Notes: generated by a model from the letters alone, not told the origin. A stretch of DNA of 64,000 nt from Candidatus Thorarchaeota archaeon (GCA_004524445.1 SDNP01000010.1:22637-86636), one strand, 5' to 3'; positions 1-64,000 are shown, counted from the first letter of the stretch. Numbers and translations: made by a program.

Positions 1-1089
1 AATAAGCCCTGTGGTGGTTTCATTCCACAAAGGACAGTATCACAGTTTGATCTTAGTAATATCGAGGATGCCTATCCAATCAATACTGTAGAGATGAGAT
101 TCCCTGGAGTTGGCATCAAGCAAGTCGCATTTGAAGAATCAATTGGCGTAAATGTTAGTCGAGGCGAGCTGGGTCAGAAAATGCTCTCTAATCTCGGTCA
201 AGCCCAACCTAGGATTAATTTGGGTCATGAAGTTCGCATGATAGAACGGCAAGATGGCTACTGTATTATCAAGATAACTGCGGATCAATCAGATTATGAA
301 ATAGCTTCAAGGCTTGTTATCGATGCTTCAGGTGCATACCCAGTTGCAGTGAAAAGCGGCCTAGTTAGACCTAAATTGACAGGTAGTCAAATGGGATATG
401 GACAGCAATACCACTTCGAAAAGGAAAGCAATGCGGACGATTTTGAACCTGTGAACAGATTCTACTACGGACATGAATTCTCGCCAGGCGGATATGCGTG
501 GGTATACCCGAGGAAACGAACCGTAGTCATAGGATCAGGTGGGCTGCTGGCTCGAGTAAAAAGCGATGACAAGCGAGTAGCCGAATACATAGAAGAACTC
601 ATCAAAGAACCGATTATCAAGGAGATGTTGGCAAACGCAACTCCTGTCAAAAAGGATGCAGCGCCAGTGCCCCTGGGAGGTCAAATCACGCCCTCTTATG
701 CAGGTCATATTCTCTTGGCAGGCGATGCTGCAGGACATTGCTCTCCGATATCTGGTGAGGGTATTCATTACTCTCTGGTGGCAGGGAAGATTGCTGGCTC
801 AGTTGCAGCAGAAGCCGTCAAGGAAAGCGACTTCTGTGCAAGATATCTCAAGAGATATCAAGACCATTGGAAAAAGGCCTTTGGCAGTGATTTGAAGTGG
901 GGGCTGTGGCTGCAGAAGAGATTCACTGGGTCCGATGATGGTGAGAGTAAATCTGCATTCTTGGAGTCTGAGAAATCTTGCCGTGTGGTTGCAGAGATGC
1001 TGATTGGGAGACGGGAGGTTTTCAGTGCCATGAAGGCAATAGCACCCTCGTACCTTGCGTCCAAAGTCAAATCAGTATTCTCCCGCTAG
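1..1089 (+). CDS. Geranylgeranyl reductase family FAD-dependent oxidoreductase (5'-truncated by window edge)
   Basis: Frame is open from base 1 (NKPCGGFIP, the KPCGG motif) into ORF 94..1089; also has PGGYAWVYP and LAGDAAG..PISGEGIHYSL motifs typical of GGR/DGGR. Confidence 0.88.
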   Translation, partial: NKPCGGFIPQRTVSQFDLSNIEDAYPINTVEMRFPGVGIKQVAFEESIGVNVSRGELGQKMLSNLGQAQPRINLGHEVRMIERQDGYCIIKITADQSDYEIASRLVIDASGAYPVAVKSGLVRPKLTGSQMGYGQQYHFEKESNADDFEPVNRFYYGHEFSPGGYAWVYPRKRTVVIGSGGLLARVKSDDKRVAEYIEELIKEPIIKEMLANATPVKKDAAPVPLGGQITPSYAGHILLAGDAAGHCSPISGEGIHYSLVAGKIAGSVAAEAVKESDFCARYLKRYQDHWKKAFGSDLKWGLWLQKRFTGSDDGESKSAFLESEKSCRVVAEMLIGRREVFSAMKAIAPSYLASKVKSVFSR

Positions 1090-1179
1090 TCCGATAATCC
1101 ACTCGTAAGCACGCCAATTCTAACAGTGCTTTAGAAGTAAGATCAGTCACTCTTATGTGCGAAGTTTCTCAGAGAACTC

Positions 1180-1338
1180 TCAGTTCCCATAGGACCGATA
1201 ACAAACCAAGAGAAAAAAGAGGCAGGGAAGAAGTACACCTACCAAAAGAAATAGCGGATAGTCTGCAGGACTGTCGACCGCATAGAACCAAAGCGAGGCC
1301 GACTCGATAAATGCTAGAATCATTAGGAGACAAATCAC
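1180..1338 (-). CDS. Possible small two-TM protein (52 aa, not in ORF track)
   Basis: GTG start with GGAG about 12 nt upstream; translation MICLLMILAFIESASLWFYAVDSPADYPLFLLVGVLLPCLFFLLVCYRSYGN has two hydrophobic stretches. Confidence 0.3.
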   Translation of the reverse strand: MICLLMILAFIESASLWFYAVDSPADYPLFLLVGVLLPCLFFLLVCYRSYGN

Positions 1339-1709
1339 CGGAGTAGATTCTCCTTCATTTATGTCCTCCAGTTCCCATGGCTTTGCATCATGAGTTAGTG
1401 TATTTGACTCACTAGGCGTCCTGAGTACCCCCTACAACAAGTCATCCACCTCATTGTAGATTTTGAAAACTTATGAATTTAGCGCCACGACTAATAGAGA
1501 AATAAAACTGTGAGAGTTGCTGCAAGAAGTAATTGTAGTTGATTACACCAAGATCGGGTCTTCGTCGTCTGTGGAAAATCTGATCTATCTTGTGCTGAGT
1601 GTTAATTTGATCCCTAGGAGTCCTATGAATTAAAATCACAGGACCCTTTGGAATAGCTGTTCTTATTGGGTGGCTTTCTCGTAAGGCGTCAGTGTATTAA
1701 GTGATAGAT

Positions 1710-1979
1710 CTAAGAACCTGCTTCAGCCATTCGGTTCACAATGAAACATTTCTGGCGGTATGACTCATCTTCGAGTTGATCGATGAAATCCTCCAGACGT
1801 GCAACACCCTTGAATTCCCTATCAATATCTAGGTCTCTCACGGTTATGTGCGCTCGCTTGTTTTCAATCCGCACGTATATGCCGCCGATTCCGACGTTGT
1901 GCTTCATGTAAACGGGTTCGTCCTGATTCTTCACTCTATAGAAACCTTGCCTTCTTAGCATACGTGTAAACATCATCAT
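1710..1979 (-). CDS. Small hypothetical protein (89 aa)
   Basis: Protein-like composition, GGGAGG SD just upstream, TTTATATA box near 2033-2040 on the minus strand. Confidence 0.75.
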   Translation of the reverse strand: MMMFTRMLRRQGFYRVKNQDEPVYMKHNVGIGGIYVRIENKRAHITVRDLDIDREFKGVARLEDFIDQLEDESYRQKCFIVNRMAEAGS

Positions 1980-2076
1980 TTCGCGTTTAACCCTCCCGGC
2001 GGTTAAAACTAAAGAGAGTAAACGCTAACTGGTATATAAAACCATAGGATATTTGGAAGTAAACGTTTATGCAAGT

Positions 2077-2218
2077 TATGGAAGCTATATTGCACAATTT
2101 TCTATTTTCGACTTCTATTTGATATAAAATGCTGTAGCTATATAAGTAGTATGGCGAAAAGGAGCTATTTATTGACTTGATAGCTTCCATATTAAAATAA
2201 AGCGCGCGAAATAGCTAT
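2077..2218. promoter_or_regulatory. AT-rich regulatory region with a 12-bp inverted repeat and five AGCTAT/ATAGCT boxes
   Basis: TATGGAAGCTAT (2077-2088) is the reverse complement of ATAGCTTCCATA (2180-2191); further boxes at 2136, 2163 and 2211. Confidence 0.5.
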
Positions 2219-2586
2219 ACGTGTACTAATATGGTTTATCCCTTTTACAAGGCAGCTAGCTAACGTTTACTTCCACTGGAAGTCTACGCTGCGGCCCTGA
2301 TCCAAAGAGCTTTGGTTTCCACGGGGAGATATGTTGAGAATGAGGTACTCTGATGTGTATGGACAATTCGGCCTTGTTAATCCATGCTTCACCCATGGAT
2401 TTGGTACTAGAGTACATACTGCATGACGACATTCGCTCAGCGGACATCATCCCATCCAGATAGTAAACGTAACAATTTACCAAGAGATTTGCCATCACAT
2501 AATGAAGAGGCTACTTAGCAGAGTTCTGATGATTCATGTAAAAATGCTTAAAACACAGCCAATAGGTCCATGACCTGTTGAAGGCT

Positions 2587-3153
2587 ATGGATATATTCAG
2601 TGACATCATTCAGGCTATTACATCATTCATGTCGCCAGTGCAGTACATGCCTGCCTCCACAGTATTCATCGTACTAGTAAGCGTTGGGCTTTCGCTGATT
2701 TCAATATGGGCTACCAATCGCTTTACAGATGTTGATGAGATGAAGGAGAATATGAAGGAGGTTCAGGAATGGCAGAAGAAGTTTAAGAAGGCCAGAGAGA
2801 CCATGGACCCGGTGCTCTTACAGGAGGTTCAAGATAGTCAGTCTCGAATAATGACACTGCAAAGCAAGATGATGTCAGCACGTTGTAAGCCAATGCTGAT
2901 CTTCTACATCCCATTGATTTTGGTGTTCACAATTCTCAACAATCTCTATGCAGGAGTACCTGTCGCAGTTCTTCCCTTCAACCCACAGGATGCATTATGG
3001 TTTATTGACCCATGGTTAGGCGTCAATATCCCTGGCAGTGGCTTCGGATTGCATTTCTACACCTGGTACCTTCTTTCAAGCGTGGGCCTGGGCAACATGA
3101 TTCGGAAAGCATTTGGTCAGGACTTGGCATCCACAACCCCGGGTCTTGGCTGA
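2587..3153 (+). CDS. DUF106/EMC3/TMCO1 (Oxa1 superfamily) membrane insertase-like protein
   Basis: TM1, then a coiled coil (DVDEMKENMKEVQEWQKK), then MMSARCKPMLIFYIP, then TM2/3 with WYLLSS; ATG at 2587 preferred to TTG 2578. Confidence 0.88.
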   Translation: MDIFSDIIQAITSFMSPVQYMPASTVFIVLVSVGLSLISIWATNRFTDVDEMKENMKEVQEWQKKFKKARETMDPVLLQEVQDSQSRIMTLQSKMMSARCKPMLIFYIPLILVFTILNNLYAGVPVAVLPFNPQDALWFIDPWLGVNIPGSGFGLHFYTWYLLSSVGLGNMIRKAFGQDLASTTPGLG

Positions 3154-3216
3154 GGGATATGAATCATATAGACCTGTAATTCTCAGAGAGAAGAGTGGAA
3201 GCATCGGAGTATCTCA

Positions 3217-4536
3217 CTAGACATCCACATGATTTCTTGAATTGAAGACTAGGTTCTGTCTTGTGAAACGAAATGACTTCAACAGAACACCGATGCCCAC
3301 TAGAATGAGCAATATAGCGGCAATAAAGCTACCTCTGTAGGCGTCTGCATTCGTGAATCCCGTGCCTATCAGGATATCAGCAATCGGCCCAGTGATTAGC
3401 GTTGCTGCAATGCCCCAGCTGAGGAAGAATGTAGCATTATAGTACGCAAAGAGGCGTCCCCGAAATTCTGCGGGAGCCATGTGTGCCACTATTGAGTAGC
3501 TTGAAGATTGAATGATAACATGGGATGCACCAATAAGAAATGATGATGCTATGCTGAGCAGAAAAGTGGGCGTTACAATGAGCCAGGCTATAGCTGTGAT
3601 TGACAGAAATGAGCCAAACAACAAGACTTTGTCATCATCACTGTCGGCAACCACAGACCCAACTAATAGCCCTGAAACCATGGAAGCAATACTCCCAATG
3701 TTGCTAAAGAGGGCGATTTGCCCGCCAGTGGCTCCAAAAGCTGTGGAATCCGCGAGAAATAGGCTTGATATGATTGAGATTGAATTACGTCCAAAGTTCA
3801 GAAAGACCAATGCTGTTATGAAGAGCAAGTACGCCTTCCGTAATTTCGCAGGCAAAACACTTAGAGACGGCATTTCTACTGGCTCAGGTACGCCTATATT
3901 CTCCACAGCCAACCCATCTTTCATACGGATGGCGAAGTAGACGATGAAACTAGAGAAGATCATCACCATGGCAGCAATAAAGAAAATACTTCCATCAGCA
4001 AACCCTGCGCCATTATCAAAGAGAAAACCACCCAGATATGCACCTCCAATTCCACCGAATCCTCCAACGATAGAGAGTTGACCCATTATCTTCTTTCTTT
4101 CATCAAACTCCGTCAGCTCGGATATCAGTGCAGACCATCCCACATTGGACATGCTCCAGAAAACCTCGATCCCCCCTAAACTGAAAATAATGATGTAACC
4201 CACCACAATCGTATTGCCTATTCCAAGGAAATACTGGTACCCGAAGACCATAAAGATGTGTCCAGCACCGGCAAGAAATTCTCCTAGCGCTACAAATTCA
4301 GTTGGTCTCCGGTATTTGTCTAGAGCACGTCCCCAGAGAAGAGATTGCGTCCCAGCATTAGCAATCATTCCCACCGTTGCCATCAGTGTCACTTCTGTAG
4401 TGGAGAGACCCAAGGACCGTAAGTAGATTGACAGAAAGGTGTAGACAATGGCTCTGCGAAAGTATGTGAGAAACTGAAATGTTGAGAGTCCTGTGAACTC
4501 TCTCATCCTAAGCCGGGAATAGTCTAGGAGCGTCAA
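3217..4536 (-). CDS. MFS transporter
   Basis: About 12 TMs, WGRALDKYRR motif-A-like loop, APAEFRGRLFA. Confidence 0.88.
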   Translation of the reverse strand: MTLLDYSRLRMREFTGLSTFQFLTYFRRAIVYTFLSIYLRSLGLSTTEVTLMATVGMIANAGTQSLLWGRALDKYRRPTEFVALGEFLAGAGHIFMVFGYQYFLGIGNTIVVGYIIIFSLGGIEVFWSMSNVGWSALISELTEFDERKKIMGQLSIVGGFGGIGGAYLGGFLFDNGAGFADGSIFFIAAMVMIFSSFIVYFAIRMKDGLAVENIGVPEPVEMPSLSVLPAKLRKAYLLFITALVFLNFGRNSISIISSLFLADSTAFGATGGQIALFSNIGSIASMVSGLLVGSVVADSDDDKVLLFGSFLSITAIAWLIVTPTFLLSIASSFLIGASHVIIQSSSYSIVAHMAPAEFRGRLFAYYNATFFLSWGIAATLITGPIADILIGTGFTNADAYRGSFIAAILLILVGIGVLLKSFRFTRQNLVFNSRNHVDV

Positions 4537-4847
4537 AGTGATTTCAAGTCGAATAACACGGTCTTAATAGTATATTCTTTCAAGGCATCATTTTATCATG
4601 GCTGAAACAAGGTTCTAGGATTCGTACTCATGCAAGCTTTGCGTAGAACTAATGCATTACTATAACTCATTTATCCTTCATTGACAATATGATGAACCTC
4701 AGCAATGAGGAGAATGGTATCATGGCATAGTCGAGTAATACTTGGTTTGTCATATTTTCCATGCCAACTTAACAAATCCCACTGTATACAAAATTGTCGA
4801 GAAGCAAATCGAAAGAACACGCTTCTTTCAATCCCATGTTTTCATTA

Positions 4848-5540
4848 TTATTCCGAATAATAGGAGGCATAGACGTGGTGAGGGTCTATCCCGAGCATAT
4901 ACAAAATACGAGCAGACCAGATTCTCAGAATGTAGCCGATAAGTCCATACTTGCGATATTTTTCCGCGCTTGTTATTATTTCCTGGCCAAGTAACACAAC
5001 TCGCCCGTGCTTGTGCATGCATCGAGTCAACCGCAAATCCTCAAAGATTGGAACTTGAAGCACAGACAAACAGCGTTTGAGGATATCAGAACGAACGAAC
5101 ATAGCACGGTCACCATAGAGTTCACCCGAAAGCCAGACCCATAGATTTGATAGCCACGTGATTATCTCCAAGGTGGGTTTGGAGGTGTCATATGAAAGAG
5201 AGAATCCACCACCGACTACTCGAGTGTCTTCTAATGCGCTAAGTATCGCAGCATCCCATCCAGAGGGAAGATTTGTATCAGAGTGCAATAATAGAGCAAT
5301 ATCGCCTTTGGCGTTAGAAATACCCTCAAGAAATGCATATCCACGTCCCCTTCTAGAACAGAATACCACTTCTTCATTAGAGGTCTTCGGGCTAATTTCT
5401 TTGACAAGTTTCTGATTATTTACCACAATTATAATTTGGATTGGTACAATCGCGGAGGATAATGACTTTCTGATCACAGGAAGTCTATGGTTTCTAGAAT
5501 GAACGGGCGTAATCACAGATATTAGCGGGGAATGAGTCAA
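4848..5540 (-). CDS. Family 2 glycosyltransferase, TIGR04283-like (arsenosugar-cluster associated)
   Basis: ISVITP, RGRG..A, LLLHSDT, YGDRAMFVR, PIFED motifs; adjacent to DUF2064 and arsS-like genes. Confidence 0.82.
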   Translation of the reverse strand: MTHSPLISVITPVHSRNHRLPVIRKSLSSAIVPIQIIIVVNNQKLVKEISPKTSNEEVVFCSRRGRGYAFLEGISNAKGDIALLLHSDTNLPSGWDAAILSALEDTRVVGGGFSLSYDTSKPTLEIITWLSNLWVWLSGELYGDRAMFVRSDILKRCLSVLQVPIFEDLRLTRCMHKHGRVVLLGQEIITSAEKYRKYGLIGYILRIWSARILYMLGIDPHHVYASYYSE

Positions 5541-5705
5541 GAATCACATCGCCTTATTCCATTACAAGCATAACTTGGTCAGGTTTGATACGTAGCTGGT
5601 TAATAACTTCACTATTTCGAAACTAGATGTAGTTACATTATTGAAAATAGCTTAATAGCAGCTTAGTGACCATAATTTTTTCTAAAAGCACTCACAGATA
5701 TCTGG

Positions 5706-6413
5706 TTACGAATGCGCTCCCAAAATATCAGGATGGCTGCGAATATAGCTCAAAGTGCGAGGAGCCGTTGACGGCTGCATCTGGTATGCTTCATAGAATT
5801 TTCTAAGGTCAGTTTCTGTGTCGATATCCATCCATTTGGGCAAGATATGAACCCGGTTAGAAATCGATTTCAATTGTGACAACGTCTCTCGAAACACAGC
5901 TTCGGTACCCCATGATATTCCTTCAAAAGCTGAGGGAATGTAGGTATCCCTTGAGAAGCCTATCAAATAATATCCGCCATCGAGAGCTGGTCCTAATACC
6001 GCATTTTGGCTTCGAAGGCTTGATGCTGCTTTGGATAGAATGTCGATTGGAAGACCTGGACTATCGCTGGCAAGGGCTATCACTTGTTCATACTTTTCCT
6101 CAAACATGGTCATGAAACCATTATGTAAACGCTCACCGAGATCCGCACCGTTCTGGCCAAAGACCTGATATGAACGCCCGAGCCATTCAATGAACCTGTC
6201 CTGGGTGGCGGGTGGGAATATCGCAATATGAAATGGAATTTCAAGAGCATGTAATGTGCTCAATGTGTCTAAAATGAATGCTCGATATAGGTCAGTTGCG
6301 GCCTCGCTCCCAATAGATTTGGCGAGGCGCGATTTGACTGAACCAACCTCAGGATACTTCACCATAACAAATATCCCCGGATCAAATTTTCTTGGAAAGT
6401 TTTCACTAATCAA
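5706..6413 (-). CDS. DUF2064 / TIGR04282 family glycosyltransferase-like protein
   Basis: KYPEVGSVKSRLA, QNGADLGERL, SDSP, LGPALDGGYYLIG, WGT, DIDT..DL motifs. Confidence 0.9.
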   Translation of the reverse strand: MISENFPRKFDPGIFVMVKYPEVGSVKSRLAKSIGSEAATDLYRAFILDTLSTLHALEIPFHIAIFPPATQDRFIEWLGRSYQVFGQNGADLGERLHNGFMTMFEEKYEQVIALASDSPGLPIDILSKAASSLRSQNAVLGPALDGGYYLIGFSRDTYIPSAFEGISWGTEAVFRETLSQLKSISNRVHILPKWMDIDTETDLRKFYEAYQMQPSTAPRTLSYIRSHPDILGAHS

Positions 6414-6431
6414 ATCAAAACCTATCCCTTA

Positions 6432-7385
6432 CTAATCCTCTAATGCGCCCTCGCAAGAAGATCCACAGCCTGCAGTGCAACCGAAACAATGTGGCCCCGT
6501 TACAATCTCACGATTCAGATGAGACTTACTATCAAAATGATTTGCATCACGGGGAGTGGAGAACACAGGTAATTTCAAAGCAAAGTTAAAATCACAATCA
6601 TAAATCAGACCGTCCCATCCAACACATATCTGATGTCTACACATCAATTTCTCGAGAGTAGTGGGATTGAAGCTGTTCTCAAGTAGTTGCTGATACTCTA
6701 CAACGTTCTGTTCTCCTTCCAAATATTGCTTGAACCGTCCAATTGGCATATTCGTGATGGTTAAGAGATGGTTGAAATAAATTCCATATTTAGATGACAG
6801 AATCTCCTTGTATGTGGTCTCCAATTGCGATTGTTCGGGTGGTAAGACCGGACCATCGGGATTAAAAACAAGATTTAATTCCAGCTCAGGCTCAATGCCA
6901 TAACCGCGTTTGTTAAGCTCTCTTAGGCTTCTTATGCTGTCCTTGAATACACCTTTTCCCCTCTGTTCATCAACATTCTCTTCAGAATGACATGGCAACG
7001 ATGCAACTAAGCGAATTTGCAGATCTCTGTATAGATCCATAAATCCGCTATGCTTTGAATTTTGTAGGACCGTGAGATTTGTGCGAACTTGGACCTTATG
7101 TACTCCATCGGCTAAGGCTTTCAAAAATTTAGGTAGAGATGGGTTGAGTTCCGGTGCGCCGCCTGTGATATCTATGAGTTCTGGATCGACTGATTCTGCA
7201 ATTCTTACCACATCTTGCATTGTTTCCCACGACATTAGATCATCACTCTCTGGACAAGCTCCTAAGTGACAATGAGAACATGCCTGATTGCATCGATTTC
7301 CGATATTTGCCTGGAGTGTCTTATGGGTCAATGCTCTGAGTTTTGACCCCTCTACGGATGCTATGAGTTTATTGAATTTGGACAC
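6432..7385 (-). CDS. arsS: Radical SAM protein ArsS (radical SAM/Cys-rich, DUF3641 C-terminus)
   Basis: CNQACSHC, DITGGAPELNP, ASLPC, ITNMPIGRF, LMCR..YDCDFN, C-terminal HCFGCTAGCGSSC. Confidence 0.9.
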   Translation of the reverse strand: MSKFNKLIASVEGSKLRALTHKTLQANIGNRCNQACSHCHLGACPESDDLMSWETMQDVVRIAESVDPELIDITGGAPELNPSLPKFLKALADGVHKVQVRTNLTVLQNSKHSGFMDLYRDLQIRLVASLPCHSEENVDEQRGKGVFKDSIRSLRELNKRGYGIEPELELNLVFNPDGPVLPPEQSQLETTYKEILSSKYGIYFNHLLTITNMPIGRFKQYLEGEQNVVEYQQLLENSFNPTTLEKLMCRHQICVGWDGLIYDCDFNFALKLPVFSTPRDANHFDSKSHLNREIVTGPHCFGCTAGCGSSCEGALED

Positions 7386-7548
7386 GAGTATACACCTTCA
7401 ACGGAAACCAGCTTACTAAAAGAGCTAGTATGAAACAAGTTCAATTATTTTAGACCTTTTGCATATCTTCGTTGATTCGCAAATGCACAAGCCAAATTGC
7501 TTCCTCTATACCTGTAATGCCAACGGGGTGCAGCAATAGCGAACTCTT

Positions 7549-8796
7549 TTGCCTATTCAAAACGATTTTATCTTGCAATGCGTTATGCAGACTATGACAA
7601 ATCAACCTTCACAGGTCTACTTTGGGTCAATCCAACATGGCAATCCTGGTAGATTTGCATCTATGAGTGCGAAACTGGAAAAAATAATCAAACACCTGGA
7701 TTTCTCAACGATTGAAAAGAAGGATAAGGTTGCCATAAAGATGCATCTTGGCTTTAGAGATGGCTACCAGACAGTCCCTGTGTTTTTCGCTAGAAGAGTC
7801 GTAGAAGCTGTGAAGGAAACCGGGGGCTATCCCTTCGTAACTGACAATCCAACTGCGGTCTATAACGCAGCAGAACGAGGCTATACATCAGAAACCCTCG
7901 GATGTCCGTTGATACCTGTAGCAGGTGTAAAAGATGGATATCATGAGGAACGCGAATTCGATTTTCACAATGTGGACACTCTGTCAATTGCAGGAGTTCT
8001 ACGTGATGCTGATGTTCTCATTGATCTGAGCCATGCTAAAGGACACAATACATGCGGATATGGCGGAGCTATCAAAAACATAGCTCTTGGCGGATACACT
8101 GGCCCTAGCAGATGGAAAAAAATCCACGGGGTAGAAAATAGCATAGAATACTGGGATGCCGACAAATGCAGCCCCGAGCATGCTAAGGAACTGGTCGAAA
8201 CGTGTCCTGAAGGGCACATTAAATACGATGAGGAAAAACATGAACTCACGATTGCCTTTGGTATGTGTAATCAGTGCATGGAATGCATCGATGCAGATGA
8301 AGGCACCGATTGTCTGCATTTTGGACCTGAGAACTTTGCTTTATTCCAAGAGCTGATGGCGAATGGCGCGAATGAGATTATAGATACGTTTGACGAGGAT
8401 AAGAGATTCTACCTCAATTTCCTGCTGGATATCACAGCGCTCTGCGATTGTTGGGGGATTGCACAACCAGCAGTGGTTAATGATATTGGGATATTGGGAA
8501 GTCGAGATATTGTTGCCATTGAGCAAGCCACTCTCGACCTCATAGCAAAGGAAGGATTAGTCGAAAGCATGATTCCACCCTATTTCAGGAATGTGGATTT
8601 GGATTCTGAAGATGAGCTGCATCCATTTGCAAGAATTCACGGTCGAATGAAGACCCCATACTTGGTCACTGAATATGCAGAGAATCTTGGGATGGGATCA
8701 CGAAGCTATGAGTTGATTGAGCTATTATCACCAGATGAAACAAAGGAAATGGAAGCACCTAAGGGCGTAAGTGAGGACCAACCTACATTCTTCTAG
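7549..8796 (+). CDS. DUF362 domain Fe-S protein (true start probably near 7585-7594)
   Basis: VAIKMHLG, SHAKGH..GYGGAIKN, CP..CNQCMEC ferredoxin-like cysteines, CDC, DIGILGSRDIVAIE. Confidence 0.85.
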   Translation: MPIQNDFILQCVMQTMTNQPSQVYFGSIQHGNPGRFASMSAKLEKIIKHLDFSTIEKKDKVAIKMHLGFRDGYQTVPVFFARRVVEAVKETGGYPFVTDNPTAVYNAAERGYTSETLGCPLIPVAGVKDGYHEEREFDFHNVDTLSIAGVLRDADVLIDLSHAKGHNTCGYGGAIKNIALGGYTGPSRWKKIHGVENSIEYWDADKCSPEHAKELVETCPEGHIKYDEEKHELTIAFGMCNQCMECIDADEGTDCLHFGPENFALFQELMANGANEIIDTFDEDKRFYLNFLLDITALCDCWGIAQPAVVNDIGILGSRDIVAIEQATLDLIAKEGLVESMIPPYFRNVDLDSEDELHPFARIHGRMKTPYLVTEYAENLGMGSRSYELIELLSPDETKEMEAPKGVSEDQPTFF

Positions 8797-8996
8797 AGAA
8801 TCGACTTCATTGCATCATGACAGCCTCTAATCGTTCCACCAAACTTTCAAATAGCCTCTCACTTGAAGCAGAAACATACATTAGCTGTGCTGTACAGCCT
8901 TGATTTGAATAGTAGAGCTATAAGTCAAAGCAACGAGTTGCATTCACCTAGCAAGACCCAAACTGCTCAGTACGTTGCATAGAAATACAAGGGGCA

Positions 8997-9881
8997 TTGG
9001 GTGGTAGCTCTAATAGTTGGAGGTTGCTGAATCTGGGTTCATCCGGGTGGTCAAGAAAGAAAGATGAAGCCTTTCTAGAGAAAGTCTTGGACCTTGCTAA
9101 TAGGGGAGATTTCGTCGCTATCACTAAAACCTACAACGACTTTTGGAAGGACAAAAACAAGAATCCCTTGCATAGAATAGATAGTATAGCAATGAGGAAT
9201 TTTCAAGACGCGGATGAAGTTGAATTAACGAATACCCTATTGCAAATCCGGAGTAGTGTTTTTTCTTATCTGGGCTTGTTGTCTCTGAGCATAGCGACTG
9301 AGGTATCTACAAAAGATATCCTCCAAGTTATGCTAAACGAAGATAATAGCAAGAAGGGTAGGAAAAAAGCTAGGGAATTTCTTACTGCTCAAGCCAAGCA
9401 GCTTATCGATAAGAACCGAGTAAATCATCTCATTCCAACTGAGCTAAAGAGAGATGGCCTGGGATATCTGACTGAAAAAGTACGTGAAGCCCAAATTGAA
9501 AACTATCGGAAAGCAAAACCTTCAGTCAAGAAAGGCAAGCTTTCCTTGAAGAAACTCTCGCATACTGTGCTAGGGAAGAAGATTCTTCGTGATTTGTGCA
9601 TCGATGCAAATGAACTTGACGCAAATAGTGATGAGGCATCGCGGATTGGGGAGGCATACGATCATTATCTCTTAGAAATCGAGCTCTCAGAGGATTTTGT
9701 CATGCCGGATATAGAAGATACCCAACAGCTTTCTTTGGAAGGTAAACCGCTTGATGCCGATGAATCAGACGAAACTAAGAAACCATCAGGAAAAAGAAAC
9801 GAACCAGACCAGGAGAATCTAACCCGCTATCTTGCAGAAGACGAAGCAATACCTAGTTCGGAGAAAAAGAATAAGGGGTAG
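8997..9881 (+). CDS. Hypothetical helical protein with acidic tail and PIP-box-like motif (start possibly CTG 9033)
   Basis: Long ORF; GGAGG at 9019-9023 precedes in-frame CTG; QENLTRYL near the C-terminus. Confidence 0.75.
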   Translation: MGGSSNSWRLLNLGSSGWSRKKDEAFLEKVLDLANRGDFVAITKTYNDFWKDKNKNPLHRIDSIAMRNFQDADEVELTNTLLQIRSSVFSYLGLLSLSIATEVSTKDILQVMLNEDNSKKGRKKAREFLTAQAKQLIDKNRVNHLIPTELKRDGLGYLTEKVREAQIENYRKAKPSVKKGKLSLKKLSHTVLGKKILRDLCIDANELDANSDEASRIGEAYDHYLLEIELSEDFVMPDIEDTQQLSLEGKPLDADESDETKKPSGKRNEPDQENLTRYLAEDEAIPSSEKKNKG

Positions 9882-9935
9882 AACAACAAGAAGAAGACAT
9901 CATACCCTGGCAGTAATCAGACGGGGCGGAATATA

Positions 9936-11396
9936 ATGACGAAGGAAGAAGAGAAGGCGGAGAAGAAGGAGCTTGAGGGGTTAAGAAACCTTAGGGCTAT
10001 ATCCAACTCACTGGATTCTCCGGACTTGGGAGTTGCGTACACGGCTGCTGCTGAATTAATGCAGCACCAAGCGGCTCGCTCACTTCTCCCTAAGATAATG
10101 AGCATTCTGAATGTTGATGATTTGACACTAAGGAAACTCAATTTCAGATTTGCAGGAATGCATGCTTTTGGGCCCTATATCCCATCATTATTCCAGGCTC
10201 TTGAATCCATCAATCCAGCTGAAAGGGAGCAGGTACTTCAAAGCGTAGAGGAGGCATTTAGCAAAACGGGAGGGCCGCTTTCATCATTAGAACAAAAGAG
10301 ATGGGTTGAGGCACTCGATGAAGTCGGTCATGAACATCAAGCTACCGTCTTTGGTATAATGGCTCATCTTGGCAGAAGGGGTGCACGTTGGGTTGGCGAC
10401 AAAATTAGAAAACAAACAGAAATTGTTTCATATGGTTCAGTTCCCAAGATTCTATCATTTAGAGAAAGCACGGCCAAGAGAATGCTGAAGACACTCGCCA
10501 AGAAAGCGGCGAAAAGGAAACCCGAATTGCTCGAGTACATTTGCGGAGTTGTAGATCAGTCTACGATAGGATATCTTGCTCCATTCCTGTCTTCTGGTGA
10601 CTGGAAGACACGTGCTGAAGTTGCAAAAGCGATTGGGAAAATAGGAATCACCTCTGCATCCGGTATAGTAATGGAAATAGTATCAGACCCGGATTGGAGG
10701 GTCAAGCAAGCACTGTTAGAAAAAATCAACATCAGCGATTCAAGATTAACGAGTTTGCTGAAGATCATTGATTGTTTTGCTAACGACTCTCACGTTCGAG
10801 TTAGAGGACAGGCTGAGCGTACTCTGTTGAATTTGGGTCATGCGGCCTGTGATGAGGAGGATCTGGACGAGCAGAGAGACCGTATTATGAGGAAATTTAG
10901 ACAGCGTCTATTGGACGCTGCTACAAACAATCCAGATATTGATTCTAATTGGATGGGTGTAGAGGTTGAAGAACACCCGATTCCATATATGGCGGAGGCA
11001 GACGATTCGCAGAAGGGCATTAGCCTTTCAGATATTGCACCATCAGAGGAAGAAGCCAAGAGTGGTGGTTCAGAGCAAGCAGGTCTCCTGAGCGCCCTAC
11101 TAAAGGCAAAGGATTCGGTGAATAGCGGTCAGAAAGCTGGTAGTTCTAAGCGAGATGCACCAGACAAATTGGAATTGGATGACGATATGTCGGAAACAGA
11201 GCGATTTATGAGGCTGCTCAAATATCTGTCAGGTGGGCAAGACAGGGATGTCACACTTGAGGACCTCCACAAAAAGGCAGGAGAGGCGAACCTTACAGAA
11301 GAAGATCTAGAGGAAGCATTGGAGCAATTGGAGAGAGAAGGAACTGTATATCGATCCAAAAAGGGGGCTATTCGTAGAGTAGATATGGAACTCTGA
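9936..11396 (+). CDS. HEAT-repeat protein with C-terminal winged-helix-like domain
   Basis: DWKTRAEVAKAIG, DPDWRVKQALLE, DSHVRVRGQA repeats; C-terminal LEEALEQLEREGTVYRSK wHTH signature. Confidence 0.8.
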   Translation: MTKEEEKAEKKELEGLRNLRAISNSLDSPDLGVAYTAAAELMQHQAARSLLPKIMSILNVDDLTLRKLNFRFAGMHAFGPYIPSLFQALESINPAEREQVLQSVEEAFSKTGGPLSSLEQKRWVEALDEVGHEHQATVFGIMAHLGRRGARWVGDKIRKQTEIVSYGSVPKILSFRESTAKRMLKTLAKKAAKRKPELLEYICGVVDQSTIGYLAPFLSSGDWKTRAEVAKAIGKIGITSASGIVMEIVSDPDWRVKQALLEKINISDSRLTSLLKIIDCFANDSHVRVRGQAERTLLNLGHAACDEEDLDEQRDRIMRKFRQRLLDAATNNPDIDSNWMGVEVEEHPIPYMAEADDSQKGISLSDIAPSEEEAKSGGSEQAGLLSALLKAKDSVNSGQKAGSSKRDAPDKLELDDDMSETERFMRLLKYLSGGQDRDVTLEDLHKKAGEANLTEEDLEEALEQLEREGTVYRSKKGAIRRVDMEL

Positions 11397-11443
11397 GAAT
11401 CCTTTACAATAATGTAAACAAAATGTAATGGAGGCTAGAAATC

Positions 11444-12769
11444 TTGAGCAAGACGACAGCAATTGAAAACGCATTTATCGTTACTGCAGATGAAGAGCTG
11501 GGCATTATCGAGAGAGGATATATCCGAATTGAAGATGATAAGATAGTAGAGCTCGGAGAGGGGCAAGCCAAATCTGCTGATAATTTGATTGATGCAAGCG
11601 GATGTGTTGTAATTCCAGGTCTCATTACTGCGCATACACATCTCTACGGCATTCTTCTTCGAGGCGCATCGTTGAATATTGAACCCCCAACTGATTTTGC
11701 GCAGGTTCTTCAGCGAGTATGGTGGCCGGTGGACGAAGCACTTGATTTGAATAATGCCGAAGCAAGTGCATTATCTGCTTCCGCTGATATGTTGAGAAAT
11801 GGCAGTACATTTTTTGCTGATACTTACTCTGGCCCCAACTCGATTGAGAATAGCTTAGATGCTGTATCTAGAGGAACCGAAAAGATAGGTATTCGTTCTA
11901 TGCTTGCATTCGAAATGACTGAGCGGCACAATCATGAGGAGGCGGAGAGGGGACTTAAAGAGAGTATGCGTTTCATTAAGGAGAATAAGAAAGAGAATGG
12001 ATTAACCTCCACAATGATGAGTCTTCATGCATCCTTTACAGTCGATGATGAAATGATCAAGAAGACAGTAGATGCTGCAAAGAATCTAGAGGTTCCCATC
12101 ACTATCCATACTTCAGAGGGACTTGTAGACCTATATCATAATCTGGAGAAATATGGAGAGAGGACTATTGAGCGACTAGATCGATTAGGAGTTCTAGGGA
12201 AGCATGCAGTTCTAGCTCACTGCGTTCATGTTAATGAACACGAATTGGATTTGGTTGCCCGGTCAGGAGCCTCAATAGCCCATAATCCAATGAGCAATAT
12301 GTTGAATGCGGTCGGAACGGCGCCTGTTCCGGAAATGCTGCAAAGAGGAATTACGGTCGGATTGGGTAACGATGGCTGGGTCTACGACCCATTTGAAAAT
12401 ATGCGATGCGCTTTGACAGTGCATCGATTAGCGAACAGCAATCCAAGCATTATTGGTGAAAAAGAGGTCTTCGAGATGGCGACTATCAGTGGTGCAAGAT
12501 GTTATGGAGTTGACGACAAAATTGGCAGTCTTCAGCCTGGAAAATTGGCAGACATTGTAATACTTGATGCGACTAGGGTTCCCACACCAATCACATCGGA
12601 GAGCGTCATCGGGCATCTTGTCAACACATTTTCTGGACGCGATGTTAGAGATGTTCTGGTCGATGGAAAAGTAGTACTGAAGAATCAAAAGCTCCAAAGA
12701 TTATCAGATGAGGAAGTGAGCAGGTTGTCCCGGGAGTCTGCGAGTTCGCTTTGGAATAGGCTGAGGTGA
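11444..12769 (+). CDS. Amidohydrolase, SsnA/MTA-SAH deaminase-like
   Basis: PGLITAHTH, IHTSE, AHCVH, HNPMSN, GLGND, GKLADIV. Confidence 0.9.
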   Translation: MSKTTAIENAFIVTADEELGIIERGYIRIEDDKIVELGEGQAKSADNLIDASGCVVIPGLITAHTHLYGILLRGASLNIEPPTDFAQVLQRVWWPVDEALDLNNAEASALSASADMLRNGSTFFADTYSGPNSIENSLDAVSRGTEKIGIRSMLAFEMTERHNHEEAERGLKESMRFIKENKKENGLTSTMMSLHASFTVDDEMIKKTVDAAKNLEVPITIHTSEGLVDLYHNLEKYGERTIERLDRLGVLGKHAVLAHCVHVNEHELDLVARSGASIAHNPMSNMLNAVGTAPVPEMLQRGITVGLGNDGWVYDPFENMRCALTVHRLANSNPSIIGEKEVFEMATISGARCYGVDDKIGSLQPGKLADIVILDATRVPTPITSESVIGHLVNTFSGRDVRDVLVDGKVVLKNQKLQRLSDEEVSRLSRESASSLWNRLR

Positions 12770-12877
12770 CAGCCATCTTGATTGCTCTACTATAAGCGCA
12801 AAGAATATCCTGCGTTTAAGATACGACATATATACTCCAATCGTTATTTGAGATTAAACGCGACTGGTGTCAAGAAC

Positions 12878-13657
12878 GTGGCTGCGATTCAAATATCAGA
12901 TTTAACAAAGACATTTGGAGATGTAAGAGCTGTTGATAATATCTCTCTCGAAGTCAGGAATGGAGAAATATACGGCCTTTTGGGGCCTAACGGAGCAGGA
13001 AAAACTACAACACTAAAGGTTATCATGGGGCTTCTTGACCCAGATTCAGGTACTGCTTCTGTCATGGGCCTGAATAGTCTCGAAAATCCAGTTGAGGTAA
13101 AAGCAGTAGTCGGTTATGTTCCAGAAGAAACTGTTCTATATGAGTCGTTGACACCGAGGGAATTGTTTGAATTCATTGCATCAGTCAGAGAACTTGCGAA
13201 GGCTTCAATCAGTTCTAGAGTAGCAGAAATTGCCAAGGGTTTAAATTTTACAGAATATATGGACAAAATGATTGTGACCCTTTCTTCAGGTAATAAGCAG
13301 AAATGTCTTCTAATGGCAGCACTCATACATCGACCAAAGCTGTTGATTCTAGACGAACCATTCTCAGGGCTTGATGCAAGAGTAGTCAGAATCCTGAAAG
13401 ATGCAATACAAATCCATGTAGACAATGGCGGCTCGGTGCTCTTGAGCACGCATATAATGGAGGTTGCTCAAGCTCTCTGTGATAGAGTTGGCATTATTGA
13501 TCATGGAAAGATAATTGCAGATGGAACACTAGAAGAATTAAGAGAGCAGTCAAAAGAAGAGAGTGCTACTTTGGAACAAATATTCTTGAAATTGACTGAA
13601 CAGGTAGATGAAGTCACTGAGGGCGTAGATAACCTGAGGGAGGCTCTATCTGGATGA
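12878..13657 (+). CDS. ABC transporter ATP-binding protein
   Basis: GPNGAGKTT, LSSGNKQK, ILDEP, STH; GTG start at 12878 inferred. Confidence 0.93.
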   Translation: MAAIQISDLTKTFGDVRAVDNISLEVRNGEIYGLLGPNGAGKTTTLKVIMGLLDPDSGTASVMGLNSLENPVEVKAVVGYVPEETVLYESLTPRELFEFIASVRELAKASISSRVAEIAKGLNFTEYMDKMIVTLSSGNKQKCLLMAALIHRPKLLILDEPFSGLDARVVRILKDAIQIHVDNGGSVLLSTHIMEVAQALCDRVGIIDHGKIIADGTLEELREQSKEESATLEQIFLKLTEQVDEVTEGVDNLREALSG

Positions 13658-15294
13658 ATTTTGGCAAGAAATGGAAGCTTGCAGGCACTATAATTCGGGA
13701 AACCAGATTCAGGTCCCAACTGAGTTCGAATCCATCTTTTCGTTCTAGAGCTAAGGAAAATCCTGAACGAATTATGAAAAACGCCAAGAGGGGTAATATA
13801 ATCAGCATGGTCTTCACAACATTTCTGGTTATTATTCTCGCTGCAGTGTCATTGGCTCTCATCATCTTTGGGGATCCAGCTCAATCTCCAATCATATCAT
13901 TGGCCGTTAGCTTCGGATCCTTTCTCTTGCTAAGTTTCGTGTTGATATTCTTTCTCAATCTACTAGGGACATCTGGATTCTTTATGTCGGGTGTTGCATC
14001 GTTTCCGGCGATGTTACCCATTTCAAGAGGGGACTTGGAGGATATTGTCTTCTTTGCATTCATGCGCACATTTGCAGGGCCGTCTATCGCAATTCTAACT
14101 GTCTTCCCAATTGGCCTCTTGATATTGATTGGGCCTGTTGCATGCTTGGCTGCATTCTCCTCTTGTTTGATAACAGTACTCGCGTCATTCACAGCCCTCA
14201 TTCTCGTTGCTAAGTGGTATCACAAAAAATCTCTAGAACAACCCGGATCTACCGTTTCCACAATTGTGCGGGTACTCGCTGGAGTCATGCTCATGGTAGG
14301 CTTCATTGCTGTCTATTCAGTTGGAAACTACTTACCGGTCCTAGTAGGTATTTTGACCAACCTATCACAACAATACGGAATTGCCATCAACATTTTGCTC
14401 AGTGTTGTGTTCCCGTTTAATGTGGGATTGCTAACAGGAATCGCAACGTACGGATTACTTGTAACTCCAGAAATCATAGTGCTTTCAATAGCATCTGCCA
14501 TACTGTATTCTTTTCTGGCTGTTCGTGGTTATCGTATAGCAAGAAAAGAACTGAGAAAGACAGTTTTGGGAGGAATTGAAACCAAAGTGACTTATGAGGC
14601 TGTAGGAAGGCCACTCGACATTTCCAGTCCTACTTTGGCAATCATCAGGAAAGACATAAGGCTTGCAACACGCGATTTGGGGTCTCTAGCCATTCTGATT
14701 TTTCCCCTGATCATGCTGGTTGCATGGATACCAACTTTTGCTCAGGTGGCAGGGGGTGTGGTCAGCATCACAACTATTCTCACTCTAATGATTATGGTGC
14801 AGAGTTTCTCAGGAATTAGCATGACGGGCCTTCTAGGCGTAGACACCCAAGGTGCTTCGGTTTATGATGGACTACCACTGAGTACTATCACGAATCTCAA
14901 AGCTAAAGCTACATTGTTCACCGTTACCTATGTTTTTTTCATGGCTGTTGTATCGTTTCTTTTCGTAGTTGGTACGCCTTTTTCACCTTTCGCGATTTTC
15001 ATCCCGATTATCCAGATTCCTCTTGGCTATGGACTTGCATTAGTTGTCGGAGGAGTTCTGTTTCGAGTTGTTGGAGGAGGAAGAACAGTAGCGGTAAACC
15101 CAGTGAATAATCAGAAAGCTACGGTCATTGCACTTTTCATCGCCCTTGTGGTTGGAACAATCCCATTGCTTGGCTTGGCCCTAGGCTTGTTTCTCACAAA
15201 TGGGATACTTGTCGGACTTGGATTTCAGGGTGTTCTTGTTGCTGTCGAGATTCTCCTTGCGAGAACCATGGTTCCTAGAATGCTGATCAATTAG
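13654..15294 (+). CDS. ABC-2-type exporter permease
   Basis: About 14 TMs, LPIS and KDIRLATRD motifs; ATGA overlap with the ATPase gene. Confidence 0.8.
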   Translation: MNFGKKWKLAGTIIRETRFRSQLSSNPSFRSRAKENPERIMKNAKRGNIISMVFTTFLVIILAAVSLALIIFGDPAQSPIISLAVSFGSFLLLSFVLIFFLNLLGTSGFFMSGVASFPAMLPISRGDLEDIVFFAFMRTFAGPSIAILTVFPIGLLILIGPVACLAAFSSCLITVLASFTALILVAKWYHKKSLEQPGSTVSTIVRVLAGVMLMVGFIAVYSVGNYLPVLVGILTNLSQQYGIAINILLSVVFPFNVGLLTGIATYGLLVTPEIIVLSIASAILYSFLAVRGYRIARKELRKTVLGGIETKVTYEAVGRPLDISSPTLAIIRKDIRLATRDLGSLAILIFPLIMLVAWIPTFAQVAGGVVSITTILTLMIMVQSFSGISMTGLLGVDTQGASVYDGLPLSTITNLKAKATLFTVTYVFFMAVVSFLFVVGTPFSPFAIFIPIIQIPLGYGLALVVGGVLFRVVGGGRTVAVNPVNNQKATVIALFIALVVGTIPLLGLALGLFLTNGILVGLGFQGVLVAVEILLARTMVPRMLIN

Positions 15295-15298
15295 AGAA

Positions 15299-15988
15299 TT
15301 ATCTTGGCCGGTATCTTTTCGCTGCCAGCAACACCACCAACGCAACCACAGCGATTGTGAGCGGAGGTGCCAGAATAGTCAGGACCCTCTCAATACCAAG
15401 CTGGATATTCATTCTCGATGCTTCTCGGTATTCCAGAGTTTCATTGGTTCCCGTATCGAATAGCTTGTAGACATAGTGTGACAAGAATCCATCATCCTTT
15501 AGATACACAGCTCGAAGTGAGGCTTCGATATTAGTCAGGCTTATTCTCAAGATGTTTCTCCATTCATAACCCCAAAAATCGCTATCCTCTATGAGTTCAT
15601 AATCCACCATGTCTTCCTGTTCAATATAAGTAGATAGTAGCCACCAGTCGCCAACTGGATATGCCAAATGCTCCAAGGCTTTGTTCCAGGGTTCATCAAG
15701 AATTAGCTCAGTTCCATTCAAAAAGGATTGTTCAACTTCGACAAGGGGAATTCTGCTTATGGAGCTAAAGGTATCAGTGAGATTTGGAGTATTGATGACC
15801 CTGAGCATGACTCTATAATCTATTTTAATATGACCCGATGATTCAACGTACAACTCAAATTCGTATTCATCGCCTTCTTCAATGCCCCACCAATGGCGCA
15901 GGGCAACTACTGGAAATGCATATGAGTGCAAAATGACAACCAGGAAAATCCCAATTACCAAATAATTCTTCGTTATCTCGCGCGTCAT
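15299..15988 (-). CDS. Secreted, C-terminally anchored hypothetical protein
   Basis: Signal peptide from MTREITK (15988); WGIEEGDEYEF, YLKDDGFL, C-terminal TM plus basic tail; paralog of the upstream gene. Confidence 0.75.
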   Translation of the reverse strand: MTREITKNYLVIGIFLVVILHSYAFPVVALRHWWGIEEGDEYEFELYVESSGHIKIDYRVMLRVINTPNLTDTFSSISRIPLVEVEQSFLNGTELILDEPWNKALEHLAYPVGDWWLLSTYIEQEDMVDYELIEDSDFWGYEWRNILRISLTNIEASLRAVYLKDDGFLSHYVYKLFDTGTNETLEYREASRMNIQLGIERVLTILAPPLTIAVVALVVLLAAKRYRPR

Positions 15989-16061
15989 ATCAAACAATCT
16001 ATCAGAAAGTATACGATTTGCACAGAAAAGGGCTTCGGGTAAGCCTGCAATAAAAGAAGGG

Positions 16062-16083
16062 TAATGGGGGAAAACCCCCATTA
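16062..16083 (-). terminator. Hairpin terminator-like element
   Basis: Perfect 9-bp stem TAATGGGGG-AAAA-CCCCCATTA just after the stop at 16088, followed on the minus strand by CCCTTCTTTT. Confidence 0.6.
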
Positions 16084-16087
16084 GAAA

Positions 16088-16780
16088 CTATTTGCGTTTA
16101 CAAACAACAAGACCAATAATCACAATCGCAGCAACGCCGATGCCAACATAAAGGATGTTATCCTCTAGAAGCTGCAATATATCGTCAAGGCCTCCGCCAG
16201 GAATCGTCTCCCTAGTGACCTCAATAGACTCAAGGAGTGTATCATTCAGGGTACTCCAGGTTTCGATTCTATAATCTGCAAGGAATCCATCCGATGTTGA
16301 GTAAGCAGCAGTAATTTTGGCCTCTTCAGTTGCAGTAGTGTCCATACTCCATTCTACAGTCCATAGCCCACCAGCAGTATTGATATCTTCACCGGTAAGC
16401 TCAGGTGCAAGCAAATTCTCCAAGAGCGTAAAGTTCCCTATTGGTAGAGTGAATTTTCCGCCAACAAAGAATATTCCAATGAAAATCAATGCTGTAATAC
16501 CCATGCTGGTCCCATTCTGCCACCAGAAGTCGATATCAGGTTGTGGAATGGCATTCCAATCAGTCAGGGGATCAGGTATCGCAAGAGCAGGCATATCAGT
16601 TATATTGACATATAATCCCTCGCTTGGAACATCTTCATCAGTGCTAGTCATGGTAAAGTCGAATCGATCACCAAACTGCACACCCCACTCCAATCCTTGT
16701 GATGTGGCCGCAGCTACAGGTGAGACCATAAACATTGACACAATTGCTAGTACAAAAATCATATTTAGCGCGCGTTTCAT
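16088..16780 (-). CDS. Secreted, C-terminally anchored hypothetical protein
   Basis: Signal peptide MKRALN.., AGGAGA SD, LEWGVQFGDRFDF, YSTSDGFL, C-terminal TM plus KRK. Confidence 0.8.
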   Translation of the reverse strand: MKRALNMIFVLAIVSMFMVSPVAAATSQGLEWGVQFGDRFDFTMTSTDEDVPSEGLYVNITDMPALAIPDPLTDWNAIPQPDIDFWWQNGTSMGITALIFIGIFFVGGKFTLPIGNFTLLENLLAPELTGEDINTAGGLWTVEWSMDTTATEEAKITAAYSTSDGFLADYRIETWSTLNDTLLESIEVTRETIPGGGLDDILQLLEDNILYVGIGVAAIVIIGLVVCKRK

Positions 16781-16917
16781 TGTTGATATATCTCCTAAAC
16801 CATTCACGAATGGCTACTCTATCAATTGTACTTGACTAAAAAGGTCTTCTGTTATCAAGTAGTGCAGTATCCTTTCCGCGAGGGACAGAGTTTTGAAGGA
16901 GATTCTGTCAACGGTGT

Positions 16918-17868
16918 TTGATGAAATATCCAAATCTCGACTACAAATATGATGGGCCAATATTTGATTCTCATGCTCACGTAATCGAATTGGAGGCGCT
17001 CAAGCTATTCGTGGAAATAGGCAAGAAATACGGAACAGAGAAATCCATACTGATAGTACATAGCGATGATATAACTGCCTATGAAAGAATGTACCCGGGT
17101 CGATTTGTCTATGCCAAATATATGTCGGGGTGGAGATTGTTCACGGAAGGACCAGAACCTTCTCTAAAAGAAGTGGCCCGCCTTCGCGAAGAAGGATATG
17201 GATTAGTAAAAATGCATTTTGCGCCGTTCTGGACTGATAGATTAGAAAAAGAGAAGGTTCCTTCTGTTGACAGTCCGGTCTTTGACCCACTTTTTGATGT
17301 TCTAGCAGAGCATAATCTGCCTGTTCTGATTCACATAGCAGATCCGGACACATATTTTGAGAATCGTTATGCAAATTCCAAACAATATGGCACCAAGGAT
17401 GGACACATAGAGGAATTCGAAAACAGACTGAAACGGAGTGGTGATGTGGTATTTCAACAAGCTCATTTTGGTGCTCAGGCGGAGCCCCATCGCTTGGAAA
17501 ATTTGGCAAGGATGTTTCACCAATATCCAAACCTACATGTTGACACCAGTAGTGCTAGATGGATGGCTAGGGAGTTGGGTAAGGCACCGGAAAAGGCTAG
17601 AAAAGTGATTATCAACCATTCGGATAGAATCCTCTATGGCACCGATTGTGTTGCAAGAAGCATGGATATAGATTACTACGAAGGCAGGCATCATACTGAG
17701 AGAATGATTTGGGAAACCGATGTGCGAAACGTGCCTCTCCCATTCGTGGACCAGGATACAGTTGGCAGAGGGGGCACTTACATCAACGGACTCGATTTGC
17801 CTCTAAATGTATTAGAGAAGATGTACTGGAAAAATGCTGATACGATTTATGACTTAGAATGGAATTGA
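16918..17868 (+). CDS. Amidohydrolase_2 family metal-dependent hydrolase
   Basis: DSHAH, VKMH, LIHIAD, AHFG, VDTS, ILYGTD. Confidence 0.87.
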   Translation: MMKYPNLDYKYDGPIFDSHAHVIELEALKLFVEIGKKYGTEKSILIVHSDDITAYERMYPGRFVYAKYMSGWRLFTEGPEPSLKEVARLREEGYGLVKMHFAPFWTDRLEKEKVPSVDSPVFDPLFDVLAEHNLPVLIHIADPDTYFENRYANSKQYGTKDGHIEEFENRLKRSGDVVFQQAHFGAQAEPHRLENLARMFHQYPNLHVDTSSARWMARELGKAPEKARKVIINHSDRILYGTDCVARSMDIDYYEGRHHTERMIWETDVRNVPLPFVDQDTVGRGGTYINGLDLPLNVLEKMYWKNADTIYDLEWN

Positions 17869-17869
17869 T

Positions 17870-18280
17870 TTAAAGTCGCAATCTCTCTAGCTGCTTTTTT
17901 CTCTCCACAGCGGCTAGAAGGCGTGTTCTATCAAAGTAGACCTCGTTACGCGTTATCTTTGTGTCCTCCAGTTCAACAATGTCAATTCCAACCTCGTGCA
18001 AGACCTCTTGCCCAACAGGAATCTCACATTCCCATTTAACGATTGCACCAGTTCTTATTGGAAATACCTCAACCGGTTTCCATCTCCAATCCTGATAGAC
18101 TCTCAATAATCTCTCAAAGTATTGAAGTATATCCTCATGTCCCTGGAGTCCTTCTCGATGGGCAGGATCGGCATATAGGGCATCTTCAGAATAGAACTTA
18201 ATTAGCTCTTCCGGCTGATTCCCGGTCCAAGCAGATAGCCACTCCTTGCAGAACTCAAATAGCTCATCTTCATTCATCAT
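17870..18280 (-). CDS. SnoaL-like / NTF2-family protein
   Basis: WLSAW..FYSEDALYADP..LQG..I..YF, KITRNEVYFD. Confidence 0.85.
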   Translation of the reverse strand: MMNEDELFEFCKEWLSAWTGNQPEELIKFYSEDALYADPAHREGLQGHEDILQYFERLLRVYQDWRWKPVEVFPIRTGAIVKWECEIPVGQEVLHEVGIDIVELEDTKITRNEVYFDRTRLLAAVERKKQLERLRL

Positions 18281-18378
18281 TTTTCCAGCAATACCAAAAT
18301 GGAACGCACTACGCTATAGGATTTACGCTTCGGATAGTTTGGAAGTTCGTTCGGATATCTATGAGAATGACCCTCATT

Positions 18379-18639
18379 TCAGTAATCAGTCAATGCAGTC
18401 TGTCCTGTCTGACTTAGTTTCCAACCCGAGCCGTTTTTTTGCGGAGTGACAGTGCCCTCAGCCTGCATATTTTTCAGATGATAAAGAACCGTGCTATAGG
18501 TTACATCGATCTTCTCTGCAATCTCGGCAGCGGAGGTCCAATTATCATAATTCAAATGCTTCAAGATTTCGCTGCGGGTGATGAGCCCGGATCGGACATT
18601 CCGGATTTTGACCAGATAAGCACGTCGATTGAACTTCAG
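18379..18639 (-). CDS. Winged-helix DNA-binding protein with C-terminal PIP-like motif (probable CTG start)
   Basis: Frame is open upstream of the listed TTG (18564) to CTG at 18639 (KFNRRAYLVKIRNVRSGLITRSEIL); SAAEIAEKIDVTYSTVLYHLKNM HTH. Confidence 0.75.
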   Translation of the reverse strand: MKFNRRAYLVKIRNVRSGLITRSEILKHLNYDNWTSAAEIAEKIDVTYSTVLYHLKNMQAEGTVTPQKNGSGWKLSQTGQTALTDY

Positions 18640-18701
18640 TGTTTTTTACCCGTGAATATTTTGAATCCTTGCCTCATCACTATATCGGTTATGGATGAGA
18701 A

Positions 18702-18980
18702 TTAGTGGCGTTCTACGTCTACAAGGTCTAAGAATGCAGATGGCTCTTGATCCTCAGCTATAGGTCGAATTCTGTAGCGCTTGTATTCATGCGAGAGCTT
18801 TGCTGCAACGCGAGTACCCATCAATTTCTTGAAGAGGCTGGCCTTTTTGCCTCTCCACAGGTATACTGTTTCGTTATCATGGTCTATGACAACAATTACT
18901 TTCGAAGTGTCCAGTTGAATTGTTTCGGTGGTTATGTCCACCAGCTGTGCATCAGAGTCCACTTCATAGGCGTCCAGCAT
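18702..18980 (-). CDS. Single-domain gelsolin-like protein (Asgard ProGel-type)
   Basis: LDTSKVIVVID..VYLWRGKKAS..EDQEPSAFL matches the gelsolin repeat consensus. Confidence 0.85.
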   Translation of the reverse strand: MLDAYEVDSDAQLVDITTETIQLDTSKVIVVIDHDNETVYLWRGKKASLFKKLMGTRVAAKLSHEYKRYRIRPIAEDQEPSAFLDLVDVERH

Positions 18981-19130
18981 GATATCACTACCTTATAGTA
19001 TTCACTAGTTGCAATGACCTATATTTGATTATCTTCTATTTAGAGATTGTGAGAAGTAGAGCGTTTCTCGTGTAATACAATATAATATAATTTGGAAATA
19101 TCCTCAGTGAAATGGTAGAGTGACACTTAG

Positions 19131-19865
19131 GTGATACAAGTGAATTCTCCGGAGAGAGGAATCATAAAATTCATCGATAGAGACTCGAGGAGAATTGAAT
19201 TTGATTATGGCGGTTTCCAGCTGAATTATCCGTTGAATGCTATCCCGGAGTCACTCTATAATGCCTTAGCCACATTAGTTGATGGTTCTGAGGAGCCAAT
19301 GCAAATCTATGGGCAGATGGTGAGGAATAGTGTCTACAAGCCGGCTGTTATTTCAAATGAGCAGATTAAACCATTTGGTGTGAATGCCGCCACAAAGATC
19401 GTCAGATTGACTCTTACAGACGATGAGATTGAGAAGAGAATCAACGAGATTGAAGGTGTGATGCTCACCTTTCAAGGAAGGCCCTTTGAAGACACTATGT
19501 CACAGAGGATAGAATTGTATAAGGAGTTGCTCATCGACGATAACAAAATCGACCGGATGAGGTTGGGTGTCGCTGAAATGTTTGGCTTAAGAACGTACAA
19601 CAATTTGCTTCACGACCCTCGATGTAGTCTAGCCTTTAGCTGGTACGACTCTGATAGTGGCCAATCATTAGGATTTCAGATAAATTGCCTTGTTGAAATA
19701 GTACATCAAGGAGATCCATTTTATCGCTATATGCGTGTAATGCGCTCCTTATTTTCCAGGCGTTTCTTAGACTTGGAACATGAGGAATACATTTGTGCCT
19801 ACAAGATGTTTATTTCAGAGGTTATAGACAAAAGCCTGGCAAGCTCGACAGGTTTTTCCCACTAA
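19131..19865 (+). CDS. Pyridoxamine-5'-phosphate oxidase-like (split-barrel flavin-binding) protein, paralog 1
   Basis: TYNNLLHDPRCSLAF..FQINC motif; clearly similar to the next gene. Confidence 0.62.
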   Translation: MIQVNSPERGIIKFIDRDSRRIEFDYGGFQLNYPLNAIPESLYNALATLVDGSEEPMQIYGQMVRNSVYKPAVISNEQIKPFGVNAATKIVRLTLTDDEIEKRINEIEGVMLTFQGRPFEDTMSQRIELYKELLIDDNKIDRMRLGVAEMFGLRTYNNLLHDPRCSLAFSWYDSDSGQSLGFQINCLVEIVHQGDPFYRYMRVMRSLFSRRFLDLEHEEYICAYKMFISEVIDKSLASSTGFSH

Positions 19866-19927
19866 CCAGCAAGTGATTTATGTGATAACTGCTTATTGTC
19901 TTCCATATTAGGAATATTGAATGCATT

Positions 19928-20659
19928 GTGATAAGCATGCAGACTGAACATACTCGCGTACGTTTCATTGATCGCGAACTGAGAAAAATTGAGGTGGAAC
20001 GAGGAGATATTGTGCTATCTTACCCTTTGAATGCGATACCCGATTCACTGTATGAGAAGATAGCAGGGGCTCTTGGTGGTGACGAACCCTCAGCAACAAA
20101 TCTTCGCTCAGTCTATAGAGACACCGTGATGAAACCTGCAGTCTGTACTTTTGACATACATCGTCCATATCCAATCAATGTCGCTACAAAAATCGTCCGT
20201 TTGACCCTTACTGATTCTGAGCTCGAAAAAAAGATTAATGATATAGAGGGAAAAATCCTCAGCTTCCAAGGTGTTCCTTTTGACGATTCTATTGAAGATA
20301 GAATCCAATTCTACAGAGACCTCTTCATCGATGATAAGAAGATTGACAGGTTTAGGATTGGAGCTGTTGAGATGTACGGAGACGCCACATACTCCAATAT
20401 TCTAAATGACCCTCGAGTAACGCTCGGATTCTATTGGCGTTCAAGCAATCCACCAAACGCCATGAGCTATCAAATCAATGCAATCGCAGAGATGGTGAAC
20501 AAGGATGACCCCTTCTATAGATACATGTGGGCTCTAAGGGGACTCTTTTCGCATAGATTTTTGGACTTGGGGCGCGATGAATATGTATGCGCCTACAAGT
20601 TTTGGGTTTCAGAAACTCATGAGAAATCATTGACTGGAAGAACTGGCTTTACGCCCTAG
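19928..20659 (+). CDS. Pyridoxamine-5'-phosphate oxidase-like protein, paralog 2
   Basis: TYSNILNDPRVTLGF..YQINA; shares YPLNAIP, NxATKIVRLTLTD and DPFYRYM with paralog 1. Confidence 0.62.
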   Translation: MISMQTEHTRVRFIDRELRKIEVERGDIVLSYPLNAIPDSLYEKIAGALGGDEPSATNLRSVYRDTVMKPAVCTFDIHRPYPINVATKIVRLTLTDSELEKKINDIEGKILSFQGVPFDDSIEDRIQFYRDLFIDDKKIDRFRIGAVEMYGDATYSNILNDPRVTLGFYWRSSNPPNAMSYQINAIAEMVNKDDPFYRYMWALRGLFSHRFLDLGRDEYVCAYKFWVSETHEKSLTGRTGFTP

Positions 20660-20663
20660 GAAG

Positions 20664-23123
20664 CTAATAGTTGGTCAGCTTGAGCAGTCTTTCTGGCAAT
20701 TCTTCGATGGATGCGATATCTAGTACAGCTCCATGAGACTTCTCGGCTAGTTTCTCAGCAGCTTGACTATTATATGAAGACCGTGGCACAAGAATAATCA
20801 TCTCGATGCCCTGTTGCTTGAATTTGGTAGCTAATTCCTCACAGATTGATTGGTCAGACAAGTAAGCATCCGTACTGAAGATGAATATTTTCTCCTTTGC
20901 ACGTGTATCCTCAAAATTCCGCAGAGCCAAGTTCATCGATTGGCGACCACCCGTCCCGCCGCTCGCACGAACCTCTAGCAAATCGGCAGCGACCTTTTCT
21001 ACTGAAACTGATTTGTCAGCAATTTCTTTCACAACATGGGTGTGACTATCAAAGAGTACCACGCCAAAATCATCTTTCTGGACGCCATATAGGCCTGCCA
21101 TGACGGATATGGATAGCATGCCCAGCTTCTCGGGACTATGCATCGAGCCTGATTTGTCAAGAGCCCAGTAAAACGCTCTGTGCCCCTGGTATGTTTCAGT
21201 GATCAGGAAATCCTCGGGGTCAACAAAGTTGAAATTCGTGTTTCCAGAGGAGAGCAGATGGTCTATTGTTTCTTCCAGGTCGATAAGGTCAATGTCATCT
21301 CCGATACGGAATGGACGGACAGTTGTGGACTCTTGGATGCCCCCTAGCATTGATGAACCCATAGTCTGTCGAGAATAGCGAAGACCAAGGTCAATGAGCA
21401 GCTGACTGGCAATCTTCTTCAGACGTTGCCGCAATTCTGGGGGCAGTTCGTCTCGGTATGAGTACCATATTCGAATCACATTAGAAGCTGGTCCGCCCAT
21501 AAGACCACCGAATACAGAGTTCGCTCGCTTTTGATCGACGCCGTGCATTCCGCGGCCTGACTGGCCCATTGCCGCCCGCAGGTCATGGTGGCCAATTGCG
21601 CCTAATGCACTTTGGTTGTCCCTTTCATGTGCCATATCGGCAAGAATTCTCAGTTGTTGATGTGATAAACCGGCTTGAGATACTAGAGTATGAAGCCTAT
21701 CAAAATCCGAAACTCCAGCTTGAATTAGTTTCTTAATGACCTCGAAGGATGGGTTTAGCAACTCCTGAATTTCCGTATCACTCATTCCAACACGTCTACC
21801 GGCTTTGGTAACAGCCTGCTCAGAAGCCGGTGCCCCCATTGAGGAACATTGTTGTACGCTCTGTCGCAGATGAGTTCTATCAGGAGACCTGCCCATAACA
21901 CCATCAGCGAGCTCCTGCATGCTTTCTTGCCATTTATTCCTGCATTGTGCGTCGGAAATTCCCTTCTTGAGATTCATCATCTCTTTGATTTTTTGTTTCA
22001 GAAAATCAGAAGGAGCAGACCGAGTGTCAGCATCCGTCAAGATATCATCAGTAACCCTGTCAACAAGATCATTCCAACTGGATGTACTCCGATGATTTTC
22101 GGCAAGTTGACGGAAATCAACCTTATCTCGTGCACCCTGCTCGTAGAAGTCTGCATATGACTTCATTACATTATCACTGACTCTTTCACCGGTAGCTGAT
22201 TCGATACTGGATCCCATTTCCATGGCGTCGCTTAGTGAGTAGTTTCGGTATGCAGACTTCACATGTTGGTCCAAAGAACCAGGGGTTCTCTCTAATCTCG
22301 ATGCATACTCCGCAGCCTCATCAAGATTCTTGAGGCTCTTCTGCAGTTCTTTGTCCATGGCTTTGAGCATGTCGTCTGACAATCGTTCAAGGTCTTCCAT
22401 GAGCTTCAGAGACTGAGCTGCAGAGGAAGGGTCACGATCTGCTAAGGCGGAGAATCTTTCTGCTACGTCAGAGTCCCCACGTAAGGCGCGCGCAGCTATT
22501 TGTTCCGCCTCGAAGGATGAATCACAAATCCTTTCTAGAGAGTTCAATGTTGCTGCATTCAGGAGGTCTTTATGACTTAGGTTTCCTGTGCCTTGTATTA
22601 ACTCGTCTGATGCCTTTTCCTTCAACTCCGAGTCAGAGGATATGCCTTGCAAAACGACATCTCCCTCATTCAAATAATCCATAGCTGCAGAATGCAGTTG
22701 CTTGTCCATTTTCTTTCGCAATTCTTGAAGGTAGGCATAGCCCGCCTCCACCTTATCTTGCTGAATTTTTGCTGCAAGTTCTTGTTCTGCAATTATTTGG
22801 TCTATGATGGACTGGATATGCGTGTTATTTCCAGAGGCTGGCTTCTTCACCTCTTTGACTGGAGGAGGCGGCATTTTCTGCCGCTCTCTTCCGAGTAGAA
22901 TATCTTCAGCAATTTTTCGTGCAATCTTTTGGTCAGGGGGGTGAGTTGTAAAGACTGCGGCATCCACAAAATCATCCAGTGATAATCCGCCTTGCTTGAA
23001 GTACCGGGCGGAAAGAAACTTCGGAATTGCTTGAGTCTGCCGAACACTCGGATAGAACCTGACTTCTTCTGATCTTCGCATGCGTGTCACAAATTCATGT
23101 GAGAAACCCGGAACATTTTCCAT
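20664..23123 (-). CDS. VWA-domain protein (CoxE-like), partner of MoxR
   Basis: C-terminal MIDAS DKSGS..GGT..STD, preceded by RPFRIGDD..IDLEETI; start MENVPG at 23123. Confidence 0.85.
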   Translation of the reverse strand: MENVPGFSHEFVTRMRRSEEVRFYPSVRQTQAIPKFLSARYFKQGGLSLDDFVDAAVFTTHPPDQKIARKIAEDILLGRERQKMPPPPVKEVKKPASGNNTHIQSIIDQIIAEQELAAKIQQDKVEAGYAYLQELRKKMDKQLHSAAMDYLNEGDVVLQGISSDSELKEKASDELIQGTGNLSHKDLLNAATLNSLERICDSSFEAEQIAARALRGDSDVAERFSALADRDPSSAAQSLKLMEDLERLSDDMLKAMDKELQKSLKNLDEAAEYASRLERTPGSLDQHVKSAYRNYSLSDAMEMGSSIESATGERVSDNVMKSYADFYEQGARDKVDFRQLAENHRSTSSWNDLVDRVTDDILTDADTRSAPSDFLKQKIKEMMNLKKGISDAQCRNKWQESMQELADGVMGRSPDRTHLRQSVQQCSSMGAPASEQAVTKAGRRVGMSDTEIQELLNPSFEVIKKLIQAGVSDFDRLHTLVSQAGLSHQQLRILADMAHERDNQSALGAIGHHDLRAAMGQSGRGMHGVDQKRANSVFGGLMGGPASNVIRIWYSYRDELPPELRQRLKKIASQLLIDLGLRYSRQTMGSSMLGGIQESTTVRPFRIGDDIDLIDLEETIDHLLSSGNTNFNFVDPEDFLITETYQGHRAFYWALDKSGSMHSPEKLGMLSISVMAGLYGVQKDDFGVVLFDSHTHVVKEIADKSVSVEKVAADLLEVRASGGTGGRQSMNLALRNFEDTRAKEKIFIFSTDAYLSDQSICEELATKFKQQGIEMIILVPRSSYNSQAAEKLAEKSHGAVLDIASIEELPERLLKLTNY

Positions 23124-23136
23124 GGTGGATTCGATT

Positions 23137-24075
23137 CTAGGTTGATTGGCCACTCTCAGAACTCCTCTTACTCCCAAGTACCCGTCTCACTAACGCATTA
23201 ACGGCAGGCTCAGCATCTACTCCAGGTCGGAATCGCAGTGCTCCTACCAAGACGTAATGCGCTGCTGTTGAAAGAGTGTTATGATCTATCTCCTCTAGCC
23301 TCTTCCGCCTAGCCATCTGCGCGCTCAGTCTGGCAATCGAAATGCCAGCTCGAATAGATGCTGGAATCTCAATATCAGTTGAAGAGCGGGTTGCAGAGAC
23401 AAGTGAGTAAATCTGCGCCAGTACATGATCTGATAGGTTATATTCCGGACAATTTACTTTCACTATCTCGATTTCAGTAGCCTTCCTTGGATAGCCGAGC
23501 TTTATCCATACTCGAATCCGGTCTCTCAATGCTTCACTTAGCCTATGGGCACCAGCCATTTCCTCGGGATTCATACTCAGCACTGGAAAGAAATCCTCAT
23601 CCGCTTGGATTCGCCCTAGACGCTGTACATTTGCTGAACGTTCTTCGAAGGGCTCAAGAAGACTATTTTGAACATATTCAGGCAATCGATTGGCTTCATT
23701 AAGCCCGAATACTGAGCCGAAAACCATGGATTTTAGGAGAGGCCCTGGTTCAAAAGATTCGAGATTGAACCCCTTCTGCAATACCAATGCCGGATTGAAG
23801 GAGCCAATAAGATGCGACGGTCTCACGCCCTCGTCGCCCGTAATCCAGTGGAAGTTCCTCTTGCTCTTTTCAGCATAGGCACGTAGAAGCAGAGTTTTAC
23901 CCACTCCAGGTGGGCCCACTATACCTGGTATGAGACCTGCATTCTCGCAGTCCTCCAACACCTCAAATGCGTCCTTATATTGCTCCTTTATGACTATGCG
24001 TACACGTTCCTGTGAAGCGGCATCCATGCGCTTCTTGAACTGCGATGCGAATAATCGATGTTCTTTTTGCACCAT
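23137..24075 (-). CDS. MoxR-family AAA+ ATPase
   Basis: GPPGVGKT, variant Walker B FGLNEANR, MNP, LSEALRDR. Confidence 0.9.
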   Translation of the reverse strand: MVQKEHRLFASQFKKRMDAASQERVRIVIKEQYKDAFEVLEDCENAGLIPGIVGPPGVGKTLLLRAYAEKSKRNFHWITGDEGVRPSHLIGSFNPALVLQKGFNLESFEPGPLLKSMVFGSVFGLNEANRLPEYVQNSLLEPFEERSANVQRLGRIQADEDFFPVLSMNPEEMAGAHRLSEALRDRIRVWIKLGYPRKATEIEIVKVNCPEYNLSDHVLAQIYSLVSATRSSTDIEIPASIRAGISIARLSAQMARRKRLEEIDHNTLSTAAHYVLVGALRFRPGVDAEPAVNALVRRVLGSKRSSESGQST

Positions 24076-24160
24076 AACGAACCCCCAATGTAAATTCGTT
24101 GTTAGACATCCATTTTAAACTACACTGTTTAATTCTAACGGTTGGTAGCTTGAATCTTCA

Positions 24161-24889
24161 TCAGCAATATATCTCATTAGCGGGATTATTCCCATATTTG
24201 ACCCAGAATGCCAAAAAGAATACAGCTACGATGAATATGTAGTCGCCGATGTTATACAAGTAGGTGCCAAACAGAGCCAAGTAGAAAATCGTATCCTCCA
24301 TTAGTGACGGAATTGTGTTTTTGACAAAATGAAGAATACTGGCAACTGGAATCACTACAGAAGCAAATTCAAAGAATATCGGCCGTGTCGAGTTGGCAGC
24401 TGCGGTCCAAAGTGTGAGCCCAGCTAGCGTCCACACAAAAATACGAGCTATATTGACGACAAACAGCCCAATAACCGGATCAACACTACTAAAGGCAATT
24501 TGCAGAGGAGCAACCACCACTAGAAACAGGAATCCCTGCGAGGCCATGGTTGCATATTTGTTGGGGGATCTGTCGTTGAATGCTTTGAAAGCCTGCCAAA
24601 ATAAACCACTATACAGGACGGCGAATACAGTTGTCAAGCCGCTTAACACTGATATAAGAACGGTGCCGTTCTGAGAAAACAATATTGGTCTATACGCCAG
24701 TAGTAGGCTGACAACAAAACCAGAGAACATGAAGACAGATGCATACAATCCGTATTTGAAGTATCTCCTACTTGACTCTAGCCTTGCTGAACGAGTCCCT
24801 GTTTCCATTTCATATTCTTGTGTGTGATGCTCCATTTTCTTCCCCATACAATCAATAGAAAGTTTGGATGTGGTGAACGACTTCTTCAT
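24161..24889 (-). CDS. Hypothetical membrane protein (~6 TM)
   Basis: Hydrophobic segments; exact start uncertain. Confidence 0.65.
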   Translation of the reverse strand: MKKSFTTSKLSIDCMGKKMEHHTQEYEMETGTRSARLESSRRYFKYGLYASVFMFSGFVVSLLLAYRPILFSQNGTVLISVLSGLTTVFAVLYSGLFWQAFKAFNDRSPNKYATMASQGFLFLVVVAPLQIAFSSVDPVIGLFVVNIARIFVWTLAGLTLWTAAANSTRPIFFEFASVVIPVASILHFVKNTIPSLMEDTIFYLALFGTYLYNIGDYIFIVAVFFLAFWVKYGNNPANEIYC

Positions 24890-25041
24890 TTAACATGGCA
24901 ATTCCAGAAACATAAAAGTCTGGTTTATCCACCAACTTTCACGTGTTTCATATTTCTACTTAATATAAGGGATAACATCAAGCTGTGAATAATTTTGCGG
25001 CTGAAAAAATATCAAAGTAAATTGTGTTTATGTGCCCTTCT

Positions 25042-25695
25042 TTAGGGGAGTTGGGACATCCTGCGGAAGAAAATTGCGAATAAGAGAATGGGTCTAATAA
25101 TTCCACACGTAATGAAATTTGGAATAATAAAGGGATTACTCGTGAACCTTGCCTGGTATAGAATGATTTGGATATTTCTAGTAAGGGCAAAAACACTGAA
25201 GGCAGTACAGAGAAGAAATACGAAACACATACTGATGTAGAGTTGCCTGTCTTTTGCTCTGTTTCGCTCCGACCAAAATACCACTGCTGCCAGCGCAGAG
25301 ATGGTAATTCCAGATACTAAAGAAACAAAAAAGGATGGAGTCGATGGTGATAAAAATCCAGCGACTGAAAATAAAACCATTGCCAAATAGCCGAGAGCCG
25401 CATAGTATGCAAAACGATTATTGAACTCGCGATAGACGGCCTGAAATCCCCTAGAAATCAAAAATATTGATGCAATATCTACTATATTCGAAATAAGGTA
25501 GAGTGCATTAGAGATAAGTAAATTGATCGAGCCTGAAGTCCAAGAGATCAATAAATACATGGTTAGAACTGACAGTACATTCCGTACGACTATTTGGATT
25601 GATACGCCAATTAGTCCTAGCCGGTATAGTTTCTTAATTTCCTTAGAAATGGCAGGTGGTATTACTCCCATATCGTAATGAATGCCTTTACCCAA
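25042..25695 (-). CDS. Hypothetical membrane protein (~6 TM)
   Basis: Hydrophobic segments; weak similarity to the neighbouring gene. Confidence 0.65.
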   Translation of the reverse strand: MGKGIHYDMGVIPPAISKEIKKLYRLGLIGVSIQIVVRNVLSVLTMYLLISWTSGSINLLISNALYLISNIVDIASIFLISRGFQAVYREFNNRFAYYAALGYLAMVLFSVAGFLSPSTPSFFVSLVSGITISALAAVVFWSERNRAKDRQLYISMCFVFLLCTAFSVFALTRNIQIILYQARFTSNPFIIPNFITCGIIRPILLFAIFFRRMSQLP

Positions 25696-25853
25696 TTGAC
25701 CTACACCCTAACCTAGTACTGGAATTCCCCAGAGCCTTTCAGTTTTTCCCATTAGAAGAGAGCTGCAAGATTTGACAACAAGCAATTCTGCGGGACTGTC
25801 TTAGATTCAATGGTTGGCTCTCAGCAGAAGCAGCATGCCTTTACAAAGATGTT

Positions 25854-26837
25854 TCACTGCATGAAGCATGAAGATTTTGTGAAAACACTAGGTGTCCCGC
25901 CAGTATGCCAGAAAAGGACCTTCTCATCGGATTCGATTTCGCCAGCCAATGCCATTCTTATCAGAGCCATTGCTGCTCGACCCGTATAGACCGGATCTAA
26001 AAGGATGGCATCCATCTTCGCGAACATCTCGATTGAACTCTTCACTCCATCACTCATTAGTGAGTATCCTTCTCCAAGAAATCTATCATCAATAGTGAAG
26101 TCGGGCGTGGATTTGGGGATGAAATCGTATTCCCTCTGCATCTCAACTAGTAGGTTGTTTACTTTCGCTCTATGCTGTTCTACATCATCCATAACAGTGA
26201 TAGCTATGATTTCTGAATCAATGTCCATCAGTTGAGCGCCTACCAACATTCCTGCGATCGTACCTGCAGTGCCAGATGCCATAATAATGCGGTCCGGAGA
26301 AGAGCCAACCTCATCAAATTGGAGCTTGACCTCCTCCATCGCCTTGACATACCCTAATGACCCGAGTGGGTAGGCAGCTCCGGCTGGAATTCTATGTGGT
26401 TTGAGTCCTAAATCTTGCAGCGTGTCAATAATAGTATCAAGCCGACCTGACAACGAATGAAAATCGTCATCTGGGAAGAATTTCAATTCAGCGCCTAAGA
26501 GCATGTCAAGAAGCAAATTACCTTCATAGACATCAGGCTCTTCACCTGCAAGAAGAAGGATACATCTCAATCCGGCAACTGCAGCTGCTGCAGCAGTTTG
26601 TCTACAATGATTTGACTGCAGGGCGCCAACTGTGACAAGGGTGTCTGCATTCTCCTCCATTGCCTTTCCAAGAACATACTCTAGCTTTCTGGTCTTATTA
26701 CCCCCAAATGCGAGGCCTGTTAGGTCATCGCGCTTAATCCATATTTCATTTAGCCCTAGGGAGTCCTCGAGATGCGATAATCGATGAAGGGGAGTCGGAA
26801 GATTTGCCAAATGAAATCGGGGGATATCTTCAAGCAT
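25854..26837 (-). CDS. D-cysteine desulfhydrase / ACC deaminase family PLP enzyme
   Basis: LPTPL, IKRDD..GGNKTRKLEY, QSNH, LDPVYTG, FWHTGG. Confidence 0.92.
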   Translation of the reverse strand: MLEDIPRFHLANLPTPLHRLSHLEDSLGLNEIWIKRDDLTGLAFGGNKTRKLEYVLGKAMEENADTLVTVGALQSNHCRQTAAAAAVAGLRCILLLAGEEPDVYEGNLLLDMLLGAELKFFPDDDFHSLSGRLDTIIDTLQDLGLKPHRIPAGAAYPLGSLGYVKAMEEVKLQFDEVGSSPDRIIMASGTAGTIAGMLVGAQLMDIDSEIIAITVMDDVEQHRAKVNNLLVEMQREYDFIPKSTPDFTIDDRFLGEGYSLMSDGVKSSIEMFAKMDAILLDPVYTGRAAMALIRMALAGEIESDEKVLFWHTGGTPSVFTKSSCFMQ

Positions 26838-27293
26838 CGGTTACACAGTCGTTCCAGTTAACAGTGAGATGAGATACATCAGTCTTGTTATGATGATAGC
26901 AGCCAACAGCGGATTCACGCCGCAGTTGGCCATGCATGTGCATAGGTCTACAAGGATAGCAGTGTTAAAAATCTCTCTAGATACGAGAATCGCGATTGAA
27001 ATCAACCTCCCGCTATGATTCCAAGCAGAACCAATGCGCCACCGAAGTCAATCATTGCCAAGGAAGCCCGTACAATCTCAACGCCCCGAGTCAATTCAAG
27101 CACTCTAATTGTTCGTTCCAAGAAACTCATACTGTCCTTCGCTCTTTTCCGATTCAAATTCTGCGGTTTCTTCCCTTTGAATCGCAGGAAATCTACGCTC
27201 CATAATGGAATTAATTCTCGATATCTTCCAGACTCATTTTTTTATTAGTCAGCTGGTGATGCTTCAAGGGGCAAATTCACCATAGCATTTACA

Positions 27294-27473
27294 TTAGAAA
27301 ATGAACCAAAACACATCAGTAAATATTGCTAAAAGGATTGATATCAGAATCAAAGCTACAACAATTTGACACCAACACTCGCAGCACCTGTCGCAGCACC
27401 CACTACTTTTTTCCTCATCTTCTTCATGGCGTTTTGGTGGCTGAATGTCGTCGGGCAGTGGAATTTCAGTCAT
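27294..27473 (-). CDS. 59-aa cysteine-rich tail-anchored microprotein (missing from ORF track)
   Basis: ATG at 27473 with AGGAG 8 nt upstream; MTEIPLPDDIQPPKRHEEDEEKSSGCCDRCCECWCQIVVALILISILLAIFTDVFWFIF*. Confidence 0.75.
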   Translation of the reverse strand: MTEIPLPDDIQPPKRHEEDEEKSSGCCDRCCECWCQIVVALILISILLAIFTDVFWFIF

Positions 27474-27627
27474 GTTTTCGGCTCCTAACTACGCTGAGAT
27501 AATGTACCACAGTCCATTTTGTGTTCCTTAAGAAATTATTGGCATCAGATTGGTGAAAATGTCCTATCCAGAAGAAAGATAACTGAGAACATCTTAGGGA
27601 ACAAGTCTAGATCATGAAGGCGGTCAC

Positions 27628-29136
27628 ATGTCAGCATATGAAAAACTACTAGTTAAAACAAAAGAGATTCTGCTTACTTACAGCTCATTAAGCATCTTGA
27701 ACTGGGATAGGGAAACATACATGCCTGCTGGAGGAATCGGACTAAGAAGCGAACAACTTGGTTTGATGAGCCAACTGGCGCATAGAATGAATGTCAATCC
27801 AGAAATCGGGGACCTTTTGGCAGAGGCAAGCAAGGGAAAGGATTCTCTCAACGATGTGGCCCAGCGCGACCTGTATTTAATGAAGAAGCAGTATGATGAA
27901 CAGACAAAACTGCCCGAGAAACTGGTCGCAGATATCGCTAAGCAAAGAGCAGTATCAACAGAAACATGGAAAAAAGCGAAGAAAAAACAGGATTGGGACA
28001 TGTTTCAGCCCGAGTTGACGAAGATTGTTGATTTAGCCAAGGAAAGAGCTGAGTATCTTCAGGAGGTTAAGGAAGCATCCAACATTTATGACGCCATGAT
28101 TGACGATTTTGAACCAAAAATGACTGCAGGTGAGATAACTCGGGTCTTTGATGAACTGAAGAAGGGGCTCATCCCTCTTACAAAAAAATATGCGGATGAA
28201 ACAGCTGACTTTGACAACTCATTCATGAATGTGAAAGTTCCCCTGCCTTTTCAGCGGAAACTGGCAACTGAACTGGCAGCTCTGGTTGGTTATGATACGA
28301 CATCTGAGGAGGCTTCAGGGAGAATCGATGAAGTAGAACATCCTTTCACCACAGGCTATTATGATGACGTTCGGATTACGGTTCACTACCATGAAGATAA
28401 TGTGGCGTCAGCAATCTTTGCGATTCTACATGAGGCAGGTCACGCACTATATAAACTAAATCTGAATCCAGAGTGGAAGTTCCAAGCAATCGGCTCTGCA
28501 TGCAGCGCAGGTATCCATGAATCGGAGTCAAGATTCGTGGAGAACATGATTGGGCGGTCGCCTGAGTTCTGGGAGTTCTACTATTCCAAACTGAACAACT
28601 TAACCAACAATGCATTCAAGGGAATTTCCAGAGAGCGCTTCACTCAAGCTGTAAACCTAGTTCGCCCCTCAAAAATCAGAATTGAGGCCGACGAGGTTAC
28701 CTACTCCCTACATATCATCATAAGATTTGAAATAGAGAGAGACCTTTTCAGCGGTAAGATCGAGGTCTCTGAATTGCCTCAGATTTGGAACGAAAAATAT
28801 GAGAAGTATCTTGGAATTGAGATTGAGAACGATTCTGAGGGAGTAATGCAAGACACACACTGGGCTAGTGGACTCTACGGGTACTTTCCCAGCTATGCTC
28901 TGGGGAATGTGTTTGATGGTATGTGGTACAATAGGATGAACGAAGACATTCCTGATTGGTATGAAGAGGTTAGAAGAGGCAACATTAGAAAGGCAATACA
29001 CTGGCACATGGAAAATATTCATCAGAAGTCGAATAGGTACGATCCGGCAGACTTGATTGAACGTGTTGCGGGAGAGAAGATGACTGCAAAGCCTTTCTTA
29101 GCATACCTTGAGAACAAGTTCAAGAAAATATTCTAA
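27628..29136 (+). CDS. Carboxypeptidase, M32 family (Taq-like)
   Basis: HPF, DVRIT, HEAGH (HEXXH), HESES, IRIEADE, QDTHW..GYFPSY. Confidence 0.95.
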   Translation: MSAYEKLLVKTKEILLTYSSLSILNWDRETYMPAGGIGLRSEQLGLMSQLAHRMNVNPEIGDLLAEASKGKDSLNDVAQRDLYLMKKQYDEQTKLPEKLVADIAKQRAVSTETWKKAKKKQDWDMFQPELTKIVDLAKERAEYLQEVKEASNIYDAMIDDFEPKMTAGEITRVFDELKKGLIPLTKKYADETADFDNSFMNVKVPLPFQRKLATELAALVGYDTTSEEASGRIDEVEHPFTTGYYDDVRITVHYHEDNVASAIFAILHEAGHALYKLNLNPEWKFQAIGSACSAGIHESESRFVENMIGRSPEFWEFYYSKLNNLTNNAFKGISRERFTQAVNLVRPSKIRIEADEVTYSLHIIIRFEIERDLFSGKIEVSELPQIWNEKYEKYLGIEIENDSEGVMQDTHWASGLYGYFPSYALGNVFDGMWYNRMNEDIPDWYEEVRRGNIRKAIHWHMENIHQKSNRYDPADLIERVAGEKMTAKPFLAYLENKFKKIF

Positions 29137-29203
29137 AAACATGGCAAACCGGAGTCTTGGCAATTGATGTCAAGGCTCTAATTCCCAGAAAACTTCCCCG
29201 GTG

Positions 29204-29776
29204 CTAGGAATCTATCATACCAGCTTCTTTGTCTACTTGAATGTCAACAGCCAGTTCTCTGAATACTTGGTCAATATTCTCTCCTGTTACAATATTTGCC
29301 AATCTGACGGGCAAATCAAGTTGCTCGCCCAATTCAACTATCTTTTTCACTTCCTCTTCAGTCATTTCCAATGAGGAATCACCAACCAAGACTATGGGAA
29401 TCATTCTACCTGAATGGGCATGAATAGCATCAATAAATTCAGGAATATGAGTAAATGAATCAAGATTTCGAGGATTGACAGCGAGAAGTGCTGCATCAAA
29501 TCGTCTATAGTAATCCCGCGGCTCCATGACATTGTATAACTCCCACACCCATGGACCATGGAGCTCAAGATCCAGTTCCATTGTGGTTATCTCTCCATCA
29601 ATGGAAACAGACATGAATTTCGTCCATTCTGCCTCTGGCCAATCACTAGCTAGAGCTTTTTCAGCTAGTTTTCGAGGATACCTTAGAGAGTCATTAGTCA
29701 GTTTGGCACAGAGGCCATAACCCAATATTGAATCACCCGCCACAAGCACTTTGTATCGGTCATGTTCTGAACTCAC
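29204..29776 (-). CDS. Degenerate Ras/Rab-like small GTPase-fold protein (pseudo-GTPase)
   Basis: YKVLVAGD start, YYRRFDAALLAV..SF, IPIVLVG, TGENIDQVF; G1, G3 and G4 residues are missing. Confidence 0.7.
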   Translation of the reverse strand: MSSEHDRYKVLVAGDSILGYGLCAKLTNDSLRYPRKLAEKALASDWPEAEWTKFMSVSIDGEITTMELDLELHGPWVWELYNVMEPRDYYRRFDAALLAVNPRNLDSFTHIPEFIDAIHAHSGRMIPIVLVGDSSLEMTEEEVKKIVELGEQLDLPVRLANIVTGENIDQVFRELAVDIQVDKEAGMIDS

Positions 29777-30234
29777 GTGTTTCTCCTCATTCTATGTATT
29801 AATTACGTCCACTAGTGACGGAAGCGAAACCTTGGTGAACCTGATAGATTGGACTCTGATAAGTATATTCTTGGAAAATATATTTCAAAAAGAAGAACGA
29901 CGACCCATCACCAGGGGCCGACAAGTGTACCCAGCTTTATTATCCGTTGATTGAAAAACCCTCAAATGCCATTGTGGGGCTCTCAACATTAGGTCAGGAT
30001 TATGACCCCGAAAGCCGGGCATTCGACATATAGAATGTTTCATCGACTCACTTCAATGCGTTCTTCATGGAGAAATCAGCATGTATTTTGTTAGCAAAAC
30101 GGGGAAACTGGTTTCTTTTCTACACTTTAGTTTCAGTACTTCAGGCTGTACAAAATCCTCTCTATATCCTCAGGTGAAACAAAGGGCGAACATGTTTTGG
30201 CTCGCCCATTATCTAGGAAAGTTACTGGTCATTT

Positions 30235-31005
30235 TTACCAATACCCAGGTAGGTCAAAGTGCTCATAGAACCTCAATTCTTCTTCTCTGGTGAACTCTCC
30301 ACCACGGTCAAATTTGGGTGCCTCTTCAAACTGCGCTCTCTTGACTCCTACGCGAATTTTTTGTTCTAGATAATCGATTGATTCAATCCAAATTGTTGGT
30401 ACAACATATTCAGTTCCTTCTTTCCAATTACCAACATCAGCAATCAGATACATCACATTCCAGTCAGCAGTATCCACGAGAAAGTCAGCAACGCGACCAA
30501 GCATCTCATCTTCTAGCTGAATAGAATAGCCGTGAACCTCAGAGGTGTTTCTGAGATGTCTTTCAGGTACTGGAGCCCTATGCTCTTCGCCTCGAGATTC
30601 ATCAGTAATTACATACTGGGTTGTAATAGAGTCAGGCATAGCTGTCCCTGGAACAGTAGAAGGCTCATCAGGGAGAATTCCGGGCCTAAATGTAGACCAT
30701 TCGTAATATCGATGCAAGTCCGCTAACTCTCTTTCGGAGATTGGTTTGCTCAGGTCCACGCTAGGTGCGTCTTCAATGCGGGACTTCCGCAAATCTGTGC
30801 GTATTACCTTTTCACCGATATTTGGGGTTCCTACAATTTCGGTTGATAGAAGAACATTGCGTCCAGTTAACCATTCCTCCGTATCTACTATCAAATAATC
30901 TACATGCCATTCTCGGTCATCAAATAGGAATGCCACTACATCTGCAGATTCGCCATCCCCCGTAATCAAAGTGCATTTTGCTATATCAGTTGCAAGCTCA
31001 AACAT
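30235..31005 (-). CDS. Tandem PRC-barrel domain protein
   Basis: Two repeats FLFDDREWHVDYLIVDT / FLVDTADWNVMYLIADV; HLRNTSEVHGY. Confidence 0.88.
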   Translation of the reverse strand: MFELATDIAKCTLITGDGESADVVAFLFDDREWHVDYLIVDTEEWLTGRNVLLSTEIVGTPNIGEKVIRTDLRKSRIEDAPSVDLSKPISERELADLHRYYEWSTFRPGILPDEPSTVPGTAMPDSITTQYVITDESRGEEHRAPVPERHLRNTSEVHGYSIQLEDEMLGRVADFLVDTADWNVMYLIADVGNWKEGTEYVVPTIWIESIDYLEQKIRVGVKRAQFEEAPKFDRGGEFTREEELRFYEHFDLPGYW

Positions 31006-31026
31006 CCATTCTTAGCTCCGTTGTAC

Positions 31027-31039
31027 TATCTATAGTTAA
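31027..31039. promoter_or_regulatory. Putative operator TA(T/A)CTATAGTTAA, copy 1
   Basis: Identical 13-mer at 47029-47041 and a 12/13 match at 56850-56862; all lie between a TATA-like box and a start codon. Confidence 0.35.
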
Positions 31040-31098
31040 CTCGGCGATACTAATAACTCACATGGATTGGGAAAAATGAAGCCAGACCCAAGAGGAGT

Positions 31099-31656
31099 CT
31101 ATTTCCGCTGAGTGGCAAGTCTTCTAGGAGGATAATCTGCATAGAGCTCCTTAGCTATCCTCATGAATACTTGCTCAATATTCTCTCCAGTCTTCGCGCT
31201 GCATTCAAAGAACGGCCATTTTAGTTCTTCAGCATATTTTCGTCCCTTTGATGAAGGTATCTCACGCCTATTGGATAGGTCCTTCTTATTTGCAAGAACA
31301 AGTCCAGGGATTTCTGTCTTCTTCTGTGGTTCTATGCTACTCATGAGACCATCATGCCAGGATTCCAAGCATTCAAATGAATATCGATCTGCCAGATCAT
31401 ATACAAGAAGGGCATAGTGGGCGCCTTTGTAGTACTGAGTTCTAAGAGCCGAGAAGTCCTCCTGTCCTCCGAGATCAATAAGGGTTAGAATCACGGGTGT
31501 GATAGGATCTATGTTCAAAGGGACTGCACTAAGGTCGACACCTACTGTGGCGTGATATTGCTCATCGAACTCTCCCAAAAGGAGTCTCCTGATAATCGAT
31601 GACTTGCCAACATTAGGTTCTCCAATCAGAAGGATTTTGTAAGTAGCAACCGTCAA
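31099..31656 (-). CDS. Rab-like small GTPase
   Basis: GEPNVGKSS, TVGVD, DLGGQE, NKKD, ECSAK; no C-terminal prenylation cysteine. Confidence 0.93.
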   Translation of the reverse strand: MTVATYKILLIGEPNVGKSSIIRRLLLGEFDEQYHATVGVDLSAVPLNIDPITPVILTLIDLGGQEDFSALRTQYYKGAHYALLVYDLADRYSFECLESWHDGLMSSIEPQKKTEIPGLVLANKKDLSNRREIPSSKGRKYAEELKWPFFECSAKTGENIEQVFMRIAKELYADYPPRRLATQRK

Positions 31657-31696
31657 CCTATTGGCCCCTTTGAATATTATAGCACCTCTGTCTTAT

Positions 31697-33247
31697 TTAT
31701 TCATCGAGATATGATAGTGAAACGTATGAAGGCATTGAATCTGATGTGTAAACAGACTGCACAATAGGTTCATCGAGTTCTGGAAGCGCAAACTTGGGAA
31801 AGTTTGACCATGAAATATGTAGCCCCAGCCTTTCATCTTTCTTTATCTCCATTCCAGTTGCTAGAAGGTCAATAGTAATCGGAGCTGGATTCTTCTTAGA
31901 TGGCCCAACAACAGCAATACCGTCTTGGATTATGCGTTCCTTCTCTTCCGTAATCAATGTCAATTTGGCGGTGAAATGCATGCCATCAAACGGAGTAGTT
32001 ACCCAAAGATCCGCATGGATTGGCCCTAGAAGGGCTCTTGATTTCTGCAACGGAGGAGAAACGAAACGAATGATATCCGACCTAGCACTCAACGAGGATT
32101 GGTCAGCGGGTCCTGGTTCGAGATGAGGGGGAAACTCCCACACGGAACCACCTATCGTAGGAACAGGATCACTTGGCTGAACCGGAATACCAAATTCCAT
32201 TTCCTCTTCAGGTGGTTTCTCTAGCAACTCATAATCGCAGCCCAGGTATAGCCTTTCTTCAACAGTATCAGTCGGTGGCCATTCATCTAATTCGATCCAT
32301 TCATCCGACCGGAGGATATAGACCCGAATGAGTTGCTCTGATTTGGACTTTGTTCTCTCTATCAAATCTAAGAAGTCTTTCATTGCCTGACCTCTACCTC
32401 TTTCGCCCAAGTCGAAGTCACCCACGCCTGAGAGGCTCTGGAGATAGCCATTGTGCCCCCAACCGCCAATTATAAGATCAGGCTTAATGCCGCCAGCAGC
32501 CATTAGATCCTCATAACTGGTTAGAGTACCACCCAGTAGAAAGTCATACCATCCGCCTACAAGGCAAGCTCTTGACTGAAGTGGTTTTTTGAATTCAATC
32601 CGAGACTCTTTCCAGCTCCTATCGTTTAGTGGAGTAAGAAACATATCCCAAACATGCTGAGGCCACCCGAGCTGCTTTACTTTATTTTCTAGAGGTCCGC
32701 GATATGCCTCAGGCCATTCTCCATCAATCAGCTTGAGAGATGCTTGTACGCGGGTGGAGGTCATAATAGCCCATGGTAATGCCCAATGTAGCTGTAAGAC
32801 GCCATCGCGATACACCATGCCATCATCAGGCCGAGTGAATGTCATCGGTGCGAAGACAGCATCAATGCAATCACATTCATCGTCCAGTACCTGAAGACCA
32901 GCATATCCAAGGTATGACGGACCAAAGACGATAATCCTTCCATTAGACCATGATTGTTTTTTAATCCACTCAAAGGTATCAAATGAATCCTTCCGTTCCC
33001 TCAGAGGAATGAATCGCTTACCCTGAGAATCATATCTTCCGCGAGTATCCTGGATGACGAAAGCCAATTGGTTCTGGTCCAATAGGGCGTTGGCTAGACT
33101 GACGAAGTTCTTAGCACTATACGGAGTTCTCATGAGCACTGTAGTAAACGTACCAGTTGCCTCTGGAAGAATTACGATTGATGAGAGCTTAACACTGTCT
33201 CTCATGGGTACGGGGGAATGGAAGTCATAGTGTGGCATAGCTATCAC
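31697..33247 (-). CDS. CocE/NonD family hydrolase (peptidase S15-like)
   Basis: MRDSVKL, RTPY, QDTRGRYDSQG, GPSYLG, GGWYD, IGGWGH. Confidence 0.9.
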   Translation of the reverse strand: MIAMPHYDFHSPVPMRDSVKLSSIVILPEATGTFTTVLMRTPYSAKNFVSLANALLDQNQLAFVIQDTRGRYDSQGKRFIPLRERKDSFDTFEWIKKQSWSNGRIIVFGPSYLGYAGLQVLDDECDCIDAVFAPMTFTRPDDGMVYRDGVLQLHWALPWAIMTSTRVQASLKLIDGEWPEAYRGPLENKVKQLGWPQHVWDMFLTPLNDRSWKESRIEFKKPLQSRACLVGGWYDFLLGGTLTSYEDLMAAGGIKPDLIIGGWGHNGYLQSLSGVGDFDLGERGRGQAMKDFLDLIERTKSKSEQLIRVYILRSDEWIELDEWPPTDTVEERLYLGCDYELLEKPPEEEMEFGIPVQPSDPVPTIGGSVWEFPPHLEPGPADQSSLSARSDIIRFVSPPLQKSRALLGPIHADLWVTTPFDGMHFTAKLTLITEEKERIIQDGIAVVGPSKKNPAPITIDLLATGMEIKKDERLGLHISWSNFPKFALPELDEPIVQSVYTSDSMPSYVSLSYLDE

Positions 33248-33350
33248 TCTGCACGGGATAGGTTGGTCGTCATCCTAAAATATCCGATGGAACAAGCTAC
33301 AAAAGCAGACATGAGAAGGCAATTGTTGTATATATGGAGGATTAAGCAAC

Positions 33351-34232
33351 TTGCTGCAGTACGAAGGATCCATCTGGCGGCCCCCAAGTGAAGCTAGAAG
33401 TCTAATCCTGCAGGCAACAGTAGGTTGTTCACATAATGCCTGCATTTATTGTGTTTCATACAAACAGAAGAAGTTCCGTGTAAGAGGGGCAGAGGGGATA
33501 AGGCATGATCTCCAGCAGCTTTCATCCGGTCAGAAATCGCGAGTGAAACGTGTATTCTTAGCAGATGGCAATGCTCTCGCAATGACTACAGATGAGATGG
33601 CTGACACACTAGATGTACTAAGTGACGAGCTTCCCCGTCTTCAGCGTGTCGGGACCTATGCTTATGCCAGAGATGTTGATAGTAAGAGCATTAGTGAGCT
33701 GAAACAACTCCATAAGAAAGGTCTTGGAATCGTCTATCTAGGATTAGAGACCGGTGATGATGATCTATTAAGCTGGGTCAGAAAAGGAGTCTCCTCGAGA
33801 GAGAATGCTGAGGCATGTAAAAAGATTCGAAAGGCATGCATACCTCTTTCACTCACAATCATATTGGGATTAGGTGGAAAAGAGCATTCAGAAAGACACG
33901 CGAAAGCAACGGCTGCAGCACTGAATGAGATTGACCCCGAATATGTTGGGGCGTTGACATTGATGACACCCCCAGGTACAGCAATCCATGAGATGGTTAA
34001 GCGAGGAGAATTTAGGACCATGTCATCACTTGAAATACTTAGAGAACTAAGGACTATCGTGGCGGACCTGGAATTGACCAGCTGTATCTTCCGGACAAAT
34101 CACGCATCAAATTACCTACCGGTTAGAGGAACGCTAAATCGCGATAAAGAACGCGTGCTGGACACGATAGATAAGGTGCTTGAAAAGGGGGATTTGAGCA
34201 GCCTCCGGTCCTCATATCTGAGAGGCCTCTAG
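33351..34232 (+). CDS. Radical SAM protein
   Basis: RPPSEA..LQATVGCSHNACIYC, FLADGNAL, YLGLETG, NHASNY. Confidence 0.9.
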   Translation: MLQYEGSIWRPPSEARSLILQATVGCSHNACIYCVSYKQKKFRVRGAEGIRHDLQQLSSGQKSRVKRVFLADGNALAMTTDEMADTLDVLSDELPRLQRVGTYAYARDVDSKSISELKQLHKKGLGIVYLGLETGDDDLLSWVRKGVSSRENAEACKKIRKACIPLSLTIILGLGGKEHSERHAKATAAALNEIDPEYVGALTLMTPPGTAIHEMVKRGEFRTMSSLEILRELRTIVADLELTSCIFRTNHASNYLPVRGTLNRDKERVLDTIDKVLEKGDLSSLRSSYLRGL

Positions 34233-34254
34233 GAATTCAATGCACGTCGTTGCA

Positions 34255-35094
34255 TTAGGGAATGAAGACACCACTCATAGGTGTGACTTCCAGCCCCTTC
34301 TCCTCTAATGCTTTCACGAAGGGGGCAATTCCAACGGAATCAGAAGAGATATGACCTGTAGCAACAAGATTTCCACTTAGCTCCTCTTGCGATAGTTCCT
34401 TCTTATCAGATGTTCCAAGGTGCATATAGATGACTGTTGAATACCCGTGAGTGAAATACGCCTTCGCAACTCCTGCACCACCATTTGTGCCTCCGGCCAT
34501 GGCAACAACCCATTTTCCGAGTAGATTATCTTTGGACCCAACATACACCTTAGGCTCCGTCATGCCCTCTTGCAATTCGGGAAGTGTTTCCATTGCATCA
34601 ATGGCGTCTTGCACTTTCGGTTTTTCCAGTTCATCAGTTTCATTCCTAATTACATCGATGAATCTATTCCTGCAAACAATATCCAACGGCAAATGAATAT
34701 TCATAAAAGGTATCTCTAGAAGACGGGCTGCTGATGGTGTGCGATCATAGTTACCCACATGGGTGCCCACTCTGACAAGGTCCAGCCTAGGCTCAAGAGC
34801 TTTCTCTGCAATGTGAGGCGGAATATCAGCTTCAACCATCTGGTCAATCTGTCGCTTAACAACTTCTTCAAAATGAATTCTTGATTCTCCACCGGGCGGA
34901 TGATGAGCAATCACTAAATCATACCCCAACTCCTTTGCCAAGAGAAGCTCAGCAGTACCCATGTCTATTCCTATGAGGACACGTTCGATATCCTTGCCGG
35001 GAACATGAATTGCCGTGTCCCCGGGGACCTCATTCAAACCTGCTAAATCAAGTGCAATTTGCATTATTTCATCAGTATTCATATCGAATTCCAC
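34255..35094 (-). CDS. NIF3/NGG1p-interacting-factor-like metal-binding protein
   Basis: GID..ELLLA, IAHHP, NIHLPLD, AGGT, GHISSDSVG. Confidence 0.75.
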   Translation of the reverse strand: MEFDMNTDEIMQIALDLAGLNEVPGDTAIHVPGKDIERVLIGIDMGTAELLLAKELGYDLVIAHHPPGGESRIHFEEVVKRQIDQMVEADIPPHIAEKALEPRLDLVRVGTHVGNYDRTPSAARLLEIPFMNIHLPLDIVCRNRFIDVIRNETDELEKPKVQDAIDAMETLPELQEGMTEPKVYVGSKDNLLGKWVVAMAGGTNGGAGVAKAYFTHGYSTVIYMHLGTSDKKELSQEELSGNLVATGHISSDSVGIAPFVKALEEKGLEVTPMSGVFIP

Positions 35095-35290
35095 GAGTGC
35101 TGCAGAATCATTCTCCCATATAACACCTCAGGCGGATAACTTGGTATTTCTGTGTCCCCCAATGATTAGAATTCTTCGCTGCGTTGCAATCAGAATTCAG
35201 AAAAGCAACCTATTCTTTAACAAGAATACACCTGTAATTACTTAAATAGCAAAACACTCAATTCGAATCGACCATAAGGGTGGCTTTCCA

Positions 35291-35698
35291 ATGACTGACA
35301 AGATATACGTAATAAGCTGCAATCAAGAATTGGCTTCAATGGGCCTCGATAGAATGCGAACAAGCGTGCAGGGTCTCGATCCTGCTACGCTCGACATCGA
35401 CTGGAGCAACGCTCGATTGGTACCTATCGTCGCGGCAGAGAGAGTTGCCTTTGAAGAGGATGAAACAAAAATGGTTTCCATTCAACCGATTGATGTTCCA
35501 GCCAATTCAATAGTTCTTAATTCGTTCTATGGGTCAAATGGAATGGGTCATCTTACTTGCATTGGTTCCACAGAAATGAAGCCTGATTACGAAAAACGAA
35601 CCGCAACCATAGGAATGTTTAGGTCGCGAGTGAAAGCACCCGTCATGCAAAACGATCTCCTAGGTATGGCATTGATTGTAGAAGCTAAGAGAAAATAG
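35291..35698 (+). CDS. DUF22-like archaeal protein
   Basis: PIVAAE..E.K.VSIQPIDVP..GH..DLLG pattern. Confidence 0.6.
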   Translation: MTDKIYVISCNQELASMGLDRMRTSVQGLDPATLDIDWSNARLVPIVAAERVAFEEDETKMVSIQPIDVPANSIVLNSFYGSNGMGHLTCIGSTEMKPDYEKRTATIGMFRSRVKAPVMQNDLLGMALIVEAKRK

Positions 35699-35710
35699 GC
35701 TCCAACCAAA

Positions 35711-36019
35711 TCAAATTGATACTACTCGGTCGAATTTCTCCATTATCAAGTCAACTATTTCATCGTAACCCACCAGGGATACGTCACCCACGAGTCGGCT
35801 CTTGATTCCCCGTTCTTCTACATGATGTTGAGAAACAAACATTGGAACATCCAAATCAACAACCTTCGAGGAATGCTCACAACCTCTGTCAGCTAAGAAT
35901 ACACCATCTTGGACCAGCAAAAGAGAAATTTCATGTCCCTCTGACTTGAGTGCTTTTGCTATCTCTTCGACGCTTTTGCATTCACTTGATAACCAAAGCA
36001 GGAACTTCACATTTATCAC
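35711..36019 (-). CDS. dsrH: DsrH/TusB family sulfur-relay protein
   Basis: LLLVQDGV, ERGI, VGYDEIVDLI; third gene of a DsrEFH-like trio. Confidence 0.82.
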   Translation of the reverse strand: MINVKFLLWLSSECKSVEEIAKALKSEGHEISLLLVQDGVFLADRGCEHSSKVVDLDVPMFVSQHHVEERGIKSRLVGDVSLVGYDEIVDLIMEKFDRVVSI

Positions 36020-36021
36020 CC

Positions 36022-36372
36022 TCAGAATGTTACCACGATTTCATTCTCTGTGAACATCTTCCCAATCTCAGTGCTGTCCACTATTTCCAAATCTTCCTGA
36101 ATCTCGTCCGGCGATATCTTTCTCTCATCCAGAGAATCCTTGCTAACACATATTCGTCCTTCAAAGCTCTTGTAGACGGATTTGAACATTCTAATAGGCA
36201 TATCATCCATATCTTTCAATGCCGCATATACGCCATCACTCAGAAGTAGCATTGTTGGTTCATGATCCATTCCGAACATGCCTACGCTTGCTCGCCACCC
36301 TTCAAAATTCGTTACTGTTCCAAATGGTCTACTTCTGATCAAGAGCAATACTCTTCGTTCTGTGAACTCCAT
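36022..36372 (-). CDS. dsrF: DsrF/TusC family protein
   Basis: RPFGT..EGWR, LSDGVY, DSLDER. Confidence 0.78.
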   Translation of the reverse strand: MEFTERRVLLLIRSRPFGTVTNFEGWRASVGMFGMDHEPTMLLLSDGVYAALKDMDDMPIRMFKSVYKSFEGRICVSKDSLDERKISPDEIQEDLEIVDSTEIGKMFTENEIVVTF

Positions 36373-36384
36373 TGTACTAGCCTC

Positions 36385-36759
36385 CTACATTGTAAATGTC
36401 ACAAATCTTTCACATTCGCCAACTATCTCAGCCAGTTCAGTTAATCCAGTGACTTCAATTTCGGGGATAAAGTCAGATCCCTCTTGGTCAAAACCTCTCG
36501 CAGAAGTGCAAAGCCCACATGCTTGAAATTCTGCGCCTAATTCTGCAAGCTCTTTAAATTTCTGCTCCATTGGTCTATCAGGGTCAGGTTCCTGTCCAAG
36601 TATCGCATTATTTACGCCATCAATGAACAGGAATACCTTCACACAATATCCCTTCTCCAAGGTAGCCTTCGCAAGATCAAAAAACGTGTGGCTATTCTCA
36701 TAGGTATATGGACCAGTAAGCAAGAGGATGCCTAAGCATTTCTTTTCCAAGGGTATCAA
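36385..36759 (-). CDS. dsrE: DsrE/TusD family sulfurtransferase
   Basis: GPYT, VFLFIDGV, ACGLCTSARG (persulfide Cys region), GLTELA..ERFVTF. Confidence 0.85.
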   Translation of the reverse strand: MIPLEKKCLGILLLTGPYTYENSHTFFDLAKATLEKGYCVKVFLFIDGVNNAILGQEPDPDRPMEQKFKELAELGAEFQACGLCTSARGFDQEGSDFIPEIEVTGLTELAEIVGECERFVTFTM

Positions 36760-36936
36760 GCTCCAGATAGTAGATTTCCAAAGCTGGGTTGCTGTTTAAA
36801 AATCCAACTGAAAGGACTTTGATGCAAATTGAGAATTACAGAGAAAGTTAAAACATGCCCATCTTCATTCGCAACAAGATTGAATAGCATATGTGGCTGC
36901 AAATAGCAAAGAATCATAGATGTCGAGGACCTGTGA

Positions 36937-38004
36937 ATGGCAAGGATAAAGATTAGTTATACTGACAAGGATGGAAGGGAAAGAATATACGAGGTCAACG
37001 AAGGAGAAGTTTCCATTCCTCTAAGGCGGAAAAAAGTCGCAGATATAGATTTGACCCCTTTGGCAGGAATGACCGGAATTGTTTCACTGGATTTGGGCGC
37101 AAACTATCTAGATAGTGTAGATTTGACACCACTGGGTGAATGTCCTGATTTAGAGTCGATCAATCTCTTCAAAAACCCGTTAGGAACCCTTGATATCGAA
37201 CCGCTAAAAAGCTGCGAAAAGCTTCAGGAGCTGAATCTTGGTTCAACAGAACTCGCATCAATATCCCTAGACCCTCTGTCAGGAACAGATCTAAGAAGAA
37301 TCCGGTTATTCAACAATCAGATCTCCGAGATAGACTTGCGACCGCTTTCAGCTTGCCGCAATTTGGAGTCATTAGAACTGGAAAACAACCAACTCTCAGG
37401 GATAGACTTGGTCCCTCTCTCTAATTGCAAACACCTGAATCAACTCAATCTCATGTACAATGAGCTGACCACACTTGACCTTAGTCCTATTGCAGATTGT
37501 CAAGAAATGAAGTTTCTTTACCTCCACCATAATATGCTCTCCGAGATAGACCTCTCGCCAATGGAGAAATGGCATGATTTCAGAATCTTGAGGCTCGGTG
37601 GTAACGATCTGGAGTTTCTCGACCTGAGCCCATTATCAAATTGTCGCGAACTAAGACGGCTTGGCTTGGCAATGAACCGGATTTCAGAGCTCGATTTGCA
37701 GCCATTAGAAAATTGTCCCGAATTGCGTGCATTAGACGTGGCAGGAAATGACATAAAATCATTAGATTTGTCCCCCCTTGCAAAATGTGAGTCTCTAGAG
37801 GATTTCTATATCTATAGCGACCATCCTGACGAAAACGATATCAATGAACTGGATATCAGCCCACTTTTTACATGTGGTAGTCTGGAGGATTTAACTGTGT
37901 CCCCCCATACAGAGATTCATGCTAAAGGTAATCTAAAAAATTCGGATGATATTCCGTTTGCGATTGAAGACCTTATTGAAGAAAAGAGGATAAAATGGGA
38001 CTGA
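36937..38004 (+). CDS. Leucine-rich repeat protein
   Basis: About 12 regular 22-aa repeats xDLxPLxxCxxLxxLxLxxNxL. Confidence 0.92.
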   Translation: MARIKISYTDKDGRERIYEVNEGEVSIPLRRKKVADIDLTPLAGMTGIVSLDLGANYLDSVDLTPLGECPDLESINLFKNPLGTLDIEPLKSCEKLQELNLGSTELASISLDPLSGTDLRRIRLFNNQISEIDLRPLSACRNLESLELENNQLSGIDLVPLSNCKHLNQLNLMYNELTTLDLSPIADCQEMKFLYLHHNMLSEIDLSPMEKWHDFRILRLGGNDLEFLDLSPLSNCRELRRLGLAMNRISELDLQPLENCPELRALDVAGNDIKSLDLSPLAKCESLEDFYIYSDHPDENDINELDISPLFTCGSLEDLTVSPHTEIHAKGNLKNSDDIPFAIEDLIEEKRIKWD

Positions 38005-38113
38005 ATGATATTGTTTCGAAGTTAATCTAATAATCGGTGAAATTTTTATAGAATTAAGTAACTATTATACCAGCGCGCCTAACGTCAATAGTTGAATCGT
38101 TGGGTTTGATTAT

Positions 38114-38341
38114 ATGGATGCTAGACGAGAAGAAATCGAGCGGATGGCAAAAATCTACATGGAGTACCTGAATGGTCCAATTGGAAAGGGGGTCCTGGGT
38201 CGGCTTGAAGAGGGAGAAGAATTTTCGATAAAGACCCAAAGTGAGATAATGCGAGTAAAGAAGAAAGATGGAAAAGCTGTTGTTGAAGTTGAGCCAATGC
38301 CCTCAGACAATTTCAGCAAGAATAAGTATGAGCTGTTCTAG
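38114..38341 (+). CDS. Small hypothetical protein (75 aa)
   Basis: Protein-like charged composition; fills the intergenic gap. Confidence 0.65.
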   Translation: MDARREEIERMAKIYMEYLNGPIGKGVLGRLEEGEEFSIKTQSEIMRVKKKDGKAVVEVEPMPSDNFSKNKYELF

Positions 38342-38461
38342 CGAATCTTTGAATCGAAGCTGACCACTTCAAGACTATTTAAGGAAAAAAACACATGGCA
38401 ATAGGTTCTTATGAAGTAACTCACACCTCCGTCTAAATCATACCTACTAGGTGGTTGTAAA

Positions 38462-39106
38462 ATGGTAGTAGAGATGGATCAAGAAACACAAGCGCAGGTT
38501 AAGACCCTTTTTGCACCTCTTGATAGTGATGTCAAGATACACCTTTTTGTGAAGGAGCACGAGTGCCTGTATTGCGGCGACACGCGAACACTTGCCGAAA
38601 AAGTAGCAGAATTGTCTGATAAAGTTCAAGTCGCGGAACACCATGATGAGCCAGGAAAGGGTAAGGCTGGTGAATTTGGAGTTCAAAGAGTACCTGCTAT
38701 AGTTTTGGAGGGGAAGGAACCATACAAAGTCCGATTCTACGGAATTCCCGCAGGACATGAATTCGGAGCATTGATTGCCGGTATTATCGCGGTTTCGACT
38801 GCAGAGATTCCGTTGGACGGAGCCATCATTGAGGATATCAAAGACATTGATGAACCCGTTCATATTCAGGTCTTCACGACACCTCAATGCCCGTACTGCC
38901 CAGATATGGTGAAGTTAGCTCACTACGCTGCAATACTGAATCCGAACATAGAGTCGGACATGGTTGAGTCTCTAGAGTTCCAGGATGTTGCCAAGAAATA
39001 TGAGGTATTTGGTGTTCCAAAGACAATAATCAATGAGAATACCGCTATCGAAGGACTAGCATCGCCGGACCTCTTCGTAGATAAGCTATATGAAGCAATA
39101 GGATAG
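38462..39106 (+). CDS. Protein disulfide oxidoreductase (two thioredoxin folds, PDO/AhpF-N-like)
   Basis: CLYC and CPYC motifs, GIPAGHEF, GVPKTIIN. Confidence 0.92.
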   Translation: MVVEMDQETQAQVKTLFAPLDSDVKIHLFVKEHECLYCGDTRTLAEKVAELSDKVQVAEHHDEPGKGKAGEFGVQRVPAIVLEGKEPYKVRFYGIPAGHEFGALIAGIIAVSTAEIPLDGAIIEDIKDIDEPVHIQVFTTPQCPYCPDMVKLAHYAAILNPNIESDMVESLEFQDVAKKYEVFGVPKTIINENTAIEGLASPDLFVDKLYEAIG

Positions 39107-39133
39107 AGTATGACGCTCTACTGACGTGATATT

Positions 39134-39424
39134 ATGGTGCATTCCTCTGTTATTATTCTGAGACCAGCTCCATCGTATGGAAGTGGAGATTCAGACAAAA
39201 TAGTCTCAGACCACTTCAACTATCTCAAACAGCTGCATTCGGAAGGTCTAGTGAAGATGGCGGGTCGATTTTCAGACGTGTTGTTTGGTCTCGTCATACT
39301 TGAAACAGAAACGCTTGAGGAAGCCAGAGATATTATGAATAATGACCCCGCCGTCAAAGGAAGAGTTTTCCACGCGGAACTCTATTCCTGGAGTGTTGCA
39401 ATAGGAGAGTTCGAAAAGGGTTGA
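39134..39424 (+). CDS. YCII-related domain protein
   Basis: HFNYL, AGR, GLVI, DPAV. Confidence 0.82.
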   Translation: MVHSSVIILRPAPSYGSGDSDKIVSDHFNYLKQLHSEGLVKMAGRFSDVLFGLVILETETLEEARDIMNNDPAVKGRVFHAELYSWSVAIGEFEKG

Positions 39425-39469
39425 TTTTTTGACCTCCAAATCAACCTTAAAATGACATATCCAGCTAGA

Positions 39470-40477
39470 TTACCGAGTGATAATGTCTTCATCCGTAGTT
39501 TCTGCCATTTCTTTGGTTGAAGTGGGTTCGAATTCACCCTCTTCAAGCTGTTGACAAGTAAAGACGAATTCATTCTCATTCACATATCGATAGGCCTGAT
39601 AGGCGGCATGCACACCTTCGGCAACTCCCGTGATAGCCTGTTTGAATTCGCTATCAACAACATCTCCTGCAGCAAATACACCAGGAACGTTGGTTCGGCT
39701 CGAGCGGTCAATCATTATCTCCCTTTTCACATTGACCTCAACCCCTAGTTCTTGAGCCAGATCGGATTGAGGAATGCCACCAATAGCAACGAAGATACCA
39801 TCCAGCTCAAGTGCGTCACTACCGTTTTGTGGGTTGTCCAGCTTTACTCCTTCAACTCTGTTCTCACCAAGAATCTCCACGACATTTGTATTTGTAATGA
39901 CCTCTATCTTGTCTTCCTTGGTGATCCTTCTTTGATTTACAGGCTCAGGTCTGATTTTGTTGCCGCGATAAATGATGTAAACCTTGGGACAATATTTTGC
40001 AAGTAATAATGCCTCCTTTGCGGCGCTATCACTACCGCCGACAACAGCAACTGTCTTTCCTTTGAAAAGAGGTGCATCGCAGAGAGCGCAGTAACTCACG
40101 CCTCGGTTTTTCAAACGATCGTGCCCTGGTACCTCAAGTTCCCGTTCTTCCATTCCCGTGGCAATAAGCACAGTTTTTGCAAGGTAGGTCTTACTATCAG
40201 TTACAACATAGAAGAACCCTTGCTTATCCCGGAAGATTTTCTCAACCATGTCAATGTCGATATGAACAGGATAATCCAGCGTATGCACCTTGATCTTGTC
40301 TGCTAGCTCCTGTCCCGTCAGCTGAATAAACCCAGGATAGTTGGCTACATCATCAGTAAGAGTGATGGTGCCACCATCAACATCCCCAATCACAGCTGTC
40401 GATAGGTCGAGCCTAGCAGCATACATTGCGGCTCCATATCCCGTAACACCCGAGCCCACTACTACTAAATCGTACAT
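39470..40477 (-). CDS. trxB: Thioredoxin-disulfide reductase
   Basis: GSGVTG, NYPGF, GVSYCALCD, GGSDSA, FAAGD. Confidence 0.92.
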   Translation of the reverse strand: MYDLVVVGSGVTGYGAAMYAARLDLSTAVIGDVDGGTITLTDDVANYPGFIQLTGQELADKIKVHTLDYPVHIDIDMVEKIFRDKQGFFYVVTDSKTYLAKTVLIATGMEERELEVPGHDRLKNRGVSYCALCDAPLFKGKTVAVVGGSDSAAKEALLLAKYCPKVYIIYRGNKIRPEPVNQRRITKEDKIEVITNTNVVEILGENRVEGVKLDNPQNGSDALELDGIFVAIGGIPQSDLAQELGVEVNVKREIMIDRSSRTNVPGVFAAGDVVDSEFKQAITGVAEGVHAAYQAYRYVNENEFVFTCQQLEEGEFEPTSTKEMAETTDEDIITR

Positions 40478-40481
40478 TGCA

Positions 40482-40724
40482 TCAGTCCCTCATCTTTCTT
40501 TTGATTCTTCTCTCAGTGCGACGATCAAATCCGATGAAGAAATCATCACCAATCGCCGTTACTGGTACTGCCTTCTGTTTGGTTAGGTTGAATAGCTCTT
40601 GCAAAGTCTCGGGATTTGTGAGAATGCATTTTTCCTCGTAGGAGATATCTTGTTCATCGAGATACTCCTTGAGCTTTTTCGAATGCGGGCATTGCGGAGC
40701 GGTATAGATTACTGCAGTTGGCAT
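40482..40724 (-). CDS. Glutaredoxin/NrdH-like protein (CPHS)
   Basis: IYTAPQCPHS, AVPV..IGFD; start MPTAV at 40724. Confidence 0.85.
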   Translation of the reverse strand: MPTAVIYTAPQCPHSKKLKEYLDEQDISYEEKCILTNPETLQELFNLTKQKAVPVTAIGDDFFIGFDRRTERRIKRKMRD

Positions 40725-40938
40725 TATGTGGTGTCCTCTGTAAATTAACTCTCTTTCAAGCATAATGATAGTCCACGCAATATAAATAATCAATTGGTGG
40801 CAATACCCCTCAGCTCTGACTACTCTTAAATGGTTTTGCAGGACTAGGCCTAGAGCCGTGTTTCTGATAGTTATGCCTATAGCCTTAAGTAGAGTATAGA
40901 GGTAATTTCCATGCTTTAAAGGCTAGGAGAAGAGCCAG

Positions 40939-41415
40939 ATGGATAAAGAAAAAACGTTGGAATTTATTGAAGAACAAGTAAAGCTCGAGCATCAAATAAT
41001 CTCTCTTATTGAGTCCAATGTCGAGAAACTTGGAAATGCCTTTGTAAAGGTCATATTACTTGCGATTTCACGAGATTCTAAGAAGCATGCTGAATTGCTA
41101 GGTGCCCTCAAGGAAGCGGTTACGGGCCCAACTCCATTCATCAGTGAAGAAGAACGAGATAAAATAGCGAAAGGAATCGAGAAGCACATCGAGTTGGAGC
41201 AAAAGGCCATCGATACCTACGGCAAACTAGTAGAGTCCAGTGACAATCATCAAGTCATGACCATCGCTTCCATCATCAAAGAAGACGAGATCAAGCATCA
41301 TAACCTTCTGAAGGAGTTGCACAAGACAGTCATCTCTCCAGAAACTCTAACCGAAGACATGATATGGGATACATTCTGGAAAGATAGTCCCTGGCATGGC
41401 AGCCCGGGCGGCTGA
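40939..41415 (+). CDS. Ferritin-like/rubrerythrin-like protein
   Basis: E..DSKKH / E..DEIKHH diiron-type spacing. Confidence 0.78.
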   Translation: MDKEKTLEFIEEQVKLEHQIISLIESNVEKLGNAFVKVILLAISRDSKKHAELLGALKEAVTGPTPFISEEERDKIAKGIEKHIELEQKAIDTYGKLVESSDNHQVMTIASIIKEDEIKHHNLLKELHKTVISPETLTEDMIWDTFWKDSPWHGSPGG

Positions 41416-41443
41416 GGAAAAAGGCAGCAGAACCTGAAAGAAA

Positions 41444-41989
41444 CTATTCCGTAAACTGCTCAATAATCTGCGTGAACTTATAGTCAAGGCTCTCAATGCC
41501 AATTCCGGTCTTCGCGGAGATTAGCTGAGTTTCCAAGCCATACTCCTCTGCATATCTATCCATCTCTGCCTCCACGTTATCAAATGGTGGGGTGAGGAGG
41601 TCTATCTTATTTCCAACAAGAATGAATCGCTCTCCTGCATCATCATCGAATGAGAGGCGACTATTTTTCTCAATGCGAGGAACCCAGTATCCAAACAGCG
41701 AGTCCAGTGTTGATATCTTAGAAACATCGAAAAAGAGCAGTCCAACTCGGGCCCCTCGTATCATACTCTGTAGCGTTTCGATGAACCGAGTTTGCCCGCC
41801 AAAATCCCAGAGGCTCAGCGTCGTTTGTTTCCCACTAGGTAACTCCAGCCGCTTGGTGTCGAAGGCGGCTCCCACCGTGGTCTTGAGCATTTCCGGATCT
41901 GGGAAGCTTCCCGTAGTCCACCGTTTAGTGAACGAAGTCTTACCACATTCAGTATCTCCGAGGATAACGGCTTTGATTATAGCCAACAC
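41444..41989 (-). CDS. Rab-like small GTPase
   Basis: GDTECGKTS, TTVG, WDFGGQ, NKID, ISAK; GGAGGTG SD. Confidence 0.92.
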   Translation of the reverse strand: MLAIIKAVILGDTECGKTSFTKRWTTGSFPDPEMLKTTVGAAFDTKRLELPSGKQTTLSLWDFGGQTRFIETLQSMIRGARVGLLFFDVSKISTLDSLFGYWVPRIEKNSRLSFDDDAGERFILVGNKIDLLTPPFDNVEAEMDRYAEEYGLETQLISAKTGIGIESLDYKFTQIIEQFTE

Positions 41990-42047
41990 GTCACCTCCAA
42001 TGCATGATATCCCGATTCAAGCGACCCCTTAATGCTTTTCATTGTAT

Positions 42048-43379
42048 TTATCCCTGTGCCGCAAGCCTCCTAGGGCTGCTGTAGATAAGCATGATTCCTG
42101 TCAATGCAAGAAGCGCTATCGATAACCAGAAAGGAAGATCATCTGATGCGATGGTGACAATGGATGAGCCCAGTGCAGCAAACATGAACGCAATGAAATT
42201 ACGTGCGGCGTTAGTAGCCCCAGATTCCATAAGCTGCTTCGCCACGCGAAGGTAAGCAATCGCTCCAATACCCAATGCAACGGAGAGAATAAGGAACAAG
42301 TCATTGTATACCCATCTGCCCATTCGGACATAGTCATTGCCCAACACAATCATGGCTCCGCTGAATATTACAAGTATGTGGCGAGCAATTCGTCTTCCGG
42401 AGGGGGAGGATAGTGAGTATATCCCAGCCAGAACAAAACTAGAAGCTCCCGCCACTCCAAGAATCCATTCGATGAATAACATTGGCTCATCTTGGAGCCC
42501 CGTTTCGATCAGAACAGACCAAAACACACCATGATTAACCGCAATCATGGAGATGCATATTAGAGTAATCGTGATAAGAGCTGGTATTCGTGCCCGTGTC
42601 TCCAGGGCCTGTTCAACAAAGAAGTCAATTGAACCAATGGCAGCCAATGCAACGAATGTAGAAAGAAGAACGAAGAGCCAGATTTCAAACTGGTTTGAAA
42701 TAATCGCGGCAGGAATGAGTGCTGTTGCCACAATGATAGCCATAAAACCGGCGAATGATGTGATGATTTGTTTCCAAGGTTGAAGCATTGCTCTTAGTAT
42801 TGCAGCTGAAAGCGCCACTGGCAGGAATACCAAAAGAAAGTATTCAGGTCTTGCAAAAATCAATTCTGTAATTATAGCAAACCAACTGCCCAAGAATGAA
42901 AGCAAAATCAGGAGCATTCCCGCGGTAAACGGTGATGGCGACTCATAGAGAAGCCATAACGAAAGCATTAGCGAAACGGAGAATGTGATGTACAGAGCCA
43001 AGCCCAAGACAGGTGATACCTCTGTTGGACTCCCCAACGCAACAATAGCAGACCATGTAGTGGCAACGATGGCAACAAGATATGTCCCGTAGTGCGCATA
43101 TCGATTCTCCGTCGCAATTTGTACCTGGGCATTAATCAAGAATACGAAGAAGAGTACAATCCAAAACCTTGCTGCAATGGTTCCAGCGGAGAGCGTGGAA
43201 GTGAATGTAAGCCCTCCAAGTGCGGCTCCCGAGGCTCCAAAGAAAACAAGTGCTTTGAGAGTAGATCCAGAAACCCTCTTGCGAACTGAGAGAACAGAAG
43301 ATGAATACTTCACCAGTGATCCAGCTAGAATTATAATAGCAACAATTGCTCCAAATTCTATTGAAAGCTGAAAATCCAT
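42048..43379 (-). CDS. Polytopic membrane protein (~15 TM), paralog B
   Basis: Start MDFQLS at 43379, 1 nt after the previous stop, with GGAGGTG SD; colinear similarity to paralog A. Confidence 0.85.
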   Translation of the reverse strand: MDFQLSIEFGAIVAIIILAGSLVKYSSSVLSVRKRVSGSTLKALVFFGASGAALGGLTFTSTLSAGTIAARFWIVLFFVFLINAQVQIATENRYAHYGTYLVAIVATTWSAIVALGSPTEVSPVLGLALYITFSVSLMLSLWLLYESPSPFTAGMLLILLSFLGSWFAIITELIFARPEYFLLVFLPVALSAAILRAMLQPWKQIITSFAGFMAIIVATALIPAAIISNQFEIWLFVLLSTFVALAAIGSIDFFVEQALETRARIPALITITLICISMIAVNHGVFWSVLIETGLQDEPMLFIEWILGVAGASSFVLAGIYSLSSPSGRRIARHILVIFSGAMIVLGNDYVRMGRWVYNDLFLILSVALGIGAIAYLRVAKQLMESGATNAARNFIAFMFAALGSSIVTIASDDLPFWLSIALLALTGIMLIYSSPRRLAAQG

Positions 43380-43380
43380 T

Positions 43381-44754
43381 TCAGGACACCTCCGCAACGG
43401 ACTCATTTGTATGATTCATTCCTCTGGAGGCAATGGATATCCGTCTGGGGCCACTCAATAAGAGCATAAGTGCAGCCAAAACAATGAGGACTAAAACTGC
43501 TCCGTATGGGATGACATCTGAAAACATGGCTACTATGCCAATACCCAAAGATGCCATGATAAAGAGGATGAATCTTCGCGCAGCCGATGATGATCCAGCT
43601 CTTGCTATGGCTCGGGCAGAATATGCATGTGCGAGAACCCCAACTAAAATAATTCCCGCAAGGGGTATGTACAACGGTTGAAGCCCATATCTTTGTGCCT
43701 GAATATAGGGATGGCCGAGCACAACGAAGGAACTCGCAATCAAGAGTTCGATGTCAAGAATATAGCCAGTTATTTTCTGGCTCAGGACAGAAGACAAACC
43801 TGCTAGTGTGAAGGCCATGACTGCAACTACCCCAATAATCCAATCCACATAGAGCAGGCCAGGATCCCATTCTCCCATTTCAACTGCTATTGCCCAAGCA
43901 TTTGCATGAGTGATGGCTAGCAAACCCACTCCGATCAAAGTAATGGAAATAAACTGAGGAGTCCTAGTCTTGAGTTCCTGAACCTGTTCAAGAAAGAAAT
44001 CCAGTGGAATAATCACTGATATCCCCGCCAAGGGAGCAATCAGTGTATAGGTCCAGATGAAAAAATCACCTGCAATCAAAGCGGGAATGACCAGCGAGAT
44101 ACTAGCAATAGCACCAAAGATTGCGAGAAAATAGATGATGATGTATCTCCAAGGTTTCAGAGTTGCAGCCAGAATCGAAGCCGCAATCGCAATGGGAGCC
44201 ACTTCCAGCATGAAGAATTCAGGATTGCTTGCCACAGTGCCTGATGATGCAGAAATCCAAGTAACAACAAAAACTACCAGCAAGATAAGCATAGATCCAG
44301 TGAATGGCGAAGGCGTTCTTACTACCAGAACAATACCCATGCCACCTGCAGCTAACATCAAAACGGATAGCCCTATAATCAGCGCAGTTGGAGTGAAAGA
44401 AATGTATAAACGCAAAAAGGTTTCTACTAATATCATGAAGAATATGAGCAATGAAACTATGATGCTAATATTCAGATTTCGCTTACTTCTGGCAAAGAGA
44501 TAGGATTGCGAAATTACCAATAGACACAGCATCAATGCAACCCAAATAGTGACTAGTTGTGGTACAAACAATGCTTGCAAGCCAATCATACCCATGGAGA
44601 GCAATGAAGCGCCGAAGAAAGACAGTGCTCGTTTTGTTTCATGAGTGAGGTCATCAAATACTCGAGATAGACGCATCGAGAAGATTGTTGCAGCACCTAC
44701 CAAGAAGACAAATGAAACTATGCCACTAATTGTCAGTGAAAGCTGGAAGTCCAT
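43381..44754 (-). CDS. Polytopic membrane protein (~15 TM), paralog A
   Basis: Start MDFQLS, GGAGG SD; shares PSPFT, PE(Y/F)F, L(Q/K)PW, DFF.EQ and terminal PRR with paralog B. Confidence 0.85.
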   Translation of the reverse strand: MDFQLSLTISGIVSFVFLVGAATIFSMRLSRVFDDLTHETKRALSFFGASLLSMGMIGLQALFVPQLVTIWVALMLCLLVISQSYLFARSKRNLNISIIVSLLIFFMILVETFLRLYISFTPTALIIGLSVLMLAAGGMGIVLVVRTPSPFTGSMLILLVVFVVTWISASSGTVASNPEFFMLEVAPIAIAASILAATLKPWRYIIIYFLAIFGAIASISLVIPALIAGDFFIWTYTLIAPLAGISVIIPLDFFLEQVQELKTRTPQFISITLIGVGLLAITHANAWAIAVEMGEWDPGLLYVDWIIGVVAVMAFTLAGLSSVLSQKITGYILDIELLIASSFVVLGHPYIQAQRYGLQPLYIPLAGIILVGVLAHAYSARAIARAGSSSAARRFILFIMASLGIGIVAMFSDVIPYGAVLVLIVLAALMLLLSGPRRISIASRGMNHTNESVAEVS

Positions 44755-44770
44755 GACTCAGAATCCTCCT

Positions 44771-45148
44771 CTATCTCCAGAGGTCACCAATCTCCTTGCC
44801 ACGCCTTTCTACTGCGCCCTGCACCTTTTCGCTCAGCTCTTGCACTGAGGAGTTGGAACGATCAATAATGACTCTTAATGCATCAGCAGTTTCACGCTCA
44901 GCATCTCCCTCACATATCAGAATGTGGTCATCAAGCTGACAGTAGCCAACAACACCCGAGTCTGATTTCATATACATGGGAGTGCCCTTTTTCTCGTCTG
45001 AAACATCACTTCGTTCAAGTGCAACGGAAACTAGTTGTATGATACCTGTCAGCTTCGCAATACGTTCATCCTGTTTCTCTCCCCTTGGATAGATAACTTC
45101 TGGCTTGAGATCATCAATATTAATTCTTGCAACCAAACGAACGACCAT
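44771..45148 (-). CDS. Small alpha/beta protein, longin-like topology
   Basis: Apparent beta-beta-alpha-beta-beta-beta-alpha-alpha pattern with PEVIYP; ATG immediately follows the upstream stop. Confidence 0.55.
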   Translation of the reverse strand: MVVRLVARINIDDLKPEVIYPRGEKQDERIAKLTGIIQLVSVALERSDVSDEKKGTPMYMKSDSGVVGYCQLDDHILICEGDAERETADALRVIIDRSNSSVQELSEKVQGAVERRGKEIGDLWR

Positions 45149-45439
45149 TTAGTTCCCACCCCCAAAGGCACTCTTGATCCAGTCGATTTCCGACTTGCTG
45201 ACCTTCGAGTTATTCTCTTTAGAACCAGCCTTGTATGCCACAATCACATCGCGTACTGCCAGTTGTGATCCACGAAAATATAGAGTTATTAGAAGTTCAT
45301 GTCCCTCAGAGCATTCAGTAGTGAGCGTCGGAGACCTGCCTTCAGAACGAATTTTGTTCATTACATCATTTTCCTGCTTTTCACTCAGCAAGAGCATAGC
45401 ATCGTTGTGGCATTCTGGACAAGTTATTGTAACATTCAT
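45149..45439 (-). CDS. Zn-ribbon-like protein (CxxC...CxxxH)
   Basis: MNVTITCPECH..ECSEGH..LAVRD; probable ATG at 45439 (ORF extends to 45565). Confidence 0.72.
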   Translation of the reverse strand: MNVTITCPECHNDAMLLLSEKQENDVMNKIRSEGRSPTLTTECSEGHELLITLYFRGSQLAVRDVIVAYKAGSKENNSKVSKSEIDWIKSAFGGGN

Positions 45440-45924
45440 TCTGGCGTACTCCGAACAATTGTAGCAAATCAGGGGTATCCTATGTGGGTTTGTTTCCGTG
45501 TGTTTGGTATCACATATATTGTTTAATCGTACGAATGGTGGGTATTCTCTAGGGTCTGCTAGCATGGATTGGAAGCGAACGCTTATGTTGCCTAACCCAT
45601 TAGTTTTGGAAACCTTTGTTCAATTGCTGGAGAGATAGAGAAGTGACAGTAGAAGATGTTTTGAGAGAGGATACAGGTTCTGCTTTGATGTTGTCAAATG
45701 AAACAGTGGTCAGAGGTGCCCTTGAAGCCGATGTCAAGGTTGTAGCCTTTTACCCTGGGTCTTGAGGAAGGAAACATATGCCTTGGCTAGCGCAGAGAAA
45801 AGCATTCGAATTGGTGTCACCTCAATCAACTCAACCCTCTCAAAGGCAGACATCAATGGTTTCGGAATGATGTTTGAATAGAGTTTTATTGCAGGAGCCA
45901 CGACTCCTGATAGAGGTTTCCAAA

Positions 45925-46935
45925 TTGCCTGACGAGAAATACGATACAATAGTCATAGGTGGCGGTCCCGCAGGTTGTTCCGCAGCGCTTCATCTAGCAT
46001 ATCACAAACGAAATGTGCTGGTTCTTGATCGGGGAACGAGTCCAATGGCGTACCATACAAATACAATCATGAACTTCGCCACTGGGGACGCCTACCATGA
46101 AGGGAGATCTCTCCTGAGAAATCTTCAGGGAGCTGCGAGTTCAGCAGGCGCGGAGTTCAAGGAAGCGAATGTTACCGAATTGACGGGGGAGTACCCTGAT
46201 TTCACTGTTTCAACCGAGCCCAGCTACAGAACCAAAGACGAGGACGTTTACCAAGCAAAGACACTGGTTTTTGCCACAGGCACTGCAAGAAAGCACCCCC
46301 AGGTAGGCGGCTTTTGGAGAAACTGGTTGTCAGTAGCTAATGTGGGCAACGGGGCGTTCTATTGTCCTGATTGTGAGGCACCACTGTGCAAAGGCAAAGA
46401 CGTCATAGTTGTGAATGCAGGGACTGTGGGCAGCGCATTGCACGTGGCGAATTCGCTGTCTCGATTCACCGACCAGATTCGAATCCTGATGACTGAAGAC
46501 GCCTATATACCATTCGAGGATCAGGACTTGTCCAAATTGGATGACTCGCCCTTTGAATGGATGCATGGCAAAATCAAAAAGATAGAGTTTCCAAGACCTG
46601 GTGAGTTTCAGAGAATCACACTGGAAAATGGTGAGTCGTATCGATGTGAGGTGTTTTTTGTCGCGCATGTTGCTGAACCACGATCTGAACTAGCTCGACA
46701 TCTGGGAGTGGAAGTTGACGAGAGAGGGAATATTATCACCGACCATCGGGGAAAGACAAATCTCGAGGGCATTTGGGCTGCTGGTGACGTTAGACCCATC
46801 ACGCAACAAGTTGCTATGGCAACAGGCACTGGGAACTATGCTGCACTTATGATTAACCAATTTCTTGGGAATAAGTATGAAAAAGAAGAGCTATTCGACC
46901 ATCCCGAATGTCGCAACATCCTTCATTTGACATAA
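45925..46935 (+). CDS. Thioredoxin-reductase-like FAD oxidoreductase
   Basis: GGGPAG, FATG, YCPDCE, WAAGD; TTG start at 45925 inferred from GAGGT SD. Confidence 0.85.
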   Translation: MPDEKYDTIVIGGGPAGCSAALHLAYHKRNVLVLDRGTSPMAYHTNTIMNFATGDAYHEGRSLLRNLQGAASSAGAEFKEANVTELTGEYPDFTVSTEPSYRTKDEDVYQAKTLVFATGTARKHPQVGGFWRNWLSVANVGNGAFYCPDCEAPLCKGKDVIVVNAGTVGSALHVANSLSRFTDQIRILMTEDAYIPFEDQDLSKLDDSPFEWMHGKIKKIEFPRPGEFQRITLENGESYRCEVFFVAHVAEPRSELARHLGVEVDERGNIITDHRGKTNLEGIWAAGDVRPITQQVAMATGTGNYAALMINQFLGNKYEKEELFDHPECRNILHLT

Positions 46936-47028
46936 AGACTATCTACATCAAGACCCTATTGGTTTCCAGCACCATCCATCTATAAAGCAACAGTTTCCCA
47001 ACAAAAACGCTTATTAGTGAGGTTGCAT

Positions 47029-47041
47029 TATCTATAGTTAA
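47029..47041. promoter_or_regulatory. Putative operator, copy 2
   Basis: TATCTATAGTTAA downstream of AAAAACGCTTATTA BRE/TATA. Confidence 0.35.
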
Positions 47042-47071
47042 TTCTACACTGATAATTGCGGGTGCAATATA

Positions 47072-47551
47072 ATGAAGACCAACGATGAAAAACTTAGGGA
47101 AACACTGAAGAAACAAATTGAGGTGGAAAAGGAAACAACCGAAATGGTGAAGAAAGCTGAAGAAAGAGTCTCTGAAACAGCTGTCAAGCTGGCTTTCATG
47201 GAAATCCGCTTAGACTCATTGAAGCATCAGATGTTCCTTGAGGGATTCCTTGACATGCTTGATGTAACACCTTGTGATGAATGGAGTGCGAAGGCTCAGC
47301 GCTATGTTGACAGGGTGAAACTTGAGAGAACAGTCAATTCAATAAAAGAGAAGGAAATTGAAATGCTATCATTGGCGAAGGAATCACTGCAAAATACAAG
47401 TGATCCTATTGCGGGGTTTATGCTAAATCATCTCATTGAAGATGAGAAACACCATAGAGACACGCTAATGAAATTGATTCGCATTATTCAACAATCTCCC
47501 TTGCAATCTGTGAAGGCGGAGAAAGGATCCGATATAGTGTGCGAGGATTGA
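47072..47551 (+). CDS. Ferritin-like protein
   Basis: E..DSLKH / E..DEKHH. Confidence 0.75.
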   Translation: MKTNDEKLRETLKKQIEVEKETTEMVKKAEERVSETAVKLAFMEIRLDSLKHQMFLEGFLDMLDVTPCDEWSAKAQRYVDRVKLERTVNSIKEKEIEMLSLAKESLQNTSDPIAGFMLNHLIEDEKHHRDTLMKLIRIIQQSPLQSVKAEKGSDIVCED

Positions 47552-47646
47552 ATGGAACCAGTAGCTGAAGAAGATTTTATGTAATTTGAAGAGGCAGAAA
47601 ATTAGCAAACACATTGCATGCAGTAGCAGAAGATGGAGTGATATAC

Positions 47647-48117
47647 ATGGCAAATTTGAATGAAATATCAGAGGACTGCCCATCTTGTGTGGATTACATA
47701 CAAGACATGTCCCCATACAGAAAGAAGAGATGGCAACAAGTCAGAGAAAACTACCAGCTTGATGAAGAAGCCCTTGAGAAGCTAAAGAAATACAAAGATG
47801 ACTATACCTTTGTGGCTGTCTTCGCAGATTGGTGCGGTGATGCTAGGAAGGCAATCCCTGTTTTGTCACTATTGGAGAAGGAGCTGGACATTAAAATCAA
47901 GGCGCTTGGTGGTATGACAAAACCACCATATGGGTCAGACGAGCTATGGGCGGTACCACCCAGCCCTGAAGAGGTCAGAGCATTCGAGGTTACTAGCAGT
48001 CCAACTATCCTTATATTTGATGGAGATGGAGAAGAGGTGGGGCGAATAAAGACCAAACCCAAGAATACACCTACCATCGAAGAAGAACTTGTATTTCTCA
48101 TAGAGCAGAATGAATGA
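47647..48117 (+). CDS. Thioredoxin-family protein (monothiol WCGDA)
   Basis: FADWCGDA, SPTILIFD..EVGRI; ATG at 47647 after GGAGTGA. Confidence 0.82.
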   Translation: MANLNEISEDCPSCVDYIQDMSPYRKKRWQQVRENYQLDEEALEKLKKYKDDYTFVAVFADWCGDARKAIPVLSLLEKELDIKIKALGGMTKPPYGSDELWAVPPSPEEVRAFEVTSSPTILIFDGDGEEVGRIKTKPKNTPTIEEELVFLIEQNE

Positions 48118-48127
48118 ATCACCTGAT

Positions 48128-48556
48128 CTACGACTGACATGAATGGCAGAATTCAAAGCCCTCCTCTATGCAACGCTCAGCTTCTTTTCCACCATATTCT
48201 CTCCCCCATAGTTGCATCTCTATAAGAACACTGTCCAGTGCCTGCCCCTTGTCTGTCAGAGAATAGGTCACTTTCACCGGCATATCTGATGAGTCTACCT
48301 CACGAAGCAAAAGTCCCTCATCCTCAAGTTCACGGAGCCTTTGAGTTAGAACCTTAGGACTGATCCAAGATAACTCATTTTGAATCTCACTGAATCTGAG
48401 ACCATTGTTTGCCTCCGGTGTCATCAATGTTTGAAGGACCAGTATTGTCCATTTCTTACCAAGAATGCGCGAAGTAATAAAAACCGGGCAGGTTTCGATA
48501 TGTTCCTTGTTTCTTGGCGGTTGTGCAGGTGTCACCAGTATCACTATCAAATTCAT
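48128..48556 (-). CDS. HxlR-family winged-helix transcriptional regulator
   Basis: CPV..ILGKKWT, RFSEI, ISPKVLTQRLRELE..G, VTYSLT.KG..L..WG. Confidence 0.92.
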   Translation of the reverse strand: MNLIVILVTPAQPPRNKEHIETCPVFITSRILGKKWTILVLQTLMTPEANNGLRFSEIQNELSWISPKVLTQRLRELEDEGLLLREVDSSDMPVKVTYSLTDKGQALDSVLIEMQLWGREYGGKEAERCIEEGFEFCHSCQS

Positions 48557-48587
48557 AGTAAGTACACACTGGATAGTAAATATTTCG

Positions 48588-49478
48588 CTAGGTGTACTCT
48601 GAGGACCATTTTGGTTTCAACGAGTAGTAAATTTCTTCACCGGGATAACCAATAGCCGTTGGCATATGTTTTGTATCAAAATTAACTGCTATGTTTCCCT
48701 CGCCATCAGCAAGAATAAGCCCCACTTCACCGCTCGTGCGTTCTCTCATCACTTTCATGACAAGCCGGACAGCTTCTTCAACCGACCTGCCCTCTTCTAT
48801 GTGATTTACTGCAATCCGTGCCATAGAAATCCTCAAGATTTGCTCCCCTTTACCTGTGCATGTTGCCCCCGCAACTTCGTTCGCATACACTCCGGCACCA
48901 ACCACTGGTGAATCACCAACACGACCAACCAATTTGCCAGGCCAGCCACTCGTTGAAGAAGCAGATACAATGCGATGCTGCTTGTCGACAATCACACATC
49001 CCACAGTGTCACAGCCGGACGATATAGCTGGTAATGATGTATCTCGAGGTTCTGGTTCACGTCTATATCCGGATTTTATCATTTCATTATAGAGTAGATC
49101 TGCACCTCTTCCTGCCACCTGATAGGCTGGGGTTCGCTCTAAAACATACCTCGCCAGTGAGATAGGATGTATAATATCTCTCACTGCCATGACAGCACCG
49201 CTTTCCAGACGTTTTCCGTCCATTATCAGTGCGTCAACTTCAATTCCCTCTTCAGCATTCTTACAAGCTCCACGACCAGCTGTAAAGAGACGTGTATCTT
49301 CTAGAACGTGAATAGTAGCCTCAGCAGCATCAAGGGGAGATCCACCTCTATCAAGAACACACAAACCGGTTTTTGCCGCCTTCTTCACAGCCTTTTCAAT
49401 GTCTGAATGATGTTCATCTTTGAATGAGGTTGCACCACCGTGTGCAGCGACAACTGGCAAAGGCATTGTTGAATCCAT
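48588..49478 (-). CDS. Isoaspartyl peptidase/L-asparaginase (Ntn hydrolase)
   Basis: HGGA, DTVG (catalytic Thr), STSG..GRVGDSP, TGKGE. Confidence 0.92.
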   Translation of the reverse strand: MDSTMPLPVVAAHGGATSFKDEHHSDIEKAVKKAAKTGLCVLDRGGSPLDAAEATIHVLEDTRLFTAGRGACKNAEEGIEVDALIMDGKRLESGAVMAVRDIIHPISLARYVLERTPAYQVAGRGADLLYNEMIKSGYRREPEPRDTSLPAISSGCDTVGCVIVDKQHRIVSASSTSGWPGKLVGRVGDSPVVGAGVYANEVAGATCTGKGEQILRISMARIAVNHIEEGRSVEEAVRLVMKVMRERTSGEVGLILADGEGNIAVNFDTKHMPTAIGYPGEEIYYSLKPKWSSEYT

Positions 49479-49539
49479 TGTCCCTGATGAATAACTGAGA
49501 GAAAAGACTTCCGAACCTCTCTGGAAGATACCAAGAATG

Positions 49540-50433
49540 CTACAGACCCAATCTGTGTAGTTCTTCTTCGAACAAACTGAGTTTTTCCTCTAATCGAGTA
49601 CGACGCTTAGCAAACTCTGACATCTCCACTTGTCCCTGCTTTGCTCTAGTATCCAGTTTCGATATTTCTTCCTTAAGCTCACTTATCCGCTCTTGAACAA
49701 TCTCAACTCGAGACACGGCAGTTACATCTTTGTCTGCAGAGGGGGTTTGAACTGAACGGATTCTGCCGTCTTGAATGCGATAAATACGGTCAGCCTGTCG
49801 TGCTATTGAAGAGTCGTGTGTCACCATGATTACGGTTTTTCCGTACTCCTTGTTTATCGCGTGCAGAAATTCAACTATTTGCGCTCCCGTTTCTGAATCC
49901 AAATCGCCTGTTGGCTCATCAGCAAGCAAAACTTCTGGGTTGTTGGCCATAGCAGCTGCAATTGCAACCCTTTGTCTTTGACCACCGGATAGCTCATCCG
50001 GTTTGTGTTTCATTCTATCTTCCAGGCCGACTATAGTGAGAAGCTCTTCAACACGTTCCTTTCTTTTGCTGGAAGGAACCTTTGCTGCGAGCATTGGTAA
50101 CTCAACATTCTCATAGGCGGTCAAAGTAGGAATGAGATTTAGTTCCTGGAAGATATGACCCACAACATCTCTACGGAGTCGCCCCAATTCGGCAGGTGTT
50201 GCGTTTGTGACGTCTCGCCCTGCAATCCGAGTCATTCCGGCAGTCGCACGCATAATTCCTCCAAAGATGTTCAACATGGTGGTTTTTCCAGATCCACTTG
50301 GCCCTACTATGGCAACCATCTCACCCTTCTCAACAGACATGGAAAGCCCCCTCAAAGCTTGGACTTCTACATTACCAAGTTTGAATACCTTTACGAGGTC
50401 AACAGCTTGAACATATTCACTCATCTTCATCAC
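49540..50433 (-). CDS. ABC ATP-binding protein, LolD/MacB type, with C-terminal coiled coil
   Basis: GPSGSGKTT, LSGGQRQR, ADEPTG, VTHD. Confidence 0.93.
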   Translation of the reverse strand: MMKMSEYVQAVDLVKVFKLGNVEVQALRGLSMSVEKGEMVAIVGPSGSGKTTMLNIFGGIMRATAGMTRIAGRDVTNATPAELGRLRRDVVGHIFQELNLIPTLTAYENVELPMLAAKVPSSKRKERVEELLTIVGLEDRMKHKPDELSGGQRQRVAIAAAMANNPEVLLADEPTGDLDSETGAQIVEFLHAINKEYGKTVIMVTHDSSIARQADRIYRIQDGRIRSVQTPSADKDVTAVSRVEIVQERISELKEEISKLDTRAKQGQVEMSEFAKRRTRLEEKLSLFEEELHRLGL

Positions 50434-53211
50434 CTATTTTCTTAACACATCCACGTTATTCTCCGGTTTTCGGGATGCCCACCAAACAGGAATTGAAGCA
50501 GCAATCAGTACTACCCCAACTATTGTGAGCATTGTTATTCCTGAAATGCCTCCAAGTACAAAACGCGATAGGATCAGGTCTGTGGCGTTTTGATTCAGTA
50601 AGCTAATGTTTCCAAATATCTGCACAAATCCAACGAACAGCCCAAGTAACAACGAGAAGACAACCATCACCAACATTTCCGCAAGAAGTGTTTTGAAAAG
50701 CTGCCATCGACTGAAACCTCGAACTGATATGAGAGCTATTTCAACTTCCTTTTCCTTCAGTGTTAGAAGAATCACAAGAGCTGTTCCTACTAGCGCGAGT
50801 ATCACAGCAAAGGTTACAGCAACCCATCTAATCTGAGTGATACCACTCTCAATTGGTCGCTCATAATAATCGGCAACTTGAGAAGTATAGGAATAGCTGG
50901 AAAATGCTCCCGGGAAGTCATGAATCAACTCTTCTTGTATGGCTGTTCCGTTTGCACCATCCACCGCGTCGATCAATATGTTACCGGTTGCATCAGGCAG
51001 GATTGCCGAATCATTTAGGAAATCTGTTGAAATAAATGATGGATAGTTTCCTTCAGCAGTGAACCCTGCTTGTTCAACTAAATCTTCCAGAATCGATTGA
51101 AATCCAATCAGGCCAACAATCGTCAGCAGGTGAGGGTCGCCTCCAGATGAACCTCGAACGAAAATACCATCGCCAATATCCAGTGCCAAGTCCTCTGCAA
51201 TGGTAACCGAGAGTATGATTCCATCATCATCAAGAGATTCGAACATTTCATCGAAATCTCCGATAAACCATGAGGGCTCCCAGAAAGCCACATTCAACCA
51301 TTCATCTGGCGTGATACCTCTTGTTTCAACTGAGGTTGTTCCCGCATTTAGAGTCATTCTATATTCTGCAGTGACGGCATTAATTCCTGAGTAATTTGAT
51401 AGACCAGCCATAATTGCTTCGATGTCATTGGAATCCTCCAATTGTAATCTTACATCAGCGCCTACATCGTAATATGCATCCCTCTCAACTCGATCATACT
51501 CTGAGTATAGACTGCCAACCGTGAAAATACCATATGACACAATAAGAGAAAGCAAGAATACCATGGCAGCATTTCTTGCTGGATTTCTCTTCACGTTTCT
51601 AGTAGCTAGCTTCCCGAAGGCACCAAAGAATCGCTTCCCTGCCTCAACTACGACTTCTTGGAAACGTTGAGACCCGCGCATGAATACCTTTGTTGCTCCA
51701 AATAGAAACATCAGTGGGCCGAGAAAGTTGAGAACACTATCAATTCCCACCCAAGCGACAATGAGGATGGAGAGAAGAATATTTCCGGGATTCAAGCTTG
51801 TCAAGAGGGGAGCAATATTGATTCCGAGAATCCAAACAATCAGCTTGTAACCGCCAAGCACCAATGAGATTGTTGGAAGTAGTTTCTTGTACTCAGAAGT
51901 TTCTTCTATATACACATACTGCTTTAGAGCGTCTACAATCTCCAGCTTGGATGCTCTATTTGCAGGTCGCCAAACTGCGATGAGAGCAAGAACCATCCCC
52001 GTGATTATTGAGATAATGATGGAGGTCACATTGTTACCCACCACGGTCAGGAAACCAAGTCCTTCAATCCCGAGGACATACCAAGCTACTGCCGTACCAA
52101 GGAAAATTGATGCGGCCCCTGCAAGAGCTCCAACCAAGATTCCCTCAAACAGAAACATATTCCGAATTGTGCCACGTTTGTAGCCCTTTGTCAATAATAG
52201 ACCTATCTCTCGTCTCCGAAGATTGTAGCTGACTTCGCTAGTCATAGTCCCAGTGAAGTAAGCCATAAAGAAGATTGGAAGGGACAGAGAAATGAATACC
52301 ACGTTCATCAGTGCGGCTATGATTGTGTATGCCAGTAGAGGTGTTTGAAGATTGGACCTAACGGTGACATCAAAGCGATCCAAACGTTGACTAAGTCTTT
52401 GATTGATTTGACTGACACGATCAGTAGAGGTTGGAATATCATATGGGTCAATCAAGGCAGCTCTGTCTACTTTCATGTGAATACTATTAAGAACGCTCAA
52501 TCCAGCTCTATTCTCAAATTCCTTCGCTGCATCGAGTAATGGACTTATCGTGAGAGCCCAATCGACAAGCATCATGTTGTACGGTTGATCGAAGGAAACA
52601 CCAAATGGCCCTAGTAGGATCCCCGCAAATTGATTCTGTTGCATCGCATATCTACGGGATTCAGGCAAGTCCACAATTCCAGCGACGGTCAAATTCCAGT
52701 AGAGGGTCAGAGGCACTGGTTGGTCTTCGATTAGCACTCTAATCGGAACAGAAACCTCTTGACCAAGTAGGAAAGATGATTCATTAGTTGACCCTGCTAC
52801 CACATAGGTTTCATTATGCCCCAGGGTTTCATTGCCTGAAACGATTTGAATACCGGAGGTCATATCGGAGCCCCATTCAAGGCCGAAGATGTCGAATTCA
52901 GTATCTGTGTTATCATGGTCGTACCGAAAGGCAGTCGTTCTGGAATAGGCGATTACTTCACTGATTTGCTGTAATTCATTTTCAACTGAGGCGAAGTCAT
53001 CAGCGGTCCAATTAGACTGTACTGAATTTGCAGTGAAATCATAAATGACACCCTCCAAAGTAGTATCCAAGGCATCTCGAGCAAGGATGTCTGCAGCTAC
53101 ATTTGTGCTCGCAAAAAAGGTGGTCGCCACCAAAACTCCGATGGTCAAGGCGAGGAACAGCTTGTAGCTACGTGCAACCCGTTTGAGGGCGTACTTCAAC
53201 ATGATAGCCAA
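50434..53211 (-). CDS. FtsX/MacB-like ABC permease (duplicated)
   Basis: RRREIGLLLTKG and EIALISVRG motifs; two large extracellular domains. Confidence 0.9.
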   Translation of the reverse strand: MAIMLKYALKRVARSYKLFLALTIGVLVATTFFASTNVAADILARDALDTTLEGVIYDFTANSVQSNWTADDFASVENELQQISEVIAYSRTTAFRYDHDNTDTEFDIFGLEWGSDMTSGIQIVSGNETLGHNETYVVAGSTNESSFLLGQEVSVPIRVLIEDQPVPLTLYWNLTVAGIVDLPESRRYAMQQNQFAGILLGPFGVSFDQPYNMMLVDWALTISPLLDAAKEFENRAGLSVLNSIHMKVDRAALIDPYDIPTSTDRVSQINQRLSQRLDRFDVTVRSNLQTPLLAYTIIAALMNVVFISLSLPIFFMAYFTGTMTSEVSYNLRRREIGLLLTKGYKRGTIRNMFLFEGILVGALAGAASIFLGTAVAWYVLGIEGLGFLTVVGNNVTSIIISIITGMVLALIAVWRPANRASKLEIVDALKQYVYIEETSEYKKLLPTISLVLGGYKLIVWILGINIAPLLTSLNPGNILLSILIVAWVGIDSVLNFLGPLMFLFGATKVFMRGSQRFQEVVVEAGKRFFGAFGKLATRNVKRNPARNAAMVFLLSLIVSYGIFTVGSLYSEYDRVERDAYYDVGADVRLQLEDSNDIEAIMAGLSNYSGINAVTAEYRMTLNAGTTSVETRGITPDEWLNVAFWEPSWFIGDFDEMFESLDDDGIILSVTIAEDLALDIGDGIFVRGSSGGDPHLLTIVGLIGFQSILEDLVEQAGFTAEGNYPSFISTDFLNDSAILPDATGNILIDAVDGANGTAIQEELIHDFPGAFSSYSYTSQVADYYERPIESGITQIRWVAVTFAVILALVGTALVILLTLKEKEVEIALISVRGFSRWQLFKTLLAEMLVMVVFSLLLGLFVGFVQIFGNISLLNQNATDLILSRFVLGGISGITMLTIVGVVLIAASIPVWWASRKPENNVDVLRK

Positions 53212-53293
53212 GACTCCTCTTTGGAAGGATAGGGAGTGATAGATATAAAGCGAATGAACAAATCATTCATTCAGCTCGCATCACAAGTTAATG

Positions 53294-53887
53294 TCATGAA
53301 TACATCGATTTAGTCGAATCCATGTCGTCGACGGTTGCTCGTTTTTTCTTTTCTTTTATTCTATAAGAGAATATGGCGAGAGCAACCAATACTATCATGC
53401 TCGAGCCAACAACAATAGGAAGAGTAACTTCAGGATTTATTGTTGTATTAGTAGTGATCACAAGGTCAAATTCCCGAGTGTAGCTCTCCGCACGGTTTTC
53501 TGCGTTATCAAATGCTACAATAGATATCTCGTAAGTGTGATTCAATTCGAGCCCAGGAATTGCGCTTGAAAAATGTGTTCCGTTAAACTCCAACAATGGA
53601 TTTGAGTATGGACTGCCATCCTGGAGAATCTCTGCAGAAACATTCAGTACCCCAGAGTCCGCGTCAGACACAATGGCCCAAACAGTGAATTGCTCACCAC
53701 TTCGAATCGGTCCCTCTATGCCCCATGCATCTATACTGGGGCGAAGTGTATCCTGTGCTAGGTTATTGTGATCGTGCGATGATGCATGAGTCACAGGGGG
53801 AGTCATCATAGAAAATGAAGATACTGCCAGAATGCAGACAATAAAGAACAGCATCATTTTGGTTTTGGACTTCCCGAAGAGCCTCAT
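53294..53887 (-). CDS. Secreted Ig-like, membrane-anchored hypothetical protein
   Basis: Signal peptide, VSDADSGV..YEISIVAFDNAEN, C-terminal TM plus KEKKKR. Confidence 0.72.
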   Translation of the reverse strand: MRLFGKSKTKMMLFFIVCILAVSSFSMMTPPVTHASSHDHNNLAQDTLRPSIDAWGIEGPIRSGEQFTVWAIVSDADSGVLNVSAEILQDGSPYSNPLLEFNGTHFSSAIPGLELNHTYEISIVAFDNAENRAESYTREFDLVITTNTTINPEVTLPIVVGSSMIVLVALAIFSYRIKEKKKRATVDDMDSTKSMYS

Positions 53888-54111
53888 GACAATCGTTTCT
53901 GTTATCCCATCTAGATATATTATATGCTCTGTCGACGCAGTATTCATTCTCAACCATGTGACAGGCCTTGTAGATTGATGCTCTCTCTCACGACTAACAT
54001 CCAGATTGGTGAATGCCAAAAAGCTATGTTTGCGCTGTTCTAGGATTAGAATAAATACATTTCATATGTCAGTATTGGGCGAGGGGAATGTGGAGGAGGT
54101 GTGATGATGCA

Positions 54112-54504
54112 ATGGTGGTCTCAGAGAAATTCGTGCTGCCTCTGGCTCAATTGACTAAATTCATCTGTTGGATAGTAACATTCTACATTCTGGATATGCG
54201 CATAAGGATGAGCGAAGCCGTGTATTTCGCAGCCACGCCATTCCTCTATTTTATTATCGCAGTGGCTGAGCTAGGTGTTGGACTTGCCGCCCTCTTTCCC
54301 AGAGAAGAATCCTGGAACTGGACTCTAATTGTTGTGATTTTCTCCATTGTGCTTGGATTGGCTCCTTTACTTCAATTGTTGGGCGGCTCTTTGCCTGATG
54401 AACAAGTAAGCATATTGGGATTAATAGCGGAACTTATATCATTGACTGAGATTTTTGTGTTGAGGGACAAGAGGATAATAAAGAGATATAACGTCAGATT
54501 TTGA
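54112..54504 (+). CDS. Small 4-TM membrane protein, paralog 1
   Basis: MVVSEKFVLPLAQ..EIFVLRDKRI; GGAGGAGG SD. Confidence 0.75.
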   Translation: MVVSEKFVLPLAQLTKFICWIVTFYILDMRIRMSEAVYFAATPFLYFIIAVAELGVGLAALFPREESWNWTLIVVIFSIVLGLAPLLQLLGGSLPDEQVSILGLIAELISLTEIFVLRDKRIIKRYNVRF

Positions 54505-54532
54505 AAGAATGAGGCAAGGGGGTAAATTACAC

Positions 54533-54925
54533 ATGCTGGTTTCAGAGAGGTTCCTACTACCTCTCACACAGTTCGCCAAAGTACCATATTGGCTGTTGGT
54601 ATATTCCTTGGTTATGTTATCACCGAGCGAAACGTTTTGGTCCTTTCTTGACCTCTACGCAGGCATCTTCATTTTTGCTGCAGCAGCAGAATTCATTGCT
54701 GGCGTTGCGGGTTTATTTGCGAAAAGCGCTTCTGTGAAATACGTGTTTGTCATTTTGATATGGACTTTCGCCCTTGGAATACCAGTAATTGCACAGCTGT
54801 CTACTGTAAGTCTCCATCAAGAGCCGAGAATCCTATTCACAGTATTGATTGAGATTATAACCGCTGTAGAGTTTCTATTTTTGAGAGACGAAAGAGTTAG
54901 GAACTATTACAGCCAACATGAGTGA
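54533..54925 (+). CDS. Small 4-TM membrane protein, paralog 2
   Basis: MLVSERFLLPLTQ..EFLFLRDERV. Confidence 0.75.
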   Translation: MLVSERFLLPLTQFAKVPYWLLVYSLVMLSPSETFWSFLDLYAGIFIFAAAAEFIAGVAGLFAKSASVKYVFVILIWTFALGIPVIAQLSTVSLHQEPRILFTVLIEIITAVEFLFLRDERVRNYYSQHE

Positions 54926-54993
54926 AGGACAGGATTGTCTCGAACCAAATCACTGATTCTGATAGAAAACAACTTGGCTTGTAAGTAGAAGGT

Positions 54994-55146
54994 GGGCGCA
55001 GAACCTAGCTGACGACATGTCGCTTACGCGCCACCACCATTGTATTTGCACGACAAGTCCCATGCTGCCTATTTTGAGGCAGATGCAAGACTCCGGCCGC
55101 ACGCCAAAGCCGCGAGTCGGTCAGCATTATCGGTGTCTCTGCGCCC
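54994..55146. ncRNA. Candidate structured ncRNA (closed four-way junction), family unknown
   Basis: GC-rich intergenic island with five nested, mutually compatible helices (see finding). Confidence 0.55.
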
Positions 55147-55296
55147 CTATTTCATATAACCAACGGTTGATTTGTTGTTAATCCTTTCGGTCTTTGAAAC
55201 GAAACCGTCTGGATGAGCAACCTACCACCGGTGGCACATAATATAGGAGCTATTAGCATATATTAATATTGCTCTTGAGGGGTTGTGTGATTTGCA

Positions 55297-55776
55297 CTAG
55301 CAGATTTTGCCTGCTTTTTCCATCTCATTCAATTTGCGAAGTATAAATTCAAGGAAGATATCGCAAGTGTCCACCCATTTCTTCTCCATCAAATAAGTGG
55401 CAAGTTGTTCTCCGTCACTGAAATCGACTTTGCTGATTGTCTTGCACTGTGTACTACCAAATTCTTGCTTGAAGGAACTGAAGAGCTCACCTACCGCTTC
55501 GATGGCATTGCCACGAACAGTGGTATTCTTGTCCGGTGTAGATTGCCGGCCCTCACCGCATTTGAAACCAATAGCTGCAGTTGATCCGATTAGCAGTCCG
55601 CAGGTTGTTTCTCCTGACATGACTGCGCCAAGGTACCCCGCCATGGCCCAAGTCAACTCAGGATTATCTATCCCCCAGTGTTGCAGGAGAGTCTGGAGTG
55701 CAGCCTCAGCACACGTGTACGTATGCATGTGATCCTTGGCGTCTGCGAGTTTGCTATCTATCTTCTCTGAAGACAT
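55297..55776 (-). CDS. C_GCAxxG_C_C family putative redox protein
   Basis: CAEA, TCGLLIG, FGSTQC, terminal C. Confidence 0.87.
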   Translation of the reverse strand: MSSEKIDSKLADAKDHMHTYTCAEAALQTLLQHWGIDNPELTWAMAGYLGAVMSGETTCGLLIGSTAAIGFKCGEGRQSTPDKNTTVRGNAIEAVGELFSSFKQEFGSTQCKTISKVDFSDGEQLATYLMEKKWVDTCDIFLEFILRKLNEMEKAGKIC

Positions 55777-55820
55777 GACAGATTAGAACTACTGCCTGCA
55801 ATATAAATTCCTGCTCGGAA

Positions 55821-56825
55821 TTAGAAGAATCTCATCTGATCTTCATGATAGACGTTTGGCGCATAAGTTCGAGGCCATTCAGGGCTATTATCCAGGACTT
55901 CCTCTATCTCTTGGATAGTATTCATGGACAAATCAATATCTGATGCCTTCACATTCTCCTTCACATGCTCAGGTTTGCTTGCTCCCACAATGGCTGCAGA
56001 AATCTCTTCGCGTCGAAGAATCCATGCCAATGCCAGCTGTGTCATCGTGATATCCATCGACTTCGCTATGTCATCTAACTTGTTCAACTTCTTACGCCAT
56101 TCATCTGTGAGGTACTTTAGAAATCCTTCATTTCTCTCGCCGCGGCTACCCTCTGGAATTCCATCGTTGTACTTGCCAGTAAGAATGCCTTGGTAGAGTG
56201 GACTCCAAACAGTGAAACCCATCCCAAGTCTCTGTGCTACAGGCATTATCTCCACCTCAATATGGCGGAAGAGCATGTTGTACATTGGTTGCTCGACAAT
56301 GGGTGCATGGGCGCCTAGCTCTCTTGTTATTGCATGAACCCGCTCAAGTTGAGCTGCCGTCCAGACCGACGTTCCCCAGTAACGAACACGACCGTTTCTA
56401 ATGAGATCATCTAGAGCCATTACGGTCTCTCTCAGAGGTGTCTTCGGGTCGAATCTATGCATGTAGTAGATATCGATATGGTCGGTTCCCAATCGTGACA
56501 ATGTTCCCTCTATGGCATTCATGATGTTCTTTCTACTCAGGCCCCAATCATTGATTTCGTCACTCATTGGCCAAAATACCTTGCTAGAGAGAACCAGGTT
56601 CCTTCTGTCAACGCTCTCCTCCTCGAGCCATTCTCCAATGACGCTCTCGGCCTCGCCCTTAGCATAGATTTCTGCAGAGTCGATAAAATTCACACCATTC
56701 TCAATGGCGGCCGTCATGCATTGCTTTGCTGTATTTTTCTCTACATAACCACCATATGTCAACCAAGATCCGAGGGAAATCTCACTTATCTTAAGGCCAC
56801 TATCGCCAACCTTTCTGTATCTCAT
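55821..56825 (-). CDS. Aldo/keto reductase (Kv-beta-like subfamily)
   Basis: GLKISEISLGSWLTYG, DSAEIY, SSK, MHRFD, WSPLYQG. Confidence 0.93.
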   Translation of the reverse strand: MRYRKVGDSGLKISEISLGSWLTYGGYVEKNTAKQCMTAAIENGVNFIDSAEIYAKGEAESVIGEWLEEESVDRRNLVLSSKVFWPMSDEINDWGLSRKNIMNAIEGTLSRLGTDHIDIYYMHRFDPKTPLRETVMALDDLIRNGRVRYWGTSVWTAAQLERVHAITRELGAHAPIVEQPMYNMLFRHIEVEIMPVAQRLGMGFTVWSPLYQGILTGKYNDGIPEGSRGERNEGFLKYLTDEWRKKLNKLDDIAKSMDITMTQLALAWILRREEISAAIVGASKPEHVKENVKASDIDLSMNTIQEIEEVLDNSPEWPRTYAPNVYHEDQMRFF

Positions 56826-56849
56826 TCTACACTCAACTCAATCAACTGG

Positions 56850-56862
56850 TAACTATAGTTAA
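56850..56862. promoter_or_regulatory. Putative operator, copy 3 (perfect palindrome TAACTATAGTTA)
   Basis: Lies between the ATTTAAAT box (56873-56880) and the AKR start. Confidence 0.35.
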
Positions 56863-57050
56863 TGGATTTGTGATTTAAATCCAATGGTAGCTTCGTACCA
56901 GCATTTGCTATGACCGGTCATAAGCGAATGACATAATACAAGGAATCAGTTGTTTGTTTCTGACCTATTATTCTTGTTTCCCCTTATTGTGCATTATCTG
57001 AAGAAAATTCCTGTTTTGTATCCTAGAAAAACAGATGAAGAGGAGGATAT

Positions 57051-60000
57051 CTACTCCTCTTCTTTTCTCTTCCTGACAACAAATCCGATCATTGCGATAC
57101 AACCTACAATTGGAGCTATCACAGTGATAGAAGCAACAACCCGCTCAGTTATCCAGACATTGGGGCTAATGAATGCCGGAGTGGGAACAGCAGGCGGTAT
57201 CGGTGGGTTTTCTACGCCTGCAACAACGTAAACATTTCCACCCCAGTAACTGACAACATCTGGCGGCCCACTAGAATCAATTATGCTGCCAACCTGCGGT
57301 CGAACTACCCGGTGGTCATGTATGCTATAATGCCATAGCAACGAAGAGGTCGCACCACTAACGACATTGATGTACTCCCGATTTGTGAACACAAGGTCGA
57401 TGTGGCCATCACCATCCATGTCGTCAAATACACAGGTAGAGTCGAGTGAATTGATGACCAGCGGTGCAGTATACTGCCAGACCGATGTGCCAGCCGAATT
57501 GTATGCACGAACGCCGATAGTTTCTAGATTCAGAACTATCTCATCTGTTCCATCGTCAAGATGGATATCCGCTGCATAATAGCCACGGAGAGTTGTTGTG
57601 GTTACTATAGTCGTAATGAGCCCGTGCGTTGACCCATCCACTACCCGAATATCATAGCTGCTATCTTTGATGGCAAGGTCCGCGTATGCATCTCCAGTGA
57701 AGTTTCCAACAACAATTTCATAGATTGATGGCCCACCAGTATTGTAGGACCATTGGAATTGACCGTCATAACCTCTGTAGACTGCAGCAAATTCATTGGC
57801 ACCACCTAGAACAACGTCCAAGGTAGTATGCCCAAGAATATAGCCTATATCCATCGCATAAATGCTAGAGGTAAGATTTGTACTGCTACGGTATAGCTCG
57901 ATGCCACTTCCGTCGTACCAAGCAGTATAGGTTTCGCTAGGTCCTGTAAAGGCAATTGCCATCTCTTCGTATGGATTTCCTGAATTAAAACCTCCAACAA
58001 ATGTATCGAGCACCTTCCAACCAGTCGGAGCACTAACGATACCAAGAGTTGAACCTGCCACACCGGACAACGCATAGACCTTGTGGTCTGTTCCTTGCAC
58101 GGCTAGGTCCAACCAAGCATCACCATTGAGATCGCCAATTGAGATATCACTGATTTCCGCAGCCAATTGGCGATTCCAGATTACTGCACCATTGGTTCCG
58201 TTTAGAATCCAGACTGTCTTATTGGTGTCCCACATGACAATTTCATCGAGTCCGTCGGCGTTTAAGTCCGCAACTCGAGTTCCACCAACATTTGCCTCTG
58301 AAATGGTGCTATTCCAATAGAGCTCGTGCATTGGATAGGCCTCATCTTCTTCAGGCGGGATTCTAGTGTATCCATCGATGGCATAGGTCATATTATGCAT
58401 GTAATCCCAAGCAATCAGCGTGTCGATACCATTCCCATGGATATCAGCTGTACCCATAGATGTGAGATAGCCACCAGTAGCATTGAACCATATAGGAATG
58501 CCATTCTTCCCATCTATAGCAACTGCAACGCCATCATCTGAGCTGAGTGAGGAAGTGAAACCGGCAACAATATCATATTTTCCAGAACCTCCAAGGTATC
58601 CGATATGAATATCAACCAAGTGTAAACCGGAATCTAAAGGTGCGTAGTGCCACTGCAAACTCCCAGTGTCAGGCTCTTCTAGATAAATATCTCCATCATT
58701 AGAGTAACCTAGAATCTCGACACTATTGTCATTATCGAAGTCCTCAACATACATGCCCCAAATGCTATTCCAGTCAGATGTATTGTAGAACACAATCCCC
58801 GTTGTTACGTCGAGTATATGTCCTGCATGTTTTCCATAGACGATATCCTCGATGCCGTCATCATTGAAGTCATGTGAGTCAATCCTGGCACCAGGAATAA
58901 CCATTCCAGCTGGCCCCACATAGAGGATCGTGCCATTCAGTGGATTGATGACATTGATAGAGCCATTGTTGGCGACATAAGCGACATCTAAGATGGAACC
59001 GCCTGTAAGATTCGCAATATGAGCATCATAGAGCTGCCCACTAGAAGGAGTCCATCTGTGATAGAAAGACCCGTTTTGATGTAGGACCCATATGTCACCG
59101 CCCGTTGTTGTGAACACGACTTCGTTCTCACTATCATTCTCAAGGTCTCCAACATCAACCGAGAAGAGTGTAGTTGTGGGGTTGCTGTAGTGCCATACCT
59201 CGTGTCCATCCTGAATATCTACAACATGTAGCGTTCCATTTCTGCTTGCCAAAATGACTTCCGGAATAGAGTCATTGGTCAAATCAGCAAGCATCGAGTC
59301 ATAGTATCCATCTACACCGTCGGTGAAGTTCCACAGAAGTGTGCCGTCGTCATCGAGAGCATATGCATCTGCAGGGGAAAGCTGTACGCAAATCACTTCT
59401 TCTTTACCGTCGTTGTCCAGATCATAGGAATGGAGCGAGTCCCATCCGGCATATATTCCGTAACCAGTAGTCTGCGCACTCCAATTTACCTTTGAGCCTT
59501 TCAGTTCCACGGCCCCTTCCGAAACGTCGATGTATTCGATAAAGTAGACATCGCCACGTTCTGTCGAAATTCCGATATCGTCCCAGCCATTGCTATTCGA
59601 GTCGAAAATAGTCACACCCGTAACGGGGTTGTCATACTCCCTAGAGAGCCAAGCCTCCTCGTATGTCATGAAACCTGAACCATCGGTTGAAGACTTCATT
59701 TCATAAACTCCAACTTGATTGTGGAATCCCACTACGACTTCTCTGCGGCCATCACTATCCGTATCTCCAACAGCAAGGTCGATTACATCACGCAGAGTGT
59801 TTCCAGTCCAATCTGATTGTGGGTTGATTCCATAGACGAGGTCAGGTGCTGATAGAAACACCCACAGCTTGTCGTTAACCTGATACGGAACACTACGAGT
59901 GAATGTATTCAAGTACATGAATCCTGAACCGTCCAAGCCAACAATTACGGGCGTGTATGCCATGGGGGCATACACTCTTTCGGCGCCCTCCCAGTAGCTG

Positions 60001-63000
60001 ACATAGCCATATGGTTCTTCAACTCTATCTATGTAGCCAGGTATTGTGTTCATGCTCTCAGGAACATTCCACGTAGAGCCGCCGGTGGTGCTTGCAACTA
60101 CCTTTATTCGGTCCTCGTAGGGTTCATCAAGAACCTCGTATGTCACAACTATGCTGGCATCATCTGACCTCAGGTAGTCGATGCTTGGATACATTTCTTC
60201 TAAATACGATGATGTGGCCTGATGTGCATATTTACCAGTGAAATCCATCTGGTCATTGCCAACTAGGACCCAAATGTCATGATCTACTTTTCCTAGCTCA
60301 GTATTAACAGCAGTCATGGCAATCGCGATATCCCCATTGCCTAGCTTGACCGCATCCACATCATGGACAGATAGGTCATCTCTATTGGCAAATGTTATGC
60401 CAACTCCAGCATAAGAAGAGGGTGAACCCTTCGGGAAGATACGACAACCAACACGTCCACCAGATGCAAAGAACGAATCTGTATACCTATAGACAATTCC
60501 CATGTGAGTGTTATTGACTTCAATAATTGATGGGTGATATCTACGCGTGAATGGAATGCTGGTCTGGTCCTGTAGAAGAGTAACTGGACTCCATGTACTC
60601 GCACTGGAGTCATAATACGTCCAAGCAATATAATGGGTTCCTGATCCGGACTTTGCCTCCCATGCAAAATAATAGTCATTGGTTAAGGGGTCCACAGTAA
60701 ATGATGGTCGGTACTCCTCCACAATATTGACTCCCCCGTAGTTGAAGCTTGCTGAAAGATTACCGCCTCCACCCCACGTGTCCGTGGGTTTTTCGTAGAA
60801 TTTTCCACCAATGTAGGTATTGTTGGTGTAGACCATGAACATGTAGTCCTCTTGTGGAGAGGCGAGATGAGCAATATCAGCGTGGTATCTATTATAGCCG
60901 CCATAGGTTTCACTTGGATAAAAGACACTAGCCTGTGGAACTATTGGATAGTTTGGTGAAGCGGTCACATATTCTACCTTCTGATACTGAGAGTCAGTCC
61001 CTGGGATATGTTCCCACATATCGAACCCATGGGTATGACCGATGATGATTTCCTGCTCGCCATCATAGTCTTGATCATCCAACATCAATACACTGATTGG
61101 ATTCCAAGTCGTCACCTCTGGTGGCGCAGACCAAACATGTTTGAAAGTTCCACCTTGGCTTTCGTAGATGTACACAAAGCCGTTCTCACGGAGTAGGCGG
61201 ATATCCTCAATTCCACCTATGATGACCTCACGATATCCATCTTTGTCTGTATCACAGAGGGTCATGGCGTTGATTCTAGCAAACTCATTGGTCCCAAAGA
61301 GCGGATTGCCAAGCAGACTATATCTTCCTTCTAGAACTTTGCTTGTCACAAAGAATTCGTTATCTTCCATTCCGATGAAGGAGTGTTCATCTATATTGTA
61401 GATGAATAGGAATGGGCCAGCAGCAACAGCAAGCTCCAATCTGCCATCGTAATCGAGGTCGTCACCAGCCGCCATTGTAGTGATTTTCTCTACTTGGTCA
61501 AACTCAGGACGAGTGACCCAATCAGTATCACGCAAGTCAAATGAATAGGCGAATCGGAGTGCATCACCACCAGTTAGCCCCAGCTCTTCAAAAATATAGA
61601 TTTGAAGATGCGCTGCAACGACTATCTCCTTCAGGCCATCTTGGTCCAAGTCAACATCGGCAATCAAGTGCTCAGCATGGTCCCATACCTTTCGCTTGAA
61701 GTCGCCTGAAATGCCTTCGAGCTCTTCGTAGTAGTAGGGACTTACATCTGACTCCTCTGTGTGATTAAGATCAAATGACCTGAACATGCGTTTGTATGTA
61801 TTATTGGTGAGATGTTCAAAGATGTATACATTGTTATCGTAGTCACCCACAATAATCTCGCCATTGCCATCATTATCGGTATCAGCCGACGCAATACACA
61901 TCGTCCAGCCTTCCAAGTCATCTTCATTGCTCCAAGACTCGTGAATATGATATCCTAGATTGAAGAACAAAGCAGAATCTCTCTCCATGAGGCTGAACTC
62001 CATTTGAGCAACCTTTGGGTACGAAGCGACAATGAATGTATCAGTCGTATCGAACCGAGGTGCACACCAGTACAGGCCGCCAACGTTGTCGTTGTAAGAC
62101 GCCATGGTGTAATCTGCTTGAAGTTCTTGTCCAGTGTATTCGTAGTGGCGTTCTAGAGAGAAACCTCCGACAAAGCCACCATAATCTTGAACTATTCGAA
62201 CATCGGTGAGATTGAGTAGCTTCATGTTGGTTGTTTCTCCAGGGTTGGAGAAGACTTTCTTATCCTCAACCCAAACCGGATTCTCATCATCGCCTTCATT
62301 GAAGAAGCATGTGGCACCCTTCTTATTCCCATAGCTGAGTACTATATCGAAGTCACCATCTCCATCTAAGTCAGCCATGTCTGGCTGCCCCCATAGAGCG
62401 CTCGTTTCAATTAGGTTGATATCATCAAAGTGACCTCTAACATGTGAGAACTGTAGTACACCTGTTTCCTCATAGAGGTTCTTCGCTAAGTAGACCTTGC
62501 CATTCCCAACAACGAAGTCTTGGTCACCATCTCCATCAAAGTCGAAGAAGTCCATTTTTGGCGTAGTTTTTGCCAGGTTGATAAGTTGCGAGAGCTCGCC
62601 CGTTTCATCTATCTCCCAGAGCTCAACACGGTGATTGAATCCCGTAGAAACACTGTCTCTCCAGAAGAAATAGACTCTTGCACGAGTCAATGCGCCTCCC
62701 TCATCAAGGGGAACATCTGGATTGTATACTCCCACGGCGATCATTGGCAGATTGGTCGATGGGCTGTCGAGATTGGCGCCCTCTGCAGAAGTGTATTGCC
62801 ATAGCCCACTCAGCCACGTGTTTATGTCATCGACATAAGGTTGCATCACAGGGTCAAGAGTGATGGCTGTTTCACCGGGAGGAGTTGCGGGATTCTGATA
62901 ATACGCATAGACCTGTCCTTCCTGAGTCCCCATCAAGTATGTGGCTGTATTTGTTCCATAAGGCGATGGATCAAGAATTGCAGGAGCCCACGAGTTGTAG

Positions 63001-64000
63001 GTGGTTGCAGGTTGCGGGGTCATGAAATTGCCAAGTTCGAGATTCCATGTGGGAGTGTTTGGCGTCAACGGAACATGCTCCATTGCCCAGACATTCGCAC
63101 CAAATGTGTAATAGTCATCATCGCCAGATTCCCAAAGAAGCCGGTATCTATCCTCGGAAGCCTCCCATCCAATGCCATGGAATTCTCCAATGACAGTTCC
63201 TACAACTATCTTGTCTAGTTCCGAATCACCAGCAACATAGGCATCTCCATCAAACCGTAACTGACCGATAGAAACACTGAGAGCTTCTGTGATAGTGTTA
63301 TAGACCTGCAAAAGCTCCAGGGAGTTGATTTCGTATAGTGCATTGTCAAAAACGCTAATTTTGACATATCTGAACCAGTCCCACTTACGTCTTGCTAATG
63401 CAGTGTCTACGTCAATCTCAAGCTCATTTGCAGTGTAGTCAAAGTGGTCTGAAGTGACCTGTTCAAATGCCCTGCCATCTTGAGAAACACTGAAGTTGAA
63501 ATGAGTAAATATATCCGAATCAAGAGTGTTCTTGAACCGTATAATCAAGTCAGCTGCAGCATTTGCACTCCCCGTTCCCTCCTCATCCAAACCGAAATCA
63601 ACTATAGCGGTTGCATTGTCAACGCCAGGTAATGAAGCATCAAAGGTTGAGTAGTTGCCATCAGTATAGGATGCCATTCCAGTATTGTACGGATAGACAC
63701 TTGCATCAGGAATGAAATAGGAACCACCCCAAACATACTCAATGGGCTCTGGTTCTACTATGGAGGCATTCAATGGATCATAGTATGTGACATTGTTGGC
63801 TTCAATCACACTATCTGCCCAAAAGTCCAAACCCCAGAGTCCAAAGGTCTCCCATTCCTCATAGTCACGGTATACTTTCTTGTAATCATATGTCTTGGTA
63901 GTTGGATTCCAATCAAGAGTAAAGACACCCTGCCCCTGTGCAACTAAGGCTATCTCGTCACCAGGGGTTCCATCTAGTTCACCTATATCCATTGAGAGAA
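57051..64000 (-). CDS. Giant FG-GAP/VCBS-repeat beta-propeller surface protein (N-terminus beyond window)
   Basis: More than 20 DxDxDGxxD/E-like Ca-binding repeats, Pro-rich stalk, C-terminal TM plus RKRKEEE; frame open to the window end. Confidence 0.9.
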   Translation of the reverse strand, partial: LSMDIGELDGTPGDEIALVAQGQGVFTLDWNPTTKTYDYKKVYRDYEEWETFGLWGLDFWADSVIEANNVTYYDPLNASIVEPEPIEYVWGGSYFIPDASVYPYNTGMASYTDGNYSTFDASLPGVDNATAIVDFGLDEEGTGSANAAADLIIRFKNTLDSDIFTHFNFSVSQDGRAFEQVTSDHFDYTANELEIDVDTALARRKWDWFRYVKISVFDNALYEINSLELLQVYNTITEALSVSIGQLRFDGDAYVAGDSELDKIVVGTVIGEFHGIGWEASEDRYRLLWESGDDDYYTFGANVWAMEHVPLTPNTPTWNLELGNFMTPQPATTYNSWAPAILDPSPYGTNTATYLMGTQEGQVYAYYQNPATPPGETAITLDPVMQPYVDDINTWLSGLWQYTSAEGANLDSPSTNLPMIAVGVYNPDVPLDEGGALTRARVYFFWRDSVSTGFNHRVELWEIDETGELSQLINLAKTTPKMDFFDFDGDGDQDFVVGNGKVYLAKNLYEETGVLQFSHVRGHFDDINLIETSALWGQPDMADLDGDGDFDIVLSYGNKKGATCFFNEGDDENPVWVEDKKVFSNPGETTNMKLLNLTDVRIVQDYGGFVGGFSLERHYEYTGQELQADYTMASYNDNVGGLYWCAPRFDTTDTFIVASYPKVAQMEFSLMERDSALFFNLGYHIHESWSNEDDLEGWTMCIASADTDNDGNGEIIVGDYDNNVYIFEHLTNNTYKRMFRSFDLNHTEESDVSPYYYEELEGISGDFKRKVWDHAEHLIADVDLDQDGLKEIVVAAHLQIYIFEELGLTGGDALRFAYSFDLRDTDWVTRPEFDQVEKITTMAAGDDLDYDGRLELAVAAGPFLFIYNIDEHSFIGMEDNEFFVTSKVLEGRYSLLGNPLFGTNEFARINAMTLCDTDKDGYREVIIGGIEDIRLLRENGFVYIYESQGGTFKHVWSAPPEVTTWNPISVLMLDDQDYDGEQEIIIGHTHGFDMWEHIPGTDSQYQKVEYVTASPNYPIVPQASVFYPSETYGGYNRYHADIAHLASPQEDYMFMVYTNNTYIGGKFYEKPTDTWGGGGNLSASFNYGGVNIVEEYRPSFTVDPLTNDYYFAWEAKSGSGTHYIAWTYYDSSASTWSPVTLLQDQTSIPFTRRYHPSIIEVNNTHMGIVYRYTDSFFASGGRVGCRIFPKGSPSSYAGVGITFANRDDLSVHDVDAVKLGNGDIAIAMTAVNTELGKVDHDIWVLVGNDQMDFTGKYAHQATSSYLEEMYPSIDYLRSDDASIVVTYEVLDEPYEDRIKVVASTTGGSTWNVPESMNTIPGYIDRVEEPYGYVSYWEGAERVYAPMAYTPVIVGLDGSGFMYLNTFTRSVPYQVNDKLWVFLSAPDLVYGINPQSDWTGNTLRDVIDLAVGDTDSDGRREVVVGFHNQVGVYEMKSSTDGSGFMTYEEAWLSREYDNPVTGVTIFDSNSNGWDDIGISTERGDVYFIEYIDVSEGAVELKGSKVNWSAQTTGYGIYAGWDSLHSYDLDNDGKEEVICVQLSPADAYALDDDGTLLWNFTDGVDGYYDSMLADLTNDSIPEVILASRNGTLHVVDIQDGHEVWHYSNPTTTLFSVDVGDLENDSENEVVFTTTGGDIWVLHQNGSFYHRWTPSSGQLYDAHIANLTGGSILDVAYVANNGSINVINPLNGTILYVGPAGMVIPGARIDSHDFNDDGIEDIVYGKHAGHILDVTTGIVFYNTSDWNSIWGMYVEDFDNDNSVEILGYSNDGDIYLEEPDTGSLQWHYAPLDSGLHLVDIHIGYLGGSGKYDIVAGFTSSLSSDDGVAVAIDGKNGIPIWFNATGGYLTSMGTADIHGNGIDTLIAWDYMHNMTYAIDGYTRIPPEEDEAYPMHELYWNSTISEANVGGTRVADLNADGLDEIVMWDTNKTVWILNGTNGAVIWNRQLAAEISDISIGDLNGDAWLDLAVQGTDHKVYALSGVAGSTLGIVSAPTGWKVLDTFVGGFNSGNPYEEMAIAFTGPSETYTAWYDGSGIELYRSSTNLTSSIYAMDIGYILGHTTLDVVLGGANEFAAVYRGYDGQFQWSYNTGGPSIYEIVVGNFTGDAYADLAIKDSSYDIRVVDGSTHGLITTIVTTTTLRGYYAADIHLDDGTDEIVLNLETIGVRAYNSAGTSVWQYTAPLVINSLDSTCVFDDMDGDGHIDLVFTNREYINVVSGATSSLLWHYSIHDHRVVRPQVGSIIDSSGPPDVVSYWGGNVYVVAGVENPPIPPAVPTPAFISPNVWITERVVASITVIAPIVGCIAMIGFVVRKRKEEE

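Follow-up and report, generated by a model that had tools for sequence, protein, structure and literature searches.

Does a membrane protein of an Asgard archaeon control a small GTPase encoded beside it and, if so, through which partners? This question is raised by a locus in a Thorarchaeia archaeon, located within a window (the whole stretch of DNA analysed) of 64,000 nucleotides, for which an earlier note had proposed a signalling operon encoding a zinc-ribbon protein, a longin-like protein, two paralogous membrane proteins and a Rab-like GTPase. Five co-oriented ORFs were indeed identified on the minus strand within 41444..45439, and the features of the locus are as follows.

45149..45439, minus strand: zinc protein of 96 aa, with a CxxC + CxxxH site
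44771..45148, minus strand: longin-fold protein of 125 aa (AlphaFold model and structural matches)
43381..44754, minus strand: TMa, a membrane protein of 457 aa with 15 predicted helices (AlphaFold model, topology)
44143..44754, minus strand: predicted first seven-helix bundle of TMa, residues 1-204 (structural matches)
43417..44070, minus strand: predicted second seven-helix bundle of TMa, residues 229-446 (structural matches)
42048..43379, minus strand: TMb, a membrane protein of 443 aa and paralogue of TMa (alignment to TMa)
41990..42047, minus strand: gap of 58 bp before the GTPase gene, with an A/T-rich stretch and GGAGGTG
41444..41989, minus strand: Rab-like small GTPase of 181 aa (Pfam Ras match, G1-G5)
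40939..41415, plus strand: convergent rubrerythrin-like gene (Pfam Rubrerythrin E 0.003, below cutoff)

The intergenic gaps along the operon were found to be 0, 16, 1 and 58 bp. As the earlier note had stated, the stop codon TAA of the zinc gene abuts the ATG of the longin gene at 45149/45148, the 16-bp gap contains GGAGG, and an intact GTPase gene (G1-G5) lies 58 bp downstream of TMb; the 1-bp gap between the membrane genes was likewise observed, but the GGAGGTG assigned to it sits just upstream, within the 3' end of TMa. A second GGAGGTG is present upstream of the GTPase start. For the zinc gene, homologue starts favoured a start at 45439 over the upstream ATG at 45565, and no conserved motif was evident by eye in the 80 bases upstream of the gene. 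Among the small-GTPase genes found in this genome, just one of 16 has a same-strand neighbour with at least ten predicted helices within 2.6 kb, and the gene order is preserved across genera, which together indicate that the arrangement exceeds chance.

To what extent this arrangement is conserved was assessed across the class (87 genomes). The conserved unit consists of four genes, encoding the zinc protein, the longin protein, a 15-helix membrane protein and the Rab-like GTPase, the second membrane paralogue being optional (22 of 29 complete cassettes of the type studied here, type I, carry a single membrane gene). The GTPase gene proved syntenic with the rest of the cassette, a point on which the earlier proposal depended, as 29 of 33 zinc-longin-membrane runs end in a GTPase gene and three of the other four stop at contig ends. 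The longin gene and the membrane gene are found in an identical set of 40 of the 87 genomes, with a GTPase orthologue in 36 of these 40 and the membrane gene at a contig end in the other four; the genomes are related, so that these co-occurrence counts, and the distance correlations (0.8-0.9), do not represent independent events. Duplication of the cassette in its entirety was seen in L040, L041, L042 and L063. A second, diverged cassette (type II) was identified in 44 of the 87 genomes: all 20 loci fetched via weak zinc matches contained zinc, longin and membrane genes, the GTPase gene being adjacent in 18, and the type II cassettes examined harbour one membrane gene each. Beyond the class, cassettes were detected in L128, L161-L165 and L174 (Asgardarchaeia, Atabeyarchaeia and one more family), where the membrane genes of L163 and L174 were assigned from position and hydrophobicity only. 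Word-based searches returned three proteins and no loci among genome contigs. The rubrerythrin-like gene is a conserved neighbour in many Thorarchaeia loci, outside the cassette proper, and was not observed next to the L128 cassette.

Joint inheritance could also arise if the zinc-GTPase and longin-membrane pairs were separate units, co-regulated and co-inherited yet not physically coupled. In G001, the two pairs face each other on opposite strands, and some loci have 40-66 bp before the GTPase gene. Moreover, in three genomes of one genus, from which the longin and membrane genes have been lost, the zinc-GTPase pair is retained alone with an intact GTPase, while L171 and L172 are devoid of the membrane gene, indicating that the GTPase can persist without these partners. 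However, adjacency of the four genes is maintained in both cassette types, deeply diverged as these are, in several orders and in at least four lineages. The C-terminal W-x-FG tail of the zinc protein, present in 37 of 37 cassette zinc proteins, is missing from those three genomes, having been lost along with the longin and membrane genes (one genus, hence one event). Separate units are therefore considered improbable.

What kind of protein occupies the membrane was addressed by structure prediction. The AlphaFold model of TMa was confident (pLDDT 94.2, pTM 0.91) and comprised 15 membrane-length helices, in agreement with the 7+1+7 layout proposed earlier, with an N-out/C-in topology deduced from positive-inside alternation. 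Structural comparison, performed with the whole model as query and with the halves read off by aligned range, matched both halves of TMa to the seven-helix folds of GPCR-type receptors. The first bundle was matched to the GABA-B receptor (9jqx_A, Z 15.1, rmsd 3.6, 202 aligned), ADGRL3 (Z 14.6) and mGlu2 (Z 13.5), and the second to ADGRV1 (9fte_A, Z 12.2, rmsd 4.5, 210 aligned), although Z 12-15 for helical bundles is, according to the search tool, near the level that a common arrangement can reach. At least 21 further GPCR entries at Z 10.1-11.1 were among the matches listed for the second bundle, and the best 50 structural matches of the model were all GPCR or rhodopsin folds. TMa is thus modelled as two GPCR-type seven-helix bundles with one linker helix between them. 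A transporter or channel fold was absent from these best 50 matches, and MFS/POT entries in Foldseek had TMq values of at most 0.2. Foldseek yielded no match at E 0.001 or better, Pfam assigned no family to the membrane proteins, and 7tm Pfam families were not detected at E up to 1 in 54 type I members or at E up to 0.5 in 19 type II members; nor was a soluble domain or kinase match obtained. In the model, the outer loops are short and an extracellular ligand domain is lacking. Conservation was higher in the cytoplasmic loops (0.48) than in the outer loops (0.40), and conserved polar residues within helices are few (His283 and Gln257).

The top Foldseek entries, ACER3 (E 0.077) and a microbial rhodopsin (E 0.13), would fit a different role for TMa, namely that of a GTPase-regulated seven-helix enzyme (a ceramidase/PAQR-type hydrolase) or retinal protein. 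Ceramidase/PAQR-type hydrolases possess a metal site of three conserved histidines plus an aspartate, whereas His283 is the only conserved histidine in the helices of the membrane protein. ACER3 was missing from the best 50 entries of the wider fold search, and lysine did not exceed half of the 54 aligned sequences in any helix column, which argues against retinal binding. An enzyme or a retinal protein is accordingly regarded as very improbable.

The two membrane proteins of this locus both begin with MDFQLS and, as suggested previously, align end to end (residues 1-440, 30% identity, E 2e-67), and on the basis of this alignment TMb probably adopts the same fold as TMa. The b copies of such gene pairs form one clade of eight sequences (support 100), and the TMa/TMb pair represents one old duplication in a subclade, in addition to one recent, independent duplication. 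An internal repeat, the possibility of which had been raised in the earlier note, was not detected in the type I membrane protein (hhalign <5%). In the type II membrane family, such a repeat was found (hhalign 82%, E 1e-5, 126 columns; reversed control 0.07%), and this family is homologous to TMa (hhalign 91-92% over 372-373 columns, with controls of 0.3% for reversed and at most 20% for block-shuffled profiles). The age of the pair, the presence of its b copies as one clade across several genera and the 1-bp spacing of the two genes would be compatible with an obligate TMa/TMb heterodimeric sensor. However, a heterodimer as the general rule, as proposed initially, is contradicted by the 22 of 29 complete type I cassettes, and the type II cassettes examined, with one membrane gene. 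As each chain appears already to contain two seven-helix bundles, an obligate heterodimer has very little probability.

The 125-aa protein, presumed earlier to be longin-like, was indeed predicted to adopt a longin fold (pLDDT 84.9), with a strand-strand-helix-three strands-two helices topology. Its best structural match was the longin domain of DENND1A (Z 10.0, rmsd 3.4, 112 of 125 residues aligned), followed by CPLANE (Z 9.6), Mon1-Ccz1 (9.3), BLOC-3 (8.9) and TRAPP (8.7). The roadblock fold is related; MglB scored lower (Z 7.1), and the longin matches span more of the chain, as roadblock chains cover just residues 1-85 or 1-104. Conservation is highest in helix 1 (0.83). By sequence, the protein had no Pfam match; Intu_longin_1 was matched by two of 43 type I members (best E 0.12) and Fuz_longin_1 by two of 22 type II members (best E 0.0015), all below cutoff. 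The longin profile showed no clear relative among solved structures, and type I and type II longins displayed no sequence similarity (0.3%). Longin/roadblock dimers are described as GTPase platforms, chiefly GEFs (PMC10933270), and the modelled protein is a candidate GEF/GAP platform.

The zinc site (CxxC plus CxxxH) supports the previous assignment of the first gene as zinc-ribbon-type, with a weak match to Pfam Zn_ribbon_Brz (E 3.5e-4, below cutoff). The protein carries conserved GRSPT and RD motifs, and its C-terminal tail reads W-x3/4-FG. Members of this family were found in 183 of 400 Asgard genomes, frequently beside small GTPases, and a fusion of a domain of this family with a Rab-like GTPase was identified at L174:284-1000 (E 2e-5). 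A zinc-longin fusion suspected at L173:4670-5299 was not confirmed by hhalign (<1%). The zinc profile revealed no clear relative among solved structures, and no DUF742 match was obtained for the zinc protein in Pfam; a distant family member carries a fused winged helix that weakly resembles DUF742 (E 9e-4, below cutoff). The dN/dS ratio of the zinc gene was 0.18; it could be computed for this gene only, synonymous sites of the other cassette genes being saturated, with pN far below pS.

The GTPase is a single-domain member of the Ras superfamily (Pfam Ras, E 7e-24), with G1 GDTECGKT, G2 Thr38, G3 DFGGQ, G4 NKID and G5 SAK, and its best solved relatives are Rab28 and Ypt7/Rab7. The P-loop Glu is invariant in all 38 cassette GTPases, and type I and type II GTPases each constitute their own clade (support 100/100 and 98/98, respectively). 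The C-terminal region has no cysteine, nor is one conserved among the 38 aligned members, and the protein consequently lacks a prenylation motif. Thor-Rab (7ezb) scored below human Rab28 against the cassette GTPase profile and thus represents another subfamily, while a G-alpha model matched residues 5-23 only (E 0.052).

Gene order and joint inheritance are observed and the folds are predicted; from this gene context and these folds we infer a mechanism, including its GEF activity and direction of signalling. On balance, the cassette probably encodes a membrane sensor and, under its control via the longin and zinc proteins, a dedicated small GTPase. The 15-helix protein, as fused GPCR-type bundles with no enzyme domain, would serve as input, changing shape in response to a ligand, lipid or membrane cue, and its conserved cytoplasmic face would hold the longin protein. 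The latter, probably a dimer, would set the nucleotide state of the Rab-like GTPase as GEF or GAP. The core of the zinc protein may bind the GTPase while its tail tethers the GTPase to the longin/membrane part, replacing the lipid anchor that the GTPase lacks. The duplicated membrane gene in this genome may provide a second input or a heterodimer partner.

The fold itself does not fix a receptor role, since prokaryotic cyclases, rhodopsins and enzymes likewise make use of seven-helix folds, as outlined in PMC10760455. The direction may be reversed, with the longin-switched GTPase regulating the membrane protein as its effector, or landing on it, in which case the latter would be a scramblase, channel or membrane-domain marker. 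Genetic linkage is equally expected under such a scheme, and the short outer loops, the lack of a ligand domain, the conservation skewed to the cytoplasmic side and the GTPase without a lipid anchor are all compatible with it, as is a report of opsins acting as scramblases (10.1101/2025.08.17.670764). Conversely, the best fold matches are class C and adhesion-class receptors, and membrane paralogues diversify around one shared GTPase in the manner of alternative inputs. A reversed direction is therefore deemed rather unlikely. Doubtful to a similar degree is the strongest form of the sensor reading, a functional prokaryotic GPCR system in which a ligand on the double seven-helix protein would drive Rab-like GTPase exchange through a longin GEF, the bundles would share ancestry with eukaryotic class C/adhesion GPCRs, and receptor-GTPase coupling and longin-Rab recruitment would have been joined before eukaryotes arose.

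The earlier claim that no prokaryotic analogue had been described proved too strong, as actinobacterial conservons (CvnA-CvnD) are likewise described as four-gene operons, in which a sensor and a roadblock-type protein are encoded together with a Ras-like GTPase and a small accessory protein (PMC13343842). The GTPase is common to both systems (CvnD; Rab-like in the cassette), whereas CvnA is histidine kinase-like and CvnB is an MglB roadblock, as opposed to a predicted enzyme-free double seven-helix protein and a regulator of probable longin topology, a fold related to the roadblock. The accessory protein CvnC is a DUF742 protein and corresponds to a zinc ribbon in the cassette. Like the cassette, conservons can occur in several paralogous copies, and often do. 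The best reading, by analogy, is that the cassette follows conservon logic, with an enzyme-free protein of predicted GPCR fold replacing the kinase.

Relative to GPCRs, the modelled bundles most closely resemble class C (GABA-B, mGlu2, CaSR, GPRC5D) and adhesion receptors, sharing an N-out/C-in seven-helix bundle with ~200 residues aligned (Z up to 15.1). However, the cassette protein has two bundles fused by a linker helix and no extracellular domain, and it is linked to a small GTPase of 181 aa rather than to a heterotrimeric G protein. Class C receptors are dimeric, of which the two bundles per TMa chain are reminiscent. Given the lack of a sequence match and of a heterotrimeric G protein, the membrane protein is not a member of the GPCR family. 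With longin Rab GEFs (DENN, Mon1-Ccz1, BLOC-3, TRAPP), the cassette shares a full-length longin fold beside a GTPase with Rabs as its best relatives of solved structure, but its longin is a single stand-alone domain with no DENN, tri-longin or TRAPPC3 partner, and its GTPase has no prenylation motif. In the LYCHOS (GPR155)-GATOR1-Rag system, a longin-domain complex mediates the action of a GPCR-like membrane sensor on a small GTPase, LYCHOS itself combining a transporter-like domain with one seven-helix domain. LYCHOS was among the weak Foldseek entries for TMa (E 0.16-0.35, TMq <0.3), values that do not demonstrate homology.

Within Asgard archaea, a LAMTOR1-like/Rab/DENN operon shares the combination of a small GTPase with a roadblock/longin-type neighbour (10.1101/2020.10.19.343400), and Asgard 7TM proteins, including one class C GPCR-like cluster, have been mentioned (10.64898/2026.10.28.762692). 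The available parts of these published accounts tie no seven-helix protein to a GTPase operon. Longins are listed for Loki and Odin, whereas MK-D1 GTPase genes are described as generally not being in operons with longins (PMC10933270). No earlier description of the four-gene cassette was found in the literature searched.

Whether GPCR signalling arose by convergence or descended from prokaryotic rhodopsins is considered in a 2026 review, which regards neither as provable (PMC13466386), and the prokaryotic seven-helix sensors cited there and in PMC10760455 signal through cyclases or kinases and not via a G protein. In Asgard archaea, the conserved linkage of the cassette genes connects a protein of predicted GPCR fold with a G protein. 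The cassette also represents a matched set of GTPase, longin and putative membrane anchor, a matching described as hard to derive from Asgard genome layout (PMC10933270). Assays of GEF/GAP activity and of recruitment are within immediate reach, since all cassette proteins but the membrane protein are small and soluble.

Regarding expression, the gap before the GTPase gene measures 40-66 bp in loci with two membrane genes and at most 20 bp in 19 of 35 loci overall, and the spacing suggests a possible internal promoter ahead of the GTPase in the two-membrane-gene subclade. Two metatranscriptome runs from one study contained 5-6% of the locus words. Their contigs, which may include DNA, fell as short stretches within the zinc and longin genes and both membrane genes, with none on the GTPase gene; one contig, also possibly of DNA origin, bridged the zinc and longin genes, and another the longin and TMa genes.

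The earlier note had described five co-oriented genes, and five ORFs on the minus strand of the window were confirmed:

45149-45439, minus strand: zinc protein, 96 aa
44771-45148, minus strand: longin-fold protein, 125 aa
43381-44754, minus strand: membrane protein TMa, 457 aa
42048-43379, minus strand: membrane protein TMb, 443 aa
41444-41989, minus strand: GTPase, 181 aa

In gene order from zinc protein to GTPase, these ORFs are separated by 0, 16, 1 and 58 bp. TMa and TMb were shown to be 30% identical across their whole length, while the GTPase is the sole cassette protein of the window with an above-cutoff Pfam match (Ras, E 7e-24). A TMa relative at 47% identity carries the source label Thorarchaeota, with which its Atlas cluster is concordant.

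Among the 87 genomes of the class Thorarchaeia, TMa matches were observed in 40; the longin profile matched in the identical 40 genomes and in none of the other 313 Asgard genomes searched. GTPase orthologues (E 1e-30 or better) are also present in 40 class genomes, 36 of them common to the membrane-gene set, and in all four membrane-only genomes (G006, G032, G040 and G067) the membrane gene lies at the edge of its contig. Forty regions around membrane-gene matches were mapped together with the window, excluding 11 ORFs that were truncated or without a clear start. The synteny proposed for the GTPase was borne out, as 29 of 33 zinc-longin-membrane runs terminate in a GTPase gene; three of the others end at contig ends and one enters a second cassette. 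Since 22 of these 29 complete cassettes encode a single membrane protein and seven encode two, the core of the cassette consists of four genes, and the paralogous pair that had been regarded as part of the operon is not a general feature. The b copies of such pairs form one clade in a fast tree (8 rows, support 100), in which the pair of genome G044 represents a separate, recent duplication. An obligate heterodimer of the two paralogues is given very little credence. The entire cassette is tandemly duplicated at four loci (L040, L041, L042 and L063).

The membrane-to-GTPase gap is at most 20 bp in 19 of 35 loci and 40-66 bp in the two-membrane-gene subclade, which includes the window locus, so that an extra internal promoter upstream of the GTPase gene is possible in this subclade. 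As a control, one of the 16 small-GTPase genes in the window's genome was found to have a cassette-like multi-helix membrane neighbour. In G001, from the other family of the order, a zinc-GTPase pair faces a membrane-longin pair, and in three genomes belonging to a single genus all that is kept of the cassette is a zinc gene next to a GTPase gene (coordinates local to each locus):

L130, 5668-6643: reduced cassette, zinc protein and GTPase only
L131, 5559-6561: reduced cassette, zinc protein and GTPase only
L132, 5973-6911: reduced cassette, zinc protein and GTPase only

At L064 (2342-3738), the type I membrane gene is present as two ORFs (140 and 329 aa), reflecting a frameshift or an assembly error.

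An AlphaFold model of TMa, based on 54 sequences, predicted 15 membrane-length helices (pLDDT 94.2), and the Lys/Arg alternation is as expected of an N-out/C-in topology. Foldseek returned no match to this model at E 0.001, its weak rows being a mixture of ceramidase, rhodopsin, GPCR, LYCHOS and transporters. With a wider structural aligner, the 50 matches listed comprised only rhodopsins, GPCRs and designed folds of GPCR type, each aligned to one of two ranges, residues 1-204 or 229-446. Residues 1-204 matched GABA-B (Z 15.1, rmsd 3.6, 202 aligned; best among the matches listed) and ADGRL3 (Z 14.6), and residues 229-446 matched ADGRV1 (Z 12.2, rmsd 4.5, 210 aligned); because helical bundles can attain Z ~13 with this aligner through their common arrangement, the match is fair for the first half and moderate for the second. 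The suggested 7+1+7 layout, two seven-helix bundles joined by one linker helix, is upheld by the model and by these two ranges, with helix 8 predicted to reset the orientation for the second bundle. In the Atlas model, an independent alignment places residues 2-201 on bacterial proteins of seven helices (TM by target 0.64-0.70), the nearest named cluster being HisKA_7TM (score 0.83, a lead only). The family alignment contains one conserved histidine and no conserved lysine, and therefore no retinal site; conservation is 0.48 in the cytoplasmic loops vs 0.40 in the outer loops.

The longin-like identity suggested for the 125-aa protein was supported by its AlphaFold model (pLDDT 84.9), which has a longin fold and is matched best by the longin domains found in Rab GEFs (DENND1A, Z 10.0). 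Conservation in this protein is highest in the first helix and the C-terminal tail. The cassette GTPase is Rab-like and retains the catalytic Gln, without a prenylation cysteine. At the P-loop position of Ras Gly13, type I GTPases (those of the window's own cassette type) have an invariant Glu (38/38) and type II GTPases a Gly; by analogy with Ras mutants, this Glu may alter exchange. A W-x3/4-FG tail is present in 37/37 cassette zinc proteins and absent from those of the three genomes with zinc protein and GTPase only. A further locus (L174:284-1000) encodes a 238-aa fusion of an N-terminal zinc-family domain with a Rab-like GTPase (E 2e-5). This one loss event and one fusion suggest that the zinc core contacts the GTPase, with the tail engaging either the longin or the membrane part. 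The zinc proteins of L130-L132 carry a lysine/arginine-rich tail in place of the motif.

With the genes observed to be linked and the folds predicted, the membrane protein is probably a sensor that controls its own GTPase, to which the longin and zinc proteins would relay this control; it is from linkage and fold that we infer contacts, signalling direction, a GEF or GAP role and a ligand. The main alternative, in which the membrane protein is an effector or anchor of the GTPase, is unlikely, and uncoupled co-regulation, a seven-helix enzyme and an obligate heterodimer are each less likely still.

A full-library profile search retrieved 67 membrane proteins, 7 of which are distant yet full length; source labels for five of these 7 clusters indicate Asgardarchaeia (two) and Odinarchaeia (two), the rest being hypothetical or without label. 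L128, the locus of one distant protein, has the same zinc-longin-membrane-GTPase order, and all four proteins score against type I profiles. Its GTPase frame (3204-3782) is open and intact, with no ATG, GTG or TTG at the expected start, which overlaps the membrane-gene stop, so that either the start codon is unusual or the assembly is in error. Weak zinc-protein matches led to a second, diverged cassette type, type II:

L140, 3176-6569: type II cassette
L141, 3293-5947: type II cassette
L142 to L159: type II cassettes

All 20 loci (two clipped by contig ends) contain zinc, longin-like and 455-490-aa membrane genes, with a Rab-like GTPase adjacent in 18; several arrangements of the genes occur. 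One additional locus (the 21st), from the window's genome, was not a cassette. An additional longin-like gene is present at L140, L142 and L150, and L159 has two type II cassettes back to back. The type II membrane protein occurs, fragments included, in 44 of the 87 class genomes and was not found in that of the window; 60/87 have either type. Homology between the two membrane families spans their full length (91-92% over 372-373 columns; controls: 0.3% when reversed, no more than 20% in twelve block shuffles), and the zinc proteins are likewise homologous (98%), and the same comparison gave no sequence link between the longins. The type II membrane family also shows an internal sequence repeat (82%).

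Zinc-family matches were obtained in 183 of all 400 Asgard genomes. Among the 14 best-scoring loci outside the class, six contain all four gene types (L161-L165 and L174, the latter with a split membrane gene), two have a GTPase without a membrane gene, and six are not cassettes. By source names, L164 and L165 derive from Atabeyarchaeia and the L163/L174 genome from Asgardarchaeia; L161 and L162 derive from a further family. For L163 and L174, none of the profiles matched the membrane gene. In a 71-row GTPase tree, one clade (100/100) unites the type I GTPases of Thorarchaeia, a type II clade spans three families (98/98) plus one extra neighbour, and the GTPases of L128, L133 and L163 are weakly tied to type I. 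The cassette is real, and two ancient versions of it are conserved over a number of Asgard lineages.

In its working, the cassette is closest to the conservon, for which the accessible part of PMC13343842 gives a sensor, a roadblock-type protein, an accessory protein and a small GTPase; having no kinase, the cassette falls outside that class. Its membrane protein resembles GPCRs in predicted fold, but not in sequence or in the type of G protein. Apparently, the cassette is undescribed as a system: no description was found in a literature search covering mainly open-access journals, nor in the accessible parts of PMC10933270, 10.1101/2020.10.19.343400, PMC13466386, PMC10760455 and 10.64898/2026.10.28.762692, and the terms GPCR, G protein, receptor and longin are absent from the main text of PMC12962969. 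Because 10.64898/2026.10.28.762692 refers to Asgard 7TM proteins and to a cluster resembling class C GPCRs, the tables of that preprint, of Liu et al. or of Eme et al. may list the membrane family. If receptor-driven GTPase switching were shown, the cassette would be categorically new.

The cassette lies in a redox island (window 38462-41415 and 45874-48117), with thioredoxin-reductase-like genes on either side, along with glutaredoxin-like, thioredoxin-like and rubrerythrin/ferritin-like ones. Many Thorarchaeia loci retain these surroundings, a possible hint of a redox-linked function of the zinc protein. Further away are a 355-aa leucine-rich-repeat protein (36937-38004, plus strand; pattern judged by eye) and three consecutive small genes (35711-36759, minus strand), presumably DsrE/TusBCD-like. 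At L099 (8829-11958), a zinc gene and a 449-aa membrane homologue, both distant, flank a 408-aa gene that we take to be M28-type peptidase-like; neither a longin nor a GTPase was found in this region. Proteins of 280-291 aa (L176:5316-6158 and L177:4985-5860) combine an N-terminal zinc-family domain with a further C-terminal part, in a family with a zinc-family match in 93 of 135 genomes; L176 has a seven-helix membrane gene downstream and a GTPase nearby on the opposite strand. A triplet of small GTPase, zinc-winged-helix fusion and V4R-like protein occurs at L178 (4364-6037 and 7412-8983, a tandem duplication) and L179 (4154-5817), the winged helix giving a weak DUF742 match.
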